NCBI RefSeq assembly: GCF_030144855.1
Contig: NC_082734.1
Location: forward strand, 12,400,001-12,464,000
Direction: 5' to 3'
DNA: 64,000 nt
Source of the DNA: Hypanus sabinus
Lineage: Eukaryota
Position 1 is the stretch's first letter. The number at the start of each line of letters is the position of its first letter. Position numbers and translations under genes: made by a program. Below are positions 1 to 64,000 of this stretch, piece after piece. A model generated the notes under the pieces. That model was not told where the DNA came from, ran no database searches, and saw only the letters and a list, made by a program, of their open reading frames with translations.

Positions 1-1869
1 CAGACATCAAAAACCAAGTAGGAGAGGTCAGTGGAGAGAATTGGAGTGAAGGAGAAAATAGAAATGGGGACAACTTCATTCCAGTACAGATGGGAAGAGG
101 CAGGAGGAGCCAAAGATAGGCCAGGGAGAAAATCAGGCCAGCGTAGCTAAAGCGGGCTTCCTCTTTACCTGCGGAAGGAACAGAGTGTGCCTCCAGATCT
201 GATAGTACCATCGGTGATAAGAGGCAGACGATGGGAACTAACACCGTACTGAAAGCTTGTAATTACTAACAAAATTCGAAAACTGGGCCAAGGTCTTGCA
301 AGAGTGGGGCAAGGTGGAATGAAGTGCTCTTCTTTATAAAGTGGGAAAAACATACTACAGAGAAGAACAAAAAAAATGGAGCAACACACACAGAACACTG
401 GAGGAGCTCAGCAGGTCAGGCAGCCTCTGTGGAAAAGAGTAAACCGTGTAAGTTTCGGGCTGAGACCCTCAATCAGGACTGGAAAGGAGTCAGTCTAAGA
501 AGGTGGAGGGAGGGGAGGAGGAAGTACAAGGTGGCAGGTGAAACTGGAGGGGAGAGGGAGTGAAGTAAAGAGCTGGGGTTGATTAGTGAAAGAGATAAAA
601 GGTTGGAAGAGAGGGAATCTGATAGGAGAGGGTAAAAGACCATGGAAGAAAGGGAAGGGGGAGGGGCACCAGAGGGAGACAATGGGCAGGTAAGGAGATG
701 AGGTGAGAGAGGGAAATGGGAATGGTGAAGGAGAAAGGGACGTAATTACTGGAGGTTTACTCAATATTCATGCCATCAGGTTGGAAACCACCAAGGCAGA
801 ATTTAAGGAGGATTTAAGGCTCCTCCAAACTGAGGAGCAAAAAAAAAATCACCATCAGAAAAACGTAATGTGTCGATCTGCATCCACAGAGACAGTCTGG
901 ACCCTGAATTGGGACTATAAGGGAAAAGGAAAGTCTGCTGGTATATAGCATGATGGGTTGGGGATGGGATGGAGGCTGGGAGCCGATCGGTGGAACCAGA
1001 TGGGGAAAGGATGAAGGACAGGTGGACCCATGTGGGTGGGGGAGGGGGGAAGGGGGAGGGGAGGCTGGGCATTTAGACAAAGGCTGGTAGGTGCAACCTG
1101 AAAGGGAAGTGGGAAGGGGAGTGTGTGTGGAGGTACAGTGAGGGTGGGAGAATCTCAAATTGGAATATTTAATGTTCATACCAATGGGTTATAAGCTAGC
1201 AAATTGGAATACGAGATGTTCTTCTTCTGGTCTGTGTTCAGCTTCTCCACAGTAATGGCGAAGGCAGAGGTGTGGGAATGGGAAGGAGTGTTTAAAGTGA
1301 CTTGTGACTGGAGGCTGCCATCTCAAACTTGCATATACTATCATTCTTTAAACAAGTTTCAAGAAACACACTGATCTTCTCCTTTTGTTCACTTTTCCCA
1401 CCCTCACTACCTCCTTAACACTGATGCACCAGTGTCCCTCTCGTTACTCACACAGCCTCGCCCTAAACCTCGACTTACAGCTTTTGGCTCGACAGATGCT
1501 GCCTGACCTGCTGAATTCTTCCCGTGGTCTGTTTTTCTTCCAGACTGTAGCATCGGCACTTTCTTTTACGACACACATGCATGTGACTAAACTGCTACTG
1601 CCATTTGCTGTGCACTCAATGATTACAAACCATTGGCTGTGGGAAATTGCAGAGACAAGCAGGTGTAACCGTTGTGGCCAGTGAAATAGCAGGGAAGGGA
1701 TGGGTTTGAACCCATATCCTGTATTTTTAGCTGATGCTGCACCAGCGTTTCTGAAACACTTTCAGCACAGCCGCCCAGGAAAGCGCACTGGAGTACACCA
1801 GGAGTAGTGGGATGCAGTGTCCAAGCTGGGGTTGATGCTGCCCCAGTATTAGCTCAGCAGAAGACAAAC

Positions 1870-4660
1870 CATGCAAAAGGCACAAGATGCTGGGGGAGCT
1901 CAGCAGGCTAGGCAGTGCCTACAAAAAAGAGTAAGCAGTCGACATTTCAGACCAAGGCCCCTTTGTCTGGACTGGTAAAAAAAGATGAGGAGTCAGACTA
2001 AGAAATTGGAGGGGGGAAGAGGAGGATGAAACCACGAGGGGTGAAGTAAAGAGCTGGGAAGTAGATTGGTGAAAGAGATAAAAGGTTGGAAGAGAGGCAA
2101 TCTGATAGGAGGGGGTAAAAAAACCATGGAAGAAAGGGAAGGGGGAGGAACACCAGAGGGAGGTGATGGGCAGGTAAGGAGATAAAGTGAAGGGTGGGGG
2201 AATGGGAAATAGTGAAGGGTGGCGGGGGGGGGGGGCGGTCATTAACAGAAGCTTGAGAAATCGATATTCATGCCATCAAGTTAGAGGCTACCCAGATGGA
2301 ATACAAGATGTTGATCCTCCAACCTGAGCATGGCTTCATCGTGGCAGCAGAGGAGGCCATGGGCTGACTGCGGGAGTACAAGGAAGATTCACCAGATTGA
2401 TTCCTGGGATGGCAGGACTTTCATATGAAGAAAGACTGGATCAACTAGGCTTATATTCACTGGAATTTAGAAGATTGAGGGGGGGATCTTATTGAAATGT
2501 ATAAAATTCTAAAGGGTTTGGACAGGCTAGCTGCAGGAAGATTGTTTCCGATGTTGGGGAAGTCCAGAACGAGGAGTCACAGTTTAAGGATAAAGGAGAA
2601 GCCTTTTAGGACCGAGATGAGGAAAAACTTCTTCACACAGAGAGTGGTGAATCTGTGGAATTCTCTGCCACAGGAAACAGTTGAGGCCGGTTCATTGGCT
2701 ATATTTAAGAGGAAGTTAGATATGGCCCTTGTGGCTAAAGGGATCGGGGGTATGGAGAGAAAGCAGGTACAGGGTTCTGAGTTGGATGATCAGCCATGAT
2801 CATACTGAATGGCGGTGCAGGCTCGAAGGGCTGAATGGCCTACTCCTGCACCTATTTTCTATGTTTCTATATCGCAATGGGAATGGGAAGTGGAATTAAA
2901 AATGTGTAGTCGCTAAGAGATCCTGCTTCTTCTGGTGGACAGCGTAGGTGCTTAGTGAAACGGTCTCTCAATCTGCACTGGGTCTTCCCAATATACAGGA
3001 GGCCACACTGGCAGCACTGGACACAGTAGATGACCCCAACAGGCTCACAGGTCGCCTCACCTGGCAGGACTGTTTGGGGCACTGAATGGTGGTGAGGGAG
3101 GAGGTGTAGGGGCAGGTGTTCCACTTGCAAGGAAAAGAACCAGGAGAGAGATCAGTGGGGAGGGATGAATGGACAAGGAAACAGATAGGGAGTGATCCCC
3201 GCGAAAAGCAGAAAGTGGGGGGGAGGAAGGGAAAGATGAGCTGGGTAGTGGGATCCCGCTGGAGATGGCAGAAGTTATGGAAAATTATGTGCTGGATGCA
3301 GAGGCAGGTGGGATAGCGGGGAGGATGGGGTTAGGGCAGACGTGTGTGAAATGGAAGAGATGTGGTTGAGGGCAGCATTAATTCTTCATTTAGAACCACA
3401 AAACAATAGAACATTACAGCACAGAAACGGGCATAGATAGAGCGAATGCAAGCAGGCTTTTTCCACTGAGGCTAAGGGAGAAAAAAACCAGAGGACATGG
3501 GTTAAGGGTGAAGGGGGAAAAGTTTAAAGGGAACATTAGTGGGGGCTTCTTCACACAGAGAGTGGTGGGAGTGTGGAATGAGCTGCCAGATGAAGTGGTA
3601 AATGCGGGCTCACTTTTAACATTTAAGGAAAAACTTGGACTATTTCATTGAAGGAGGAGGATATCTCCTTAGTTCTGGAATTAAAAATCTCATCCTGACA
3701 GCAGATGTGGCTGAGATTGAGGAATTGAGAGAAGGGGATGACATTTTTTTTTACAAGTAACAGGGAGGGAAGAGGTATGGTCCAGGTAGCTGTGAGAGTC
3801 TGTGGGTTTATAATAGACATCGGTGGATAAGCTGTCTCCAGAGATTGAGACAGAGAGACCGAGAAAGGGGAGGGAGGTGTCAGAAATGGACCAGGTAAAT
3901 TTGAGGACAGGGTGGAAGTTGCAGGCAAAGTTGATAAAGTCAACGAGTTCTGCATGGGTGCAGGAAGCAACCCCAGTGCAGACGTCAATGTAGTGTAGGA
4001 AAAGTTGGGGAGCAATACTGTTGTAGGCTTAGAACACAGATTGTCCCACATAGCCAACAAACAGGCAGGCATTGCTGGGACCCATGCGAGTGCCCATGTT
4101 TGAAGGAACATGTTTACCCTTTTGTTTGAAGGAAGTAGGAGGGTCCGAAGGAGAAATTATTTAGAATGAGGACAAGTTCCATTCAGCAGAGGAGAGTGGG
4201 GATGAAGGGAACTGGTTGGGTCTGGTGTCCGGAAAGAAATGGGAGAACCTTGAGCCTTCCTGGTGGGAGATGGTGAAAATAAGGCGATCGGAGCCAGGGA
4301 ACTTGAAATCACTGAAAGGATCAGGATCGTGTGAAATGTCACGGATTTAGGTAGGAAGGGTCTGAACTGGAGGGATAAAACTGAGTTGAGGTATGCAGAT
4401 GTAAGTTCAGTGGGGCAGGAACAAGCAGAAACAATGGATCTACCTGGACAGGCGGGTTTGTGGAGCTTGGGTAGGAGGGAGAAAACTGGGAGGTGTGGCG
4501 TGAGGGAACTATGAGGTTGGTGGCAGTGGATGGGAGATCCCCAGAGTTAGTTGTCAGTGATGGTGTGGAGACAATGGCCTGGTGCCCCTTAGTGGGGTCC
4601 TGTTTGAGGGGTAAGAAAGAGGAGGTGTCTGACAGTTGTCACTGGGCATCAGCAAGATAG
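1870..4660 (-). mobile_element. Penelope-like element remnants (GIY-YIG and RT) with CR1 insertions
   Basis: VIYCVQCCQCGLLYIGKTQCRLRDRFTKHLR GIY-YIG motif (ORF 2867-3130); related terminal sequence recurs at ~380-790, ~24715-25190, ~54590-55170, ~58950-59620 and ~61200-61480. Confidence 0.7.
2371..2869 (+). mobile_element. CR1 LINE 3' end, relatively intact
   Basis: YKILKGLDRL..RKNFFTQRVVNLWNSLPQE ORF2 C-terminus followed by a (TTTCTAT)-type tail. Confidence 0.85.
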
Positions 4661-5824
4661 AAGAGTGGAGACAATCTAGTGTGTTCAGCTGCAGACTGCT
4701 GCAACATTCATGAACTCCAGGTCTTGGAATATTTTTTTCTGCATGACTGTATTTTACTGATACCTTGTATGTGCTATGTGTGCTTTGTGCTGTTGGTAAT
4801 GTGTTTTGCACCTTGGCTCCAAAGTAACACTGCTTCGTTTGGCTGTATTAATGAATATTTGTTCAGAGGGGCAGAGCTAAGGATGATGGCACCTAACAGC
4901 AACTCCCTTGCTTGCATTAGCTCTATTTCTAGCTTTAGTATCTCTTTTTTCTCTTTTCAGGGTTCTTTTGAAGACCTTGACCTGGAGTCACATGCTGATT
5001 TAGGTTCTTTGCAGAAATGGGACCCACTCCCAGGGCCTCACGACCGGCCGGTTTTCGATATGCCGAGGATGCGGCCTGGAAGACGAGCGTGCTTTCAGGG
5101 TGCCGGATTTCCGGGGCTCTGGAGACGGGCGGATTCGAGGCCGGTGCCGCTGCCTGATATGGCGTGGAAGAACACGGAAGATCGAAAGCAGTGAGCTGGC
5201 TGCCGGCTGTGTGCTCAGAGACCCGCGATCTTTAGGCACAGAGCTTGGAAAAAGCAACGCAACTGACTTTTAACATCGTTAATCAGCGAGTTGTTTTGTT
5301 ATGTCTCCCCTCTTGCTGTGAGACGGGGATACCTCCTTTTCCCTTATGTGAGTGCGAGTGAGAGAGAGCGAGCAAGCCTGTGGTACGTCGCATTACTGGG
5401 TGAACAAGTAGTCCTTGGGGTACTGTAAGTCTGTGTCTTTATTGATGCTTTGTTGCATGCTTGAGTGCTTGATGGGGAGCGCCTATGCTTTTTTGCTGGT
5501 GGGGGAGGGGGATCGTTGCTTGCTGCTGCTTACGCGTGGGAGGGGGGAGCTGGGGAGGCTTTGGGGTTCTAACATTTAACTGTCATTCATTCTTTGGGGC
5601 ATTCCTCTGTTTTTGTGGATGTTTGTGAAGAAAAAGAATTTCAGGATGTATATTATAAACATTTCTCTGACATCAAATGTACCTACTGAATATTCCTGTA
5701 AGGTTGAATGAAGGTTGACATTGAATGCATGAGGGTCAGACACCTGAGCCGGTTGGGGAGAGAAGGGGGACTAGTTTACAGAGGATAAAGAAATGTTCAA
5801 TATTTAGTTCTATTTGCACATTAC

Positions 5825-5980
5825 CTCAGTCCGACAAGTTCAAAGCATTGTCTTTCAAAGTGTTTTGAACAGAAATAGACAAACTGTGAGGATGGCTTCC
5901 AGGGAACAGTCCCATCCGGGTTCTTACGACAACAGTTCAATAACCAGATCTCACGCTGACTTTTTCCCTTCTTTGGCAAC
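5825..5980 (-). CDS. THAP7: THAP7-like, coding exon 2 (LPKKGKSQREIWLLNCCRKNPDGTVPWKPSSQFVYFCSKHFERQCFELVGL); gene continues toward or beyond the window start
   Basis: THAP domain core P..W..C..HF; FCSKHF..CFELVG matches THAP7. TTTGCAG acceptor, AG|GTAA donor, phase consistent with exon 1. Confidence 0.85.
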
Positions 5981-6106
5981 CTGCAAAGATCAGAACAATT
6001 GAAAAACGATATGGCAACGGTGTCCAAGGTTGCAGGTATGCTCGGGATGGTGGGAAGGGCAAGGTGTGTAGGAGGAGCAGAGGTGTCTTGGTGCAGCTGT
6101 ACTGAC

Positions 6107-6186
6107 CTGTGAAAGGTGATGCCATTAATTCTTGAATCCTTTGTGTCCCTGGATCGGCAGCCTTCGGCAGAGCAGTGACGAGGCAT
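6107..6186 (-). CDS. THAP7: THAP7-like, coding exon 1 (MPRHCSAEGCRSRDTKDSRINGITFHR)
   Basis: Matches the THAP7 N-terminus as recalled (MPRHCSAAGC..ISFHR). ATG at 6186 in GCCATG context, donor AG|GTCAGT, upstream acceptor TCTCAG at 6208-6209. Confidence 0.85.
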
Positions 6187-6879
6187 GGCAGGCAGGTTGG
6201 GTGTAGCCTGAGACAGATCAAGTAAGATTTTAGTAATGTTTTGATCCACATTCCTCCCAGTTCTAAATACTGGACGTTAAAACAGGACAAAGAAACAAGG
6301 GAGGGAATTGAGATGAGACGGAGCACTCAAGGAAGGGAAACAATGACAGTGGGCAAGGTGAAGAGGGGTGGCTGAAGAAGATGGGGCAAGGAGAGGGAGG
6401 AAAAGAGAGGGGGAGGAGGGGACTGGGAGGTGGGGATGAGTGACCAAATGATCAAAGGGAGAGGGGAAGAGCCAGACAGCTGAGATTTGGGTGGTAACAG
6501 TGGGGCAGTTCATGGGGGGGGGGCTGGTTTTGGAAGGGAATGGGTGGCAGGGAGAGAATGGGTTTGGATGGGGAGCAAGGAGAAAGGGTGTAGAAGGAGG
6601 CTGGAAGGGTGATTGAGGATGTGGGGGAGGGGTTGCCAGGACGATTTCGTCTTCCCGTGCCCCCTACCCTTCTGTGACTTTTGCTCCTCCTCCGTCTCTA
6701 CCCACCCCCGTCTTCCAAATCCCTTCTCCATTCTCCCGTGCCTCCTGGTCCCTCAGACAGCTTCCCCTCCCTTATGTAAACCTGCCTACACTCCCCACGT
6801 CCTACCACCACTGTCACCTTCTGCAGATCCTACCCGCAAATCCCTGCCCTTCCCTCCGCTTCTCATCCCCTCCCTCCCT

Positions 6880-7480
6880 GCCTGCGCGCTTTCTGCCTCA
6901 CTCTGTCCAGTCCGACCTCACAAAAATGGCGGCCACGTTCAATCCGAATGACGTCATCGACAAATGACGTGCCCTCTACCTCGACCCCAGCGCGCACCTC
7001 CGACCAGCTGGCGGCATGTGCGGCTGAGTTGAGGGAGGGGCGCATGCGCAATTTGCGGAGACGGCGGCTGACCCAACCCACGCGGCACGTTGCGCGATCG
7101 CGTCATCGCATCCCTGCCCCCGTCGGGCTGAGAGGTTGTCGATCCCGGACGACAAGAGGTGAGCGGCACTGGTGGAGCCCCTGCGGTGCGGCACCCCTCG
7201 TGTGAGGGGTGGCGGGCCGCCCGCATCGGCGTAGCGGGGGTGTTCCTGTGGGAGGTCGCCATCGGGAGAGAGCGGAGTTCGTTGCTTTGCGGTTCAGGGG
7301 TCAATGGTGCTGGGCAGCGAGAATGGGCCGTGCTCGGATAGGTCAGCAGCAGTCACGTGATGCCTTCCCCATAGCCTGCTGTAAGATTTAAAGGACCAAG
7401 ACCCACACCCGACAGCTGGCTGGCACAGTGAAATGGCCCGCAGTCTCTGCCCCTGATGCGGCCGCCGTAAATAGCCCATG
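6880..7480. promoter_or_regulatory. CpG-rich bidirectional promoter (THAP7-like / ZBTB45-like)
   Basis: CpG-dense. YY1 AAAATGGCGGC 6923-6933, CRE TGACGTCA 6949-6956, half-CRE 6965-6971, NRF1 GCGCATGCGC 7040-7049, E-box GTCACGTGA 7352-7360. Plus-strand donor GAG|GTGAGC at 7159 fits a non-coding first exon. Confidence 0.8.
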
Positions 7481-7982
7481 GTCCCAGCGCAGCCTGCCTT
7501 CTCAGACGGGCAGGTGCGGCCTCATCAGAAACGCCACTTCAGATTTCCCAAATGAACTTCAGCTCTTGCATTCGAGTGCTTTCTATTCACAGTTGATATT
7601 TGAGCCAGCGATTGTTTGGATCCAATCTCTATTTCTGATTCAATAGAGTACTTTTAGAATTTCAGCTGACCTTTGTGATTGTACCCATTTCAAGCTTGAT
7701 CGTGTACAAGGCTAGGCTTATTGTCTGACAGAATAGCGATCCATCGACCTGCATTAATAGAGCAATATATATTGATTAATGAAAATATTTTAATAGGAAA
7801 TTGTATTTTAATGATGTATTAGAATATGGAGCCTTGGTTAAACAACATCTCAAATATTGCATAAGGTTTTGGTTTCAGTGTCTAATACAGATGTCATACA
7901 GGGAGTGTAATGAAGATTCATCAGTTTGATTCTTGTTATAGCTGTATTACAGTAAGAAATGAGCTTGACGAGATGAGATCTA

Positions 7983-8849
7983 CACTCAGTGACCAATTTA
8001 TTAGGTATAGCAGTGAAACCCAGTGTGTTCTGCTGCTGTGGCTCATCCACTTCAAGGCTCAACATGTTGTGCATTCAGAGGTGCTCTTCTTCACAGCGCT
8101 GTTGTAATGCGTGGTTATTTGAGTTCTGTCAACTTCCTGTCAGCTTGAACCAGCCTGGCCATTCTTCTCTGACCTCTCATTAACAAGGCATTTTTGCCCA
8201 CAGAACTGACACTCACTGGATGTTTCTTTGTTTTTCGCACCATTCTTTGTAAGCTCTATAGACTGTAATGCATTAAAATCTCAGAAGATCAGCAGTTCCT
8301 GAGATACTCAAACCACCCCCTCTGGCACCAACTATCATTCCACGGTCAAAGTCACTTAGATCACACTAGTTCCCCATTCTGATGATTGGCTTGAACAACA
8401 AGTGAAACTCTTGATCATATCTGATACTCTTATGCATTGAGTTACTGCCAATATGATTGGCTGATTAGATATTTGCATTAATTAGCAGCTGTACCTAATA
8501 AAGTGTTCTTACTGCCCATTACGCTGTTGGTGTTTAGGGCAGCAATGAAGGTCCTCCATTTTCTGTCTGTTCAATGCTATCACACACAGTTAAAGAAGGA
8601 TTCTTCATTGCTGTTTCTGTAACAATTTTTTGACCAGTCATGGTTGTTACCTGAGCTGAATCCCCAACCCTGGAGGAACAGTGAATCACTCTTAGTCTGG
8701 CCTCTACCCTTTGACCTGTTTGGCATGGGTGACCCTACCAAGAGCCAAAGTACAAGGCCCTGACTCCAGCCAACATAGCTCTCCGGGTCATTGAGGCACA
8801 TAAGCCACAAGATTGTGGTCCTCTTGGAGAAATAAATGTCCACTGAGTG
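7983..8849. mobile_element. Tc1/mariner-type non-autonomous element with a nested RTE-derived insertion (~8508-8830)
   Basis: TA|CACTCAGTG...CACTGAGTG|TA; same family as 55343-55846. Confidence 0.75.
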
Positions 8850-10341
8850 TAAATTCTCTGGGGTAGAATGGGAGAGAAACACATTGAAACTTACCAAATT
8901 CTCAGAAGGCTAAAAGAGGGATATGGGGAAGATCTCTCTCCTGGCTGAGGAGTCCTAGACTCAGAATATGAGGGTAAGCAATTTGGGACTAGGTTAAGGA
9001 GAAATTACTTCACTCAGGGAGGTGTCTTACCTGGATGGCTGTGGAGGTTCAGTCATTGCGTTCACTCTAAAGACCGATCAGTGGGTTTCTGGTTATTATG
9101 GAAATAGGATTATTTTGGAAAGCTGGAACTGAAGTAGGAGCTATGCCATGATCCTGATCAATGGCTGAGTAAACTTTAAGGACCAAATGGGCTCCTCTTA
9201 ATTCTTGCATTATTATGGCAAGAATAGATTAAATAATGGAATTGTGGGAGAAGACATGTTTTGATTGAGGCTGAGCTGATCAGCAGAGGGAATATTTTAT
9301 ATGTAATGTCAGCAACTGTTAACCATTCAAATCATGTGTCACAGTTATGTCTTATTATTTGCAACACACTATTTAAAAATCTCATCAATATAAATAAAAC
9401 TAGTTCACATATTATGGGACTCTGACTTTTCCCTGAAAGGGTAATTCAGTAATTAATAGGCTGCTGTCCTTACTACAGTCTCACATACAAGATTGTTCAA
9501 TGTTATTTCCAGTACACAAGTGAAAAGGAGAACAAAAATAATTGTTACTCCGGGTCCGTGGAGTAATTTTAAGTTCCTGGGTGTCAATATGTCTGAGGAT
9601 CTAACCTGGTCCCACACATCAATGCAGCTAAAAAGAAGCAAGACAGTGGGTATGTTTCATCAGGAGCCTGAGGAAATTTCATTTGTCACTTAATACACTT
9701 GAAAATGCCTACAGATCTACAGTGGAGAGATATTCTAACTGCTGCATCACTGTATGGTATGGGGCAGGTGCTACTGCACAGGATTAAAAGAAGCCACAGA
9801 AAGTTGCAAAATTAATCAGCTCCATCTTGGGTACCAGCCTCCATAGTATCCAAGACAACTTCAAGGAGTGGTGCTTCAGAAAGGTGGCATTCATTACTAA
9901 GAACCCCCATCACCCAGGACATGCTCTCTTCTCATTGTTACTGTCAGGGAGGAGGTACAGAAACATGAAGGTACACAGTAATTCAGGAACATCTTCCCCT
10001 CTGCCGTCGGATTTCTGAGTAGACATTGAACCCATGAACACTACCTCACTTTTATGATAGTAATACATGCAAACTGCTGGAGGAGCTCAGCAGGCCAGGC
10101 AGCATCCATGGAAAAGAGTCCAGTCGACGTTTCAGGCCGAGACCCTTCAGTAGGAAGTTTTATTATCATCTGTTTTTGCACTTGTTTTAACTTAACTATT
10201 TAATATACAGTACATATATATGTTTACTGTAATCAATTTTTTTTTATATATATAAAATCATGTATTGCATTGTAGTGTTGCTGCTAAGTTAGCAAATTTC
10301 ACAACATATGCCAGTGATATTAAACCTAATTCTGATTCTGC

Positions 10342-10618
10342 AGCGTGTGGCCAGGTGGTAGCCTAGTGATCTGAATGTCGTGAGTTCGAGCCGCTGCCGA
10401 GGCAGCGTGTTGTGTCATTGAGCAAGGCACTTAACCACACACTGCTCCAGTCCACCCAGTTGAAAATGGGTACCGGCAAAATGCTGGGGGTTAACCTCTC
10501 AGTAGTCTGGCGTCCTATCCGGGGGGGGGGGGGGGGGTCTCGTACTCTCAGTCGCTTCACGCGACAGAAACAGGCATAAGCACCGGACTGATGAGCTTAT
10601 AAGGCTCGGGACAGACTT
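10342..10618 (+). mobile_element. tRNA-derived SINE
   Basis: A-box-like TGGCCAGGTGG and B-box GAGTTCGAGCC followed by a SINE-like body; other SINEs at ~17855-18120 and ~57385-57660. Confidence 0.6.
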
Positions 10619-10629
10619 TAAGTTTTGAT

Positions 10630-11310
10630 TCTGCAGCACAAAAAAAATACAATAATATTAAGAACACAATAATAAAAAATACAATAAATATAATTACATA
10701 AGATAGCTTACATACATAAACAGATTATCTGTCTGTAAGGTGATACTAGACTCAGGAGTGTCTGTACATAAGGTGACTGATGGAAACGATAAAGTAGTGG
10801 TGATTGGGGGTGTGGAGAGGTGGGTTAGTGGGTGAAGGTGTTGATCAGCCTTACTGATTGGGGAAAGTAACTGTTTTTGAGTCTGGTGGTCCTGGTGTGG
10901 ACACTACATAGCCTCCTCCCTGATGTGAGTGGGACAAACAGTCCCTAAGCAGGATGAATGGGATCCTTCATGATGTCACTGGTCCTTTTCCGGCACCTTT
11001 CTGTATATACGTCCTTGATGATGGGTAGCCTGGTGCCGATGATGTATTGGGCAGTTTTGACTATCCATTATGGAGCCTTGCTGTTAGGAACACTATGGCT
11101 TCTATACCACACAGTGATGCACCATGCTAGGATGCTCTGTTCTGCACATCTGTAGAAGGATGTGAGTATTGATGTGTATTGCCCAGCTCTCTTCAGCCTC
11201 CTCAGAAAGTACAGGTATTGCTGAGCTTTCTTGACTGTGTAAAATGTATTTCTGGGACAATAAGATTGTGCAAAATGTGCACTCCCAGGAGTTTGAAACT
11301 GCTGGATGTA
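10630..11310 (-). mobile_element. Rex1/Babar-like LINE 3' fragment (related copies at ~9560-10340 plus; ~17000-17470, ~26330-26880, ~53330-53750 minus)
   Basis: VKKAQQYLYFLRRLKRAG..ILTSFYRCAEQSILAWCITVWY C-terminal domain. Confidence 0.7.
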
Positions 11311-12034
11311 AAGAAGTGTGTGAGCGGATGTGTCATCATGTGGTTCCATCAGTTAGTGTCCAGTATGGCAGGGATTGAGGTTCAAGAAGTGTCATTTCAG
11401 GCCATATCTCAATATAAACAATGGCCTTAAAGGTTTCGGCCATAATAAATGGGATATTGCTGATCCAAACAGCTTGGTGAGCTGGGAATGGTGGAGTTGG
11501 GGTGAGGTTTTTACTTAAGATGGGCAGTTTATCGAAGTGGTGATCAGCAAATTAAATTGAGATGCCTTGTGGGGTGAAGTTTGATTTGTTAATAGTTGAT
11601 TTCAGGACTTGTTCTGTATCCAGCCTCTCTTTCCTTTGTGTGTCTCTCTCCCCACCTAGTTCACCTTTGCCCACTCCTTTCTCTATATCTACAGTCTCCC
11701 TTCCTATCTGCCCCACCACTGCCTCCCGTCCTCCCACCTCATGACTCTCTTCACTTGTGGGGAAGGTAGTGTTGAGTTTTTAGGTAAATGATCTTTGGAG
11801 AATATGAAGCTTTCACGCACTGAAAAGAAGGTGAAGAAGGAGCCTGTCATCACTTTTATAGAGTTCTTGGATGTTCACGTGAAAGGTCATGTGGAAGTAC
11901 ATGTCTAGTGCTGGGTGATGGGGGGGCAGTCTAGGTGGCTCATTTACGATAGGCAGAGAGTTACCAGTGGTAAATTTTCTGTGATTTCTATGGTTGTGTT
12001 TTGCAGGTTGAGTTCTGCAGTGTGACAGAGCAGA

Positions 12035-13613
12035 ATGGCTGAGCAACTTCATAGCATCAACCTCCAGAATTTCAGCAGATCCCTTCTGGAAACATTGAAC
12101 TCACAACGTCTGGGTGGCCATTTCTGCGATGTGACAGTGCGTATCCATAACACGGCTCTCCGAGCCCACCGCTGTGTCTTGGCTGCAGCTAGCCCGTTTT
12201 TCCATGACAAACTCTTGCTAGGTTACAGTGAGATTGAGGTCCCGCCTTTGGTCTCAGCCCAGACTCTGCGACGACTGGTTGATTTTATGTACAGTGGGTC
12301 ACTGATGGTCTCCCACGTGGAAGCTCTACAGATCCTCACAGCAGCGAGTGTCCTTCAGATTAAAACCATCATTGATGAGTGTACACGAATTATTTCACAA
12401 AACGCCCCGCAAAAAGCTCAGGGGGACCAGTCATTAGCCAGTCAAAAGCTGGATCTTTCTGATGAGAAAGAAGCTGTCCTTTGCCAGACATCCGGTGACC
12501 AGATCCACAAGTTTCCCATGGGGTTCATTGAAACAACGTTGTCACCCCACTCAGCTGAGAGAGAATTTGACTTTGTTCAGGGATGCTCAAAGAACGCAGC
12601 CTCAACTGATAGCGGGTACAAAGCTGAAGAAATGCTCCCCACTCTGTGCAGGCAACAAACAGCAGCACGCCAGAAGGGAACAGGAGAGCAGGCCACGTCT
12701 GACCAGGAGAACCTGTCGCTCATGGACTCCAGTCGGAACAGTGAGGTGCGTGCACTTTGGTACAATGCTGCAGCCAACCAGCGACCCGAGGTGGGGCTGT
12801 TGCCACAAGGCAGTCACAGTCGCAAGCAGCGGCAGCCAATCAGACTCCAAATGGCTGATGGAAGTGAAGTGACCATCAAAGAGGAGGATGATGATCTTCT
12901 TTACTGTGGGGAGAACATCACTGCACAGACTGTCTCCAATCAAACCACAGAGCAGGTCAACCAGGGCGAACAGACTGAGGAAGTCCCCGAAGCAAATGCC
13001 TTTGACCCCAACCAGACTGCAGTGGGAGACCGAAGAGACTCTGGCAGTCATCTGAGTTTGAGCAACAAAGGGGAAGAGATGGAATTTTTCAATGCTAGTG
13101 ACCTCTTACCGGATGAACTGAAGTCATTCTGGCAAGGAGAGAAAGAGGAGAAGGACACTGCCATACAGCAAAATCGCAAAATGGACTGCAAGTCACAGCT
13201 TGAGGCCTCATTCCCGCGGTCTTCAACATTTATACAAGACTTCCTTCCAGGTTCTACCATGCAATCCAACCTACGTAACCAGGGCTGCTCTGCACAATAT
13301 GAAGTTCAAGGAGATGCCACCGTGGCCAGCACAACTACTCACCGCAATCTCTACCAAATTGGCCTTCCCCAGTCTCCTCACCTTCCAACGTTGGCCTCCA
13401 CTTCCCAAACCTGTATGTCCAGCATTCCGGCTCAGACAACATGTCAGAATCCCCCGGTATTCCCAGATGGAGTCCAAGCAGTGCCAGCTCCAGCTCCAGC
13501 TCCAGCCAGCCAGGTTCCCAGTGAAGCTGAGCGGAAACCCTATGGATGCACACAATGTGGGAAGACTTTCAGCTCCAGACAGAACTATGCCAAGCACATG
13601 TTTGTTCACACAG
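12035..13613 (+). CDS. ZBTB45: ZBTB45-like, coding exon 1 (BTB domain, linker, first C2H2 finger)
   Basis: LQNFSRSLLETLNSQRLGGHFCDVTVRI..AHRCVLAA.SPFF.DKLLLG matches the ZBTB45 BTB. Finger CTQCGKTFSSRQNYAKHMFVH. Acceptor TTGCAG at 12006, donor CAG|GTAGGT at 13614. Confidence 0.9.
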
Positions 13614-13682
13614 GTAGGTTCAAAGTGATTGTTCCCTTTAATTTAAACTAAGTATTTTAGGTCCTCCTATAGAAATGTTATG

Positions 13683-14093
13683 CTCCAAGAGGACCACAAC
13701 CTTGTCATTGGGTTTGGAGTCTTGTGTGCTTCAATGACCTGGATAGCTATGTAGGATGGAGTCAGGGCTTTATGCTTTGGCTCTTGGTGGGTCATTCATC
13801 CCAAACAGGTCAAAGGGTTGAGGACAGACTAAGAGTGGCCCACCGGTCCTCCAGGTTTGGGGGTCCAGCTCAGGGCAGACAACCCTGATGGTAAGATTGT
13901 TACAGAAACAGCAATGAAGAATCCGTCTACATCTGAGTGTGACGGTATTCCTGACTCTCCACCCAGGACTTGCATGACTGATAGTAGTGAAAACCACGAG
14001 GAAGCTACAGACACGATGAAGGAAGCCCTGAACACCGCCAGAGATGGAGGACCTTCATTCTTCCTGGAACGCCGGCAGTGTAATGGGCAGTTA
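13683..14093 (+). mobile_element. RTE-derived non-autonomous element (inverted copies at ~8508-8830, ~14476-14959, ~31516-31920)
   Basis: Shared 5' CTCCAAGAGGACCACAACCTTG and 3' tail GATGGAGGACCTTCATT..GTAATGGGCAGT across four copies. Confidence 0.6.
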
Positions 14094-15327
14094 CATTCCA
14101 CAGCACAGAAAGAAGCCAATCTTTATCCATGGCAGTTTTGTGTAGAGCAAGAATGTGTCTCACTTTGCTCCTCTTATCCCAGAGCCTTGCAATTCAGTTT
14201 CTCCCCCAAATGTTTAATTATTCCCTGTTTGACCTCTGTTTGTACCTTCCTCAAAGTTGGTTAATTAGTTAAAAAAAAAATAAAAACACAAAATGCTGGC
14301 AGAACTCAGCAGGCCAGACAGGAGACCTGACCTCCTGATAAAGGGTTTCGGCCCGAAACGTTGTGACTACCTCCTCCCATAGATGCTGTCTGGCCTGCTG
14401 AGTTCTGCTGGCATTTCGTGTTTTTATTTATTTCCAGCATCTGCAGATTCACTCGTGTTGCCTTTGGTTAATTAGTTACTGTTCATTACGCTGCCTGCTT
14501 TTAGGGCAACTATGAAGGTACTTCATCTCTGTTTGTCCTTGACCGTCTTCTCTATTGTGCCCCAGGTGCTATTCAGGATTCTCATTTCTGCATCTGCAGC
14601 GCAGCATCAAGTTGTCTTTGGTTTCCCGCATTTCCTCTGCCCTTCAGGGGTTCAGTGAATTGCTGTCTGAATTATGAAGTTGGCCTCTCTGCTGATACAG
14701 TCCAAAACCCAAATTTGGTCTTGGTCTTGGCAGTGTTCAGGGCTTCCTTCCATATTTATTTTACCTGTCTGGGTTGTTTGCCAGTCGAGGACCTGTGGGT
14801 CACTCTTAGCCTGGCCTCAATCCTTTGACCAGTTTGGCATGGGTAACTCTAACAAGAGTCAAAGCATAAAGACTTGAATCCAACCAACATAGCTCTCCAG
14901 ATCATTGAGACACCCGAGCCTCCAAACCCTACGACAAGGTTTTGGTCCACTTGGAGGACCTTCCTCAAAGGTAGTGATCTAAATCATACTTAGCATTTTT
15001 AGAAAGAAACTATGTCCTTGCATCCCCCTGGGATTTTTTCACTGTAACTGTAAATCTGCAAATGCTTGTCCTTGAATTATCCACTAATAACAACAGCTTT
15101 TATTTCTGTTTATCCTGCCTAAGGCTGTCAACCAAAGCTCTCAACATTCAAAAACAACCTCAGTTTCTTCATCCTAACTTTGTTACTGAAATTCCTAACC
15201 TCTACAACTGTTAAACATTTTCTGCTGGATTTTCACATCCTTCTTATGGGAACCAGAAATGGACACAAGATTCCACTTGTAGCCCTAGTAATTTATCCCA
15301 ACTTGGCAATCCATTTGTCACTATAGT

Positions 15328-15728
15328 AGGGGATATCATCAGTGCGCTGTTCACTTGTGGCATGTCCTCCAAATGCTCGGCCATTATATTCTTATCACAT
15401 AGTTGATAGGTCATCATTACAGAAACTCATTTGTGATGTAGGGAGAGGATCTCGTTGACAGATGGCTGCGTGGCAAACTCTGTGCGTTGTCTAGAATTTT
15501 TGCTCGCATTGGCTTATAAATGGGATTGAGGTCTACATGTCTGTTTATAGAATTATTTCCAGGAGGCCACACTTCTAGGAATTCTCTAGCATGCCGCCAT
15601 GACTTTCACTGATGCTCAGTCAAATTCAAGTTTCCGTAATAATGACCAGTCAACTAATTGATAAGTATATAATGGCCGAGCATTCCAAGGACACACCACA
15701 AGTGGACTGCACACTGATGGTGTCTCCT
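15328..15728. repeat. Fold-back inverted repeat: 100-bp gap-free arms (15328-15427 / 15629-15728), 201-bp spacer
   Basis: Manual alignment gives 82/100 Watson-Crick pairs, including a perfect 18-bp block AATGCTCGGCCATTATAT / ATATAATGGCCGAGCATT. Confidence 0.9.
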
Positions 15729-18700
15729 TGCATGATGACGGAATGTTTGCAAATAGATCAACCACCTGAGCTACACATTTTCCAAGTTATTTCCAAAGTT
15801 TATCCTAACATCCTTGCTTTTGTATTCCGTGTCTTTGATGTAACTACATTTACTTTGTTAATGCTCTCTCAGTAAGAACTGCCACTTTCAAGGATTTTTG
15901 TACTGTGTCCCTGGGTTCCTGAACACCATTTAAAAATGCCACACATTATAGTCTCTCCTCAATCTTTCTGCCAAACTCCATGGCCTTATACATTCCTGAG
16001 GAAGGGTCTCGGCCCAAAATATCGATTTCATCTCCATAGATGCTGCCTAACCTGCTGAGTTCCTCCAGATTTTTGCGTGTGTTGCCTTGCTTTATAGGCG
16101 TTGCTTCTCATTTGTCACCTGTGCACTTTACTTGAGCTCACTCTTAATCCCCTGAGTTCTGTGGCTTTTGCAGACTGAAATTTATCTAACTCAAAACCTT
16201 ATCTAACTCAAAACAAAACAATGGTCCCAACACTGATTCTGGGGAACAGCAATGCTAACAATCCTCCATTCTGGAAAAAAATACAACTTATTTTAATTAA
16301 TTCTATCACTATGCAATGTTATCAAGATTGGATTAAGTAATAAGTCTTAATGAATATTGGAAAATATAAAAATAAAACTCCTTCCCAACCTTTGTGACAC
16401 AATTTTTAAAAATTCTTTCCTTGATCCTTGATGAGACCCAGGCTCCAAAGATAGCAACTATCATTGACATCCAGGTGCCACAAACACTGACTGAAGAGTT
16501 CCAAAGACACTAGCTAGAATTCAGTTCCACAATCACTGACTCTAGGTGACGGATTCCCCACGCACTGACTATCTTTGGTATACGGTGTTCAAAATTAGTG
16601 ACTCTCACTTGAGGTAATATTCCACAGATGCTGACTCTCACTATGGTATAGGCTTCACTAACATCAGGATATTAGTCAACAGGCCATTGATCTGTTGGGT
16701 TCATTGGTCCACTGGATCACCTAACCTCTCTCAGTAATAACTAAAATGTGATTCATGTTGGGAACCCTACTACCGTGAGCAACTTAGGATGTGGCTCTGG
16801 GGAAATCCCTGTGACCTACCCTTTACCATGTGTTTTCTGTGAATTTGCATGGCAGCTGCATTAAATACTTGGTTCCAAAACTAAAGGAGGTAAACTTTAA
16901 CACAGGTAGTTATCTCTGTAACATCTGCTGTGACCAAAGGGATCTGGGTAACCTGTGGACAGCTGTGCCTGTTACACTCAGCAGTAACGTGGGATTAGAA
17001 GGACAAAAATTCAAAGTAGATTTTATTACCAGAGTAGATGTATGTCGCCATATACAACCCTAAGATCCATTTTCCTGAGGGCATACTCTGCAAATCTATA
17101 GAATAGCAACTAAAGCAGGATCAAGTGCAGTAGACAACAAACTGTGCAAATGCAAATATAAATAAATAGCAATAGATAGCAAGAATGTGAAACAGCAAGA
17201 TAGGGCATCCTTAAGGTGAGATCATTGGTTGTGGGAATATCTCAATGGATGGACAAGTGAGTGTAATTTGTTCAAGAGCCCGATGGTTGAGGGGTAGTAA
17301 CTGTTCCTGAATCTGCTGGTTCAAGTCCTGAGGCACTCGTACCTTCTACCTGATGGCAGCAACAAGAAGAGAGCACAGCCTGGGTGGTGAGGATCTCTGA
17401 TGATGGACCCTGCTTTTCTATGACTATGTTTCATGTAGATGTGTTCAATGGCTGGGAGGCCTTTACCCGTGATGTATGAAGAGATAACTGTTGGTGTTAG
17501 TAAATGGGGAGGAACGTGACTCTTCCAACATATGGTTCAAAGTGAGTACTGCACATGGTCAGTCCACCTTTGCAGTGTTCTCATGTTCTGAGTGTACAAT
17601 GAATCCATTCGATGTTACTGAAAAGCAAAAGATGCTTGAAGCTTGAATGGCCAGAAGCACAGATGGAAATGTATGAAGAGTTCCCCAGTTTTCAGACTGA
17701 GGAATGAACAATGAAGTAAGAACCAGTGAATTTCTTAGGTGCCTGTAAGGAAAGCAACCAGTCACAAATGTTAAAGTGCCAACAATCAAGAGTCTTATTC
17801 AAAATATTGATTGGAATTATAGAAAGACCACAGTACAGTACCACCACTGCCAACTAGCATTGTGGTTAGCACAACGTTTTATAGTACGAGTGACCTGGCT
17901 GTTCAATTCCTGCCACAGCCTGTAAGGAATTCATATGTTCTCTGGTAACTGTGTTTTCTCCAGGTGCTCTGGTTTCCTCCCACAGACCAAAGATGTACCA
18001 GCTGGTAGGCTACCTGATCATTGTAAATTGTCCCATGAATAGGCTGGTGTTATATTGGGGGTTGTTGGGCAGCGTGGCTGAAGGATTGGAAGGGCCTATT
18101 TCACGCTATATCTCAATAAATAAATAAACTCTACCAGAGCAAATCATTAGTTTCAACCCCCAACTCCTCAAAAGATAAGCAGTCACTGGGGGAAGCACCT
18201 TGTTCTTTGAGCTAGTTGTGTGGGATCTTTTATATTCATCTAAAAGAGCAGACTGAACCTTGGTTTGGCAATTAATCTGAAAGACAGCATCTTCAAGGGT
18301 GCAGCAGAGTGGAGTGTTAGCCATTTTCTAAAATTTATTGAGATTCAGCGTGGAATAGGTCCTCCTGGCCCTTCAAGCCATGCTGCCCAACGACCCCCGG
18401 TATAACCCTAGCCTAATCACAGGGCAATTTACAGTGACCAATTAACCTACCAACCGGTGTATCTTTGTATTGTGGGAGGGACCCAGAGGTAGGAATTGAA
18501 CCCCGGTCACTGGTAATGTAAAACATTGTGCGAAGTGTTATTTAAATCCATGAGCTCTTGACTTGAGTGAGAGAACTAACCAGTAATTTCTAGCATGAAT
18601 TTTTTCTTATATAGCATGGAGTAGGCCCTTCTGGCCCTTTGAGCCATGCTGCCAGAAAACCCCAACCTAACCCTAGCCTATTCATGGGGAAACCAACTAC

Positions 18701-20033
18701 CCTACTGTCCGGTACGTCTTCGGGCTGTGGGAGGAAACTGGAGCACCTGGAAAAAACACATGCGTTCACAGAGAGGACATACATGCTTAGTTCCCTCTGA
18801 GCTGTGTGGGTGCACAGCCACTTTGTAGACACACACAGTTGGAGTTTTCTTATGTATAATATTAATTTAAAGTACCACACAGTTTTCAGGCCATGTAAAA
18901 ATTTCCTGCTGAGAGCAAAAGTTGGTTTACACAACTGTTTAAAACAAAAAGAACATTGCAGAGGACGCCGGGATTGAACTCCTAACTCTTGACATCCCGA
19001 GCTGTAATGGCGTCACACTAGCCGCTATGCCACCGTTATACTATGATACAAAGAGAATGTGTAATAGGTGGAACACAAGGAATGAAAGTAAATGTTTATG
19101 TAGAATAATAGATTCCTGTGAATAATCAAGTTCAATTCTGCAAATGCTTGAAGATGTCAGTTCCTTCAAATCAGTTGTCCGCATTTGTAACACTTTGCTC
19201 ATTATTAATTTAGTTGCCATTACCAGCTCCTTGGCTGGTCTTGCAGTACTAATTGTGCAAATTCTCAGTATCTTCCCTCTCCTCTCTTGAAGGAATACAT
19301 AAACTCAGGTCTGGTGTTCTGCCAAGTCACCATCGGTCCTTTAAGCGTAGTACTTAGTTGCAGGACATCTCTCGCCAGGCCTGACATTTGACCATTTCCC
19401 AGCTGTGATGGCCAGTAGTCAGCACAGGACCTGCCTGCCTCTTGGCCTCTCCCTAACCCTGGGGTTGATGATACTACCCTCGTGCAAAGGGGGATGAGAG
19501 GCAAACTTGATCGAGGTGTGTGAGGTGATAGAGGCATAGATAGAACAGCCAACACATTTCTCCCAGGCGGCAATGGCTTTTTACCAGAAGACATCTTTTT
19601 AAGGTCATTGGAGGAAAATTTATAGTTAGGTCTGTTTACACAGAGATTGGCGGGTGCCTGGAACACATTGCCCAGGGTCACGATAGAGTCTTATACCATA
19701 GGGACATGTAAGAGACTCTTAGAAGGCACATGGATGAAAGGATACAGGGTTATGTGCTGTGTAGGAGGGAAGTGTTACATTAACCTTGGAGCAGATTAAA
19801 AAGGTTGGCACACCACTGAGGGCCAAGGGGTCGGTACTCAACTATGTTCCATGTGCGTGCAGACTCTAGGGTAGGAAGGTTTGTGTGAATTTGTGGGCAG
19901 TTTGCCTCATTTTCACACCGTTGGTGTGTTAATGCAGCTTTCACTGCTGACTTAGTGGTTTTGATCGCTGTTATTTTGTGCAGTTGAAGTCTCTGATTTA
20001 CTGACGTCTTTCCTCTCCCCACCTCCTCCGCAG

Positions 20034-20290
20034 GTGAGAAACCTCATCAGTGCAGTGTTTGCTGGCGTTCATTCTCGCTCAGGGACTACTTGATAAAACA
20101 CATGGTAACACACACAGGCGTGCGAGCGTACCAGTGCCCAGTGTGTAATAAACGCTTTACTCAAAAGAGTTCCCTCAACGTGCACATGCGGCTCCACCGT
20201 GGCGAGAAGGCCTTCGAGTGTCACGTCTGTAACAAACGTTTCTCGCACAAGACTCTGCTGGAGAGGCACATGGTCACACACATAATATAA
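20034..20290 (+). CDS. ZBTB45: ZBTB45-like, last coding exon (C2H2 fingers 2-4); total protein 611 aa
   Basis: Polypyrimidine tract plus CCGCAG acceptor; phase 1 gives [61 protein letters not shown]-stop. Confidence 0.92.
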
Positions 20291-22006
20291 ACACCAGGTG
20301 ACGAGGCCCGGGCCATACAATTTCCACACCAGTTTGCCAGGGAAAGATTGACGTACTCGGCAAACCCATGCCTCATGCACCAAGGAGTTTTAGCCAAGGA
20401 TATAAACCAGCCTTTGTGTGAACACAGTTAGGAAGAGGTAGACATCGTAAAACTGGGAATAGCTTAACCTTCCACTGCATCCCCACCCCAGCCTTGACAA
20501 GTAATTTTCAAACACAGCTCAGAGTGGCTGCATTAAACCTGGATGATGCTCAGGCAACACAGACAGGAGGTGCCTAACTCCTGGCTCTATGTTGAGGTAA
20601 CTCATTTGAACCACCGTTGGTCAGAGAGAGGAAACCTGCAGAGTGCACTAGCTATTAGATGTTCTGATGAGTTCAGCTTGACTGTGATGCATCTGAACAG
20701 ATCAGAGAACTATCACATTCAGTAGAGGGGGATAAAGAACCTACTTGTGTTTCACAGACCTTAACCTGCAGTACTGTAGTACACAATATAAAAGCATCTT
20801 GCTTTTACATAGTGCCTTTATTGGAGCAAAATATCCCCAGGTGCTTCACAGAAACATTTCTAAACCAAAACTAATACCTATCTAAGTCAGTAAAGCTTGG
20901 TGCAAATAACTAAAGGCTTTGTCAACAAGTAGGTTTTAAACAGCATTTTTGAAGGAGTTAAGGGAGAGGCAGAAATTTAGGAAGGGAATTCCAGACTAGA
21001 GGCTCAGACAGCTGAAGTCCCAGCTTGGCAGCAGAATGAGTAAATGCAGGGATGATTAAGAGGACAGAACTGGAGTAGAGAAATCCCTGAGGGAATGAGG
21101 AGGGGGGGGTGAACACATCAAGGGTATTTTAAATGAGGTATTGCTTAACTGGGGCCCAACGTGGATCAGCAAGCACAGGATTGACGTGTGAGTGGACTCA
21201 GCAGGAGATCCCATGAGAGGCCAACTAGAAGACTGTTGGGTTAATCGGGAATGGAAGTGACAAAGGCAGAATGGTGAGACTGCCGTAATAGAGATCGATA
21301 AGTCAAGGTTGCTCAGCTAATTGCCATTTAAATGCAGTGGCTTCTGGAGTTCCCTTCCAGTCCTTAAATTACATCTTATTCCACTTACTGACCTCTGCTA
21401 AGTTGAGTAGGTGCTCTTTTTCTTCATATTTTTTTATATACCTCAGTTAAATCTCCCCTTGGCCTCTATTCCAAAATAAATGAATCCAATTTGGCCAAAC
21501 TTTCCTCACAATTGTCAAGTGCATCTCTGTTAATATATCTTAATAACCTCTTCTACACTTTACTGCACTTTCACCGCCTCCCCCTAGTCTGTTAACCACA
21601 TCTGTACAAATGCTCCTGCTGTGGCTTCATTAATATTTTAGGCAGTTCAAGTGTGACCTTCCAGCTTGTATATCCACTGGAATAAAGAATAAGACCATGC
21701 TTTCCAGCTGAGCCACGGTAGTGGATATAACAAGTTGAACAGCCTGTGGCCTTTGACTGTCCATGTTGTGTGATGAATGGACCAATTGGACAATGTATCA
21801 AAGGTCATGTAGGGGTGAACTTACCAGCAGGATGTATTCAGAGTGACACATGGTTAAATGACCAGGTGGAACTCCTGTGCAGAGAAGTCACAGATCCTTT
21901 GGGAAAAAATCGAATGATGTTAAAGTTTGGGACATTCACCAATCAGTTTTTCATCAACTGAGTAATTATCTGCTCTTGGTAAAGGCTTAAGTGAGGGACC
22001 AATTTA

Positions 22007-22783
22007 CAGTGGATTCCAGTTAATTGGGACAAATCAGGACCACTACAGTTTGGCCCAATTAAGCAGCTACGCTGCTCTGTCAAAATTTCAAGGAAATAGT
22101 TAAAAAGTTATAAAACAAAAGACAAACTGAAGTTTAACCAAATAACAAATTATGTACATAAATGAAGTACAGAACAAATCGGAACGCTATTAATACTGCT
22201 ACAATACAGTACTATAAAACTATGTATTACTTCCTAATATTTATCTATGGAGGAAATAATCCAGTATACGCTGCTGTGTTCTATTGATTGACTGTAACTG
22301 AACAAAATGAACAAATGCCTAAATACAGATAATGGACTCACTTCACACAATACTTTTGATGATTGTCGATACCTTCAAATTCTCTGTACTTCCTAACTTG
22401 CTGAAGTAGTGAAATCTTTTCATTTTCACTCTTGGCCGTTTCTGGCATCTCTGTGCTTGAAGCCAGTGAGAAAAGCAGTTCAGAATTGTTTCTTGCCAGC
22501 TGTCCGTGACAAAAATCACTGCTTTTAAGAACACACACAACTGACATTATTTAAAAACTTCGCTCTAAGCATGGTGTAGTGTCTAATGGCCACAAATTGC
22601 ACATGATTGACACTAGTTAGAAACTATTCGGCAACAGTCTCCTGTCCTAATTAAGTGGCATAGTGTCCCGAATAAACGAAAGAACCCCCGGCTAGTTTCA
22701 CAATTATTTTTTGTTCTTTGAGAGTTGTCCCAAATGAGCTGCTGCCCCGATTAACTAATGGCCCAATTCACTGGAATCCACTG
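22007..22783. mobile_element. Tigger/pogo-like non-autonomous DNA transposon
   Basis: TIR CAGTGGATTCCAGTTAATTGGG / CCCAATTCACTGGAATCCACTG; TA on the left, TG on the right. Confidence 0.75.
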
Positions 22784-23317
22784 TGTTTAATTTTTCAGCT
22801 GATAATTGGACAATCAGCCACTTCAGCTTTGCCTTTCCTAATATTTTGACTGCTGTCTGAAATATGATTTCAAAATTAATAAAATGTGGCACTTGAATAT
22901 AATCACTGTTAAGAGTGAAGCCCAGACTGGTAGCTTGACATTTGCAGTCTCCATCCTTGCTGCATGTCATGTTTTCCTAAAGCTGTTGCAAGGGTTATTT
23001 GTCTTGCCTCTTATTTGATGGTAATATCACAGTAGTCACAGCCCAGCCACAATCCCAGTTCATCCAACAGTGTAAGCATTTAATACTCATTCAGAATCAG
23101 GTTCAATATTACCTGCATATATTGTGAAATGTGTTGCAGTACATTAAATACATAAAAAACATTACAGTAAAGATATATCTATATTTAAAAAGTAGTTCAT
23201 TGGTTCAATGTTCATTCAGATACCTGATGGCAGAAGGGAAGACGCTATTTCTGAATTGTTGAGTGTGTGCCTTGACAATTTTCTTTGAACACACCTGCCA
23301 GCTGCCTCCAGATCAGG

Positions 23318-24697
23318 GTAACTGGGGCTGCAAGATTCTTTGTGGCTGTAGTTTTATTCTCCCTTTCAAAGTGTGCACAAGTGGCGCTGAGCTTATCTGG
23401 GAGTGAAGCATCACTGCTATTCATGACATCAAGCTTTGCTTTATAGGAAGCAATGGCCTGAAAACCCTGCCGGATTTGACGTGCATCCGATTCTCCCTCT
23501 AACCTCGTTCGGAATTGTTCTTGAGATAGCCCTCCACAAGTCGTACCTGGCCGCCTTGTGTAGTCCACGGCTTTTGGTTGGAGTATGTACAGTATGTTCT
23601 CGTAGGCACACATGTTTTAGTGAAGTCGGTGACAACTGTGGCGTAGTCATTCAGACTGGAAGACAAATCCCTGAAAGTGGTCCAGGCCACCGACTCAAAG
23701 CAGTTCTGTAAGCGCTCCAGCACCTCCGTTGTCCATACCTTCTTGGTTCTCATAACTCATGCTGCGGGTTTCAGTCTCTGCCTGATACTCAGGAAGCAGA
23801 ACTACAGCCAGGTCATCAGAGTTTATAAAGTGTGGCGTGGGGCGGCACGGGAAGCGTTCTTGATGGTAGTATAACAATGGTCCAGTGTGTTGGCTCCTCT
23901 GGTTCCACAAGCGATATGTTGGTAATAACTGTTAAAAGACTTTTCCAGACTGGCCTGGTTAAAATGCCCCAAAATGATAGAGAAGGCATCAGGATGGGCT
24001 CTTTCATGTCTGTTGATTACGTTGCTCAGTTATCTATCGCCTGTTCGACCCGGGCTTGAGGTGGGATGTACACCGCTACCAAGATTATGGCTGAAAACTC
24101 CGGCGGCAGGTAAAATGGACTGCACTCGATCGCGAGATGTTCCAGGTCAGGTGAGCAGGACTGGGACAGCACCGCCACACTTGTACACCACAAGGAATTG
24201 ATCATAAACCACACTCCACCTCCTGTGCCGTTGAGAGACTCAGCAGTCCAGACTTGGCGGTGAATTGTGAAGCCCTCGACTTTTATCTCTGCCTCCGGAA
24301 CGGAGGGGGATAACTAAGACTCCGTGAAACAAAAAACACAAAAGGTTCTAATGTCCTTCTGGTTCAGCAATCCTGCTTTTAGACTGTACGTTTACCAGCA
24401 GAATAGTCGGTATTGCGAGTCGAAAACCATACTTCTTTAAAGGAACTTTTATACCACAGGGGGAACCTCTCTATCGCCGTCTTAAAGGGACATCGCGAAA
24501 GAGACCAGAGTCCGTTCGAGTTTCGTCGACTTTGAGTATCGACAGAATTTTTAACCGACTTAAAACAGTATTACTTACTACATTGTTCATTGCTGTAGCC
24601 GTGGATTTCAGCTGTAGTAGTCTTAAACGGGAATATTTGATGGTTTCCATCACAGCTGCTCGCACAAGTGGGTTTCTTAATGACGCCCCGGAAGTTA
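23318..24697 (-). mobile_element. Rex1/Babar-like LINE 5' portion (APE endonuclease), RT absent
   Basis: Frameshifted fragments SCSPDLEHLAIECSPFYLPPEFSAIILVAVYIPPQA, LERLQNCFESVAW and YSNQKPW. Confidence 0.75.
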
Positions 24698-27600
24698 TCT
24701 CAAACAAAATTCCACTTCCCATTCCCATATGCCAGTCCATGGCCCCCTCTACTGTCGCGACCGGGCCACACTCTGGCTGGAGGGGCAACACCTTATGGGT
24801 CTGGGTAGCCTCCAACCTCTCGGCATGAACATTGCTTTCTCAAACTTCCTTGCCCCTCCTTCCCGTTCCTGTTTCCTTCTCTCACCTCATCTCCTTACCT
24901 GCCCGTCACCTACCTCTGGTGCGCCTCCCTCTCGCCTTTCTTCCATGGCCTTTCTATCAGATTCCCCCTTTATCTTTCACCAATCGACTCTGTCAGCTCT
25001 TAACTTCACCCCCCTCGCTCTCCTAGTTTCACCTACCACTTTGTCCCCTCCCCCCTTTTATTCTGGCATCTTCCCAATTCCTTTCCAGTCCTGATGAAGG
25101 GTCTCCGCCCAGAACGTTGACTCTTCACTCTCTTCCATGAATGATGTGTGACCTGCTGATTTTCTCCAGCATTTTGTGCGTGTTGCTCGGGAAGATATGT
25201 CCATACCCCGTGCTCCTCCCAATCATGGTGACTGAAAGTTGGCAGCCTCACATTTAATCTTTCCCTCAGGAATAACCAATGTCTCACAAGCTATCCATAT
25301 TCCTTACCCGGGCCCACAGGAAAGTGTAGTTATGGTATATCGGGATCTGCATTGCAATTGGCCTGGTATTTAATTATAGTTTATTAGTATGTATCTATCA
25401 CACATCATTGTACCTTCAAACATCTGAGCAGTACCAACCAGGCAAAGGTTTACAGGCTGATGGAAATTGGGAGCTCTATTGTTCATTTTGGCATCCAGAT
25501 TACTAAGAAAATCAATCACTGTTCTGCTCCACATTAATTATCAGTGAGGTAAACTAAAGGCAGAGTGATATCTTGCTAGGATTGCCTCTTTCCTCCCTCC
25601 CAACATAATGAAATGGTTTGTCACAGTTCAGACATGATGATAGTGAGTTGTTAATGCTGTCCAGAGAACTAAATATCATTGTGGCAGTTGTTACACCTTC
25701 TTGGTTCTCAATTGTAATCTTTATATTGCAGTGCCTTTGCCTGCATTTGATTCAAAGTGAGTTAGTTATCTTTAAACGATGCTTGGATCCTGGCATTAAC
25801 CGTGGGTATACTTGCTGCAAAAGGACCAAGCCACAAGATTTCAAAGCATGACTTCAGTTTTCCAGCTTTTCCTGTCAGTAAAAAGAGGGTCAGTCATGGT
25901 GCTGGACAAATATGCTGACCAGAAAGCTGAATGTTAAATGCTTTCCTGCCACTGTGGCTGTGCTTTGTAGAAATCTTGACCTGTTGGACTGCTGGCCTTT
26001 TCAGCCAGATTTAGCAATGCTGTGTAGAAGGGTGGCTGGCCAGAACCCTGTGCAAAGGTGGATTTCTGTTCCAGTGCCATAAGATAACGACCCTAGAACA
26101 GTCCCCGCACTCTATGGTCAATGATGATCTTTGTCAAGAGCGTGTTCAATTCGATTGGTGCGGTGGGGGCACTGAACTCGTCCACGTGGTCTGTAAGCCT
26201 GGTTCCATTGTGCAAGACCTTTAGGATCAGACAATGCTGTAAAATCACAAAAATCCTGCATGTTTCTAATCAATCACCAAAAGGATCCAAGGAGCATCTG
26301 CAACATTGGACTTTATGGTAGCCGTATCTAAAGTTCAAAATAAATTATATTATCAAAGCACATATATATCACACAACCCTGAGATTCATTTTGCATACTT
26401 AGCAAATGTATAGAATAGTAGCTATAAACACAATCAAATAGAGTATAGGATACAACAAACTGTGCAAATGCAAATATAAATAAATAATAAGAGCAAGAAA
26501 TAAGATGTAAAAATCCTTTAAGTGAGATCATTGGTTGTGAGAACATCTCAATAGTTAAGGGTAGTTATCCTCTTTTGTTCCAGAGCCTGATGGGTGAGAG
26601 ATGGTAACTGTTCTTGAACCTGGTGGTACGAATCCTGAAGCTCTTGTATCTTCTACCTGATGGTGGCAGAGAAAAGAGCATGGCACAGTGAGGATCTTTG
26701 ATGATGATGATCCTTTTTTACGACAGCATTTCACGTAGTCATGCTCAATGGTTGGGAGGCCTTTACCTGTGTTGTACTTAGCTACGTACCTTTTGTAGGA
26801 TTTTCCACTCAAAGGCATTGGCGTTCCCATGCCAGGCTGTGATGCAACCAGTCGATACCCTCTCCACTACACAGCTAAAGTGTCAATGTTTTTAATATTT
26901 CCTCATATATAAAAAGCCAGTGTTCCTGGTGCTTGCTGCCCTCTCTGCATCAGTGAAACCCAATACAAATTGGGGGGGGGGGCACCATTTTGTTGAGCAC
27001 CTTTACTCAATCCGCCACAGAAGGGAGGATCACCCTGTGGCCACTCATTCTGGCATGTCAGTTCATGGCCTCCTGTACTGCCATGATGAGACCAAACTCA
27101 GGTTAGGTTACCTCATGCTCCATCTGCAGAGCCTCCAACCCGATCGCATACACATTGATTGCTTTTACTTCCAGTAATTCCACCCCCCACCACCTTTTTT
27201 CTGAATTCCTATTCTGATTATCCCTTCTCTTCTCACCTATCTATGACCACCATCTGGTTCACCCCCCCCCCCCCCATGATCATAGTCCTCGCCTACTAGA
27301 TTTCTCCTTCAGCTCTTTACCCCTACCACACCCAACAGCGCCAGCTATCAGGGCTTAGGTGCTCTAACTCTCTGGAATATGGATAGCTGGCATGGCCTTC
27401 AAGGATTCAGGACCATCTTTTCAATTGGCAATGTTTTGGCAACAGGATTTCAAAGGAACACTTGAACAGAGGCTCAATCATTTGCTCTTCTTGGATTCTT
27501 ATCTAGCATCAAGTCTTGCATTCTGTGTTTGTTTCAGTCTTGATTCCAGCCTCGGATACTCCGGCACTTGGGTCCAACCATCCTCACTTAGGTCTCTAGT

Positions 27601-30542
27601 CACACCGCCACCAAACTTCTTACTTCAACCCCCTCCTCCCTCACTTATCATCTTCCTCCTCTCCCCTACCTTCTTATTCTGGCTTCTTCCCTCTTCTTTT
27701 CCAGTCCAATGTCGATCGTTTATTCCCCTCCATAGTTACCGGACCTATGGAGTTCTTCCAGCATTCTGTTTTGCTGAGAGAGAGCATCTAGTTGCCAATG
27801 TCTTGCTGTAGTTTTCCAGAAGAAGTCTCCCCCAGAGATCTGTTTAGAAGCTTCACTACTATCCTGAAGAGACTACATTGTTTTGTTGTGCTTCCTGAGA
27901 CTCTGATCTCAGTTTGGTGAAGATCCTACCACAGAAACTATACCAGCTTAATTCTACGCACCAACAGCAAAGGGTTTCAGGTTCATGTTTTTATGTCATG
28001 TCAGAAATCCACCATCGGGCCAGACAAAATAATGAACTCACTATTCTCTCCCAGCTCTGCATGAGATAAACTTGTCCTTTGATAAAGAGTAGGGGGTTCA
28101 TGCCACAGACCCCTACCATTAACCGAGGGGTCCATGCACCCCCTTGATAAGGAGGGCTTGGATAGAGATTTAGTTCTGAACTCTCCTGGGTGAGAGTTAA
28201 ATGAGTTATTGGGCTGGCCCAACTGTCTCTGACTATATTTTCTAGTGCAACACTACACTGAATAGAATACTACTACCCCTCTAAATAAACTAGTGGTGAG
28301 CTTAAGTAGTAGTTGCAGTGAATTTTAATTGATACACATAATATTTTACCATAGAGCTGTACAGCACAGAAACAGGCCCTTCAGCCCACAATATTTATGC
28401 TGTAGAACACACCTATAAATACTAATCCAATTTTCTTGCATTAATTCCATATCCCTATGTGCATCATTCATTTAAAATACCTGTCAATGTACCTTTTCAT
28501 TGAGAACTAATTGCTCCCAAGATCACAGAGCAAAGGGTGAAGGTGTACGTCAGGCTGGTTGTGTCACCTGGCAGGGATGGAGTTGCTGGGAGACAATAGT
28601 TGACAGAGGCAGGATGGTTCAGAGATTCCTTTCAATCTTTAAATTGAGATACGGTGCAGAATAGGCCCTTCGAGCCAGACTGCCCAGCAACGCCCGACTT
28701 AACTAAGCCCAATCATGGGACAATTTACAACGGCCAATCAAACTACCAACTGGTAGGTCAGTGCCCGGAAAATATGGGCAAAGAGAGAACATATGGGAAA
28801 TGAACCCGGGATGCTAGAACTGTAAAGAATTGTACTAACCACTATACCAATCACTGCCCCAGGAATTCCTACCCCTGTTTACAGCCTAGAGATACTTTTG
28901 ATTGCAGTTCCCAGATACTCGTTATCAGGGATTCCTGATTGATATTCATCAGGCAGGAAGTCAGTACTCAGTACCTGATTCAGTGTAATGAAAAGGGTCC
29001 TTTCCTAAGGTACTCAACCATCTGCCCTCAAAAGGTACAGGACTGGCTCCAGGGAGAGTCAACACTTTAAGTAACTGTACTTAGAGGAGAGTTTGCACCT
29101 TCAGTGAAAATCTGTAGTTTAGAGTCAGCAGCATCCAGAGGGTCAGGAACTGTACCTCAGAATCAGCATCCTCAAGAACCACATTGGGTGGAAAGCTAAA
29201 AATTTACAGGTGAACAAATATATTAATTGGGAGCAGGAAATTCACTCACACAAGGGGTTCTGCAGATGCTGGAAATCCAGACTACGTGATGCCAGAGAAA
29301 CTCAGCAGGTTCAAACAGCAGTTATGGAGAGTGAGTGAGTGTCTTGGTACAAGGAATGCATTTGTGACAGCATGTATGTAAAATTATTTTTAGAGAACAT
29401 TTTAAATAATTTTGGACATTTATAACTCACAAAGACAATTTAAAAACCTTCAATATATGATTTTCTTTTTTTGCCTTTCTGGGAGTAACATGCACACACT
29501 CAGCACTTCAAGAACAGGTTCTTAGCCTCCACCATCTGCTTTCTAAATGGACATTGAAACTAAGAACACTATCCCACTAGTTTTTTTAAATTTCTGATCT
29601 TTGCACCATTTATTTTAACTTAACTCTTTAATAGACATATATACTTCACATAATTCAGTTTTCCTCTCTTTATTTATCCTGTCCTTCATGCACTGCTGGC
29701 ATAAAGTTAACAAATTTCACAACATATGTCAATAATATTAAACCTGATTCCGAGGACTGCCACTTTTATTAGCTGTAATGGGAGTGTAGGATTAGTGTCT
29801 TTTAGTGCAATAGCTTATGGGGTGAAGCTGCTTACAAGAAGGCAGTCTTCAGTGGTCTCAGATGGCTTGACCAGACCATCTTCTTGTTATTAAATCGCTA
29901 GATTGTGATGATTACAGTCTGCCAATACTTCATGAATCACAATGCCACCCTCCACATCCCTTTCTGCCAGGACTGGTGTGGACAGGGAGCTTGAAGCTAT
30001 GTTTTGCTTTGCTGCTGCTGAAGTTCATTGAACACCCTCAAACCCAGGGATTCCCAAACTGGGGTCCACAGACCCCCCTCAGTTAATGACATACAAAAGG
30101 TTGGGAAAGATGTACTGAAGGAAGTGGGGAAATCGAAGCTCAACTTTAAAAGCCTGACTTATCTCTGAGAAGCTGCTAGAAAAGTTACTACCTGTTCAAG
30201 ATCAAGAATATGCCACACATTATTGAATTATGATCATTTTTAATAAAACCTGAAAAAGCTAGGATCAAAATTTTATTGAAATTATTGCAAATGTCTGTAA
30301 TGTTTTGTGCCCAGAGGTTCCACTCCACAAGTGATCCGAGCCCATGGAACACAGGTGCACGTATGTAAAGTTCTCCTGCTCAAGTGCACAAACCTGTTAA
30401 ATCCTGTTTTTCAAAATAGATTCAGCTATGGATGTTTGTTTCTGTGCACAGTTTCTAGTGTTAGGCTGTGAGCGTGGCATTCACTCAGGTTTATTCTGCA
30501 CCGGTGGAGTGTGGCACCCACACCAGGCTTCAGAGCAAAGGG

Positions 30543-32318
30543 TTCCAGGTTTGAATCCAACCGGCTCCTTAAACGAGTTCCACTGGGTTGAGCTTCGACC
30601 TAGCAACTTGGCCGCCTAAACAGACAAACGTTAAGGAAATGGCAAGGTTGCCACCTAAGCACAGGGAGGAATTTTACCTTTTTAAAAATAAAAACCATAC
30701 ACACGCAAAAACAGGGTGTTGAAACTGGAGGCGTGGGTTGCTGCTTCTGCTCACGACTCTGCTCTCTGCAGCGCTGAAACCTTGTCCTGTTCTGGCTGCT
30801 TCAGGCTTTATATCTGCAAGCCCCATGACGGTTTTCCCAACTGTGTAATGAACTGAGGCAAAGGGCCTGCCCTGGGCCTCGTGTCTGCTGCCTCACTTTA
30901 ATTCCAAAAGCCACTGTTTGCTTTTATCGTTCACACGTTATCGTTCACTCCTCTCTCTGTGCACTGGCTGTTGATCTTTGTAATTGGGTTCTTGTTTTGT
31001 GGCTGCTTGTAAGCAGATGAATCTCAAGGTTATATAATTTGTACGTTCTTTGATAATAAATGTACTTTGACTCACTCTAGTGGTGATCTTGTATGAATGT
31101 CACAGGTATCATGTAATACTTCTCACAGTTCAAGAGTATGACAATTTCACTGGCCCAGTGTTTGTTTAAATTTTGCCAAAGTTCAAGTCCATCTGTTGAA
31201 TTGATGTTATTTTCTTCTTTCCTGAAATAACAGAAAACGGATGTGACTGAAAACACCTCCATCTGAACAGCGTATCACTTGAACAAATGCCTTTGCCGTT
31301 AGCACTTTCATGTTTGTGTAATTGTTCTCTTCAACAGAATAAACAATAAAATGTGCTTTTAAAGTATTGCAAACGCAAACATGTTAGATTGATTCCCAAT
31401 GTGTGATGTTGCAACTAATTGGGCCTGAACTGATTCAAGGTTGAGTTGATTACAAGTGAAAATCCAGGCTTAATTTTTACAGCAGCTTTGTATCTGATCT
31501 ACAATAAATGTAGTTTCTGCCCGTTATTCCACTGGTATTTAGGGCAGCAATGAAGGTCCTCCATCTCCGATGATGTTCAGGGTCTCCTTCAGTGTGGCAG
31601 TAGCTTCCTCCCGGTTTTCAATACTGTCAGTCATGCAAGTGAGACTTGGGAATACCATTACACCCAGATGTGGAAGGATTCTTCATGGCTGTTTCCATAA
31701 CTATTTTGTTTTAACAGTCAGGGTCGTTAGCCCTGAGCTGAACCCCTGAACCTGGAGGACTGGTGGACCACTCTGAGTCTGGCCTCTACCTTTTGACCTT
31801 TCTCATGGATGACCAAACCAAGAGCCAAAGCATAAAACCCTGACTCCAACCAACATAGCTGTCTGGGTCATTGAGGCAGGCAAGCCTCTAGCTCACAAGG
31901 TTGTGGTCATCTTAGGAGGATCTTGCACTAACGCATGACTCAGATCGTTCGTATTTGTGTTTTGTTTAAAACCCATGGAACAACAATTGAGCTCATTCTT
32001 TGGAACAAGACATTTTGCGGTGTTGAGCCCTGGGGCAATCTGATCACTGGTATTGAACAAATCCATTTATTATTAGAGGGTGGAGGCTTTGTGTATCTGC
32101 ACCAAGTGTCTGGCACTTGTAGACAGAAGTGGCCCTCCAGTCTCAACACTGATTTTGAGTGTGTATGCTTTTTATTTTTTAAAAAAAGGTAAAATTCCTC
32201 CCCGTGCTTAGGTGGCAACCTTGCCATTTCCTTAATGTTTGTCTGTTTTAGGCGGCCAAGCTCAACCCAGGCACAAGTGGAACTCGTGCAAGGAGCAGGC
32301 CGGATTCGAACCTGGGAA
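30543..32318. repeat. Inverted pair, ~190-bp arms (30543-30731 / 32134-32318): SINE-like element plus flank
   Basis: TTAAGGAAATGGCAAGGTTGCCACCTAAGCAC..GGAGGAATTTTACCTTTTT and its reverse complement; B-box GGTT(T/C)GAATCC. Confidence 0.82.
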
Positions 32319-33069
32319 TGGTTTGTGGCACCATAAGATAATTAACTCCCCAGCCATTTCTGCCTTCATTACCCTGAGATTCAAAGTACATTTATTATCA
32401 AAGTCTGTTTGCAGTATACAACCCTGAGATTCGTCTTCCCTCAGTGTACACGTAATTTGCCATAACCAAATTTGTTTAAATCAGAGAGACAATTGCACAG
32501 TACAATGGCAACACCTCCACTCCAGGCTTATTGCACCTTATGAAGGGTCTCCATCCCAAAGTATGGACTGACCTGATGATTTCCTCCAGGATTTTGAATG
32601 TTGATCCAGGGCTCCAAAATTTACAGGCATCATCTTCTTCTGATTTTTAATAGTGGTTGGCAGTCCATCTTAATGGAGCATTACTGCCACCAACTGGACT
32701 GGAGTGTGGTGTAGCGAATTGGGGAAGAAACCCTTTCTACTTCTCTTTCAAATAAAAGTTCCATTACCCCGGAAAGCCCTATGTAATGAAATTCAATCCT
32801 GTGTATTAGTCATTCCCATTAGATTTTTTTTAAAAGAAAACTATCAATCCCCAAGGACTGTAATGAAGCCTGCATTTGATCTTTTAACCTTGTATGCTTC
32901 ACACTGTAGTATGTTGAAATCTTTCATAATGATGAAAGAAACCTTCACAGCCCAGAGTGTTTTCCAACAAGATACGAGGAATAATTAAGCACAGAATGCC
33001 CAATTCTAAGTCATGACAAAATATTTCCTTCCCTCCTTGTTTTACCCTTTTCTCACATAAATGCAAGTT

Positions 33070-33400
33070 TTATATGTATTCTGTAAAGGTGTCTCACCTT
33101 ATGCCCATTAACCCACAAATCTGGAAATTTTACCACCTTCATTTCAAAAATTTGACCATAAAATTTCAAGTATAAATATTAATCCTCTTTGTAAGGCACA
33201 ACTTGTTATGAGTTTTAGCTGAGAGCTTTAATCCCCAACCATTTGCCCACTGTTTGAACTTATTATTTGCTAATTGCATCCTATATATGGTAACACTGAA
33301 ATTTCTACCTCTAATCCATAAAGCTCCATCATCTGCATATGGTGATTTACCCATCCCAGAGGAAATGCCATTAATCATATGTGATGCCCACACTATGGTG
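33070..33400 (-). mobile_element. Non-LTR retrotransposon RT fragment (I/Nimb-like)
   Basis: MING..MGKSPYADDGALW..QWANGWGLKLS.KT contains the RT YADD motif. Confidence 0.65.
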
Positions 33401-34235
33401 CATAACAAGTTGGGCTCGCTAGCTATCTCTGACTAATGGCCACGGGACTCAACAATGCATGGGCAGTGGTGAGACAGCTATCTCCAATAAACAACACATC
33501 TGGGGTTGGTATGCAACACAAACGGGAAAGTTGGAATGTTCTGTCAAGGGAACAGAAATTATGGTGAATGCTGTACAAATACAGCCCCATTGAAGAGTTA
33601 TTGTTTGTCAGGAAAAAAACAAAACCTACACCAGCATAAACAAAGTGTAAGTATCTTTACAGAAACAGTTAACAGAAAAGGGCCCATTAGTTACAATGTG
33701 CACATAAACGGTGGAGCTCATTGCTGGGTAGTCAGGTGTTTTGTTCTAATTACTCACAGCACTGAATCCACGTACTGCGTGAAAGGCACCAGCCACGATC
33801 TGAATTTTCCTTGAAGTCCATAACAAACACACTGGCTAGCTCAGAAGTAGTATCGGCACTTCCTCCATGGAGCCATTTGTCTGCACAAAGAATTTCTTAC
33901 AACGGTGTCTGCCCTTTGGGCGGGTTCCACGAGTGTCCTCCATCGTGCTTCCCTCCGCACCTCACTTCTTCCCCAAGTGCCGCAGAAGAGCTCCTAGAAA
34001 CTGGATGCAGCCGGTCTCCCTCGGATATTCCGTTGCATTCCACTCGGGAGATCATCATCAAGGCAAACCCGACCGGCTGATACAACATTTCTAAGCTAAT
34101 CAAATGACTCAAAGTGAAACACTGGACTGTAAAATTTGATTAACATTGCGTTTTACAAAAATCCACAGAAAATAAAACACCCAACAGCATAACTGTAGTA
34201 ATACAATAAAACATGTTCTTAACCAGGGTATTACA
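33401..34235 (-). repeat. 3' LTR of the Gypsy element (left boundary approximate)
   Basis: Adjacent to the PPT; shares blocks such as GGAGCTC.TTGCTGGGTAGTC, ACTGGACTGTAAA and GTAATACAATAAAACATG with the 5' LTR. Confidence 0.72.
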
Positions 34236-37200
34236 TTCTTCCCCCCCCCCCCACCAAAATTAGTCATGTCTTCATGATATTGTAAGCCTTTAGAACTTAT
34301 TCAATCTATTATTAACAACACAGTACTTGTTCTAACTAACATCAAGTTATGTTTCCACCTATGCTCCGAGAGTATTCAGGGTGCGACTAAAGCATTCAAG
34401 TGAATTGTGAGAATACAAGGTTCTCCAATCTATTTGTAAACGGAATTAACACATCTTGCCATTGGGACTGATACAACACTGTTTCTCAGATGCATCATAT
34501 GCAGCCTCTCTGAAGGTTTCCTGAATCTGAGACCAATCTCAGTGTCTTTGGTCTCATCCTCTCCCTGTAACTGTTCACATTTACCTCGGGATGCCCTACC
34601 CTGACTGTTACTCAGTTCCTCCTACACCCCCCCAACTGAACTCAGCTTAATCTCCAATTATATTTACGCCAAATTCCCCTTTGCTGTCTACTATCACGCC
34701 TGCCTGTCCAATGGTTGTCCTCCCCACTATGTCCAGGTCTGGACGGGAAGATTCAGACATCTTGTCATGGCAAGTTTGCATAAGGCAAGGCACACCACAA
34801 TCTAATTCTTCCTCCTCAATCTGTACAGCATTCAGTGGGTTCTTCCGGTTTCACTTCGGGTCTTTCCACTGAAATCACACTGTCTGCCTTTTCCTCAGCC
34901 TGTTGCCTTTCTTTTCTCCTTCTCCTTTGCAGAGTTCTTTTACTAGGTGTAGGCGTCGTGTCGGCCCTTGGGTCAACGTGCACTCCCTGCCCCAGAGGTA
35001 AATGATGATTCCAAGGGAGACTTTTGATAGGACCATTCCTACCTCCTGGCTTCAACCGGAAAACTGGCTAATTTGGCATCTGGCTCCGGCTGGGTAGAAA
35101 TCCAGCAGTCAGCCAACCTGTTGGCCCAAATGTCTTAACAGAACTATCTCCAGGCATCAGTTGAAAGAACTTGAACTTTTGATTATATCTCTTCTTGTTT
35201 TGTTTGATAGTTGAAACTGCTGCTAGCTCAAACTTTTTGCAGTTCTCTCCACATCATATTTGAGATACATCTTCTGCGGCAAGTCCTCATCGGTGGTCCC
35301 AAAGCAAAAGATCCACAGATAATCTTGCTTCATTTCCAAAACTGAAATAGTACGGCGGGTAGCCAGTGGCTTAATTCTGAGTACAGTTGTAGCAGTGTAC
35401 CAAATATCCCATATGCTGGCTCCAGTTACTCTTTTTGTTGGCATCCACAGTTCCAGTCGTGTCTAGCAATGTCCTGCTGAATCTTTCAGGCTGAAGATCA
35501 CTTTGAGGGTGATATGGTATAGTCCTCAACTTTGATTCCAAACATGTTCAGTAACTTATTTATGAGCCAACTTCCAAAAATCCCTTCCCCGATCACCGTG
35601 TGCCCTTCTTGGGAGGCCATAACGAATAACATATTTGTCCCGTAACATTTTTGCAACTGTGGATGGTCTCCGATCCTTTGTGGAAAAGGCTTGAGCACAT
35701 CAGGTGTAGTCAGTGATGACCAAGACATTCGCAGCATTATTGGAATCAGGCTCGATGGAAAGGAAATCCAAGCACACTAAATCAAGTGGTCTCGTGCTTT
35801 GGCGATGAGACAAGGGAGCAACTCTTTTCGGTAGCGTCTTACTCCGAATACAAAAGATGCACAACTTTGTCTTCAGGCTTCACCTGTGGCCAAAGAACCA
35901 ATCTCTGACCAATCCGTCGGTCTTCTCAAATTCCAAATGACCTGAGCCATCATGAAGTGACCTCAGTACAATCTTCTGTTACTTCTCAGGCAAAACCAAC
36001 TGGGACATAAAGTTATATAGAACTTAGTTCCTCAACTCCAGTTTGTCCCACTCCCTCATCAGTAGGGTATTGTGTCTTCTCAATTTTGGCCATATCTTCT
36101 TTGACAGCAGATGACCAGATGTCACCTGTACAAGGTCTTGCTGTGCTGCTGACAATTCAGCAGGACTCAAGGCGGGCAACTGCTTCATATTCAGCACGGT
36201 CAGGTTGCAATAGGCTTGTGGAATGGCATGGCTAGAAGCTTCTGAATGATCAACAGCTCTCTCAGGCCATAGTCTTTGCTCCGATTTTCCAACTGTGCAA
36301 AGCTGGCACATTGCTTTAACACCAAAAGGCAGGTTACGTCCTCTCACTCTCTGTCCGTTGCTGGCTTCCAGGCATGTATTCAAGGCTGAAATCATACACA
36401 GAAAACACTGCCAACCAGCAACCTGATTTTGCCAAGATCAAAATACAAGTTAGTTGATTGTTGTCGGTCCTCACCTTGAACTTGGCATCTTATAGTCACC
36501 TAATTCATCTACCACTGCCAGAAACTCCAATTTGTACACAGCAGGGTGGTTCCACTCACATGGTGACAAACTCAGGCTGATGAAAGCAACACATCTCAAC
36601 TCTCTACCTTGGCCTCGATATAAAACGCCGCCTAATCCTTCACGGCTTGAGTCTGTGTGCAGTACATACAGCAAAGGCAGCGGTCAACTGTCGACTCTTT
36701 TCCATAGGTGCTGCCTCCCCGAGTTCCTCCAGCATTTTGTTTGTGTTGCCTGGATCTCCAGCATCTGCGATTTTCTCATTTGTCTCCAAGATCTGAGACA
36801 CTGAACCAGTTTACTTCGCTCCGGTGACCAGAGTATCCTGTTCAGTGTTGATAATCAACACACACACACACCTTCCCATTCTTCTTCCTCACCACCATTA
36901 TGGGCGATGCATAGGGACTTCTCGACTCAGAGATAATTCCAGCTTCAATGGTGAATGCGTCAAGCGCCTGTTGTAAAAGGATTTGTGAAGTAACTTGAGA
37001 ACCTGTATCAAGTATGGGTCTAGCATGCTTTCAATCTGTACGGTGACATCAGAACTTGGCCTCACTAACCATTCAGGAATGGGATTTTGCAGCTTTGTAC
37101 ATCGCTTGATACACTGATTGGAACATATTCTCTCTGGGATGCCAGGCCATTCCCTTACTGGGTGCCTCTGAAATTTCCTGTCTTCTTTTTCTGTTTGAGC

Positions 37201-38587
37201 AACCTCTGGGTCACTTTCCAGTGGTTTTCCAGTTCTACACACTCCTGCTTGAAATGTCCATCCTCTCCGCAGTTGTAACAGAAAACACCAGTCGTCCTCC
37301 TGGTCAAAAGGCCCCTTTCGGCAGCATTCCTCTGCTTAGCAAGTCCCACAGGCAGGCTGGGTTTCCTAGTGGAGGTGCCATGTTCAGCTGCAGTAACAGA
37401 AGGCATCGACTGAAATAATGTGGCTGGTTTGGTTCTCATTTCATTTTCAGAAACCTCTGCTTCAGGAGCTACAACTGAAGACATTACCCGACTATCGCAT
37501 TTCTCAATCATATTTTCCTCCTCTCTCACTTCTCCAATTAACTCAACAAAAGACGGAGGAGGGCGCATCTTGCAGGTTACTCGAATTTGTCGAGCAATCA
37601 AGTCGTGCTTCAGCGCACCCCTCCGACTTGCTCCATCCTCAAACGATTTATCTCAGCCAGTCGAACGGCCCCTTTACCGCACAAACGATTCAGCTGTTTC
37701 TCTAACCTAAAAAGGTAGTCGAAAAGCCTCTCTCCTTCCTCCTGGAATGTGTGCCTAAACTTCATCATGAGGTCAGCTGAAGTGTCTTCTGGTACTTGCA
37801 TATAGTTAGCTGACATGACTAAAGGATTTCCTGCCTTTAATAATCTCTCTATATCAGCGGCCGCCCCTTTTAAACTCTGTCAATCTCTGCTTTTCCTTAT
37901 CATCTGAGCACTGCCATCCATCCAGTAACTGGGCTACCTGCTCCACACAAGTTTCTTCCCCACTGGGTGTGCCTCCAGTCCAAGAAGCATGCTCAACCCA
38001 CCATAGATTAGGCATTTATCGAACAGTGATGTAACAGCCAAAACCCGCTCAGAATTTACATCAGCAGCTGAGGGGCCCATTAGACTTCTCACATCAGACA
38101 AGGTCTTCCCCTCACTCCGCAGAAAAGCGAAGAATTTGTCTTTTAAAATCTTCATCCTCACTTCCATTCTCGCCAACTCTAAAGATACGGACTGACCGTA
38201 GCCCCGCCTCTCCAGGTAACCCTACCCTATCGGGCAGCGCGATTTCAGTTACGTCATTGGCGGTTTGCACTAACGCCACACCTTTACCAACTGAGTCATC
38301 AAAACGCCGATCAATCAGTGTGACTTTCCCCAACACTTTCACAGAACTCAACGTCCTATATAACATCTCATCAGTAACTCGGGCAGAAATCCCGCTCAAG
38401 ACACATGCATTTCGAGTGGATAATCCCTTCTCATAGCACCAGAGCTTGATCTCCGCGGCATCCATATTACAAAACTTTGATTATGACGCACCTTAAATTC
38501 CACAAAGCACTAGCTTACACGCAAATACACCGCTTATTCAATCCTTACACTATACAGCATTTCATCCCAGAACGAAGCCCTCAAAAA

Positions 38588-39308
38588 TGTAACCCTGCTC
38601 ACCGTTATCTCTGGCTAACCAACAGGGGATTCAACAACGCACGGATAACGGTGAGACAAGTAACGGTGAAACAGCACAAGTTTAAGGTCGGAATGATTCA
38701 GGTTCTACACAAACAGGAAAGCTGGAATGTTCCGTTTAAGGGATCGAAAATTATAATGAATGCTGCAAAATACTGTCCCATGCAAAAGTTAAAGTTCTCC
38801 AGAAACTTGCACCAGCATAAACTTAATGTGGAAGTACATCAACTTTAACAGTTAACAGGGAAAAAAGCCCATTACAGTCGATAATGTGCACTTCAAAGTT
38901 GGAGCTCGTTGCTGGGTAGTCGTGGGTTTCGCTTTAATTACTCACGATCCGCGTGAAAAGCACCAGGCACGACTCAAAACTTTCCTCAAAGTCCGTTACG
39001 AACTAACTAGCCAGCTCAGGAGTATTTGGTCTTCCTCCGAGGAGCCTTTTCTCTGCACAAAGACCCATGCCGCCAATCTCCTATCCAATCCCATTGTACA
39101 GAATGTTACCAGGACAAGCCCCAAATACTAATACGACTTTCCTATAAACTAATCAAACGACTCCTTAGATTAGCAGAAAGCGAAATACTGGACTGTAAAG
39201 TTTGATTAACACTAAACACTGCGTTTTACAAAAAACTTCAGTAAAAAATATACTCAACAGCATAAGTGCAGTAATACAATAAAACATGCTCCTAACCAGG
39301 GAATTACA
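38588..39308 (-). repeat. 5' LTR of the Gypsy element
   Basis: TGTAAC...TTACA termini, adjacent PBS, colinear similarity to 33401-34235. Confidence 0.8.
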
Positions 39309-39399
39309 CATAACTTTTTAAAATAACGGGGTTTCTCCATCTCAGAAACGTCACTGCAGATCACCCAGCATGCCCCGGTGCTGAAGATACGGCGCCCCC

Positions 39400-39550
39400 G
39401 CGATCGCGCTTTGCCTTTCTCAATCGGACAGTTCCACCGGCTTCACTTCCGCCCTAACTCGCCGTCACTTCCTGCCGTGCGCTGGTGCTTAAGCGACCCC
39501 GTGGCCAGCCCTAGGTCTCTTTCGTCAGCGTGCGGCGCTCGAGATGGCGG
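39400..39550 (+). promoter_or_regulatory. RPS11 promoter and 5'TOP motif
   Basis: CpG-rich. ETS/GABP-like CACTTCC at 39444 and 39466, pyrimidine tract CTCTTTC 39517-39523 (TCT/TOP initiator), YY1-like AGATGGCGG over the ATG. Confidence 0.8.
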
Positions 39551-39558
39551 ACAACCAG
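39544..39558 (+). CDS. RPS11: RPS11 exon 1 (MADNQ)
   Basis: ATG GCG GAC AAC CAG|GT just after the TOP motif; 15-nt coding portion. Confidence 0.9.
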
Positions 39559-39747
39559 GTACCGGAGGGCGGCGGGCCTAGAGGCCTGGCCCGGGGCAGA
39601 GGCTTCGGCAGTCGGGGGTAGCGGGTGTGAGGCTGGACGGTCCTGGGGGTGGAGGATCGCGACTGGGAGAGGAAAGCGTGGGAGCGTGCCGGCGTCCCGA
39701 GAGCGGTTGCCGGGGCCGTAACCGCTGCCTTTTGCCTCCCTTCACAG

Positions 39748-39879
39748 ACCGAGCGCGCCTACCAGAAGCAGCCGACTGTCTTCCAGAATAAGAAGCGCGT
39801 GTTAGCGGCTGAGGGCGCCAAGGAGAAGCTGCCGCGCTACCACCGCAATGTGGGCCTAGGCTTCAAGACCCCGCGAGAG
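39748..39879 (+). CDS. RPS11: RPS11 exon 2
   Basis: [37 protein letters not shown]; AG/GT boundaries, 132 nt. Confidence 0.97.
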
Positions 39880-39953
39880 GTGAGCCCCGGGCTTGTGGCT
39901 CTGTCTTCGGGCAGGGGGTGGTTGGGAGAGGGGAAAAGCCGAGGTGCCGGGCT

Positions 39954-40033
39954 GCAAATGATGGTCATTCTCACGATGGTCTTCCGAATCTCTCCGGGAT
40001 GCTGAAGACAACGCCTAATGGCTTCACTGATGC
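39954..40033 (+). ncRNA. SNORD35: Box C/D snoRNA SNORD35 (U35) homologue in RPS11 intron 2
   Basis: Box C-like ATGATGG 39958-39964. Guide TCTCACGATGGTCT 39969-39982, complementary to 28S AGACCGTCGTGAGA with one G-U. D' CCGA 39984-39987, box D CTGA 40027-40030, terminal stem GCA/TGC. RPS11 is a known U35 host. Confidence 0.9.
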
Positions 40034-41508
40034 GCCTCTCTGCACACAGAGATACCGGAGCAGCGCTCTGAGCCTTGATCCGTCCTTCAGAAACCTGGAG
40101 GCTGAGCTGGATCTCGTTGCCGCAAACCTGCTCGTGACTTTAAAACTGAAATCTAGGGTCTCGGCCCGAAACGCCGAGAGCGCTTCTCCCTATCGATGCT
40201 GCCTGGCCTGCTGTGTTCCACCGGCATTTTGTGTGTGCTGCTGTTTGAATTTCCAGCATCTGCAGATTTCCTCGTGTTTGATCTGAAAGCCGGGATGTCT
40301 GCTTTGAGAAAATGCTTCCTTCTCTTCTCTCCCCCCCCCTCCCCATTATAACATGCTGGTGAGATGGCATGTGAACTTTGCTTTCGCCATCAAATACATT
40401 GCTGGGTGACCTGACTCTCAGCCCTTGCTAGCAAAAATCTGTATGTCTTAAATATCCAAAGATAATGTCAGTCCTTTGAAAGAGTTTCAAAGACTCAGTG
40501 TTAAAAGTGTGAATTCACTAATTTTCTATATAACTGAAGAATATTTTTGCTGCTTTTTAATTCCTCTCAATAAACAGTATCTTTCTTAGCTTTATAATTT
40601 GCATACCAGCCATCCGCAAATCTAGATGCATCTGCAGCCTGGTGTTCATCTATTGCCATTTACTCCTAATGTTTTGTAACAAATTTTTTTGTTATGTAGT
40701 TTTTGTTTTTATTTAAAGATCCAGTGTGGAATAGTCCCTTTCTGCTGTTCGACACCTGCCGCCAGTACCCACTAATTTTAACTCAACAGCTCTTTTATCT
40801 TCCTATTTAACCCATCGCATTATCTATATTCTCATTGTGTGCTTTCCTACCTATTTATCAACAAATTGCCATTGGTGCCTTCATCCTATTCATTAATATA
40901 TTACTGCATAAATTTTAGATGAGCTTTGAGTAAACATCATGACTTGCACTAAGCATGTATTGTCAAACATAGAACTGCACAAAACAGTGGTGAATTAAAA
41001 CATTTGCCATCATCTCATCAAATGGCAGTCATGAAGGGCTACAAGACCTGCTCCTCTTGTGCAGATGGTGTGAAGGTTGGTGATGCTCTGGTTAGATCAC
41101 ACCTGGAGTTTTGAATTCAGTTTTGGTCTCTTTATAGGAAACACATAAAAGTTTTAGAGATGGTACTGAGATTTGTCAGGATGAGGTCACATGTCAAAAG
41201 AGGAATGGTTGAGTGAGCAAGGACTCCTTTCTTTGGAGTGTAGCAGGATGACCAGTAACTTGATAGAGGTGTATAAGAGACAATGATAGATAGTGGTAGT
41301 ATATATCTTACATAAGCTACTGGAGAAACAAATTAGTATCTGATTCCCTTGTTATTCCTCTCCATAGATGCTGCTTGACGTGCTGAGCATTTTGTGTTGC
41401 TCTTGATTTCTAGCATCTGCATAACAGAATCTCTTGTGTTTATGATTCCCTAATGCACTCACTTCATAACATCACCCAGTTGTGTAATGTGTGATCCTTT
41501 GTTCCTAG

Positions 41509-41619
<111 letters not shown>

Positions 41620-42186
41620 TGAGAAAGTAGTGGCTCCCATGCAAGCTCTGTAGTAGGACAATTGAAATGGGAGGTTTGTATGGGAAGTTATTTGGTAGTG
41701 ATCATTTTTCAGTCCTTCAGTTATTGCTTGTACCTGGGAAGATTTACGGTGTAGATACTGTGCCGTGTTGAAATGGTCAGATTGATTGAAGTTGCTGGTT
41801 TGGTGATTACACTTGCGACCCACACTGATGCTGTGTGTTACAGCGTGGGATACAAATAAGGTCAAATATAAAAGTGCTGTGTAAATGTATTCTTTATATT
41901 GGTTTTGTATTTCTATTGTGGGGGATGTTTTCTGGAATATTTGGGTTTCAAAGTTCTTTTGTGAAATCTTGTCCAACTTTGCAGCATTATAAATAACGGT
42001 TGATGTTAGTGGAGAAGAGATACGGTGATTGTTTAGTGTAATTTTGTCCTTTCCATCATTGGGTTGGGAAAGAAAGTCTGAAACTAATGGGTTGTACAAA
42101 GTAATTCCGGTCTTGCGATTTTGGCTTGTATCAAGTGTCAGTCAACTCTTGGGTTCTGGGTACATGGTATTATTCTGTAAGGATGA

Positions 42187-42414
<228 letters not shown>

Positions 42415-42928
42415 TGAGCTAACATCCATATCCAAGGAGGAAATGCTCTCTCTGGCTGCATTGCTCTATTTTGTTTTCAACTGCTACTCCTTGTTTATTG
42501 GTCAGGTACTCAGGGCACTTCTGTACTGGGAGTGGTTGATGGAAGGAGAGGTCCTTTGCTGAGAGGAATCTTGTTAATTCCACGGACCATAGAAGAATGT
42601 TAGTATCAGCTGGTTTTTTAACTAACCACAAGTTGCTGTGCAGTCACCCAAAGGGTCCATCAGCTCAAACTCAACTCTTTCGTTTTCTCTCTTAGCCCCC
42701 TTGCCCAGTGTTCTACAGAGAAGCTATGTGAATATGGTAGTGTGGGAGCTGATTAAAAATCTTTTGCTGGCACCACACGCGGTGGTATAAATCTGGACGT
42801 TGGCAGCTTTGGGGGAAATGGTGTTTGCATGGGTTGGGATGTGATAGCCAGCTACCCTGGTGGTCCTGCTGGTGTGAGATTATGGCTAAGCAAGTGGCCC
42901 GGTCCCTCCACCTGCTCTTCTGCAGTAG

Positions 42929-43153
<225 letters not shown>

Positions 43154-43180
43154 AGGGTAGTTGTAATGTAAATCATCTAC

Positions 43181-43186
43181 AATAAA
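43181..43186 (+). terminator. RPS11 polyadenylation signal AATAAA
   Basis: AATAAA 27 nt after the stop codon. Confidence 0.8.
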
Positions 43187-43355
43187 GTCTTTGTGAAAAT
43201 ATGTCACTTGGTGCCAGCATTTCACTGAACTACAGATTCTGCTAGTGTTGAGGAAAGGTGGGGGGGGGGGGGGGATTGGCCCCAGATTAACTGAGCTACT
43301 TGTGGAATACAGTGTTGGCAATTGAATTGACTCAATATTCAGATGTCAGGTGCAG

Positions 43356-43361
43356 TTTATT
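43356..43361 (-). terminator. Probable DHDH polyadenylation signal AATAAA
   Basis: TTTATT on the plus strand about 170 nt past the DHDH stop codon. Confidence 0.6.
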
Positions 43362-43528
43362 GTGATGATTTGATTACATCATACGATCTTTCTAATCTGG
43401 TTGCCTATTTCAAGACAGACAAAAAATCTATGTAATGGACAGAAGTGTGCACATGTGCAAACATTGGTTCCTGTGCAGTTTGAGTCAGACATGGCTCTGT
43501 AATGGCACTGGTGTCAGCATTCTTATTT

Positions 43529-43638
43529 TCAAGCTACGTCTTGACTGTATTCCACCCCAAGCTGCTGTCGAACCTCATCCAAAATGCTCATCACCAGCTC
43601 GCTGTCAGCCAGTGTCATCTGGGAATTTTCCTTCAGTC
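43529..43638 (-). CDS. DHDH: DHDH exon 7 (to stop); exons sum to 1005 nt = 334 aa
   Basis: GLKENSQMTLADSELVMSILDEVRQQLGVEYSQDVA-stop; all intron phases consistent. Confidence 0.92.
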
Positions 43639-43949
43639 CTGCAAGTGAAATAACAGAAAAACTATTGCTTTCAAAATAGCACTCGTGTTCCTTCCTGTGA
43701 GCCACAGGGAGCATTGACTCTAGCCAAAAACAGAAATGTTATCTCAATGACAATGCTCCCCATGGTAATAACATTGATTTGTTATCCTACCCCACTCCCC
43801 ACTGTTACCATCAAACCACTGGAGTGGTAATCTGACAGGCAGTCCATAAACACCCCCCTACCCGTTAGAGCAGTTAGTTTCACTGGGTATCCTGAAGGAT
43901 GGGTAGGATGTTACATGGAACTGGTAAGTGGTATTTGCATGCGTCTTAC

Positions 43950-44100
43950 CTTTCTGAAGGCACCGCCGTACTTCCTCTGCCTCGTACCTTAGACCAATAC
44001 TGTTGGTGAAGTTGAGGGGCTGAGATGGAGTCAGCAATGGGAACTCCTCTATGACTCCATTGACCATGAGACTTGTGGGGCACCACATGTGGGTTGGCAC
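43950..44100 (-). CDS. DHDH: DHDH exon 6
   Basis: VPTHMWCPTSLMVNG..LNFTNSIGLRYEAEEVRRCLQK; 151 nt. Confidence 0.92.
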
Positions 44101-45023
44101 CTTGGAACAAAGACATGTCATTGAGCAGAATACAGCTTTCTAGTGTAGGCCACAGCTTGAATAGTGTAACAATCATGTTCTCTTGGAAAGGCATTGTTGG
44201 TCAGTGCACCTTTTGTGGGGGAGAGGGAGCCTGTCTATGATTTTAAGAGGCAACTAAATATATTAATGAGCATAAGGTATTGATGTAGCTTGCGTGAATT
44301 CAGTAAGATCTTTGACAAGATCCACATTGGAAGGCTGATTCGAAAGATGAAAATCTCGGAGAAATTCAAGACAAGTCGCCAAATAGGATCAATATTGGTT
44401 TGGTAGTGGGACAAAGTGGATGGGGGTTACTTTAATGACTGGAAGCCAATGACCCTGCTGGTAATGACAGGATGTAGTGATAGCATGTTTGACTACAGAA
44501 TAAGGAGTAGCAAGCTGAGAAGGACAGTGGTAAATGGAACCCAATTCTTTAGCCCATCACCTCTACTGGGGCAACAGCAACTTGCAAAAGTCCTCTATAA
44601 CTGGCCAGTCTTCCAAATTGTCCCCAGATGTAGCCCATCTTCTAAGATTCTTTCTGTCCCAGGGTGGTGGTCTCCAGAGCTTCTGCTGGTGTTTCTGTAG
44701 CACTGGGTTTTTACGGTTGCTACCCCCTGCCCAACCGTCCTTTCAATATCTCTGCTTGGGACAGTTCATGGTGGAGTTTTATACATGATTGACTGGTGTG
44801 AGGTAATGTATTTTGGGAGGTCTAATAAGATAACAGTGAATGGTAGGGGCCTAGGGAACATTAGGCCAATCAATGTGTTGTCGGCAAATTTAATTAGATT
44901 CGAGCTGAGGGTGGCTGCAGGAATGGACGTCAAACCTCTACAGTTGCTGCTGTCGGGCTCTACAGTATTGAGTAAAAATACCACAGATCTATCATCAAAA
45001 GCAAGGTAAGGGCAAAGAATTAC

Positions 45024-45148
45024 CGTGATTATGCCCTTGGTACCACTGATAACTGCCTGGTTAGGAAGGTGTGTTGCCATAGTTGCAGTTAATATAGCCA
45101 TGCGTTTCCTGGAGTACTTCAGTACGATGTTCACTGTTTCATCAATAC
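45024..45148 (-). CDS. DHDH: DHDH exon 5
   Basis: GIDETVNIVLKYSRKRMAILTATMATHLPNQAVISGTKGIIT; CTGCAG acceptor, GTAATT donor, 125 nt. Confidence 0.92.
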
Positions 45149-45238
45149 CTGCAGTAATACAAGAGGAAAGGGGCATTTGTAGAGGCTTTCTGAAGTGATG
45201 GGTTTTGGACTGTGTCTCATAGAATGGTTCATACTTGC

Positions 45239-45491
45239 CTTTCTCAGTGAGGAATCCTGTAGCATGAATGGAATCTGGCTTCTCACCATTGAAAACCATG
45301 CAGGCAAACTGTACACAGTAGCAGCCAATATCCAGGAGTACTCCTCCACCCAACTCTTTCTCCACCACTCGTGGAGTCTCCAGCATCCAAGTGCCAAATT
45401 CAGCTCTCATCATTTTAACCTCCCCCACGTGATTCTCAGATAGTAGACAGCGAATCTTCTTGTAGACAGGGAAAAACCTTGACCAAAATCC
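45239..45491 (-). CDS. DHDH: DHDH exon 4 (ends at a GC donor)
   Basis: GFWSRFFPVY..EKELGGGVLLDIGCYCVQFA..GFLTEK; donor AAG|GCAAGT; 253 nt. Confidence 0.9.
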
Positions 45492-46264
45492 CTGTAAAAC
45501 AATTGAGGACCAGGGCCCACACAATGTGTTGCTTTTTAAAAATATATAAATGTGATCTTAATTTAGTCAGTAAAATTGTTTGCTTAAAATGTACAACTCT
45601 CAAGCATGTGTAGTTAGAGCCCAAAGCTACAGTGTCAGGTGTCTTGGGTACATAGTCCTCTTGGATTCCAAGATGACTTTTTGGAGTTTCCAACATTCTG
45701 GGATATTAGCTCAAAGCAGATGTATATTAAACACAATTTGTGATGATGAAAGGACTGTTGCAAATGCAGAGCTTGGCATAAATGGTTTTACTACTGTAGA
45801 GGGAGCTTTAATATGTTACTGAGGTGAGGGCAGTGCCTGGGCCAGAGTGCAAGGCTGAAGGCATATTGAAGCAGTAGGGCCTTGTGTCTGAGGACAAGGA
45901 ACAACCCAAGGTGTGAACAATTTAAGCACCAGACGAGATTGAAAAGGTCAGGGTGTTGGGCCAAAAGAGGGACAGAACAGAACAGTTGGCGAGCTTCACT
46001 CGTCTGAACTGTGGCCTTAACTGGTTCTGAGAGTGGCTGTGCTTGGCTTCATGGCTGTGGATTCCTGTTTGTGAACTTCAGTTCTGAGTGTTTTTTGCTT
46101 GCACTATTTGGATTTTTTTGGCACATTGTTTTTTTTTATATAATGGGTTTATTTAGTTTTGTGGTTGCTTGTATGGAGATGGATCTCAAAGTTATACATA
46201 AACATTGATAACAAATCCACTTTGGACTTTCACAAACAAGAGAAAATCTGCAGATGCTGGAAAT

Positions 46265-48227
46265 AAGACCATAAGACATAGCAGAATTAGGCCATCTGGC
46301 CCATCAAGTCTGCTCCGCCATTCGATCATGGCTGATCTTTTTTCTATCATCTCAACCCCAGTTCCCAGCTTACTCCCTGTAAACTTTGATGCCATGTCCA
46401 ATCAAGAACCTAACAATCTCTGCCTTAAATACACCCCATGACCTGGTCTCTACAGCTGCCTGTGGCAACAAATTCCCCACCCTTTGGCTAAAGAATTTTC
46501 TCCGCATCTGTTTTGAAAGGGCACCGCTCTATCCTGCAGCTGTGCCCTCTTGTCCTAGACTCTCCCACCATGGGAAACATCCTTTCCACATCTACTGTCT
46601 AGGCCTTTCAACATTCAAAAGGTTTCAATGGGATCCCCCCCTCATCCTCCTGAATTCCAGCGAGTACAGACCCAGAGCCAAACATTCCTCGTATGATAAC
46701 CCTTTCATTCCTGGAATCATCCTTAACCTCCTCTGGACCCTCTCCAATGTCAGCACACCTTTTCTAAGCCCAAAACTGTTCACAATATGCAAGGTGAGCC
46801 TCATCAGTGCCTCAGCCTCACATCTTTGCTCTTCTATTCTAGACCTCTGGAAATGAATGCTAACATAGCAATTGCCTTCCTCACCACTGACTCAACTCGC
46901 AAGTTAACCTTCAGGGTGTTCTGTACAAGGTCTCCCAAATCCCTCTGCATCTCAGATTCCTAGAATTTCTCCCTGTTTAGAAAATAGTCCACACGTTTTA
47001 TTTTCTACTACCAAAGTGCATGACCATTATAACATTATACTAACATTCCAACATTATATTTCATTTACCACTTGTCCATTCTCCAAAATCCTTCTGCATT
47101 TTATCTGTTTCCTCAACACTACCTGCCCCTCCACCAGACTTCGTATTGTTACACCTGTGCCCCAACTCAAAGGGTACAAAGAAGCCCCCTCCTTTTTGAG
47201 AATTGCAAGATCGCTATTAAATCAGGTCAAGAGACCCAGGAAATGAGAGAAAGACATGCAGAATCCACAAAGGGGTTTGGAATGTCCTGGCCCCTCAGCG
47301 ATACAAAGCCACGGGAAACGGCCATTGTCTCTTGGAGACGGAATTGTGTATTGAGTACTGTACTTCATGGAAGCCCTGGGAATGAGCAACGTGGGCTGGT
47401 TGGGGGATGGCATCATTCCAACCTGATTGACATCTGAGATCCTGTGAGTAAGGATAAAATAAGGTCTGGGGAACCACTCCTTTAGACGCACCAGAAGAAA
47501 TGCTAGAAATCCTGTAAGCGTAATAGCACAGCCGGTGGAAAGCCCACGTGCGTCCTTTTCCATTTACCTCAGAATTGGTGGGCCTTACCACGGAAGAATG
47601 AGTTTAGCTAAAACAAAGGAGAAATCAGCCCCAACGACTCTTGAAGGATTGACATCATAAAAGGAATGGGCAGGTTTTAAACTTTCTCTCTTACTCCAAC
47701 CAAAGGCTGCAGCCTGCATGAACTAGAGTGACTTTTATATTTCCATCGGACAATACATTATCCCCTAGACAACGACAGAGCTATTTCTTAGTGATTATTA
47801 TTATACCTGTGCTTTTAGACTTAGTAGTGATGACGTATATTATCTGTTTGTTTGCTTTGCTATTTTTTGTGTGTTTTTATTAATAAATACTGTTAAAAAT
47901 AGTACCATCAGACTTCAACGGACCTCTCTATCTTTGCTGGTAAGTGACCCAGTTACGGGGTATGTAACAGTATCTTCTGCAAACTTGGCCACAAAGCCAT
48001 CTATTCCATCATCTAAATCATTTATATACAGCATAAAAAGAAGCGGTCTCAACACTGAACCCTGCGGAACACTAGTCACTGGCGGCCAACCAGGCAAGGA
48101 TCCTTTTACTCACGCTCGCTGCCTCCTTCCAATCAGCCAATCCTCTGTTAGTAACTTTCCTGTAATAATACCATGGGCTCTTAACTTGGTAAGCAGTCTC
48201 GTGTGGCACCTTGTCAAAGGCCTTCTG
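46265..48227 (-). mobile_element. CR1-like LINE 3' portion, interrupted by the solo LTR
   Basis: VTSVPQGSVLRPLLFMLYINDLDDGIDGFVAKFAEDT RT motifs; CR1-type 3' tail. Confidence 0.85.
47147..47969 (+). mobile_element. Solo LTR inserted into a CR1 LINE in DHDH intron 3
   Basis: TGTTAC...GTAACA inverted termini, 4-bp TSD GTAT (47143-46 and 47970-73), internal AATAAA at 47882; the CR1 RT motif KFA.DTK.GG is split by the insertion. Confidence 0.88.
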
Positions 48228-48450
48228 AGCAACACACACAAAATGCTGCCTGGCCTGCTGAGTTCCTCCAGCATTTTGTGTGTTGCTGCTTTGACAGTGT
48301 GGAAGGGACTATAATTAACCTTGCTGGGAGTGTTTAATGGGAATTAATAGTATCACTTTTTCTTCATGCATGCCTGACTGAAATGGGAAATAATTTCCAG
48401 CTCCATCTGGTCTGTTCTTATCAGCAGTTGCTATCATGAAGTGCACTCAC

Positions 48451-48614
48451 CTCCATGAGGAAGCAGTTGCAGGCTCTGGCTGTACGCACCAGCTTTTGAA
48501 CATCTCTCAGATTCATGGCCATGGGCTTCTCACAGAGAACATTCTTCCCTGCCTGAAGCATGAGCAAAGTCATGTCCAGGTGCTGCGTGTTAATGGTCCC
48601 CACGTAGACAACAT
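48451..48614 (-). CDS. DHDH: DHDH exon 3
   Basis: DVVYVGTINTQHLDMTLLMLQAGKNVLCEKPMAMNL..FLME; contains the CEKP family motif; 164 nt. Confidence 0.95.
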
Positions 48615-49033
48615 CTGTTAATTAATTCATTCATTGTTACTTTGTGGGGAAAAACCTCCTTTTCTCCCGATCCACAGGCTAAAGTTATTCAACCTGAGCA
48701 GGAACACCAATATAGAATGTCCCAATGGCTGCAGTTTTAAGTGGCAAGGCCTGTAAAAGTCCCATTGATAAGGTCTGACCACCGGTTATTTTATACTGAA
48801 AATGCAATATCTCTGCCTAAGTGGGTGAAGCTCAACACTAGACCAGGGGTTCCCAACCTGGGGTCTACAGGCCTTGGTTAGTAGTAGTAGTCCACGCCTC
48901 AAAAAAAGGTTGGGAACCCCTGCTCTAAAAACTCAACACCACCCCAGACAAATTGTCAGTGGCACCCCTTCTGCCAGCCTGTAAGTGTTTCTTCCACCAC
49001 CAGCACACCATTGCTGCAATATGTAGTCTCTTA

Positions 49034-49911
49034 GGCTACATCCACACTATGCAGGATAAATCCGTAACCAAAGCTTTTTCTCTTCGTTTTTACCCTCCGT
49101 CCACACTAAAATGGTGTTTTCGTCCCCTGGAACCAGAGCTTTTCAGAAACGCTCTCCAGGGTGTGTAATTTTGAAAACACTGCTTGGGCAGATCAGTGTG
49201 GACAGCGTAACCGAGACTTCTGAAAAAGCTATCAGACAGCAGTGCGTTATTTCATTGTTTTCTTGAATGCAACCTAACAATTTCAGAACAGACAGCAAAG
49301 AGACTGAAGCCAGAAGAGTTAGAAATGTACTCACCAAATACTCTGACCCATAACTTACTGAATAAATAAATATACTGTACTCACTTTGCCCTGTTTTCTG
49401 TCCTTGCTGTTATGAAGGTGGTTTTATGCAAGTACTCTGACAATAGATGTGTAACAGCCTAATGTAACATTGTAAGGAAATACAAGATAATACTGATGCG
49501 ACATGTTTTATACATCTAACAAGGTGCTTTATTAATGCAACAGAGTTAGTCAGTTTTTCAATGTTCGTCGTCAGCCGGGTCAATCTGTCCGTGAACTCTG
49601 TCGGTTGCCGCCGTACGCTCCAGTATTTGTTTTTTTTTAGTTTTAAGTTCTCCTGCGTGAGAGCCAACAGCTGTCCGTTGTTTTAAGTTTTTCTAGTCTG
49701 TAACTTACACAAACGCGCACTTTTACGGCGAGATTCGACACCAAACGTGTCGCTTGTTTTCGTGGATGTGTCCTGCGCAGGAGAGGAGATTCGCTGAAAT
49801 CTCCATTTCAGTGTGGATAGAGATATTTCTAAAAACGCATAGTGTAGACGCCTGTCGTTTTTACTCGAAACCGGCGTTTTCAAAATTATCCAGTCTAGTG
49901 TGGATGTAGCC
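49034..49911. mobile_element. PIF/Harbinger-type non-autonomous DNA transposon in DHDH intron 2
   Basis: Perfect 16-bp TIR GGCTACATCCACACTA / TAGTGTGGATGTAGCC; 3-bp TSD TTA on both sides. Confidence 0.88.
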
Positions 49912-50663
49912 TTAAAAAGCTGTTGCACTTGTGTGCCCTCAACTACCCATCAGGGTATGGTGATCACACACATTTCCAATGTATATGGGTCAGTTTCTTC
50001 ATCCTAGCTTCATCAATGTTCTGGCTTTACTTTTCTATTCTAGCAGCCTTGAAATGAATGCTAACACTGCAGGCGCAGGGGCAATAAACACAGGCCCACT
50101 CAGCGAAGATAGAACAGTACAGCACAGGAGCAGGCCCTTCGGCCCACAATGTTGTGCCGAACCAGCGAAAGTATATCAAAACCCCTAAAATCTAATCCCT
50201 ATCCCTCCATATGACTATCTAAACATCTCTTAAAAGCCTCTAATGCATTTGCCTCTCTACTGAATGAATAATTTACCCCTCACCTTCAATGCAAACCCTC
50301 TGGTATTTGACATTTCTACCCTGGGGAAAAAGATACTGGCTATGTCTCTCAATCTTACAAAGCTCACTCAGATCTCCCCTCGGCCTCCAGGAAAAACAAC
50401 CTCTCGTGATAGCACATGCTCTCTGAACCAGGAAGCGTCCCTTCTGCACCCTCCCCAAAACCTCAACGTCTTTCCTGCAGTGGGGTGCCCCGAACTGAAT
50501 GCGTCTTAAAAAAGTTGCAATGTAACCTCTAGCCTTTCAAACTCAGTGCTTCGACTAATAAAAGTGAGCCTTCTCAAACATCCTGAATGGGGCAGGGAAG
50601 GAGACACCTCGTTAAACTCCAGCGCCCTCTAAGGCACAAGGCCCACATCCCGGGATTTCTTAC

Positions 50664-50775
50664 CTATATTGGGATCGTTCGCCAGCTCCTCGTACGAACC
50701 GTAGTATTTCGGGATTTGGTGTCGCTCTGCAAAGTCCCGAGATCGCGAAAGGTCCCGGGTGGCCACAGCAACTGC
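50664..50775 (-). CDS. DHDH: DHDH exon 2
   Basis: [37 protein letters not shown]; CTCAG acceptor, GTAAG donor, 112 nt. Confidence 0.93.
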
Positions 50776-51455
50776 CTGAGGAGAGAACAGTTCATTGCAA
50801 CAATTCCTGCTCCAGTCAGTCCTCTCAAAAGTCTTGCACCTTTCAAAGGCTTTACCCTCACACTTTGCTACATTCTGGAGGATTCCGACCAGTTCCGCCA
50901 CACAGAGCTATATCCTCGCCCCAAGTGTATATTGCATTCCAAGGCAAGCATATCCCATTGGATATCCTCCGGCGTGGTCTCTGGGAGCACATCGCTACGT
51001 GTTTACTGGACAATCAATAGTGTGCGGCCCAAAGTACTTCCCAATCACGTCACGTAGCCCCCTCACAGAACTAAGCGGGCCACCGCGAAATACTTGATAA
51101 GTCTTCTTCCCAACACTTTCAATCCCTAAAGCTGGCAAGTATATGGAATGAGCTGCCAAAGGTGGAAGCAGCAGTATCGCTACATGGAGAGGCGGGGCTG
51201 AGTGAGATAACGGGTCAAATTTCGGAAAGTGCTCTCCGACTGGCTGATATTTTACCCCCCAAATCCATCTCCCCCACTTCCTGCTTTCCTCCAATCCTTT
51301 TCTCTTCCCATTCCATCCCACTCTCGCCTCTAACTCCCTCGTTTTTCCTTCCTGGTCTCAAGCCTCTTTCCCTGTTTACATCTTCACCTCGTCCTTGTTG
51401 CCTCTTCCTTCGCCCCACAACCCCAGTATAGTTTTACTCTCCACCCATTTTCGAC

Positions 51456-51545
51456 CTGGTGGTCCGTGTCCGGGAGGGTCTTTAGCGCCACCATGAAATC
51501 GTGGCTGATTTTGCCAGCGCTGCAGATTCCCCAGCGAGTAGCCAT
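51456..51545 (-). CDS. DHDH: DHDH (dimeric dihydrodiol dehydrogenase, Gfo/Idh/MocA family) exon 1
   Basis: MATRWGICSAGKISHDFMVALKTLPDTDHQ|GT; NAD(P)-binding start typical of DHDH; TATA-like AATAAAAG about 50 nt upstream of the ATG. Confidence 0.92.
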
Positions 51546-51890
51546 GTGCTCTGATCGATGCAAGCTCCCGGCGCCTCTGCGTGCTCGGCTGGCTTTTATT
51601 GAGGAGGGTTCTGCCTTTGCTGTCAGTGAATTAATGTTTAAACTCTGGCTCTAGATTCTACCTATCAGTGACCTAGAGTCACGGGTACCGCCTTCGGAAT
51701 GACGGAGCATCCGGGTCACACTAAATTTAGTAGCTAAATACATATGTGTCACCATATACAATCGCAAGTTGGTTTTCTTGCAATAAAACCGAGGAACGCA
51801 ATAGAATCAATACAAGTTTGCACCCCGGACAGATAAACAACCAGTGTGTAAAAGGCAACGAACTCTGTAAATGCAAAAGAAAAATATTTC

Positions 51891-52690
51891 AGTAATATTG
51901 TATCTTAGATTAAGCTTTTTGTTTAAAATTTATGCCGTTATATGTAAAATTGCGTTTAGCATACGTCATGACAACGACATAGGCGCGTGCCTCGCTTACA
52001 TTATAAACAAAGTTAAAAGAAGAAAAATGTCTGTTAATAATTTTTATTTTATAGTAAGTCTTTAATCCTTGCCTAAAGTTTGTCAATGAATGGTTTATTG
52101 TAAACATATTTAATTTGAATAGGAACGGAGAGTCAACGCATAATTTATTGTAAGTAACTTAACTTTATTTTGTAATGTTCCTGAATAAAGTATTTTTGTA
52201 AAAAAACACGAAACACAACAATGGCGACGAAGTAATGTTGAAGGAACCCGAGATGGCGTTGAAGCTCCGCGAGATCATGGAGCTTTGAAAACAGTGCAGT
52301 GAGTTAAAACCCAACAGCGGCTGTTCTTCGGAAAGGAAGAGACTGTCGAGTTAAAAAGGGCAGGAAACAGCTGGGTTCGCGAGTTCTTAAACAGTAAATA
52401 CGAGATGATAATAATCCTATTTTTTTTAAAAAGCAGAAATGGCTGGCTACAGTTGCACAACAGATAACTGGATTTTGTGTACGGAACAGATCGAGCAATG
52501 TTTTAAAGCAAATGGAACCGCCAATGAGAAATAAGTTTCAATTTTGCTGAGTGCTTTGGGTCATTGAGAGCAGTCGGAGTTTGACTGCTCCAACCAAAAC
52601 ATTCAAAATGAGTTTTACTGATAGCGTGGAAGTAATGCAGGAACCTTTAGAACCTAAACCATTGTTGATTGCAAAATGTTGAAGGTTTCG
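51891..52690 (+). mobile_element. Second Gypsy 5' fragment: LTR, PBS and decayed gag start
   Basis: AT-rich LTR ending CACAACA at ~52220, PBS TGGCGACGA 52222-52230, degraded gag DNWILCTEQIEQCFKANG..LLSALG..LEPKPLLIA. Confidence 0.65.
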
Positions 52691-53954
52691 ATTCAGTTCA
52701 AGTTTAATTGTCATTCAACGGTGCATGAATACAGCCAAACGAAACAGCGTTACTTCAGGGCCAAGAGCAAAGCACAGTATCAACAGTCATACACAGCAGA
52801 AAGCACACATAGCACATAAAAGATAGCAAGCACAGGTGAAATAACAATAAAAAAAACCGAAAGCTCGTGCCATCGATCCACAGTCAACCACAATAGTCCT
52901 TCAGCTTGGACACCACCCCCGGGCACTATCGCCCCAGGCAACACTGTGGCTTGAGGGCCAATCTTCGCACATACTAGACCACAAGCCCATGTAGAACATA
53001 AGTAAAAATACAAGCCACATAAAATATACTTGTATATAGTTAAAACCACGCCCCCTCCATCTACTGAAAACTTTAGTTGACCACAACACTCCCAGTGGAA
53101 CACCCCAACCCCTTAGGTGACACCACAGCTTGAGACCCAGTCCTCGCACGTACAAGATAAGTAACCCACATAGAATATCAATGAAAATACAACCACACAA
53201 AATATGCATGTATATAGCCCAGAACCATTAGACAACAAAAGAGCTTCTCTTCAGCCAAACAAATACTTTGGGGGCAGCCCAGATGCTGTGACATGCCTTT
53301 CAGATTACCCCAACACCTCCGCATTCCTAGAAAAGTTCAAAATAAACTTATTGTCAAAGTACGTGCATGTCACCATATACTGTCCTGCGATTCATTTCCT
53401 TGCAGGCATTCACAGTAGAACAAAGAAATACATTAGAATCAATGAAAAACTACACACAAAGAAAATCTGCAAAAAAAAGACAAACTACACAAATCCAAAA
53501 CATAAGCACAAATAACAATAAATAAATAAATAAATAAATAATACTGAGGGCACAAGTTGTGCTGTCCTTAAGTTGAGTCCATAAGTTGAGGAATCAGTTC
53601 AGAGTTGTGGTGAGTGAGGTTATCTCTGCTGGTTCAGGAGCCTGATGTCTGAAGGGTGATAATTGTATTGAACCTGGTGGTGTGGGACTTAAGGCTCCTC
53701 ACCTCCTTCCGGAAGGCAGCAGCGAGAAGAGAGCATGGCCTGGATAGTGGGTATCCTTCACCGAAATACCACCTTCCCCATCTCATGTTCTATTTTGTCG
53801 CACTCTTTAATATCCCAACAAGAATATTCCCAATTTTCCAATTCTTCCCTGTGACCACCAGGTCCAATCTCAACCTTCCCACACAGTTCACCATCCTGTT
53901 TTGTGGAACCCGGTTCACTCCTAATTCCTGATACTCCTATTCAGTGTGCTCCAC

Positions 53955-56900
53955 CCTCAACTATATCCTTTAATAGGCTGCACAATTCCCCACTCTCCCT
54001 ATTCCCATCAATAAGCCAGTACTCAATCACCGCACTCTCTCTTCTCTAATATTCAAGCCCTGCTCCATCACATTCATAGTCATAGAAAAGTACAGCACAG
54101 AAGCAGGCCATTTAGCCCACCTAGGCCATGTGAAACCATTTAAATTACAGGCTCCAATCGACCTGCACCCCTCCCATCCATGTACCTATCAAAGCATCTC
54201 TTAAATGTTGAAATCGAGCTTGCTCAGTCAGCTCGTTCCACACTGTCACGACAAGAAGTTTCCCTTCCCATTCCCCTGGAACTTTTCACCTTTCAACCTT
54301 AACCCAAGACCTCTAGTTGCAGTCGCACCCAATCTAAGCGGGAAAAGCCTGCTTGCATTTACCCTATCTCTACCCCTGATAATTTTGTATACCTCTATCA
54401 AATCTCCTCTCAATCTTCTACATTACAAGGAATAAAGTCCTATCCTATTCATTCTTCCCTCATAACTCAGATTCTCCAGTCCAGCAACATCCTTGTAAAT
54501 CTTCTTTGCACTCTTTCAACTGTCGTTACATCTGTCCTGTAGGCAGATGACTAAATTTGCACACAATACTTCAAAATAGGCATTAATTTAAGAACACACG
54601 CAAAATGCTGGAGGAACTCAGCAGATCAGGCAGAATCTGTGGAAATGAATAAACAGTCTAGGTGCTCATCAGGAATGAGAGGGAATGGGAAGTAGCCAGA
54701 ATGAGAAGGTGAAGTAAGAAGGTGGAAACGGTAAAGGGCTGAAGAGGAAGGAATCTGATCGTAGAGGAGAGTGGACCAGGGCAGAAAGGGAAGGAGGAGG
54801 GGAGGGGCATCAGAGAGAGGTGATAGGCTGGTTTGGGGAGGTGAAGAGGAGCCAGAATGGGGAATGAGGAAAATTGCCAGGTTTAGTGTTCATGCCATCT
54901 GGTTGGAAGCTACCCAGACAGAATATGAGGCATTGCTTCTATAACCCGAGAGTAATAGTAGAGGAGTCCATGGGCCGACGTGTTGGGATGGAATGGGGAC
55001 CAGAATTAAAATGGTTGGCCACTAGGAAATCCAGCTTTTTGTGGATGGACGAATGTACTCGACAAAGTGGTCCCCCAGTCTAGGTTGGGTTTCACCGATG
55101 CAAAGTAGCACCACGTACAAGAGATGACCCCAACAGATTCAGATTCACAGATGAAGTGTTGCCTCACCGTGGAAGGACTGTAGTAGTGTAACACTTCTTT
55201 TACCCAATGTGAGGTTCCATCCCACCACAAGCCGTGGCCTCAATGGGAGACCTAGTCTTAGAACTTTCTAAATCTACCCTTCAAAGGGAGCCGTTAATTC
55301 CACTTAAAGAATGCATGACTTCCTCATGGGCTTTCCAATATACACTCAGTGGCCACTTCATTAGGTACCTCCCATACCACAGTGGCCACTTTATTAGCCC
55401 ACCCACTTGAAGGTTTGATGTGTTATGTACTCAGAGATGTTCTTCTGCACACCACTATTGTAATGCGTGGTTATTTGAGTTACTATCGCCTTCCTAACTA
55501 GTCTGGTCATTCTCCTCTGACCTCTCTCATCAGTTCTTGCCCACAGAACTGCTGCTCACTGGGTTTTTTTTTGCACATTTCATGCCATTCTCTGTAAACT
55601 CTAGAGACTGTTCTGTGTGAAAAACCCGGGGGATCAGCAATTTCTGAGATACTCAAACCAACAATTATTTCATGGTCAAGGTAATTTGGATCACATTTTG
55701 TCCCCATTCTGCTGTTTGGTCTGAAAACTAACTGGACCACTTGACCATGTCTGCATGTTCTGATGCACTGAGTTGCTGCCACATGATTGGCTGATTAGAG
55801 ATTCGCATTAAGGAACAGGTGTACCTAATAAAGTGCCTGCTGAGTGTAGATACCAAACCTATCCTAGACTGTGATACTATAAATCAAGTCCACCATCTCT
55901 CTGATGACTGATTTGCTGTTATCTTCACCTTTCACAGGCTCAATCTTGTGGTCTGAACTGTCCATATACAACCCTCATACACAAAGAGAAAAATGTGCAG
56001 ACACCAACAGCATCCTTGTGACCATAACATGAAATCACAAGACTGAATTCTTTTCCCCACAAATTAACAGGTCTGTAGAACAGACTGTGCAAGAGTAGTT
56101 CAAGGTGCAAAAATTAACATGATTAAATGAGAACAACACAGATACTGTGATTGAATATTAAAAAGACTAATGATCATTAGCTGGTAAGATAAAGTTGTCA
56201 ATGGACTGGAATGTACCTCAGGGTCCAGGGGTCAGTCTGGTTAGAAACCAGGAGATGAAGCAGAATGTTGTCCTGGATTTCTAGTGTCTGCAGAATCTTG
56301 TGAGTTATAGATTTATTCATTCTTTCAACCCATCCATGCTGGCTTACATCAGGTCATGCGGTCAACGCCAGGGGAGTTTCAAGTTTTTAAAGGAACTGAA
56401 ACGTGGATCAAAGGGACCCTTTCCTGAAATTGTGTTCAAATCTCCAAGGAGTCTTGTTGAATGGGAACAATTCCTTCCCAAAGGCGAAGTCCTAGAAGCT
56501 GACATTGAAGCAAAATATGTAGGGAATACATGTCCACAATTCATTGAAGGTGGTGGAACAAGAAGAAAGGGTTGCAAAAAAAGTTTTTGACACATCGGCC
56601 TTCCTGAATCACAGTACTAAATGTGGGTAATGGAATGTTATGTTGAGTTGTGTAAGACATCGGCGAGGCAAGATTTGGAGATTTTGTGCAGATTTAGTCA
56701 CCTACCTACAGGAAAGATGTAAAGACAGTTCAAAGAGTGCAGAGAAAATTTACAAGGATGTTGCTGGACTGGAGAATCTGAATTATAAGGAAAGGTTGAA
56801 TAGGTTAGGATTTTATTCCTTGTAACGTAGATGATTGAAAGGAGATTTGATGGAGGTATACCAAATTATGAGGGGTAGAGATAGGGTAAATGCAGGCTTT

Positions 56901-57288
56901 TCCCGCTTAGATTGGGTGGGACTACAACTAGAGGTCATGGGTTAAGGGTGAAAGGTGAAAAGTTCCAGGGGAATGGGAAGAGAAACTTCTTGTCGTGAGA
57001 GTGTGGAACCAGCTGCCTGAGCAAGCTCGATTTCAGCGTTTAAGAGATGTTTTGATAGGTACATGGGTGGGAGGGGTGCAGGTCAATGGGAGTCTGTAAT
57101 TCAAATGGTTTCACATGGACTAGATGGGACAAATGGCCTGTTTCTGTGCTGTACTTTTCTATGACTATGAATGTGATGGAGCAGGGCTTGAATATTAGAG
57201 AAGAGAGAGTGCGGTGATTGAGTACTGGCTTATTGATGAGAGTAGGGAGAGTGGGGATTGTGCAGCCTATTAAAGGATATAGTTGAGG
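53955..57288. repeat. Inverted duplication, ~625-bp arms (53955-54581 / 56667-57288): CR1 3' end plus non-CR1 flank
   Basis: Arms are colinear reverse complements; the outer ~145 bp differ at about 3 positions. Confidence 0.88.
55343..55846. mobile_element. Tc1/mariner-type non-autonomous element
   Basis: TA-flanked TIRs CACTCAGTGGCCACTTCATTAGGTAC / GTACCTAATAAAGTG..CTGAGTG. Confidence 0.78.
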
Positions 57289-59048
57289 TTGGGTCATTGA
57301 ACAGAACAAGAATAGGCCTTTTAGCCAAAAGACTTTGTCCATACTAATCACCTCTGCTGACACAGCATTTCTATAGGCACTACAGCATAGCGACTGCCGT
57401 AACATTCTATGGCGCCAGCGAACCCGGGTTCAGTTCCCACCCCTGTCTGTAAGAGGTTTCTGCGTGACCACGTGGGTTTCCTCCGGGTGCTCCAGTTTCC
57501 TCCCACAGTCCAAAGACAGTCAGGTTAGTGAGATGTTGGCACAGGGAAGCATGGCTGGAATCTTGAATGGCGACGGCGCGCCGGCTCGCTCTTCTGTATT
57601 GGTTGTTGACGCGAACGACGCATTTCACTGTACATGTTTCGATGCATATGTGACAAATAAAGCTTATCTTTTTTAAAACCTTTTATCTTTAAATCCTTCC
57701 ATTGCTGTTCATGTGACAATCTAAACACCCCTTCAAAGTTGCTGTCGTGTCTGTTTCTATTACCGCTCTGGTAGTAACTTACAGGCACCTATCACTCTCT
57801 GTGCAATAAGAACTTACCTTGTAAACCTGCTTCAAACTTCGCCTCTCCCACCTCAAAGCTCTAGTATTTGACATCTCCACCCCGGGAAAAAGGCTATGAC
57901 TATCTTCCCTCTTTCTGGTTTCCTGGTTCCTTAAGGTTGTGGTAAAGGGGACAAACTCCCACTGCCTATTAAACGCTCAAAATAAAGTGCACCTCAAATA
58001 GCCTCCGGCAACCAAGCCCAGCTCCCGAAATTCACGCGTGGCTTAGCTATCAAGCCCAGCTGTACTGTTTCTACTGACAGGAGAAGGGGCAAAGGCGCTT
58101 CGGGCAGACGGGGCTCATCAGCCGCGGTTGGCAGCTCACCTCGGATAAGGAAAACTCTGACCTCAAACCTCCGCTGCCTTGCGGCTGTACCCACTCCTGG
58201 GGAAGGCTTTGGGAGTAAACCCCGAGGGAAAAATTCAGGAGTCCCTACGTTGACTGACAGCTCCCGAGACGCTGCCGGTTCCAAGCCGTCTCGGTCCCTG
58301 CCTTTCCCGTGGATTCATCACTCGCGTGGGTAGGGGAACCCTGCTACACGCTCTCCGCATCGCATGTCTTGACGTACACGCGACAAATAACTAATCTTTA
58401 GTTCTCTTTGCATGTTTTTGGACGGCACAGATGCTTGTGCTGAGGTGAGTTTGATCATGGATGTTGCAAACAGGAAGACTTCAAAGTTCTCCGTTGTATG
58501 GGACAACGGAGAACCTGCCTGAAGGGGTCATCGCGTCCAGCACCATCTTTGGGAAGCAAGGGACTGTCGACATTTTTGGGTTGAACCCCTACATCGCGGC
58601 TCAGAGTGGGGAGGTGAGATGTCGAGCAGAGAGAAGGAAAGTGGTGAGACAGGAATTCGAAGTGACTGATGGACCGAGAAGGGGTGTGAGGTGTCAGGCT
58701 GGTGGCTACAGGTAGATAGATGGAGGGGGTTTGTGGGGTGGGAGGCGCTGGCAGGAAAAGTTGTCCCACCTTGCGTGGGAGCCTGTCCCAAAAACAACTC
58801 AAACCCTGTTCATCATCTACGGGAGCCAAGGATCTGATACAAGCGCCACATTTACCTCTAAAGGACAGACACATGAGGGCAGCCCCGTTTCACATTATCT
58901 GGTACAAAGGGGTTTAAGAGATCTGTGACCTTTCATTGTAGTTAACACACTTCCCCTCAGCTGCCCACCACCTCCCCCTCCATCCCTTTCCCCATGGCCC
59001 ACTGTCCTCTCCCATCAATCGCCTTCTTCTTCAGCCGTTTACTACTTC

Positions 59049-59454
59049 TACCTATCAACTGCCAGCTTCTTACTTCACCCCCTCCACCCCCACCTAGTCT
59101 CACCTATCACCTGCCAGCTTCTTACTTCACCCCCTCCACCCCCACCTGGTCTCACCTATCACCTGCCAGCTTCTTACTTCACCCCCATCTGTCTCCCCTA
59201 TCACCTGCCAGCTTCTTACTTCACCCCCTCCACCCCCACCTGGTCTCACCTATCACCTGCCAGCTTCTTACTTCACCCCCACCTGGTCTCACCTATCACC
59301 TGCCAGCTTCTTACTTCACCCCCTCCACCCCCACCTGGTCTCACCTATCACCTGCCAGCTTCTTACTTCACCCCCACCTGGTCTCACCTATCACCTGCCA
59401 GCTTCTTACTTCACCCCCTCCACCCCCACCTGGTCTCACCTATCACCTGCCAGC
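59049..59454 (+). repeat. Minisatellite of alternating 52-bp and ~43-bp units
   Basis: Unit CACCTATCACCTGCCAGCTTCTTACTTCACCCCC[TCCACCCCC]ACCTGGTCT in the order A-A-B-A-B-A-B-A plus a partial unit. Confidence 0.95.
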
Positions 59455-62268
59455 CCGTACTCTCTGCCTTATTCTTGCTTTTTCCCCCTTCCTGATGAGG
59501 GGCTTGGTCCAAAATTTCGGTTGTTGCTACTCCTCCGGAAATGCTGCCTGACCATCTGAGTTCCTCCAGCATTTTGTGAGCGTTGCTCTGGATTTCCAGT
59601 AACTGCAGATTTTTCTTGTGTTTAAGCTCAGCCTTCTACCCAAAATGTGTTTCACTGTATGTGGTTGAAGTGGCAAGCATTGTACCTCACACGAAGCTGC
59701 TCTCCAGCCTCCATACTCTAGGCCAGGGGTTCCCAACTTAATGGTATTGGTCCATGGCATAAAACCCTGATCTAGCGAACCCTGCTTAGGAGATAGCAGG
59801 AACAGGTGCTGTCTACTGTGTCTTGCTTTGATTCCCAAAGATAATTCTGCATCACAAATGTTACCATGCCATATCTCTAAATAAAAAAAATAAACAAATA
59901 CATGATCTTAAACTATAAAAAGAAACCTCGAGGATGCAAGTTTTATATAACTGGTCTTCATTGCTCTTGGGTTAATGTCCTGTCGTTGCCAACTTGACAT
60001 TTTGTCTGTCAATGGAATGGACAAGTTCAAGGTGCAGCCCTACCATTATTCACCTTGGTGAAAGTACTAGGCATTGCACCCTTTCAATATCTTCCCCTTC
60101 CCAAGAGCAAGTGTAAGAAAAAGTAAGAGCAAAGGCAAATGTTAAGAATAAATAATTCAGCAGTTTTGGTGTAGTGATCAGTGTTGTAAGGATTTCATAT
60201 GGTTGCTTGCTTCTGTTGTTTACGAGATCTGTCTCTTTTTTTCTCTTTCTCTGTTCACTGGGGTTGGTATTTTTTAAAAATTGGGTTCTTTCCGGTTTCT
60301 TGTTTTGTGGCTGCCTGTAAGCAGACAAATCTCAAGGTTGTATAATTTATGCATACTTTGATAATAAATGCGTTTTGAACCTTAAACCTTTGAATTTTTA
60401 CCCACCCCAACAGAGCAAACATTAAAAATTGTCCAGAAGATGAAGCAGAAGTTTCTTTAATACAATGTACAGATCTTACGATGAACACTGAAGTCAAATA
60501 TCTATTTCATTCCACTCTTTGCATCATTTTCTCCAGGTTGGTGTTGTGTTCAGTATTAAGGGATATCATGTGGTTGGGAGTGAAACTGACTTCAGCTCCT
60601 TCAGCCTAGAAACAGCCCTATAACATGGGCTGCTCCATAACCTTCCCAGGGTAATTACTTGGCTTTGGACTGGCAGAGGGGGAAAAGAGGCCCCATGCAT
60701 ACCAGGTGTGAAGGACAACCCTTTGGCTGTGAAACAGGAAGCCTTCTGCCCCAATGCTTAGCCATGACAAGGGGTTGTACCCAAGGACATCTGGTCAAAA
60801 TTAGTCAATGGAAAGGTAGGTTTAGCCAAAAGAACAGGGCCTACTCAAAATTCTTTCCTTTAAAGCATTAACATTGTACCCCTATGTCATAACCCCAAAC
60901 ACAATCCCAATTTCTAACCCCAAGGAACAGCAAAGGCCTCATTAAACTGAACTCAAATACCTTTGGAAAATATCCCTGAGAAATTAGTTGGCATTTCCTG
61001 AAATATCAGCTTCATGATCCCTAACATATTCTCAAACTCTCCCAACTATTCACTATCATCCTGATCTCTCATTGGACTGCAAACTTACCAAAAACATTTC
61101 CTCTCAACTCCACCCCCTTGTCTGACTATTAATCACCTTCTATTGCCAGTTAATGTATTATTACCACTCACCGCTCCTATCTGTGTTCTTCTTCTCTAGC
61201 CCCTTACCCCTTCCACCTATCAACTCCCAGATTCTCATTTCATCCCCTCTCCCCCACCCACCACCTTCCCCCTCACCTGACTTCACCTAACACCCCTCAG
61301 TCTGCACTCTTTCGCTCCTCCCACCACCTTATTCTGGCTTCTTCCCCTTTCATTTCCAGTCCTGATAAAGGATCACAGCCTGAAACATCGACTGTTTATT
61401 TCCCTTCGTGGACGCTGCCCGACCTGCTGAGTTCTTCCAGCGTTGTGTGTGTGTTGCTCTGGATTTCCAGCACCTGCAGAGTACTTTGTTGTTATTGCTA
61501 TAGTCCGCTCTGTTACAGAACCCAACCAGGTGTCTGCACCTCCTGCTCGCCATCTTATAGAAAGCATTCCTCAAAGTCAGCTCTCCAACCCGTTCAGCCT
61601 TCTCCAGCAACGGAGGTACACTGGTGTCAATGGCTAAAGCTTTTTGAACCTGCAAGCAGCAGGCGGACCACTCACAGGCTCCCCCTCAAACTGTACATCA
61701 ATCACCCTGTAATACCCCGTCATTGTCACTGTCAAACAGCACTCTCTTCCCTTTAAAAACACGACTAGCAGCACTTTCCCTCCACCCTCACTAAGGCAAC
61801 AACTGAAGAGAGGAAACACGAAGGCATCTTGAACTGACTATTTGCTTCATTCAGAGTAACAGCCGTACAGCGCAGAAACAGACCCTCCGGCCCACCTCGT
61901 TCATGCTGGCCAAGACGCCCGTTTGAGATAGTCAAACTTAGACCATAGACCAGTGCAGCGCAAGTTCAGGCCATTCGGCCCACAATGTTGTGCTGACCCA
62001 GCTAAAAAGCAAATCAAAAACACCCAAACACTAATCCCTGCTCCCTACACAATGTCCATATCCCTCCATCTCCCTCCCATCCATGTGTCTATCCAAACGT
62101 CTCTTAAAAGCCTCTAATGTATTTGCCTCCACCATCATACCAGGCTTCCACCACTCTCTGAGCAAAAAAAAACTTACCCCTCACAGCCCCTTTGAACCTA
62201 CCCTCTTCTCATCTTCAATGCATGCCCTCTGGTATATGGGCCTGTGTTTGACCCATACCTCTCTAAAC

Positions 62269-62351
62269 CAGGGGTTCCCAACCTTTTTTCTAATTCCATA
62301 GACCAATACCATTAAGCAAGGGGTCCATGGACCCCAGGTTGGGAACCCCTG
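62269..62351. mobile_element. 83-bp hAT-type MITE (related copies at ~48844-48921, ~30044-30106, ~59724-59769)
   Basis: TIR CAGGGGTTCCCAACC / GGTTGGGAACCCCTG; perfect 8-bp TSD CTCTAAAC. Confidence 0.88.
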
Positions 62352-64000
62352 CTCTAAACATTTCTCATCCATGTACCTGAGTAACTTTTAAATGTTGCCA
62401 ATGTACCTGCTTCAACCACTTCCTCTGGAAAGAACAGGGCAACATAGCCCTGACACTTCCCTGGTCTTCATCACTCGCCTCCCAGTTTCCTCTCGGATTA
62501 GAGGTAAATCTTCAGAACACAAGTTATTGCTTTGCCTACTGCAAGTTTACTTCAGACCATCCTCGGGGAGAAACAGTTGCCCCCCCTTATTAAACTTACC
62601 CCCGTCAACTTAAACCTGTGCCGCCTAGGTCTTGATTCCACACCCCTGGGAAACAGATTGCAAGCATTCTCCCTATCAGTACCCCGTTTACCCCATCTGC
62701 ACCCCGATGTTTGCTGTCGTGATGTCTGTTATTGTAGCTTCCCATTCTCACACCTTAGAAACAGAATCTAAACTTGCAGAGGAACTCAGCAAGGCCTGGC
62801 TAGTAACGAGCATTACCCTGTTACAGACTCAACGATTTCATTTTTACTGTAACATTGCTCCTGTCTTATTTGGTTCTTGATTAGCAAGGGGGTCAAAGGT
62901 TACAAAGAGAAGGCAGGAGAATGGAGTTCAGAAATCAGCCATGATGGAATGGAGCAGCAGACCTGATGGGGTGAATGGCCTAATTCAGCTCCTACGTTTG
63001 ATGGTTTCTCAGATTACCATTGCTGGTAATGATTCACCTGTTCCTATCTGCGACCCTCCCACTTATCCCATTGCCACCCTCCCTCGCTTTACACAAATCT
63101 TTCAAAGTCACTAACCTCCCCCTCCATGTAGCTTTTCACACTCTCCTTGCCTTCTTTAACCTGGCCTGTGCTCTTTAATCTCACACATTTCCCAATTCCA
63201 ACGCAAAGTCCTCAACCCAAAACACAAACTCCTCTTTCCCTCTTCCCGCAGGATCTCCGCCGTTTTCTGTTTAAAGAGTTTAGTTCTCTGTTAATTGAAA
63301 TATATTGATTTTTTTTTGTTTTAAATTCCAGCTTAGTGTAAGATTAGTTCCAACCTCTGGCTAGTTCGGTGCGGAGGGTTTTCAGGGATCAGTGATCCGC
63401 CAGCGGTCCCCACAAACTGCCAGAAGTGAAGGGTTAGTGATTGCCCACTGTGGGGGCAGTAGGGTCGTTAAGGAAGTGGTGTGGAGATTGGCCAAGGTGG
63501 GTATCGCTGGACAGGGAGAGTGACAGCACTGGGCGGATTCCAACTTAATTCAGCAACAGGACATCTGGAGAGGTGTGTCCTTGGAAGCAGAGACGATCTC
63601 CAGACCTTCTCCTGAATTTGGGCTGTTCTAACCTCCGCTCCGTCACCGTGGGACGTAAATCAGAAACACCACCGCGATGTTCGATTCCAGTCCCACATCG
63701 TCCTGACCCTCAGGATGAGCCAGATGCCCTTTCCGCTCTCCTGTCACTGATCTAACATGACATCCTCCACCTTGGGCGGTGGCCCAGCCTGGAGCAGATT
63801 AACAGAACAAGCAAGCAACAAAGAGCCTGGAGTTGGCGATTCAATTAGTCCCTTGGAGATTCAGTGCGGTATGTTAGCCTTAATAATGGTCTTGCCCACC
63901 CTCGGCACAGCCGGGCTATTTGCGGCCTTGTGTTCTAAGCTGCTTGCTCTCCAACCAGTTTCTCCCGGTCAGGACAACAGCCTACACCACAAATGGATTG

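What the first reader, a model, noticed from the sequence alone, without database searches (positions are those of the whole stretch)
15328..15728. Unexplained 400-bp fold-back with gap-free 100-bp arms in the ZBTB45 intron
Seen: 15328-15427 pairs with 15629-15728 without any indel, giving 82/100 Watson-Crick pairs plus about 5 G-U pairs on the transcribed plus strand. The 201-bp spacer has weaker symmetric patches around the same centre (~15530): ATGGC/GCCAT, CTAGAA/TTCTAG, TATAAATGG/CTGTTTATA. I see no TSD, no recognisable TIR family and no second copy in the window. Inference: either an unclassified fold-back MITE or a long intronic hairpin. In pre-mRNA it would be ~100 bp of dsRNA, a candidate ADAR, Drosha or Dicer substrate. 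About 18% substitution with no indels is unusual for a neutrally decaying repeat.
Basis: partly seen in the sequence, partly recalled or inferred. Interest (0 to 1): 0.72.

Follow-up and report, generated by a model that had tools for sequence, protein, structure and literature searches.

The report
Old fold-back Penelope-type retrotransposon stub
The intronic hairpin is real, but it is the decayed remnant of one ancient retrotransposon insertion (492 bp, with a 15-bp target-site duplication) that sawfish, skate and electric ray lack, so it is ordinary transposon debris and not a conserved RNA structure.

Summary
The inverted repeat is confirmed: 82/100 Watson-Crick pairs plus 5 G-U, no gaps. 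It extends outward to 15306/15750 (94/122). The orthologous intron of Pristis, Amblyraja and Narcine carries an uninterrupted empty site. In the window that 15-mer is present twice (15290-15304 and 15797-15811), around a 492-bp insert (15305-15796).

The insert consists of two head-to-head copies with their 3' ends pointing outward. One copy is 46 nt shorter at its tip, and a 201-bp unique segment lies between the arms. A 15-bp duplication and a non-repeated 46-nt end exclude a cut-and-paste MITE.

The layout is the published signature of Penelope-like elements (PLEs): an inverted 5'-truncated copy plus an optional one-sided tail. The two arms taken together also fit the PLE minimal hammerhead motif at the expected place (2 of 5000 shuffles), although neither arm alone is intact.

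Arm mismatches are strand-symmetric (8 G-U, 9 A-C, 11 others). The two duplication copies differ at 3 of 15 positions. Both point to neutral decay.

No second copy, Rfam match or homologue was found. Interest is low. The window matches Hypanus sabinus.

The parts
15290..15304 (.). Left copy of the 15-bp target-site duplication (AATTTATCCCAACTT)
   Evidence: The 15-mer occurs once in the orthologous intron of Pristis (L001 12181-12195), Amblyraja and Narcine, and twice in the window.
15305..15427 (-). Left arm: inverted, 5'-truncated copy (sense on the minus strand) with the shortened tip. It ends 46 nt earlier than the right copy.
   Evidence: Gap-free pairing with 15629-15750, 94/122. The insertion boundary comes from the empty-site alignment.
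15306..15345 (-). Decayed minimal-hammerhead-like core of the left arm. The CTGATGA box is intact at 15337-15343 (minus strand); four other core positions are changed.
   Evidence: Either-arm descriptor test, 2/5000 shuffles. Sequences printed.
15428..15628 (.). Central 201-bp unique segment. Most likely it is the further 5' part of the longer of the two copies. It has no symmetry of its own.
   Evidence: 29/101 complementary, p = 0.23. Sliding identity falls to chance at 15428. No ORF is present.
15629..15750 (+). Right arm: direct copy (sense on the plus strand), the part that pairs with the left arm.
15711..15750 (+). Decayed minimal-hammerhead-like core of the right arm. The box reads CTGATGG at 15714-20, followed by one bulged base, a G...C-closed stem and GGAA. 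Two core positions are changed.
   Evidence: The descriptor follows Cervera & De la Pena 2014 (PMC4209133).
15751..15796 (+). One-sided 46-nt 'tail': the extension of the right copy that has no partner in the left arm. It is AC-rich and has no poly(A) or microsatellite.
   Evidence: The inverted repeat stops at 15750, but the insert runs to 15796 according to the empty site. A PLE tail of 30-40 bp is described in PMC8557442, PMC3846280 and PMC11167929.
15797..15811 (.). Right copy of the 15-bp target-site duplication (AGTTTATCCTAACAT)
   Evidence: It matches the left copy at 12/15. All three differences are derived relative to Pristis.
13614..20033 (+). Host intron between the BTB/first-zinc-finger exon (12035-13613) and the last zinc-finger exon (20034-20290)
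   Evidence: The spliced translation equals the Hypanus sabinus protein P0127 exactly, 611 aa.

Best explanation
This is one ancient, dead insertion of a Penelope-like retrotransposon (PLE), reduced to its terminal-repeat region.

Shown: a 492-bp block was inserted into this intron in the stingray lineage after it split from sawfish, skates and electric rays. The insertion duplicated 15 bp of target. The block is two copies of the same sequence, head-to-head with their 3' ends outward. One copy is 46 nt shorter at its 3' tip.

Inferred mechanism, from published PLE biochemistry: the element's GIY-YIG endonuclease cut both target strands 15 bp apart. Each freed 3' end primed reverse transcription of element RNA. 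The two syntheses began at the two alternative internal start sites, which accounts for the one-sided 46-nt 'tail'. Both cDNAs were 5'-truncated, at about 123 nt and up to about 369 nt, and were joined in the middle. That left two inverted arms and a 201-bp unique loop.

Each arm once carried the element's minimal hammerhead motif. Its CUGAUGA box holds the ATG of the element's ORF, so the arms end 11 codons into that ORF and the tail ends 26 codons in. Since insertion the copy has decayed neutrally.

As part of the pre-mRNA it will still fold into an imperfect dsRNA of about 120 bp. That is a by-product of its origin, not a selected function.
For: Single insertion and TSD. Window 14958-15304 and 15797-15851 align to adjacent, overlapping positions in Pristis (L001 11800-12195 and 12181-12236). 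Base-level alignments show the 15-mer once in Pristis, Amblyraja and Narcine and twice in the window.

Architecture. The left arm starts exactly at the insertion boundary, and the right copy runs 46 nt past the repeat. This matches published PLE structure:
- Inverted pLTRs, a 31-bp tail at the 3' end of one of them, a TSD, and a pLTR ending 12 aa into the ORF, or 22 aa with the tail (PMC3846280).
- A PLE protein that cleaves and extends both strands and starts RT at two adjacent internal sites that define the tail (PMC11167929).

Hammerhead. If either arm's base is allowed at each column, the arms fit the PLE min-HHR descriptor: a CUGANGA box, one bulged base, a G10.1-C11.1-closed helix II, GAAA, a 2-nt helix III, UH, and a 3-bp helix I. 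The fit is on the sense strand, just upstream of the 3' ends. Only 2 of 5000 column shuffles give any hit on either strand. The strict descriptor gives 0 hits in 140 kb of real batoid DNA on both strands. 'Dual min-HHRs 100-700 bp apart on opposite strands' are described for truncated PLEs (PMC4209133); here they are about 380 bp apart. The reading frame from the ATG inside the box stays open to the end of both copies.

Neutral decay. Arm mismatches are 8 G-U, 9 A-C and 11 transversion-type. The TSD copies differ at 3/15, against 18-23% for the arms.

Leads only, not evidence. AI notes on the same genome report very many PLE inserts as 'tail-out inverted pairs with 13-16 bp TSD and one shortened tip'.
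Against: There is no sequence homology to any PLE. No other copy was found in the window or in three outgroup loci, about 140 kb in all. A metagenome pattern scan was blank. There was no protein hit for the arm ORF, and the insert has no RT or GIY-YIG coding remnant.

Rfam finds no hammerhead, even at E <= 10 on the element alone. Neither arm alone satisfies the descriptor. The descriptor was also written after I had seen the CTGATGA box.

The tail is 46 nt, longer than the published 30-40. The TSD of 15 bp is longer than the 8-10 bp reported in rotifers.

Arm divergence (JC 0.21-0.27) is as large as, or larger than, the window-Pristis intron divergence (about 0.18-0.20). That is awkward for arms that were identical at an insertion younger than that split. 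It requires a faster stingray rate, arms that were not identical at insertion, or an insertion very soon after the split.

The outer 34 nt are more diverged than the inner 88 (38% against 17%, p = 0.017). This is unexplained.
Confidence: 0.7

Rival explanations
1. A fold-back insertion made by another reverse-transcribing element (a LINE such as CR1/L2, or a SINE). Target-primed reverse transcription would be followed by snap-back or template switching of the cDNA onto itself, giving two inverted copies of the 3' end and a loop.
For: A 15-bp TSD and 5' truncation are typical of any target-primed insertion. Snap-back synthesis would also give outward 3' ends and a unique loop. No homology ties the element to a PLE.
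Against: There is no poly(A) or microsatellite 3' tail. The one-sided tail and inverted copies are stated to be absent from non-LTR TPRT (PMC8557442). The hammerhead-like core sits on both arms in the right orientation. Known LINE 5' inversions join different parts of the element, not the same part twice (own knowledge of L1 twin priming).
Confidence: 0.17
2. A class II fold-back MITE. This would be a non-autonomous cut-and-paste transposon with long terminal inverted repeats, for instance Tc1/mariner-like, because the well-matched part of the arms begins with CAGTG.
For: It has long inverted arms and a short non-coding body. CAGTG at 15340 and CACTG at 15716 resemble Tc1-type ends. This was my starting guess.
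Against: The empty site places the ends at 15305 and 15796, not at CAGTG/CACTG. The repeat continues 34 nt outside CAGTG. The right terminus has 46 nt with no inverted partner, so the true termini are not inverted repeats. A 15-bp TSD lies outside the 2-11 bp range of known DNA-transposon superfamilies (own knowledge of the Repbase classification). No TA flanks the ends.
Confidence: 0.03
3. A hairpin RNA kept by selection. Whatever its origin, the intronic dsRNA of about 120 bp would be maintained as an ADAR, Drosha or Dicer substrate, or as a regulator of the host gene.
For: The predicted fold is very stable (z = -13). There are no indels in the arms, P about 0.01-0.06 under the local indel rate. 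A predicted alternative last exon ends immediately upstream, so the hairpin may lie in a 3' UTR.
Against: It is absent from three batoid outgroups. There is no Rfam family. The mismatch classes are symmetric between the strands, 8 G-U against 9 A-C. The arms have diverged as much as the neutral TSD copies and the intron. The pairs are already 18-23% broken.
Confidence: 0.05

Closest known systems
Penelope-like element insertions with inverted pseudo-LTRs and an optional 'tail' (e.g. Pen2a_Av of Adineta vaga, Poseidon PAc of Anolis; PMC3846280, PMC8557442, PMC11167929)
   Same: Two head-to-head copies of the terminal repeat lie inside one TSD. A short extension is present at the 3' end of only one of them. 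Both copies are heavily 5'-truncated. A hammerhead-type core overlaps the ORF start, and the repeat ends about 11-12 codons into the ORF (22-26 codons with the tail).
   Different: No ORF body lies between the repeats, so this is only a stub. The tail is 46 nt rather than 30-40. The TSD is 15 bp rather than 8-10 bp. Both hammerhead cores are mutated. No sequence similarity to any PLE could be shown.
Dispersed minimal hammerhead motifs of truncated PLEs (Cervera & De la Pena 2014, PMC4209133)
   Same: Two motifs lie about 380 bp apart on opposite strands. There is a bulged base after the CUGAUGA box, a G10.1-C11.1 closing pair, and a helix III reduced to 2 nt.
   Different: Neither motif is intact here. 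The fit needs the better base from either arm at six core positions. Positions 15.2/16.2 are not palindromic. Helix I has only 3 bp.
Inverted-repeat Alu pairs in primate introns and 3' UTRs (ADAR substrates)
   Same: A transposon-derived intramolecular dsRNA of about 100-300 bp inside a pre-mRNA, made of two oppositely oriented copies of one retroelement.
   Different: Here both arms come from a single insertion event, not from two independent insertions. No editing data exist for it.
Fold-back MITEs / class II fold-back elements
   Same: Short, non-coding and almost entirely inverted repeat.
   Different: The termini are not inverted repeats, the TSD is 15 bp, and one end is asymmetric. See the membership test.

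Membership tests
Penelope-like element (PLE) insertion | Inverted, 5'-truncated copy adjacent to a direct copy (head-to-head, 3' ends out), made in one insertion event | tested here: met
   The arms 15305-15427 (-) and 15629-15796 (+) lie inside a single TSD. Three outgroups have the empty site.
Penelope-like element (PLE) insertion | Optional 30-40-bp 'tail' extension at only one end | tested here: met
   15751-15796 (46 nt) is present only on the right copy. It is slightly longer than published values.
Penelope-like element (PLE) insertion | Target-site duplication from staggered cleavage | tested here: met
   15 bp, 12/15 identical, present once in the outgroups.
Penelope-like element (PLE) insertion | Hammerhead ribozyme motif in the terminal repeat, on the sense strand | tested here: inconclusive
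   The either-arm fit to the min-HHR descriptor gives 2/5000 shuffles. Neither arm alone fits, and Rfam finds no hammerhead.
Penelope-like element (PLE) insertion | RT plus GIY-YIG ORF in this copy | tested here: not met
   This copy has only short ORFs interrupted by stops.
Penelope-like element (PLE) insertion | Sequence homology to an autonomous copy that has the RT plus GIY-YIG ORF | not testable with these tools
   Homology could not be tested.
Penelope-like element (PLE) insertion | Multi-copy family in the genome | not testable with these tools
   There is no second copy in 64 kb plus 76 kb of outgroup loci. That amount of sequence says little about a genome of several gigabases.
Class II MITE / fold-back DNA transposon | Inverted repeats at the very termini of the inserted DNA | tested here: not met
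   The right terminus (15751-15796) has no inverted partner. The insertion ends are defined by the empty site.
Class II MITE / fold-back DNA transposon | Short superfamily-specific TSD (TA, TTAA, 3, 8 or up to about 11 bp) | tested here: not met
   The TSD is 15 bp. The range of known superfamilies is from my own knowledge.
LINE/SINE insertion | 3' poly(A) or simple-repeat tail next to the TSD; single orientation | tested here: not met
   The 3' end reads ...TTATTTCCAA with no A-run or microsatellite. Two inverted copies are present.
Structured RNA gene or miRNA-type hairpin | Orthologous conservation, compensatory changes, or a match to a curated family | tested here: not met
   It is absent from Pristis, Amblyraja and Narcine. 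There is no Rfam match. Mismatch classes are strand-symmetric.

The most novel reading that the evidence does not exclude
The fold-back lies in the 3' UTR of an alternative, truncated isoform of the host gene (BTB domain plus one zinc finger) and influences that isoform. The Hemitrygon akajei isoform X2 model ends in an exon that maps to window 15124-15288, directly against the insertion. In the window the same frame would stop at 15324-15326, inside the element, and the first AATAAA is at 16371. A 120-bp dsRNA there could drive ADAR editing, nuclear retention or Staufen-type decay. That would set the ratio of truncated to full-length transcription factor in stingrays only.
Probability: 0.05. 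Interest if true: 0.5.

Novelty: new member of a known kind. Interest (0 to 1): 0.2.

Why it matters
For the scan, it removes a candidate 'unexplained structured RNA'. It also gives a practical rule: for a fold-back with no visible TSD, check the orthologous empty site, because PLE inserts carry a one-sided tail that moves the TSD tens of bases away from the repeat.

Biologically it is one clean, outgroup-verified example of the head-to-head-plus-tail product predicted by the two-strand cleavage and dual RT start sites shown in vitro for an Anolis PLE. It comes from an elasmobranch, and all of its junctions can be read.

It has no demonstrated effect on the host gene.

Tried and rejected
- **Tc1/mariner MITE with CAGTG ends** (my first guess). 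Rejected by the empty-site boundaries and the 15-bp TSD.
- **tRNA-derived SINE head** (the arm has a GGCCGAG...GGACT look). ARAGORN finds nothing; dropped.
- **Rfam.** No hit on the region at E <= 1 or on the element alone at E <= 10, apart from chance C/D-box scores. The whole window has no hammerhead.
- **Simple CTGANGA...GAAA pattern.** Not enriched in the window: 10 hits against 7 expected.
- **Second copies.** None by blastn with word size 7 or by nhmmer with an arm profile, in the window plus L001-L003.
- **Exact 25-base pattern in JGI metagenomes.** 0 hits.
- **Protein search with the 87-aa ORF over the right arm,** hoping to catch family copies in Logan contigs. No candidates.
- **Pfam on the ten longest other ORFs of the window,** looking for a PLE RT to use as bait. 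Only an oxidoreductase exon turned up.
- **Ingroup orthologues** (Hypanus, Hemitrygon, two Mobula, and the shark Mustelus). Gene tables were returned, but no DNA, because 'the sample's file is too large'.
- **Reads.** There are no expression, editing or small-RNA data.
- **Earlier findings.** The search of earlier findings by place-near, by sequence and by relatives was blank.
- **Spacer symmetry.** At chance level.
- **Excess of A/G differences on the sense strand,** as a trace of editing before insertion. My hand count from the mismatch list gives 12 A/G against 5 C/T. I judged this too small a sample to pursue and ran no formal test.

Full report
**1. The observation**

The inverted repeat is present as described. 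A gap-free comparison of 15328-15427 with 15629-15728 gives 82 Watson-Crick pairs and 5 G-U pairs. The repeat finder extends the arms to 125 nt at 77%. Inside the insert defined below, 94 of 122 positions are complementary (p about 3e-33). As RNA, 15300-15760 folds at -193.7 kcal/mol, 13 standard deviations below shuffles.

The symmetric patches in the spacer are at chance level (29/101, p = 0.23). A target-site duplication does exist.

**2. Host gene and genome**

12035-13613 is an exon encoding a BTB domain and a first C2H2 finger. 20034-20290 encodes three more fingers. Splicing them gives a 611-aa protein identical to Hypanus sabinus XP_059809632.1 (P0127). The distance from the ATG to a far downstream alternative exon (19,216 bp) also equals the gene range recorded for that species. 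The window is therefore almost certainly Atlantic stingray.

NCBI calls the gene 'ZBTB20-like'. The nearest tetrapod relatives are ZBTB45. The fold-back lies in the 6420-bp intron.

**3. The empty site (the key result)**

I fetched the orthologous loci of Pristis pectinata (L001), Amblyraja radiata (L002) and Narcine bancroftii (L003).

- Window 14958-15304 aligns to L001 11800-12195, and window 15797-15851 aligns to L001 12181-12236. The flanks are therefore adjacent in the sawfish and overlap by 15 bp.
- At base level, Pristis has AGTTTATCCTAACTT once. The window has AATTTATCCCAACTT at 15290-15304 and AGTTTATCCTAACAT at 15797-15811.
- Amblyraja and Narcine show the same uninterrupted site.

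So 15305-15796 (492 bp) is a single insertion in the stingray lineage with a 15-bp TSD. All three differences between the TSD copies are derived relative to Pristis.

**4. Anatomy of the insert**

- The left arm begins exactly at the left boundary (15305/15306).
- The repeat stops at 15750 on the right, but the insert continues to 15796. One end therefore carries a 46-nt extension with no partner.
- Read in the sense that ends at each outer boundary, the two arms are the same sequence in head-to-head orientation with their 3' ends outward.
- Pairing falls to chance abruptly at 15428 and 15628, so the 201-bp middle is unique sequence.
- There is no poly(A) and no microsatellite, and there are no ORFs of note.

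**5. What this excludes**

The true termini are not inverted repeats, and the TSD is 15 bp. Both are incompatible with a cut-and-paste MITE. That includes the Tc1/mariner reading suggested by the CAGTG/CACTG motifs at 15340 and 15716, which lie 35 and 80 nt inside the real ends.

A local inverted duplication of host DNA is excluded because none of the 492 bp exists in the outgroups. An assembly artefact is excluded by the 18-23% divergence between the arms.

**6. What it matches**

Published descriptions of Penelope-like elements fit point by point.

- Craig et al. 2021 (PMC8557442) report high 5' truncation. [quoted passage not shown] - Arkhipova et al. [quoted passage not shown] Their pLTR ends 12 aa into the ORF, or 22 aa with the tail, and head-to-head is the commonest arrangement.
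- Frangieh et al. 2024 (PMC11167929) show that a purified PLE protein cleaves and extends both DNA strands, unlike R2 and L1. It starts reverse transcription at two adjacent internal sites, and the interval between them is the tail.

The insert here is what that biochemistry predicts. Two nicks 15 bp apart each prime a cDNA, one from each of the two start sites. Both cDNAs are truncated and then joined.

**7. Hammerhead trace**

PLE terminal repeats carry a minimal type I hammerhead (PMC4209133).

- The left arm (minus strand) has an intact CTGATGA box.
- The right arm (plus strand) has CTGATGG at the equivalent place.
- After the box, both arms have one extra base, a stem closed by G...C, and a purine-rich GAAA-like stretch.

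I coded the paper's descriptor and allowed either arm's base at each aligned column. This gives one hit, on the sense strand. Only 2 of 5000 column shuffles give any hit on either strand. The strict single-sequence descriptor finds nothing in 140 kb of real batoid DNA on both strands.

The right arm departs from the core at two positions and the left arm at four, so neither is a working ribozyme. Rfam finds no hammerhead. The two boxes are about 380 bp apart on opposite strands, within the 100-700 bp reported for truncated PLEs.

The ATG inside the box opens a frame that stays open to the end of both copies: 11 codons to the short tip and 26 to the tail end. This parallels the 12 and 22 codons of the rotifer element.

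I rate this as suggestive, not proven. The descriptor was written after I had seen the box.

**8. Neutral decay or maintained hairpin?**

The 28 mismatches in the arms split into 8 that leave G-U on the transcribed strand, 9 that leave A-C (G-U on the other strand) and 11 transversion-type. There is thus no bias towards keeping pairs in the pre-mRNA. The TSD copies differ at 3/15 (20%), the same as the arms (18-23%).

The absence of indels is only mildly unusual: P = 0.06 for 100 nt and 0.013 for 122 nt, using the indel rate of this intron against Pristis.

Two points remain unexplained.
- The outer 34 nt are more diverged than the inner 88 (38% against 17%, p = 0.017).
- Arm divergence (JC 0.21-0.27) is not smaller than the window-Pristis intron divergence (about 0.18-0.20).

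Either the insertion closely followed the split, or stingray rates are higher, or the two cDNAs were not identical when made.

**9. What could not be done**

There are therefore no reads, no expression, editing or small-RNA evidence, and no k-mer copy count.
Presence in other stingrays is untested. Similar CDS spans in Mobula (8193 and 8093 bp against 8256 bp here) hint that it is shared.
- No homologous copy was found anywhere I could search. Assignment to PLEs therefore rests on architecture plus the hammerhead trace, not on sequence similarity.
- Earlier AI notes on this genome describe very many PLE inserts as tail-out inverted pairs with 13-16-bp TSDs and one shortened tip. They agree with this reading but are leads, not evidence.

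**10. Verdict**

This is an old, non-coding, head-to-head Penelope-type insertion stub. I give about 0.7 to PLE and about 0.17 to some other reverse-transcribed fold-back. It would form imperfect dsRNA in the pre-mRNA as a by-product.

The only slightly unusual angle is that a predicted alternative last exon (the Hemitrygon isoform X2 tail maps to 15124-15288) abuts the insertion. The hairpin may therefore lie in a 3' UTR, which would need RNA data to test.

Noticed in passing
window 15124-15326: A predicted alternative terminal exon lies directly upstream of the insertion. The C-terminal 52 aa of Hemitrygon akajei isoform X2 (P0125) map here, after an AG acceptor at 15122-15123 with a pyrimidine tract. 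In the window the same frame runs through the left TSD copy and stops at 15324-15326, inside the element. The first AATAAA downstream is at 16371.
   Followed up: partly
window 14958-15304; L001 11990-12195; L002 12200-12412: The intronic block just upstream of the insertion is conserved across batoids (69-73% identity). Translations in one frame look similar (TFKENNL.FF..L.LK...ATVK). It may be an old conserved alternative exon or an ancient repeat.
   Followed up: partly
window 14299-14408 (wider 14278-14429): A second, near-perfect hairpin in the same intron has 23-bp stems around a loop of about 60 nt. It scored as a chance Rfam 'Plastid-psbJ-4' match on both strands. Its arms have several short matches in the Amblyraja and Narcine loci, so it is probably a small MITE-like repeat family.
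   Followed up: partly
window 16026-16078: A short repeat with multiple matches at unrelated positions in the Pristis and Amblyraja loci. It is an unclassified dispersed repeat.
   Followed up: no
window 16182-16214: Two exact tandem copies of a 16-nt unit, TTATCTAACTCAAAAC, spaced 17 nt apart.
   Followed up: no
window 39953-40039 (+): A SNORD35 box C/D snoRNA (Rfam 58.9 bits, E = 3e-11). It lies where the neighbouring RPS11 (Ribosomal_S17) gene begins in the Hypanus gene table, as human SNORD35B does in RPS11.
   Followed up: partly
window 31236-31250 (+): A tiny exon encoding ...NGCD-stop, used by the Hypanus and Hemitrygon isoform X2/X3 models of the BTB gene. It lies 11 kb beyond the gene's normal last exon. 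The ATG-to-here distance (19,216 bp) equals the Hypanus sabinus gene range, which supports the species assignment.
   Followed up: partly
window 44769-45557 (-): An exon-sized ORF with a GFO/IDH/MocA oxidoreductase C-terminal domain (Pfam E = 2e-19), probably a dihydrodiol-dehydrogenase-like neighbour gene.
   Followed up: no
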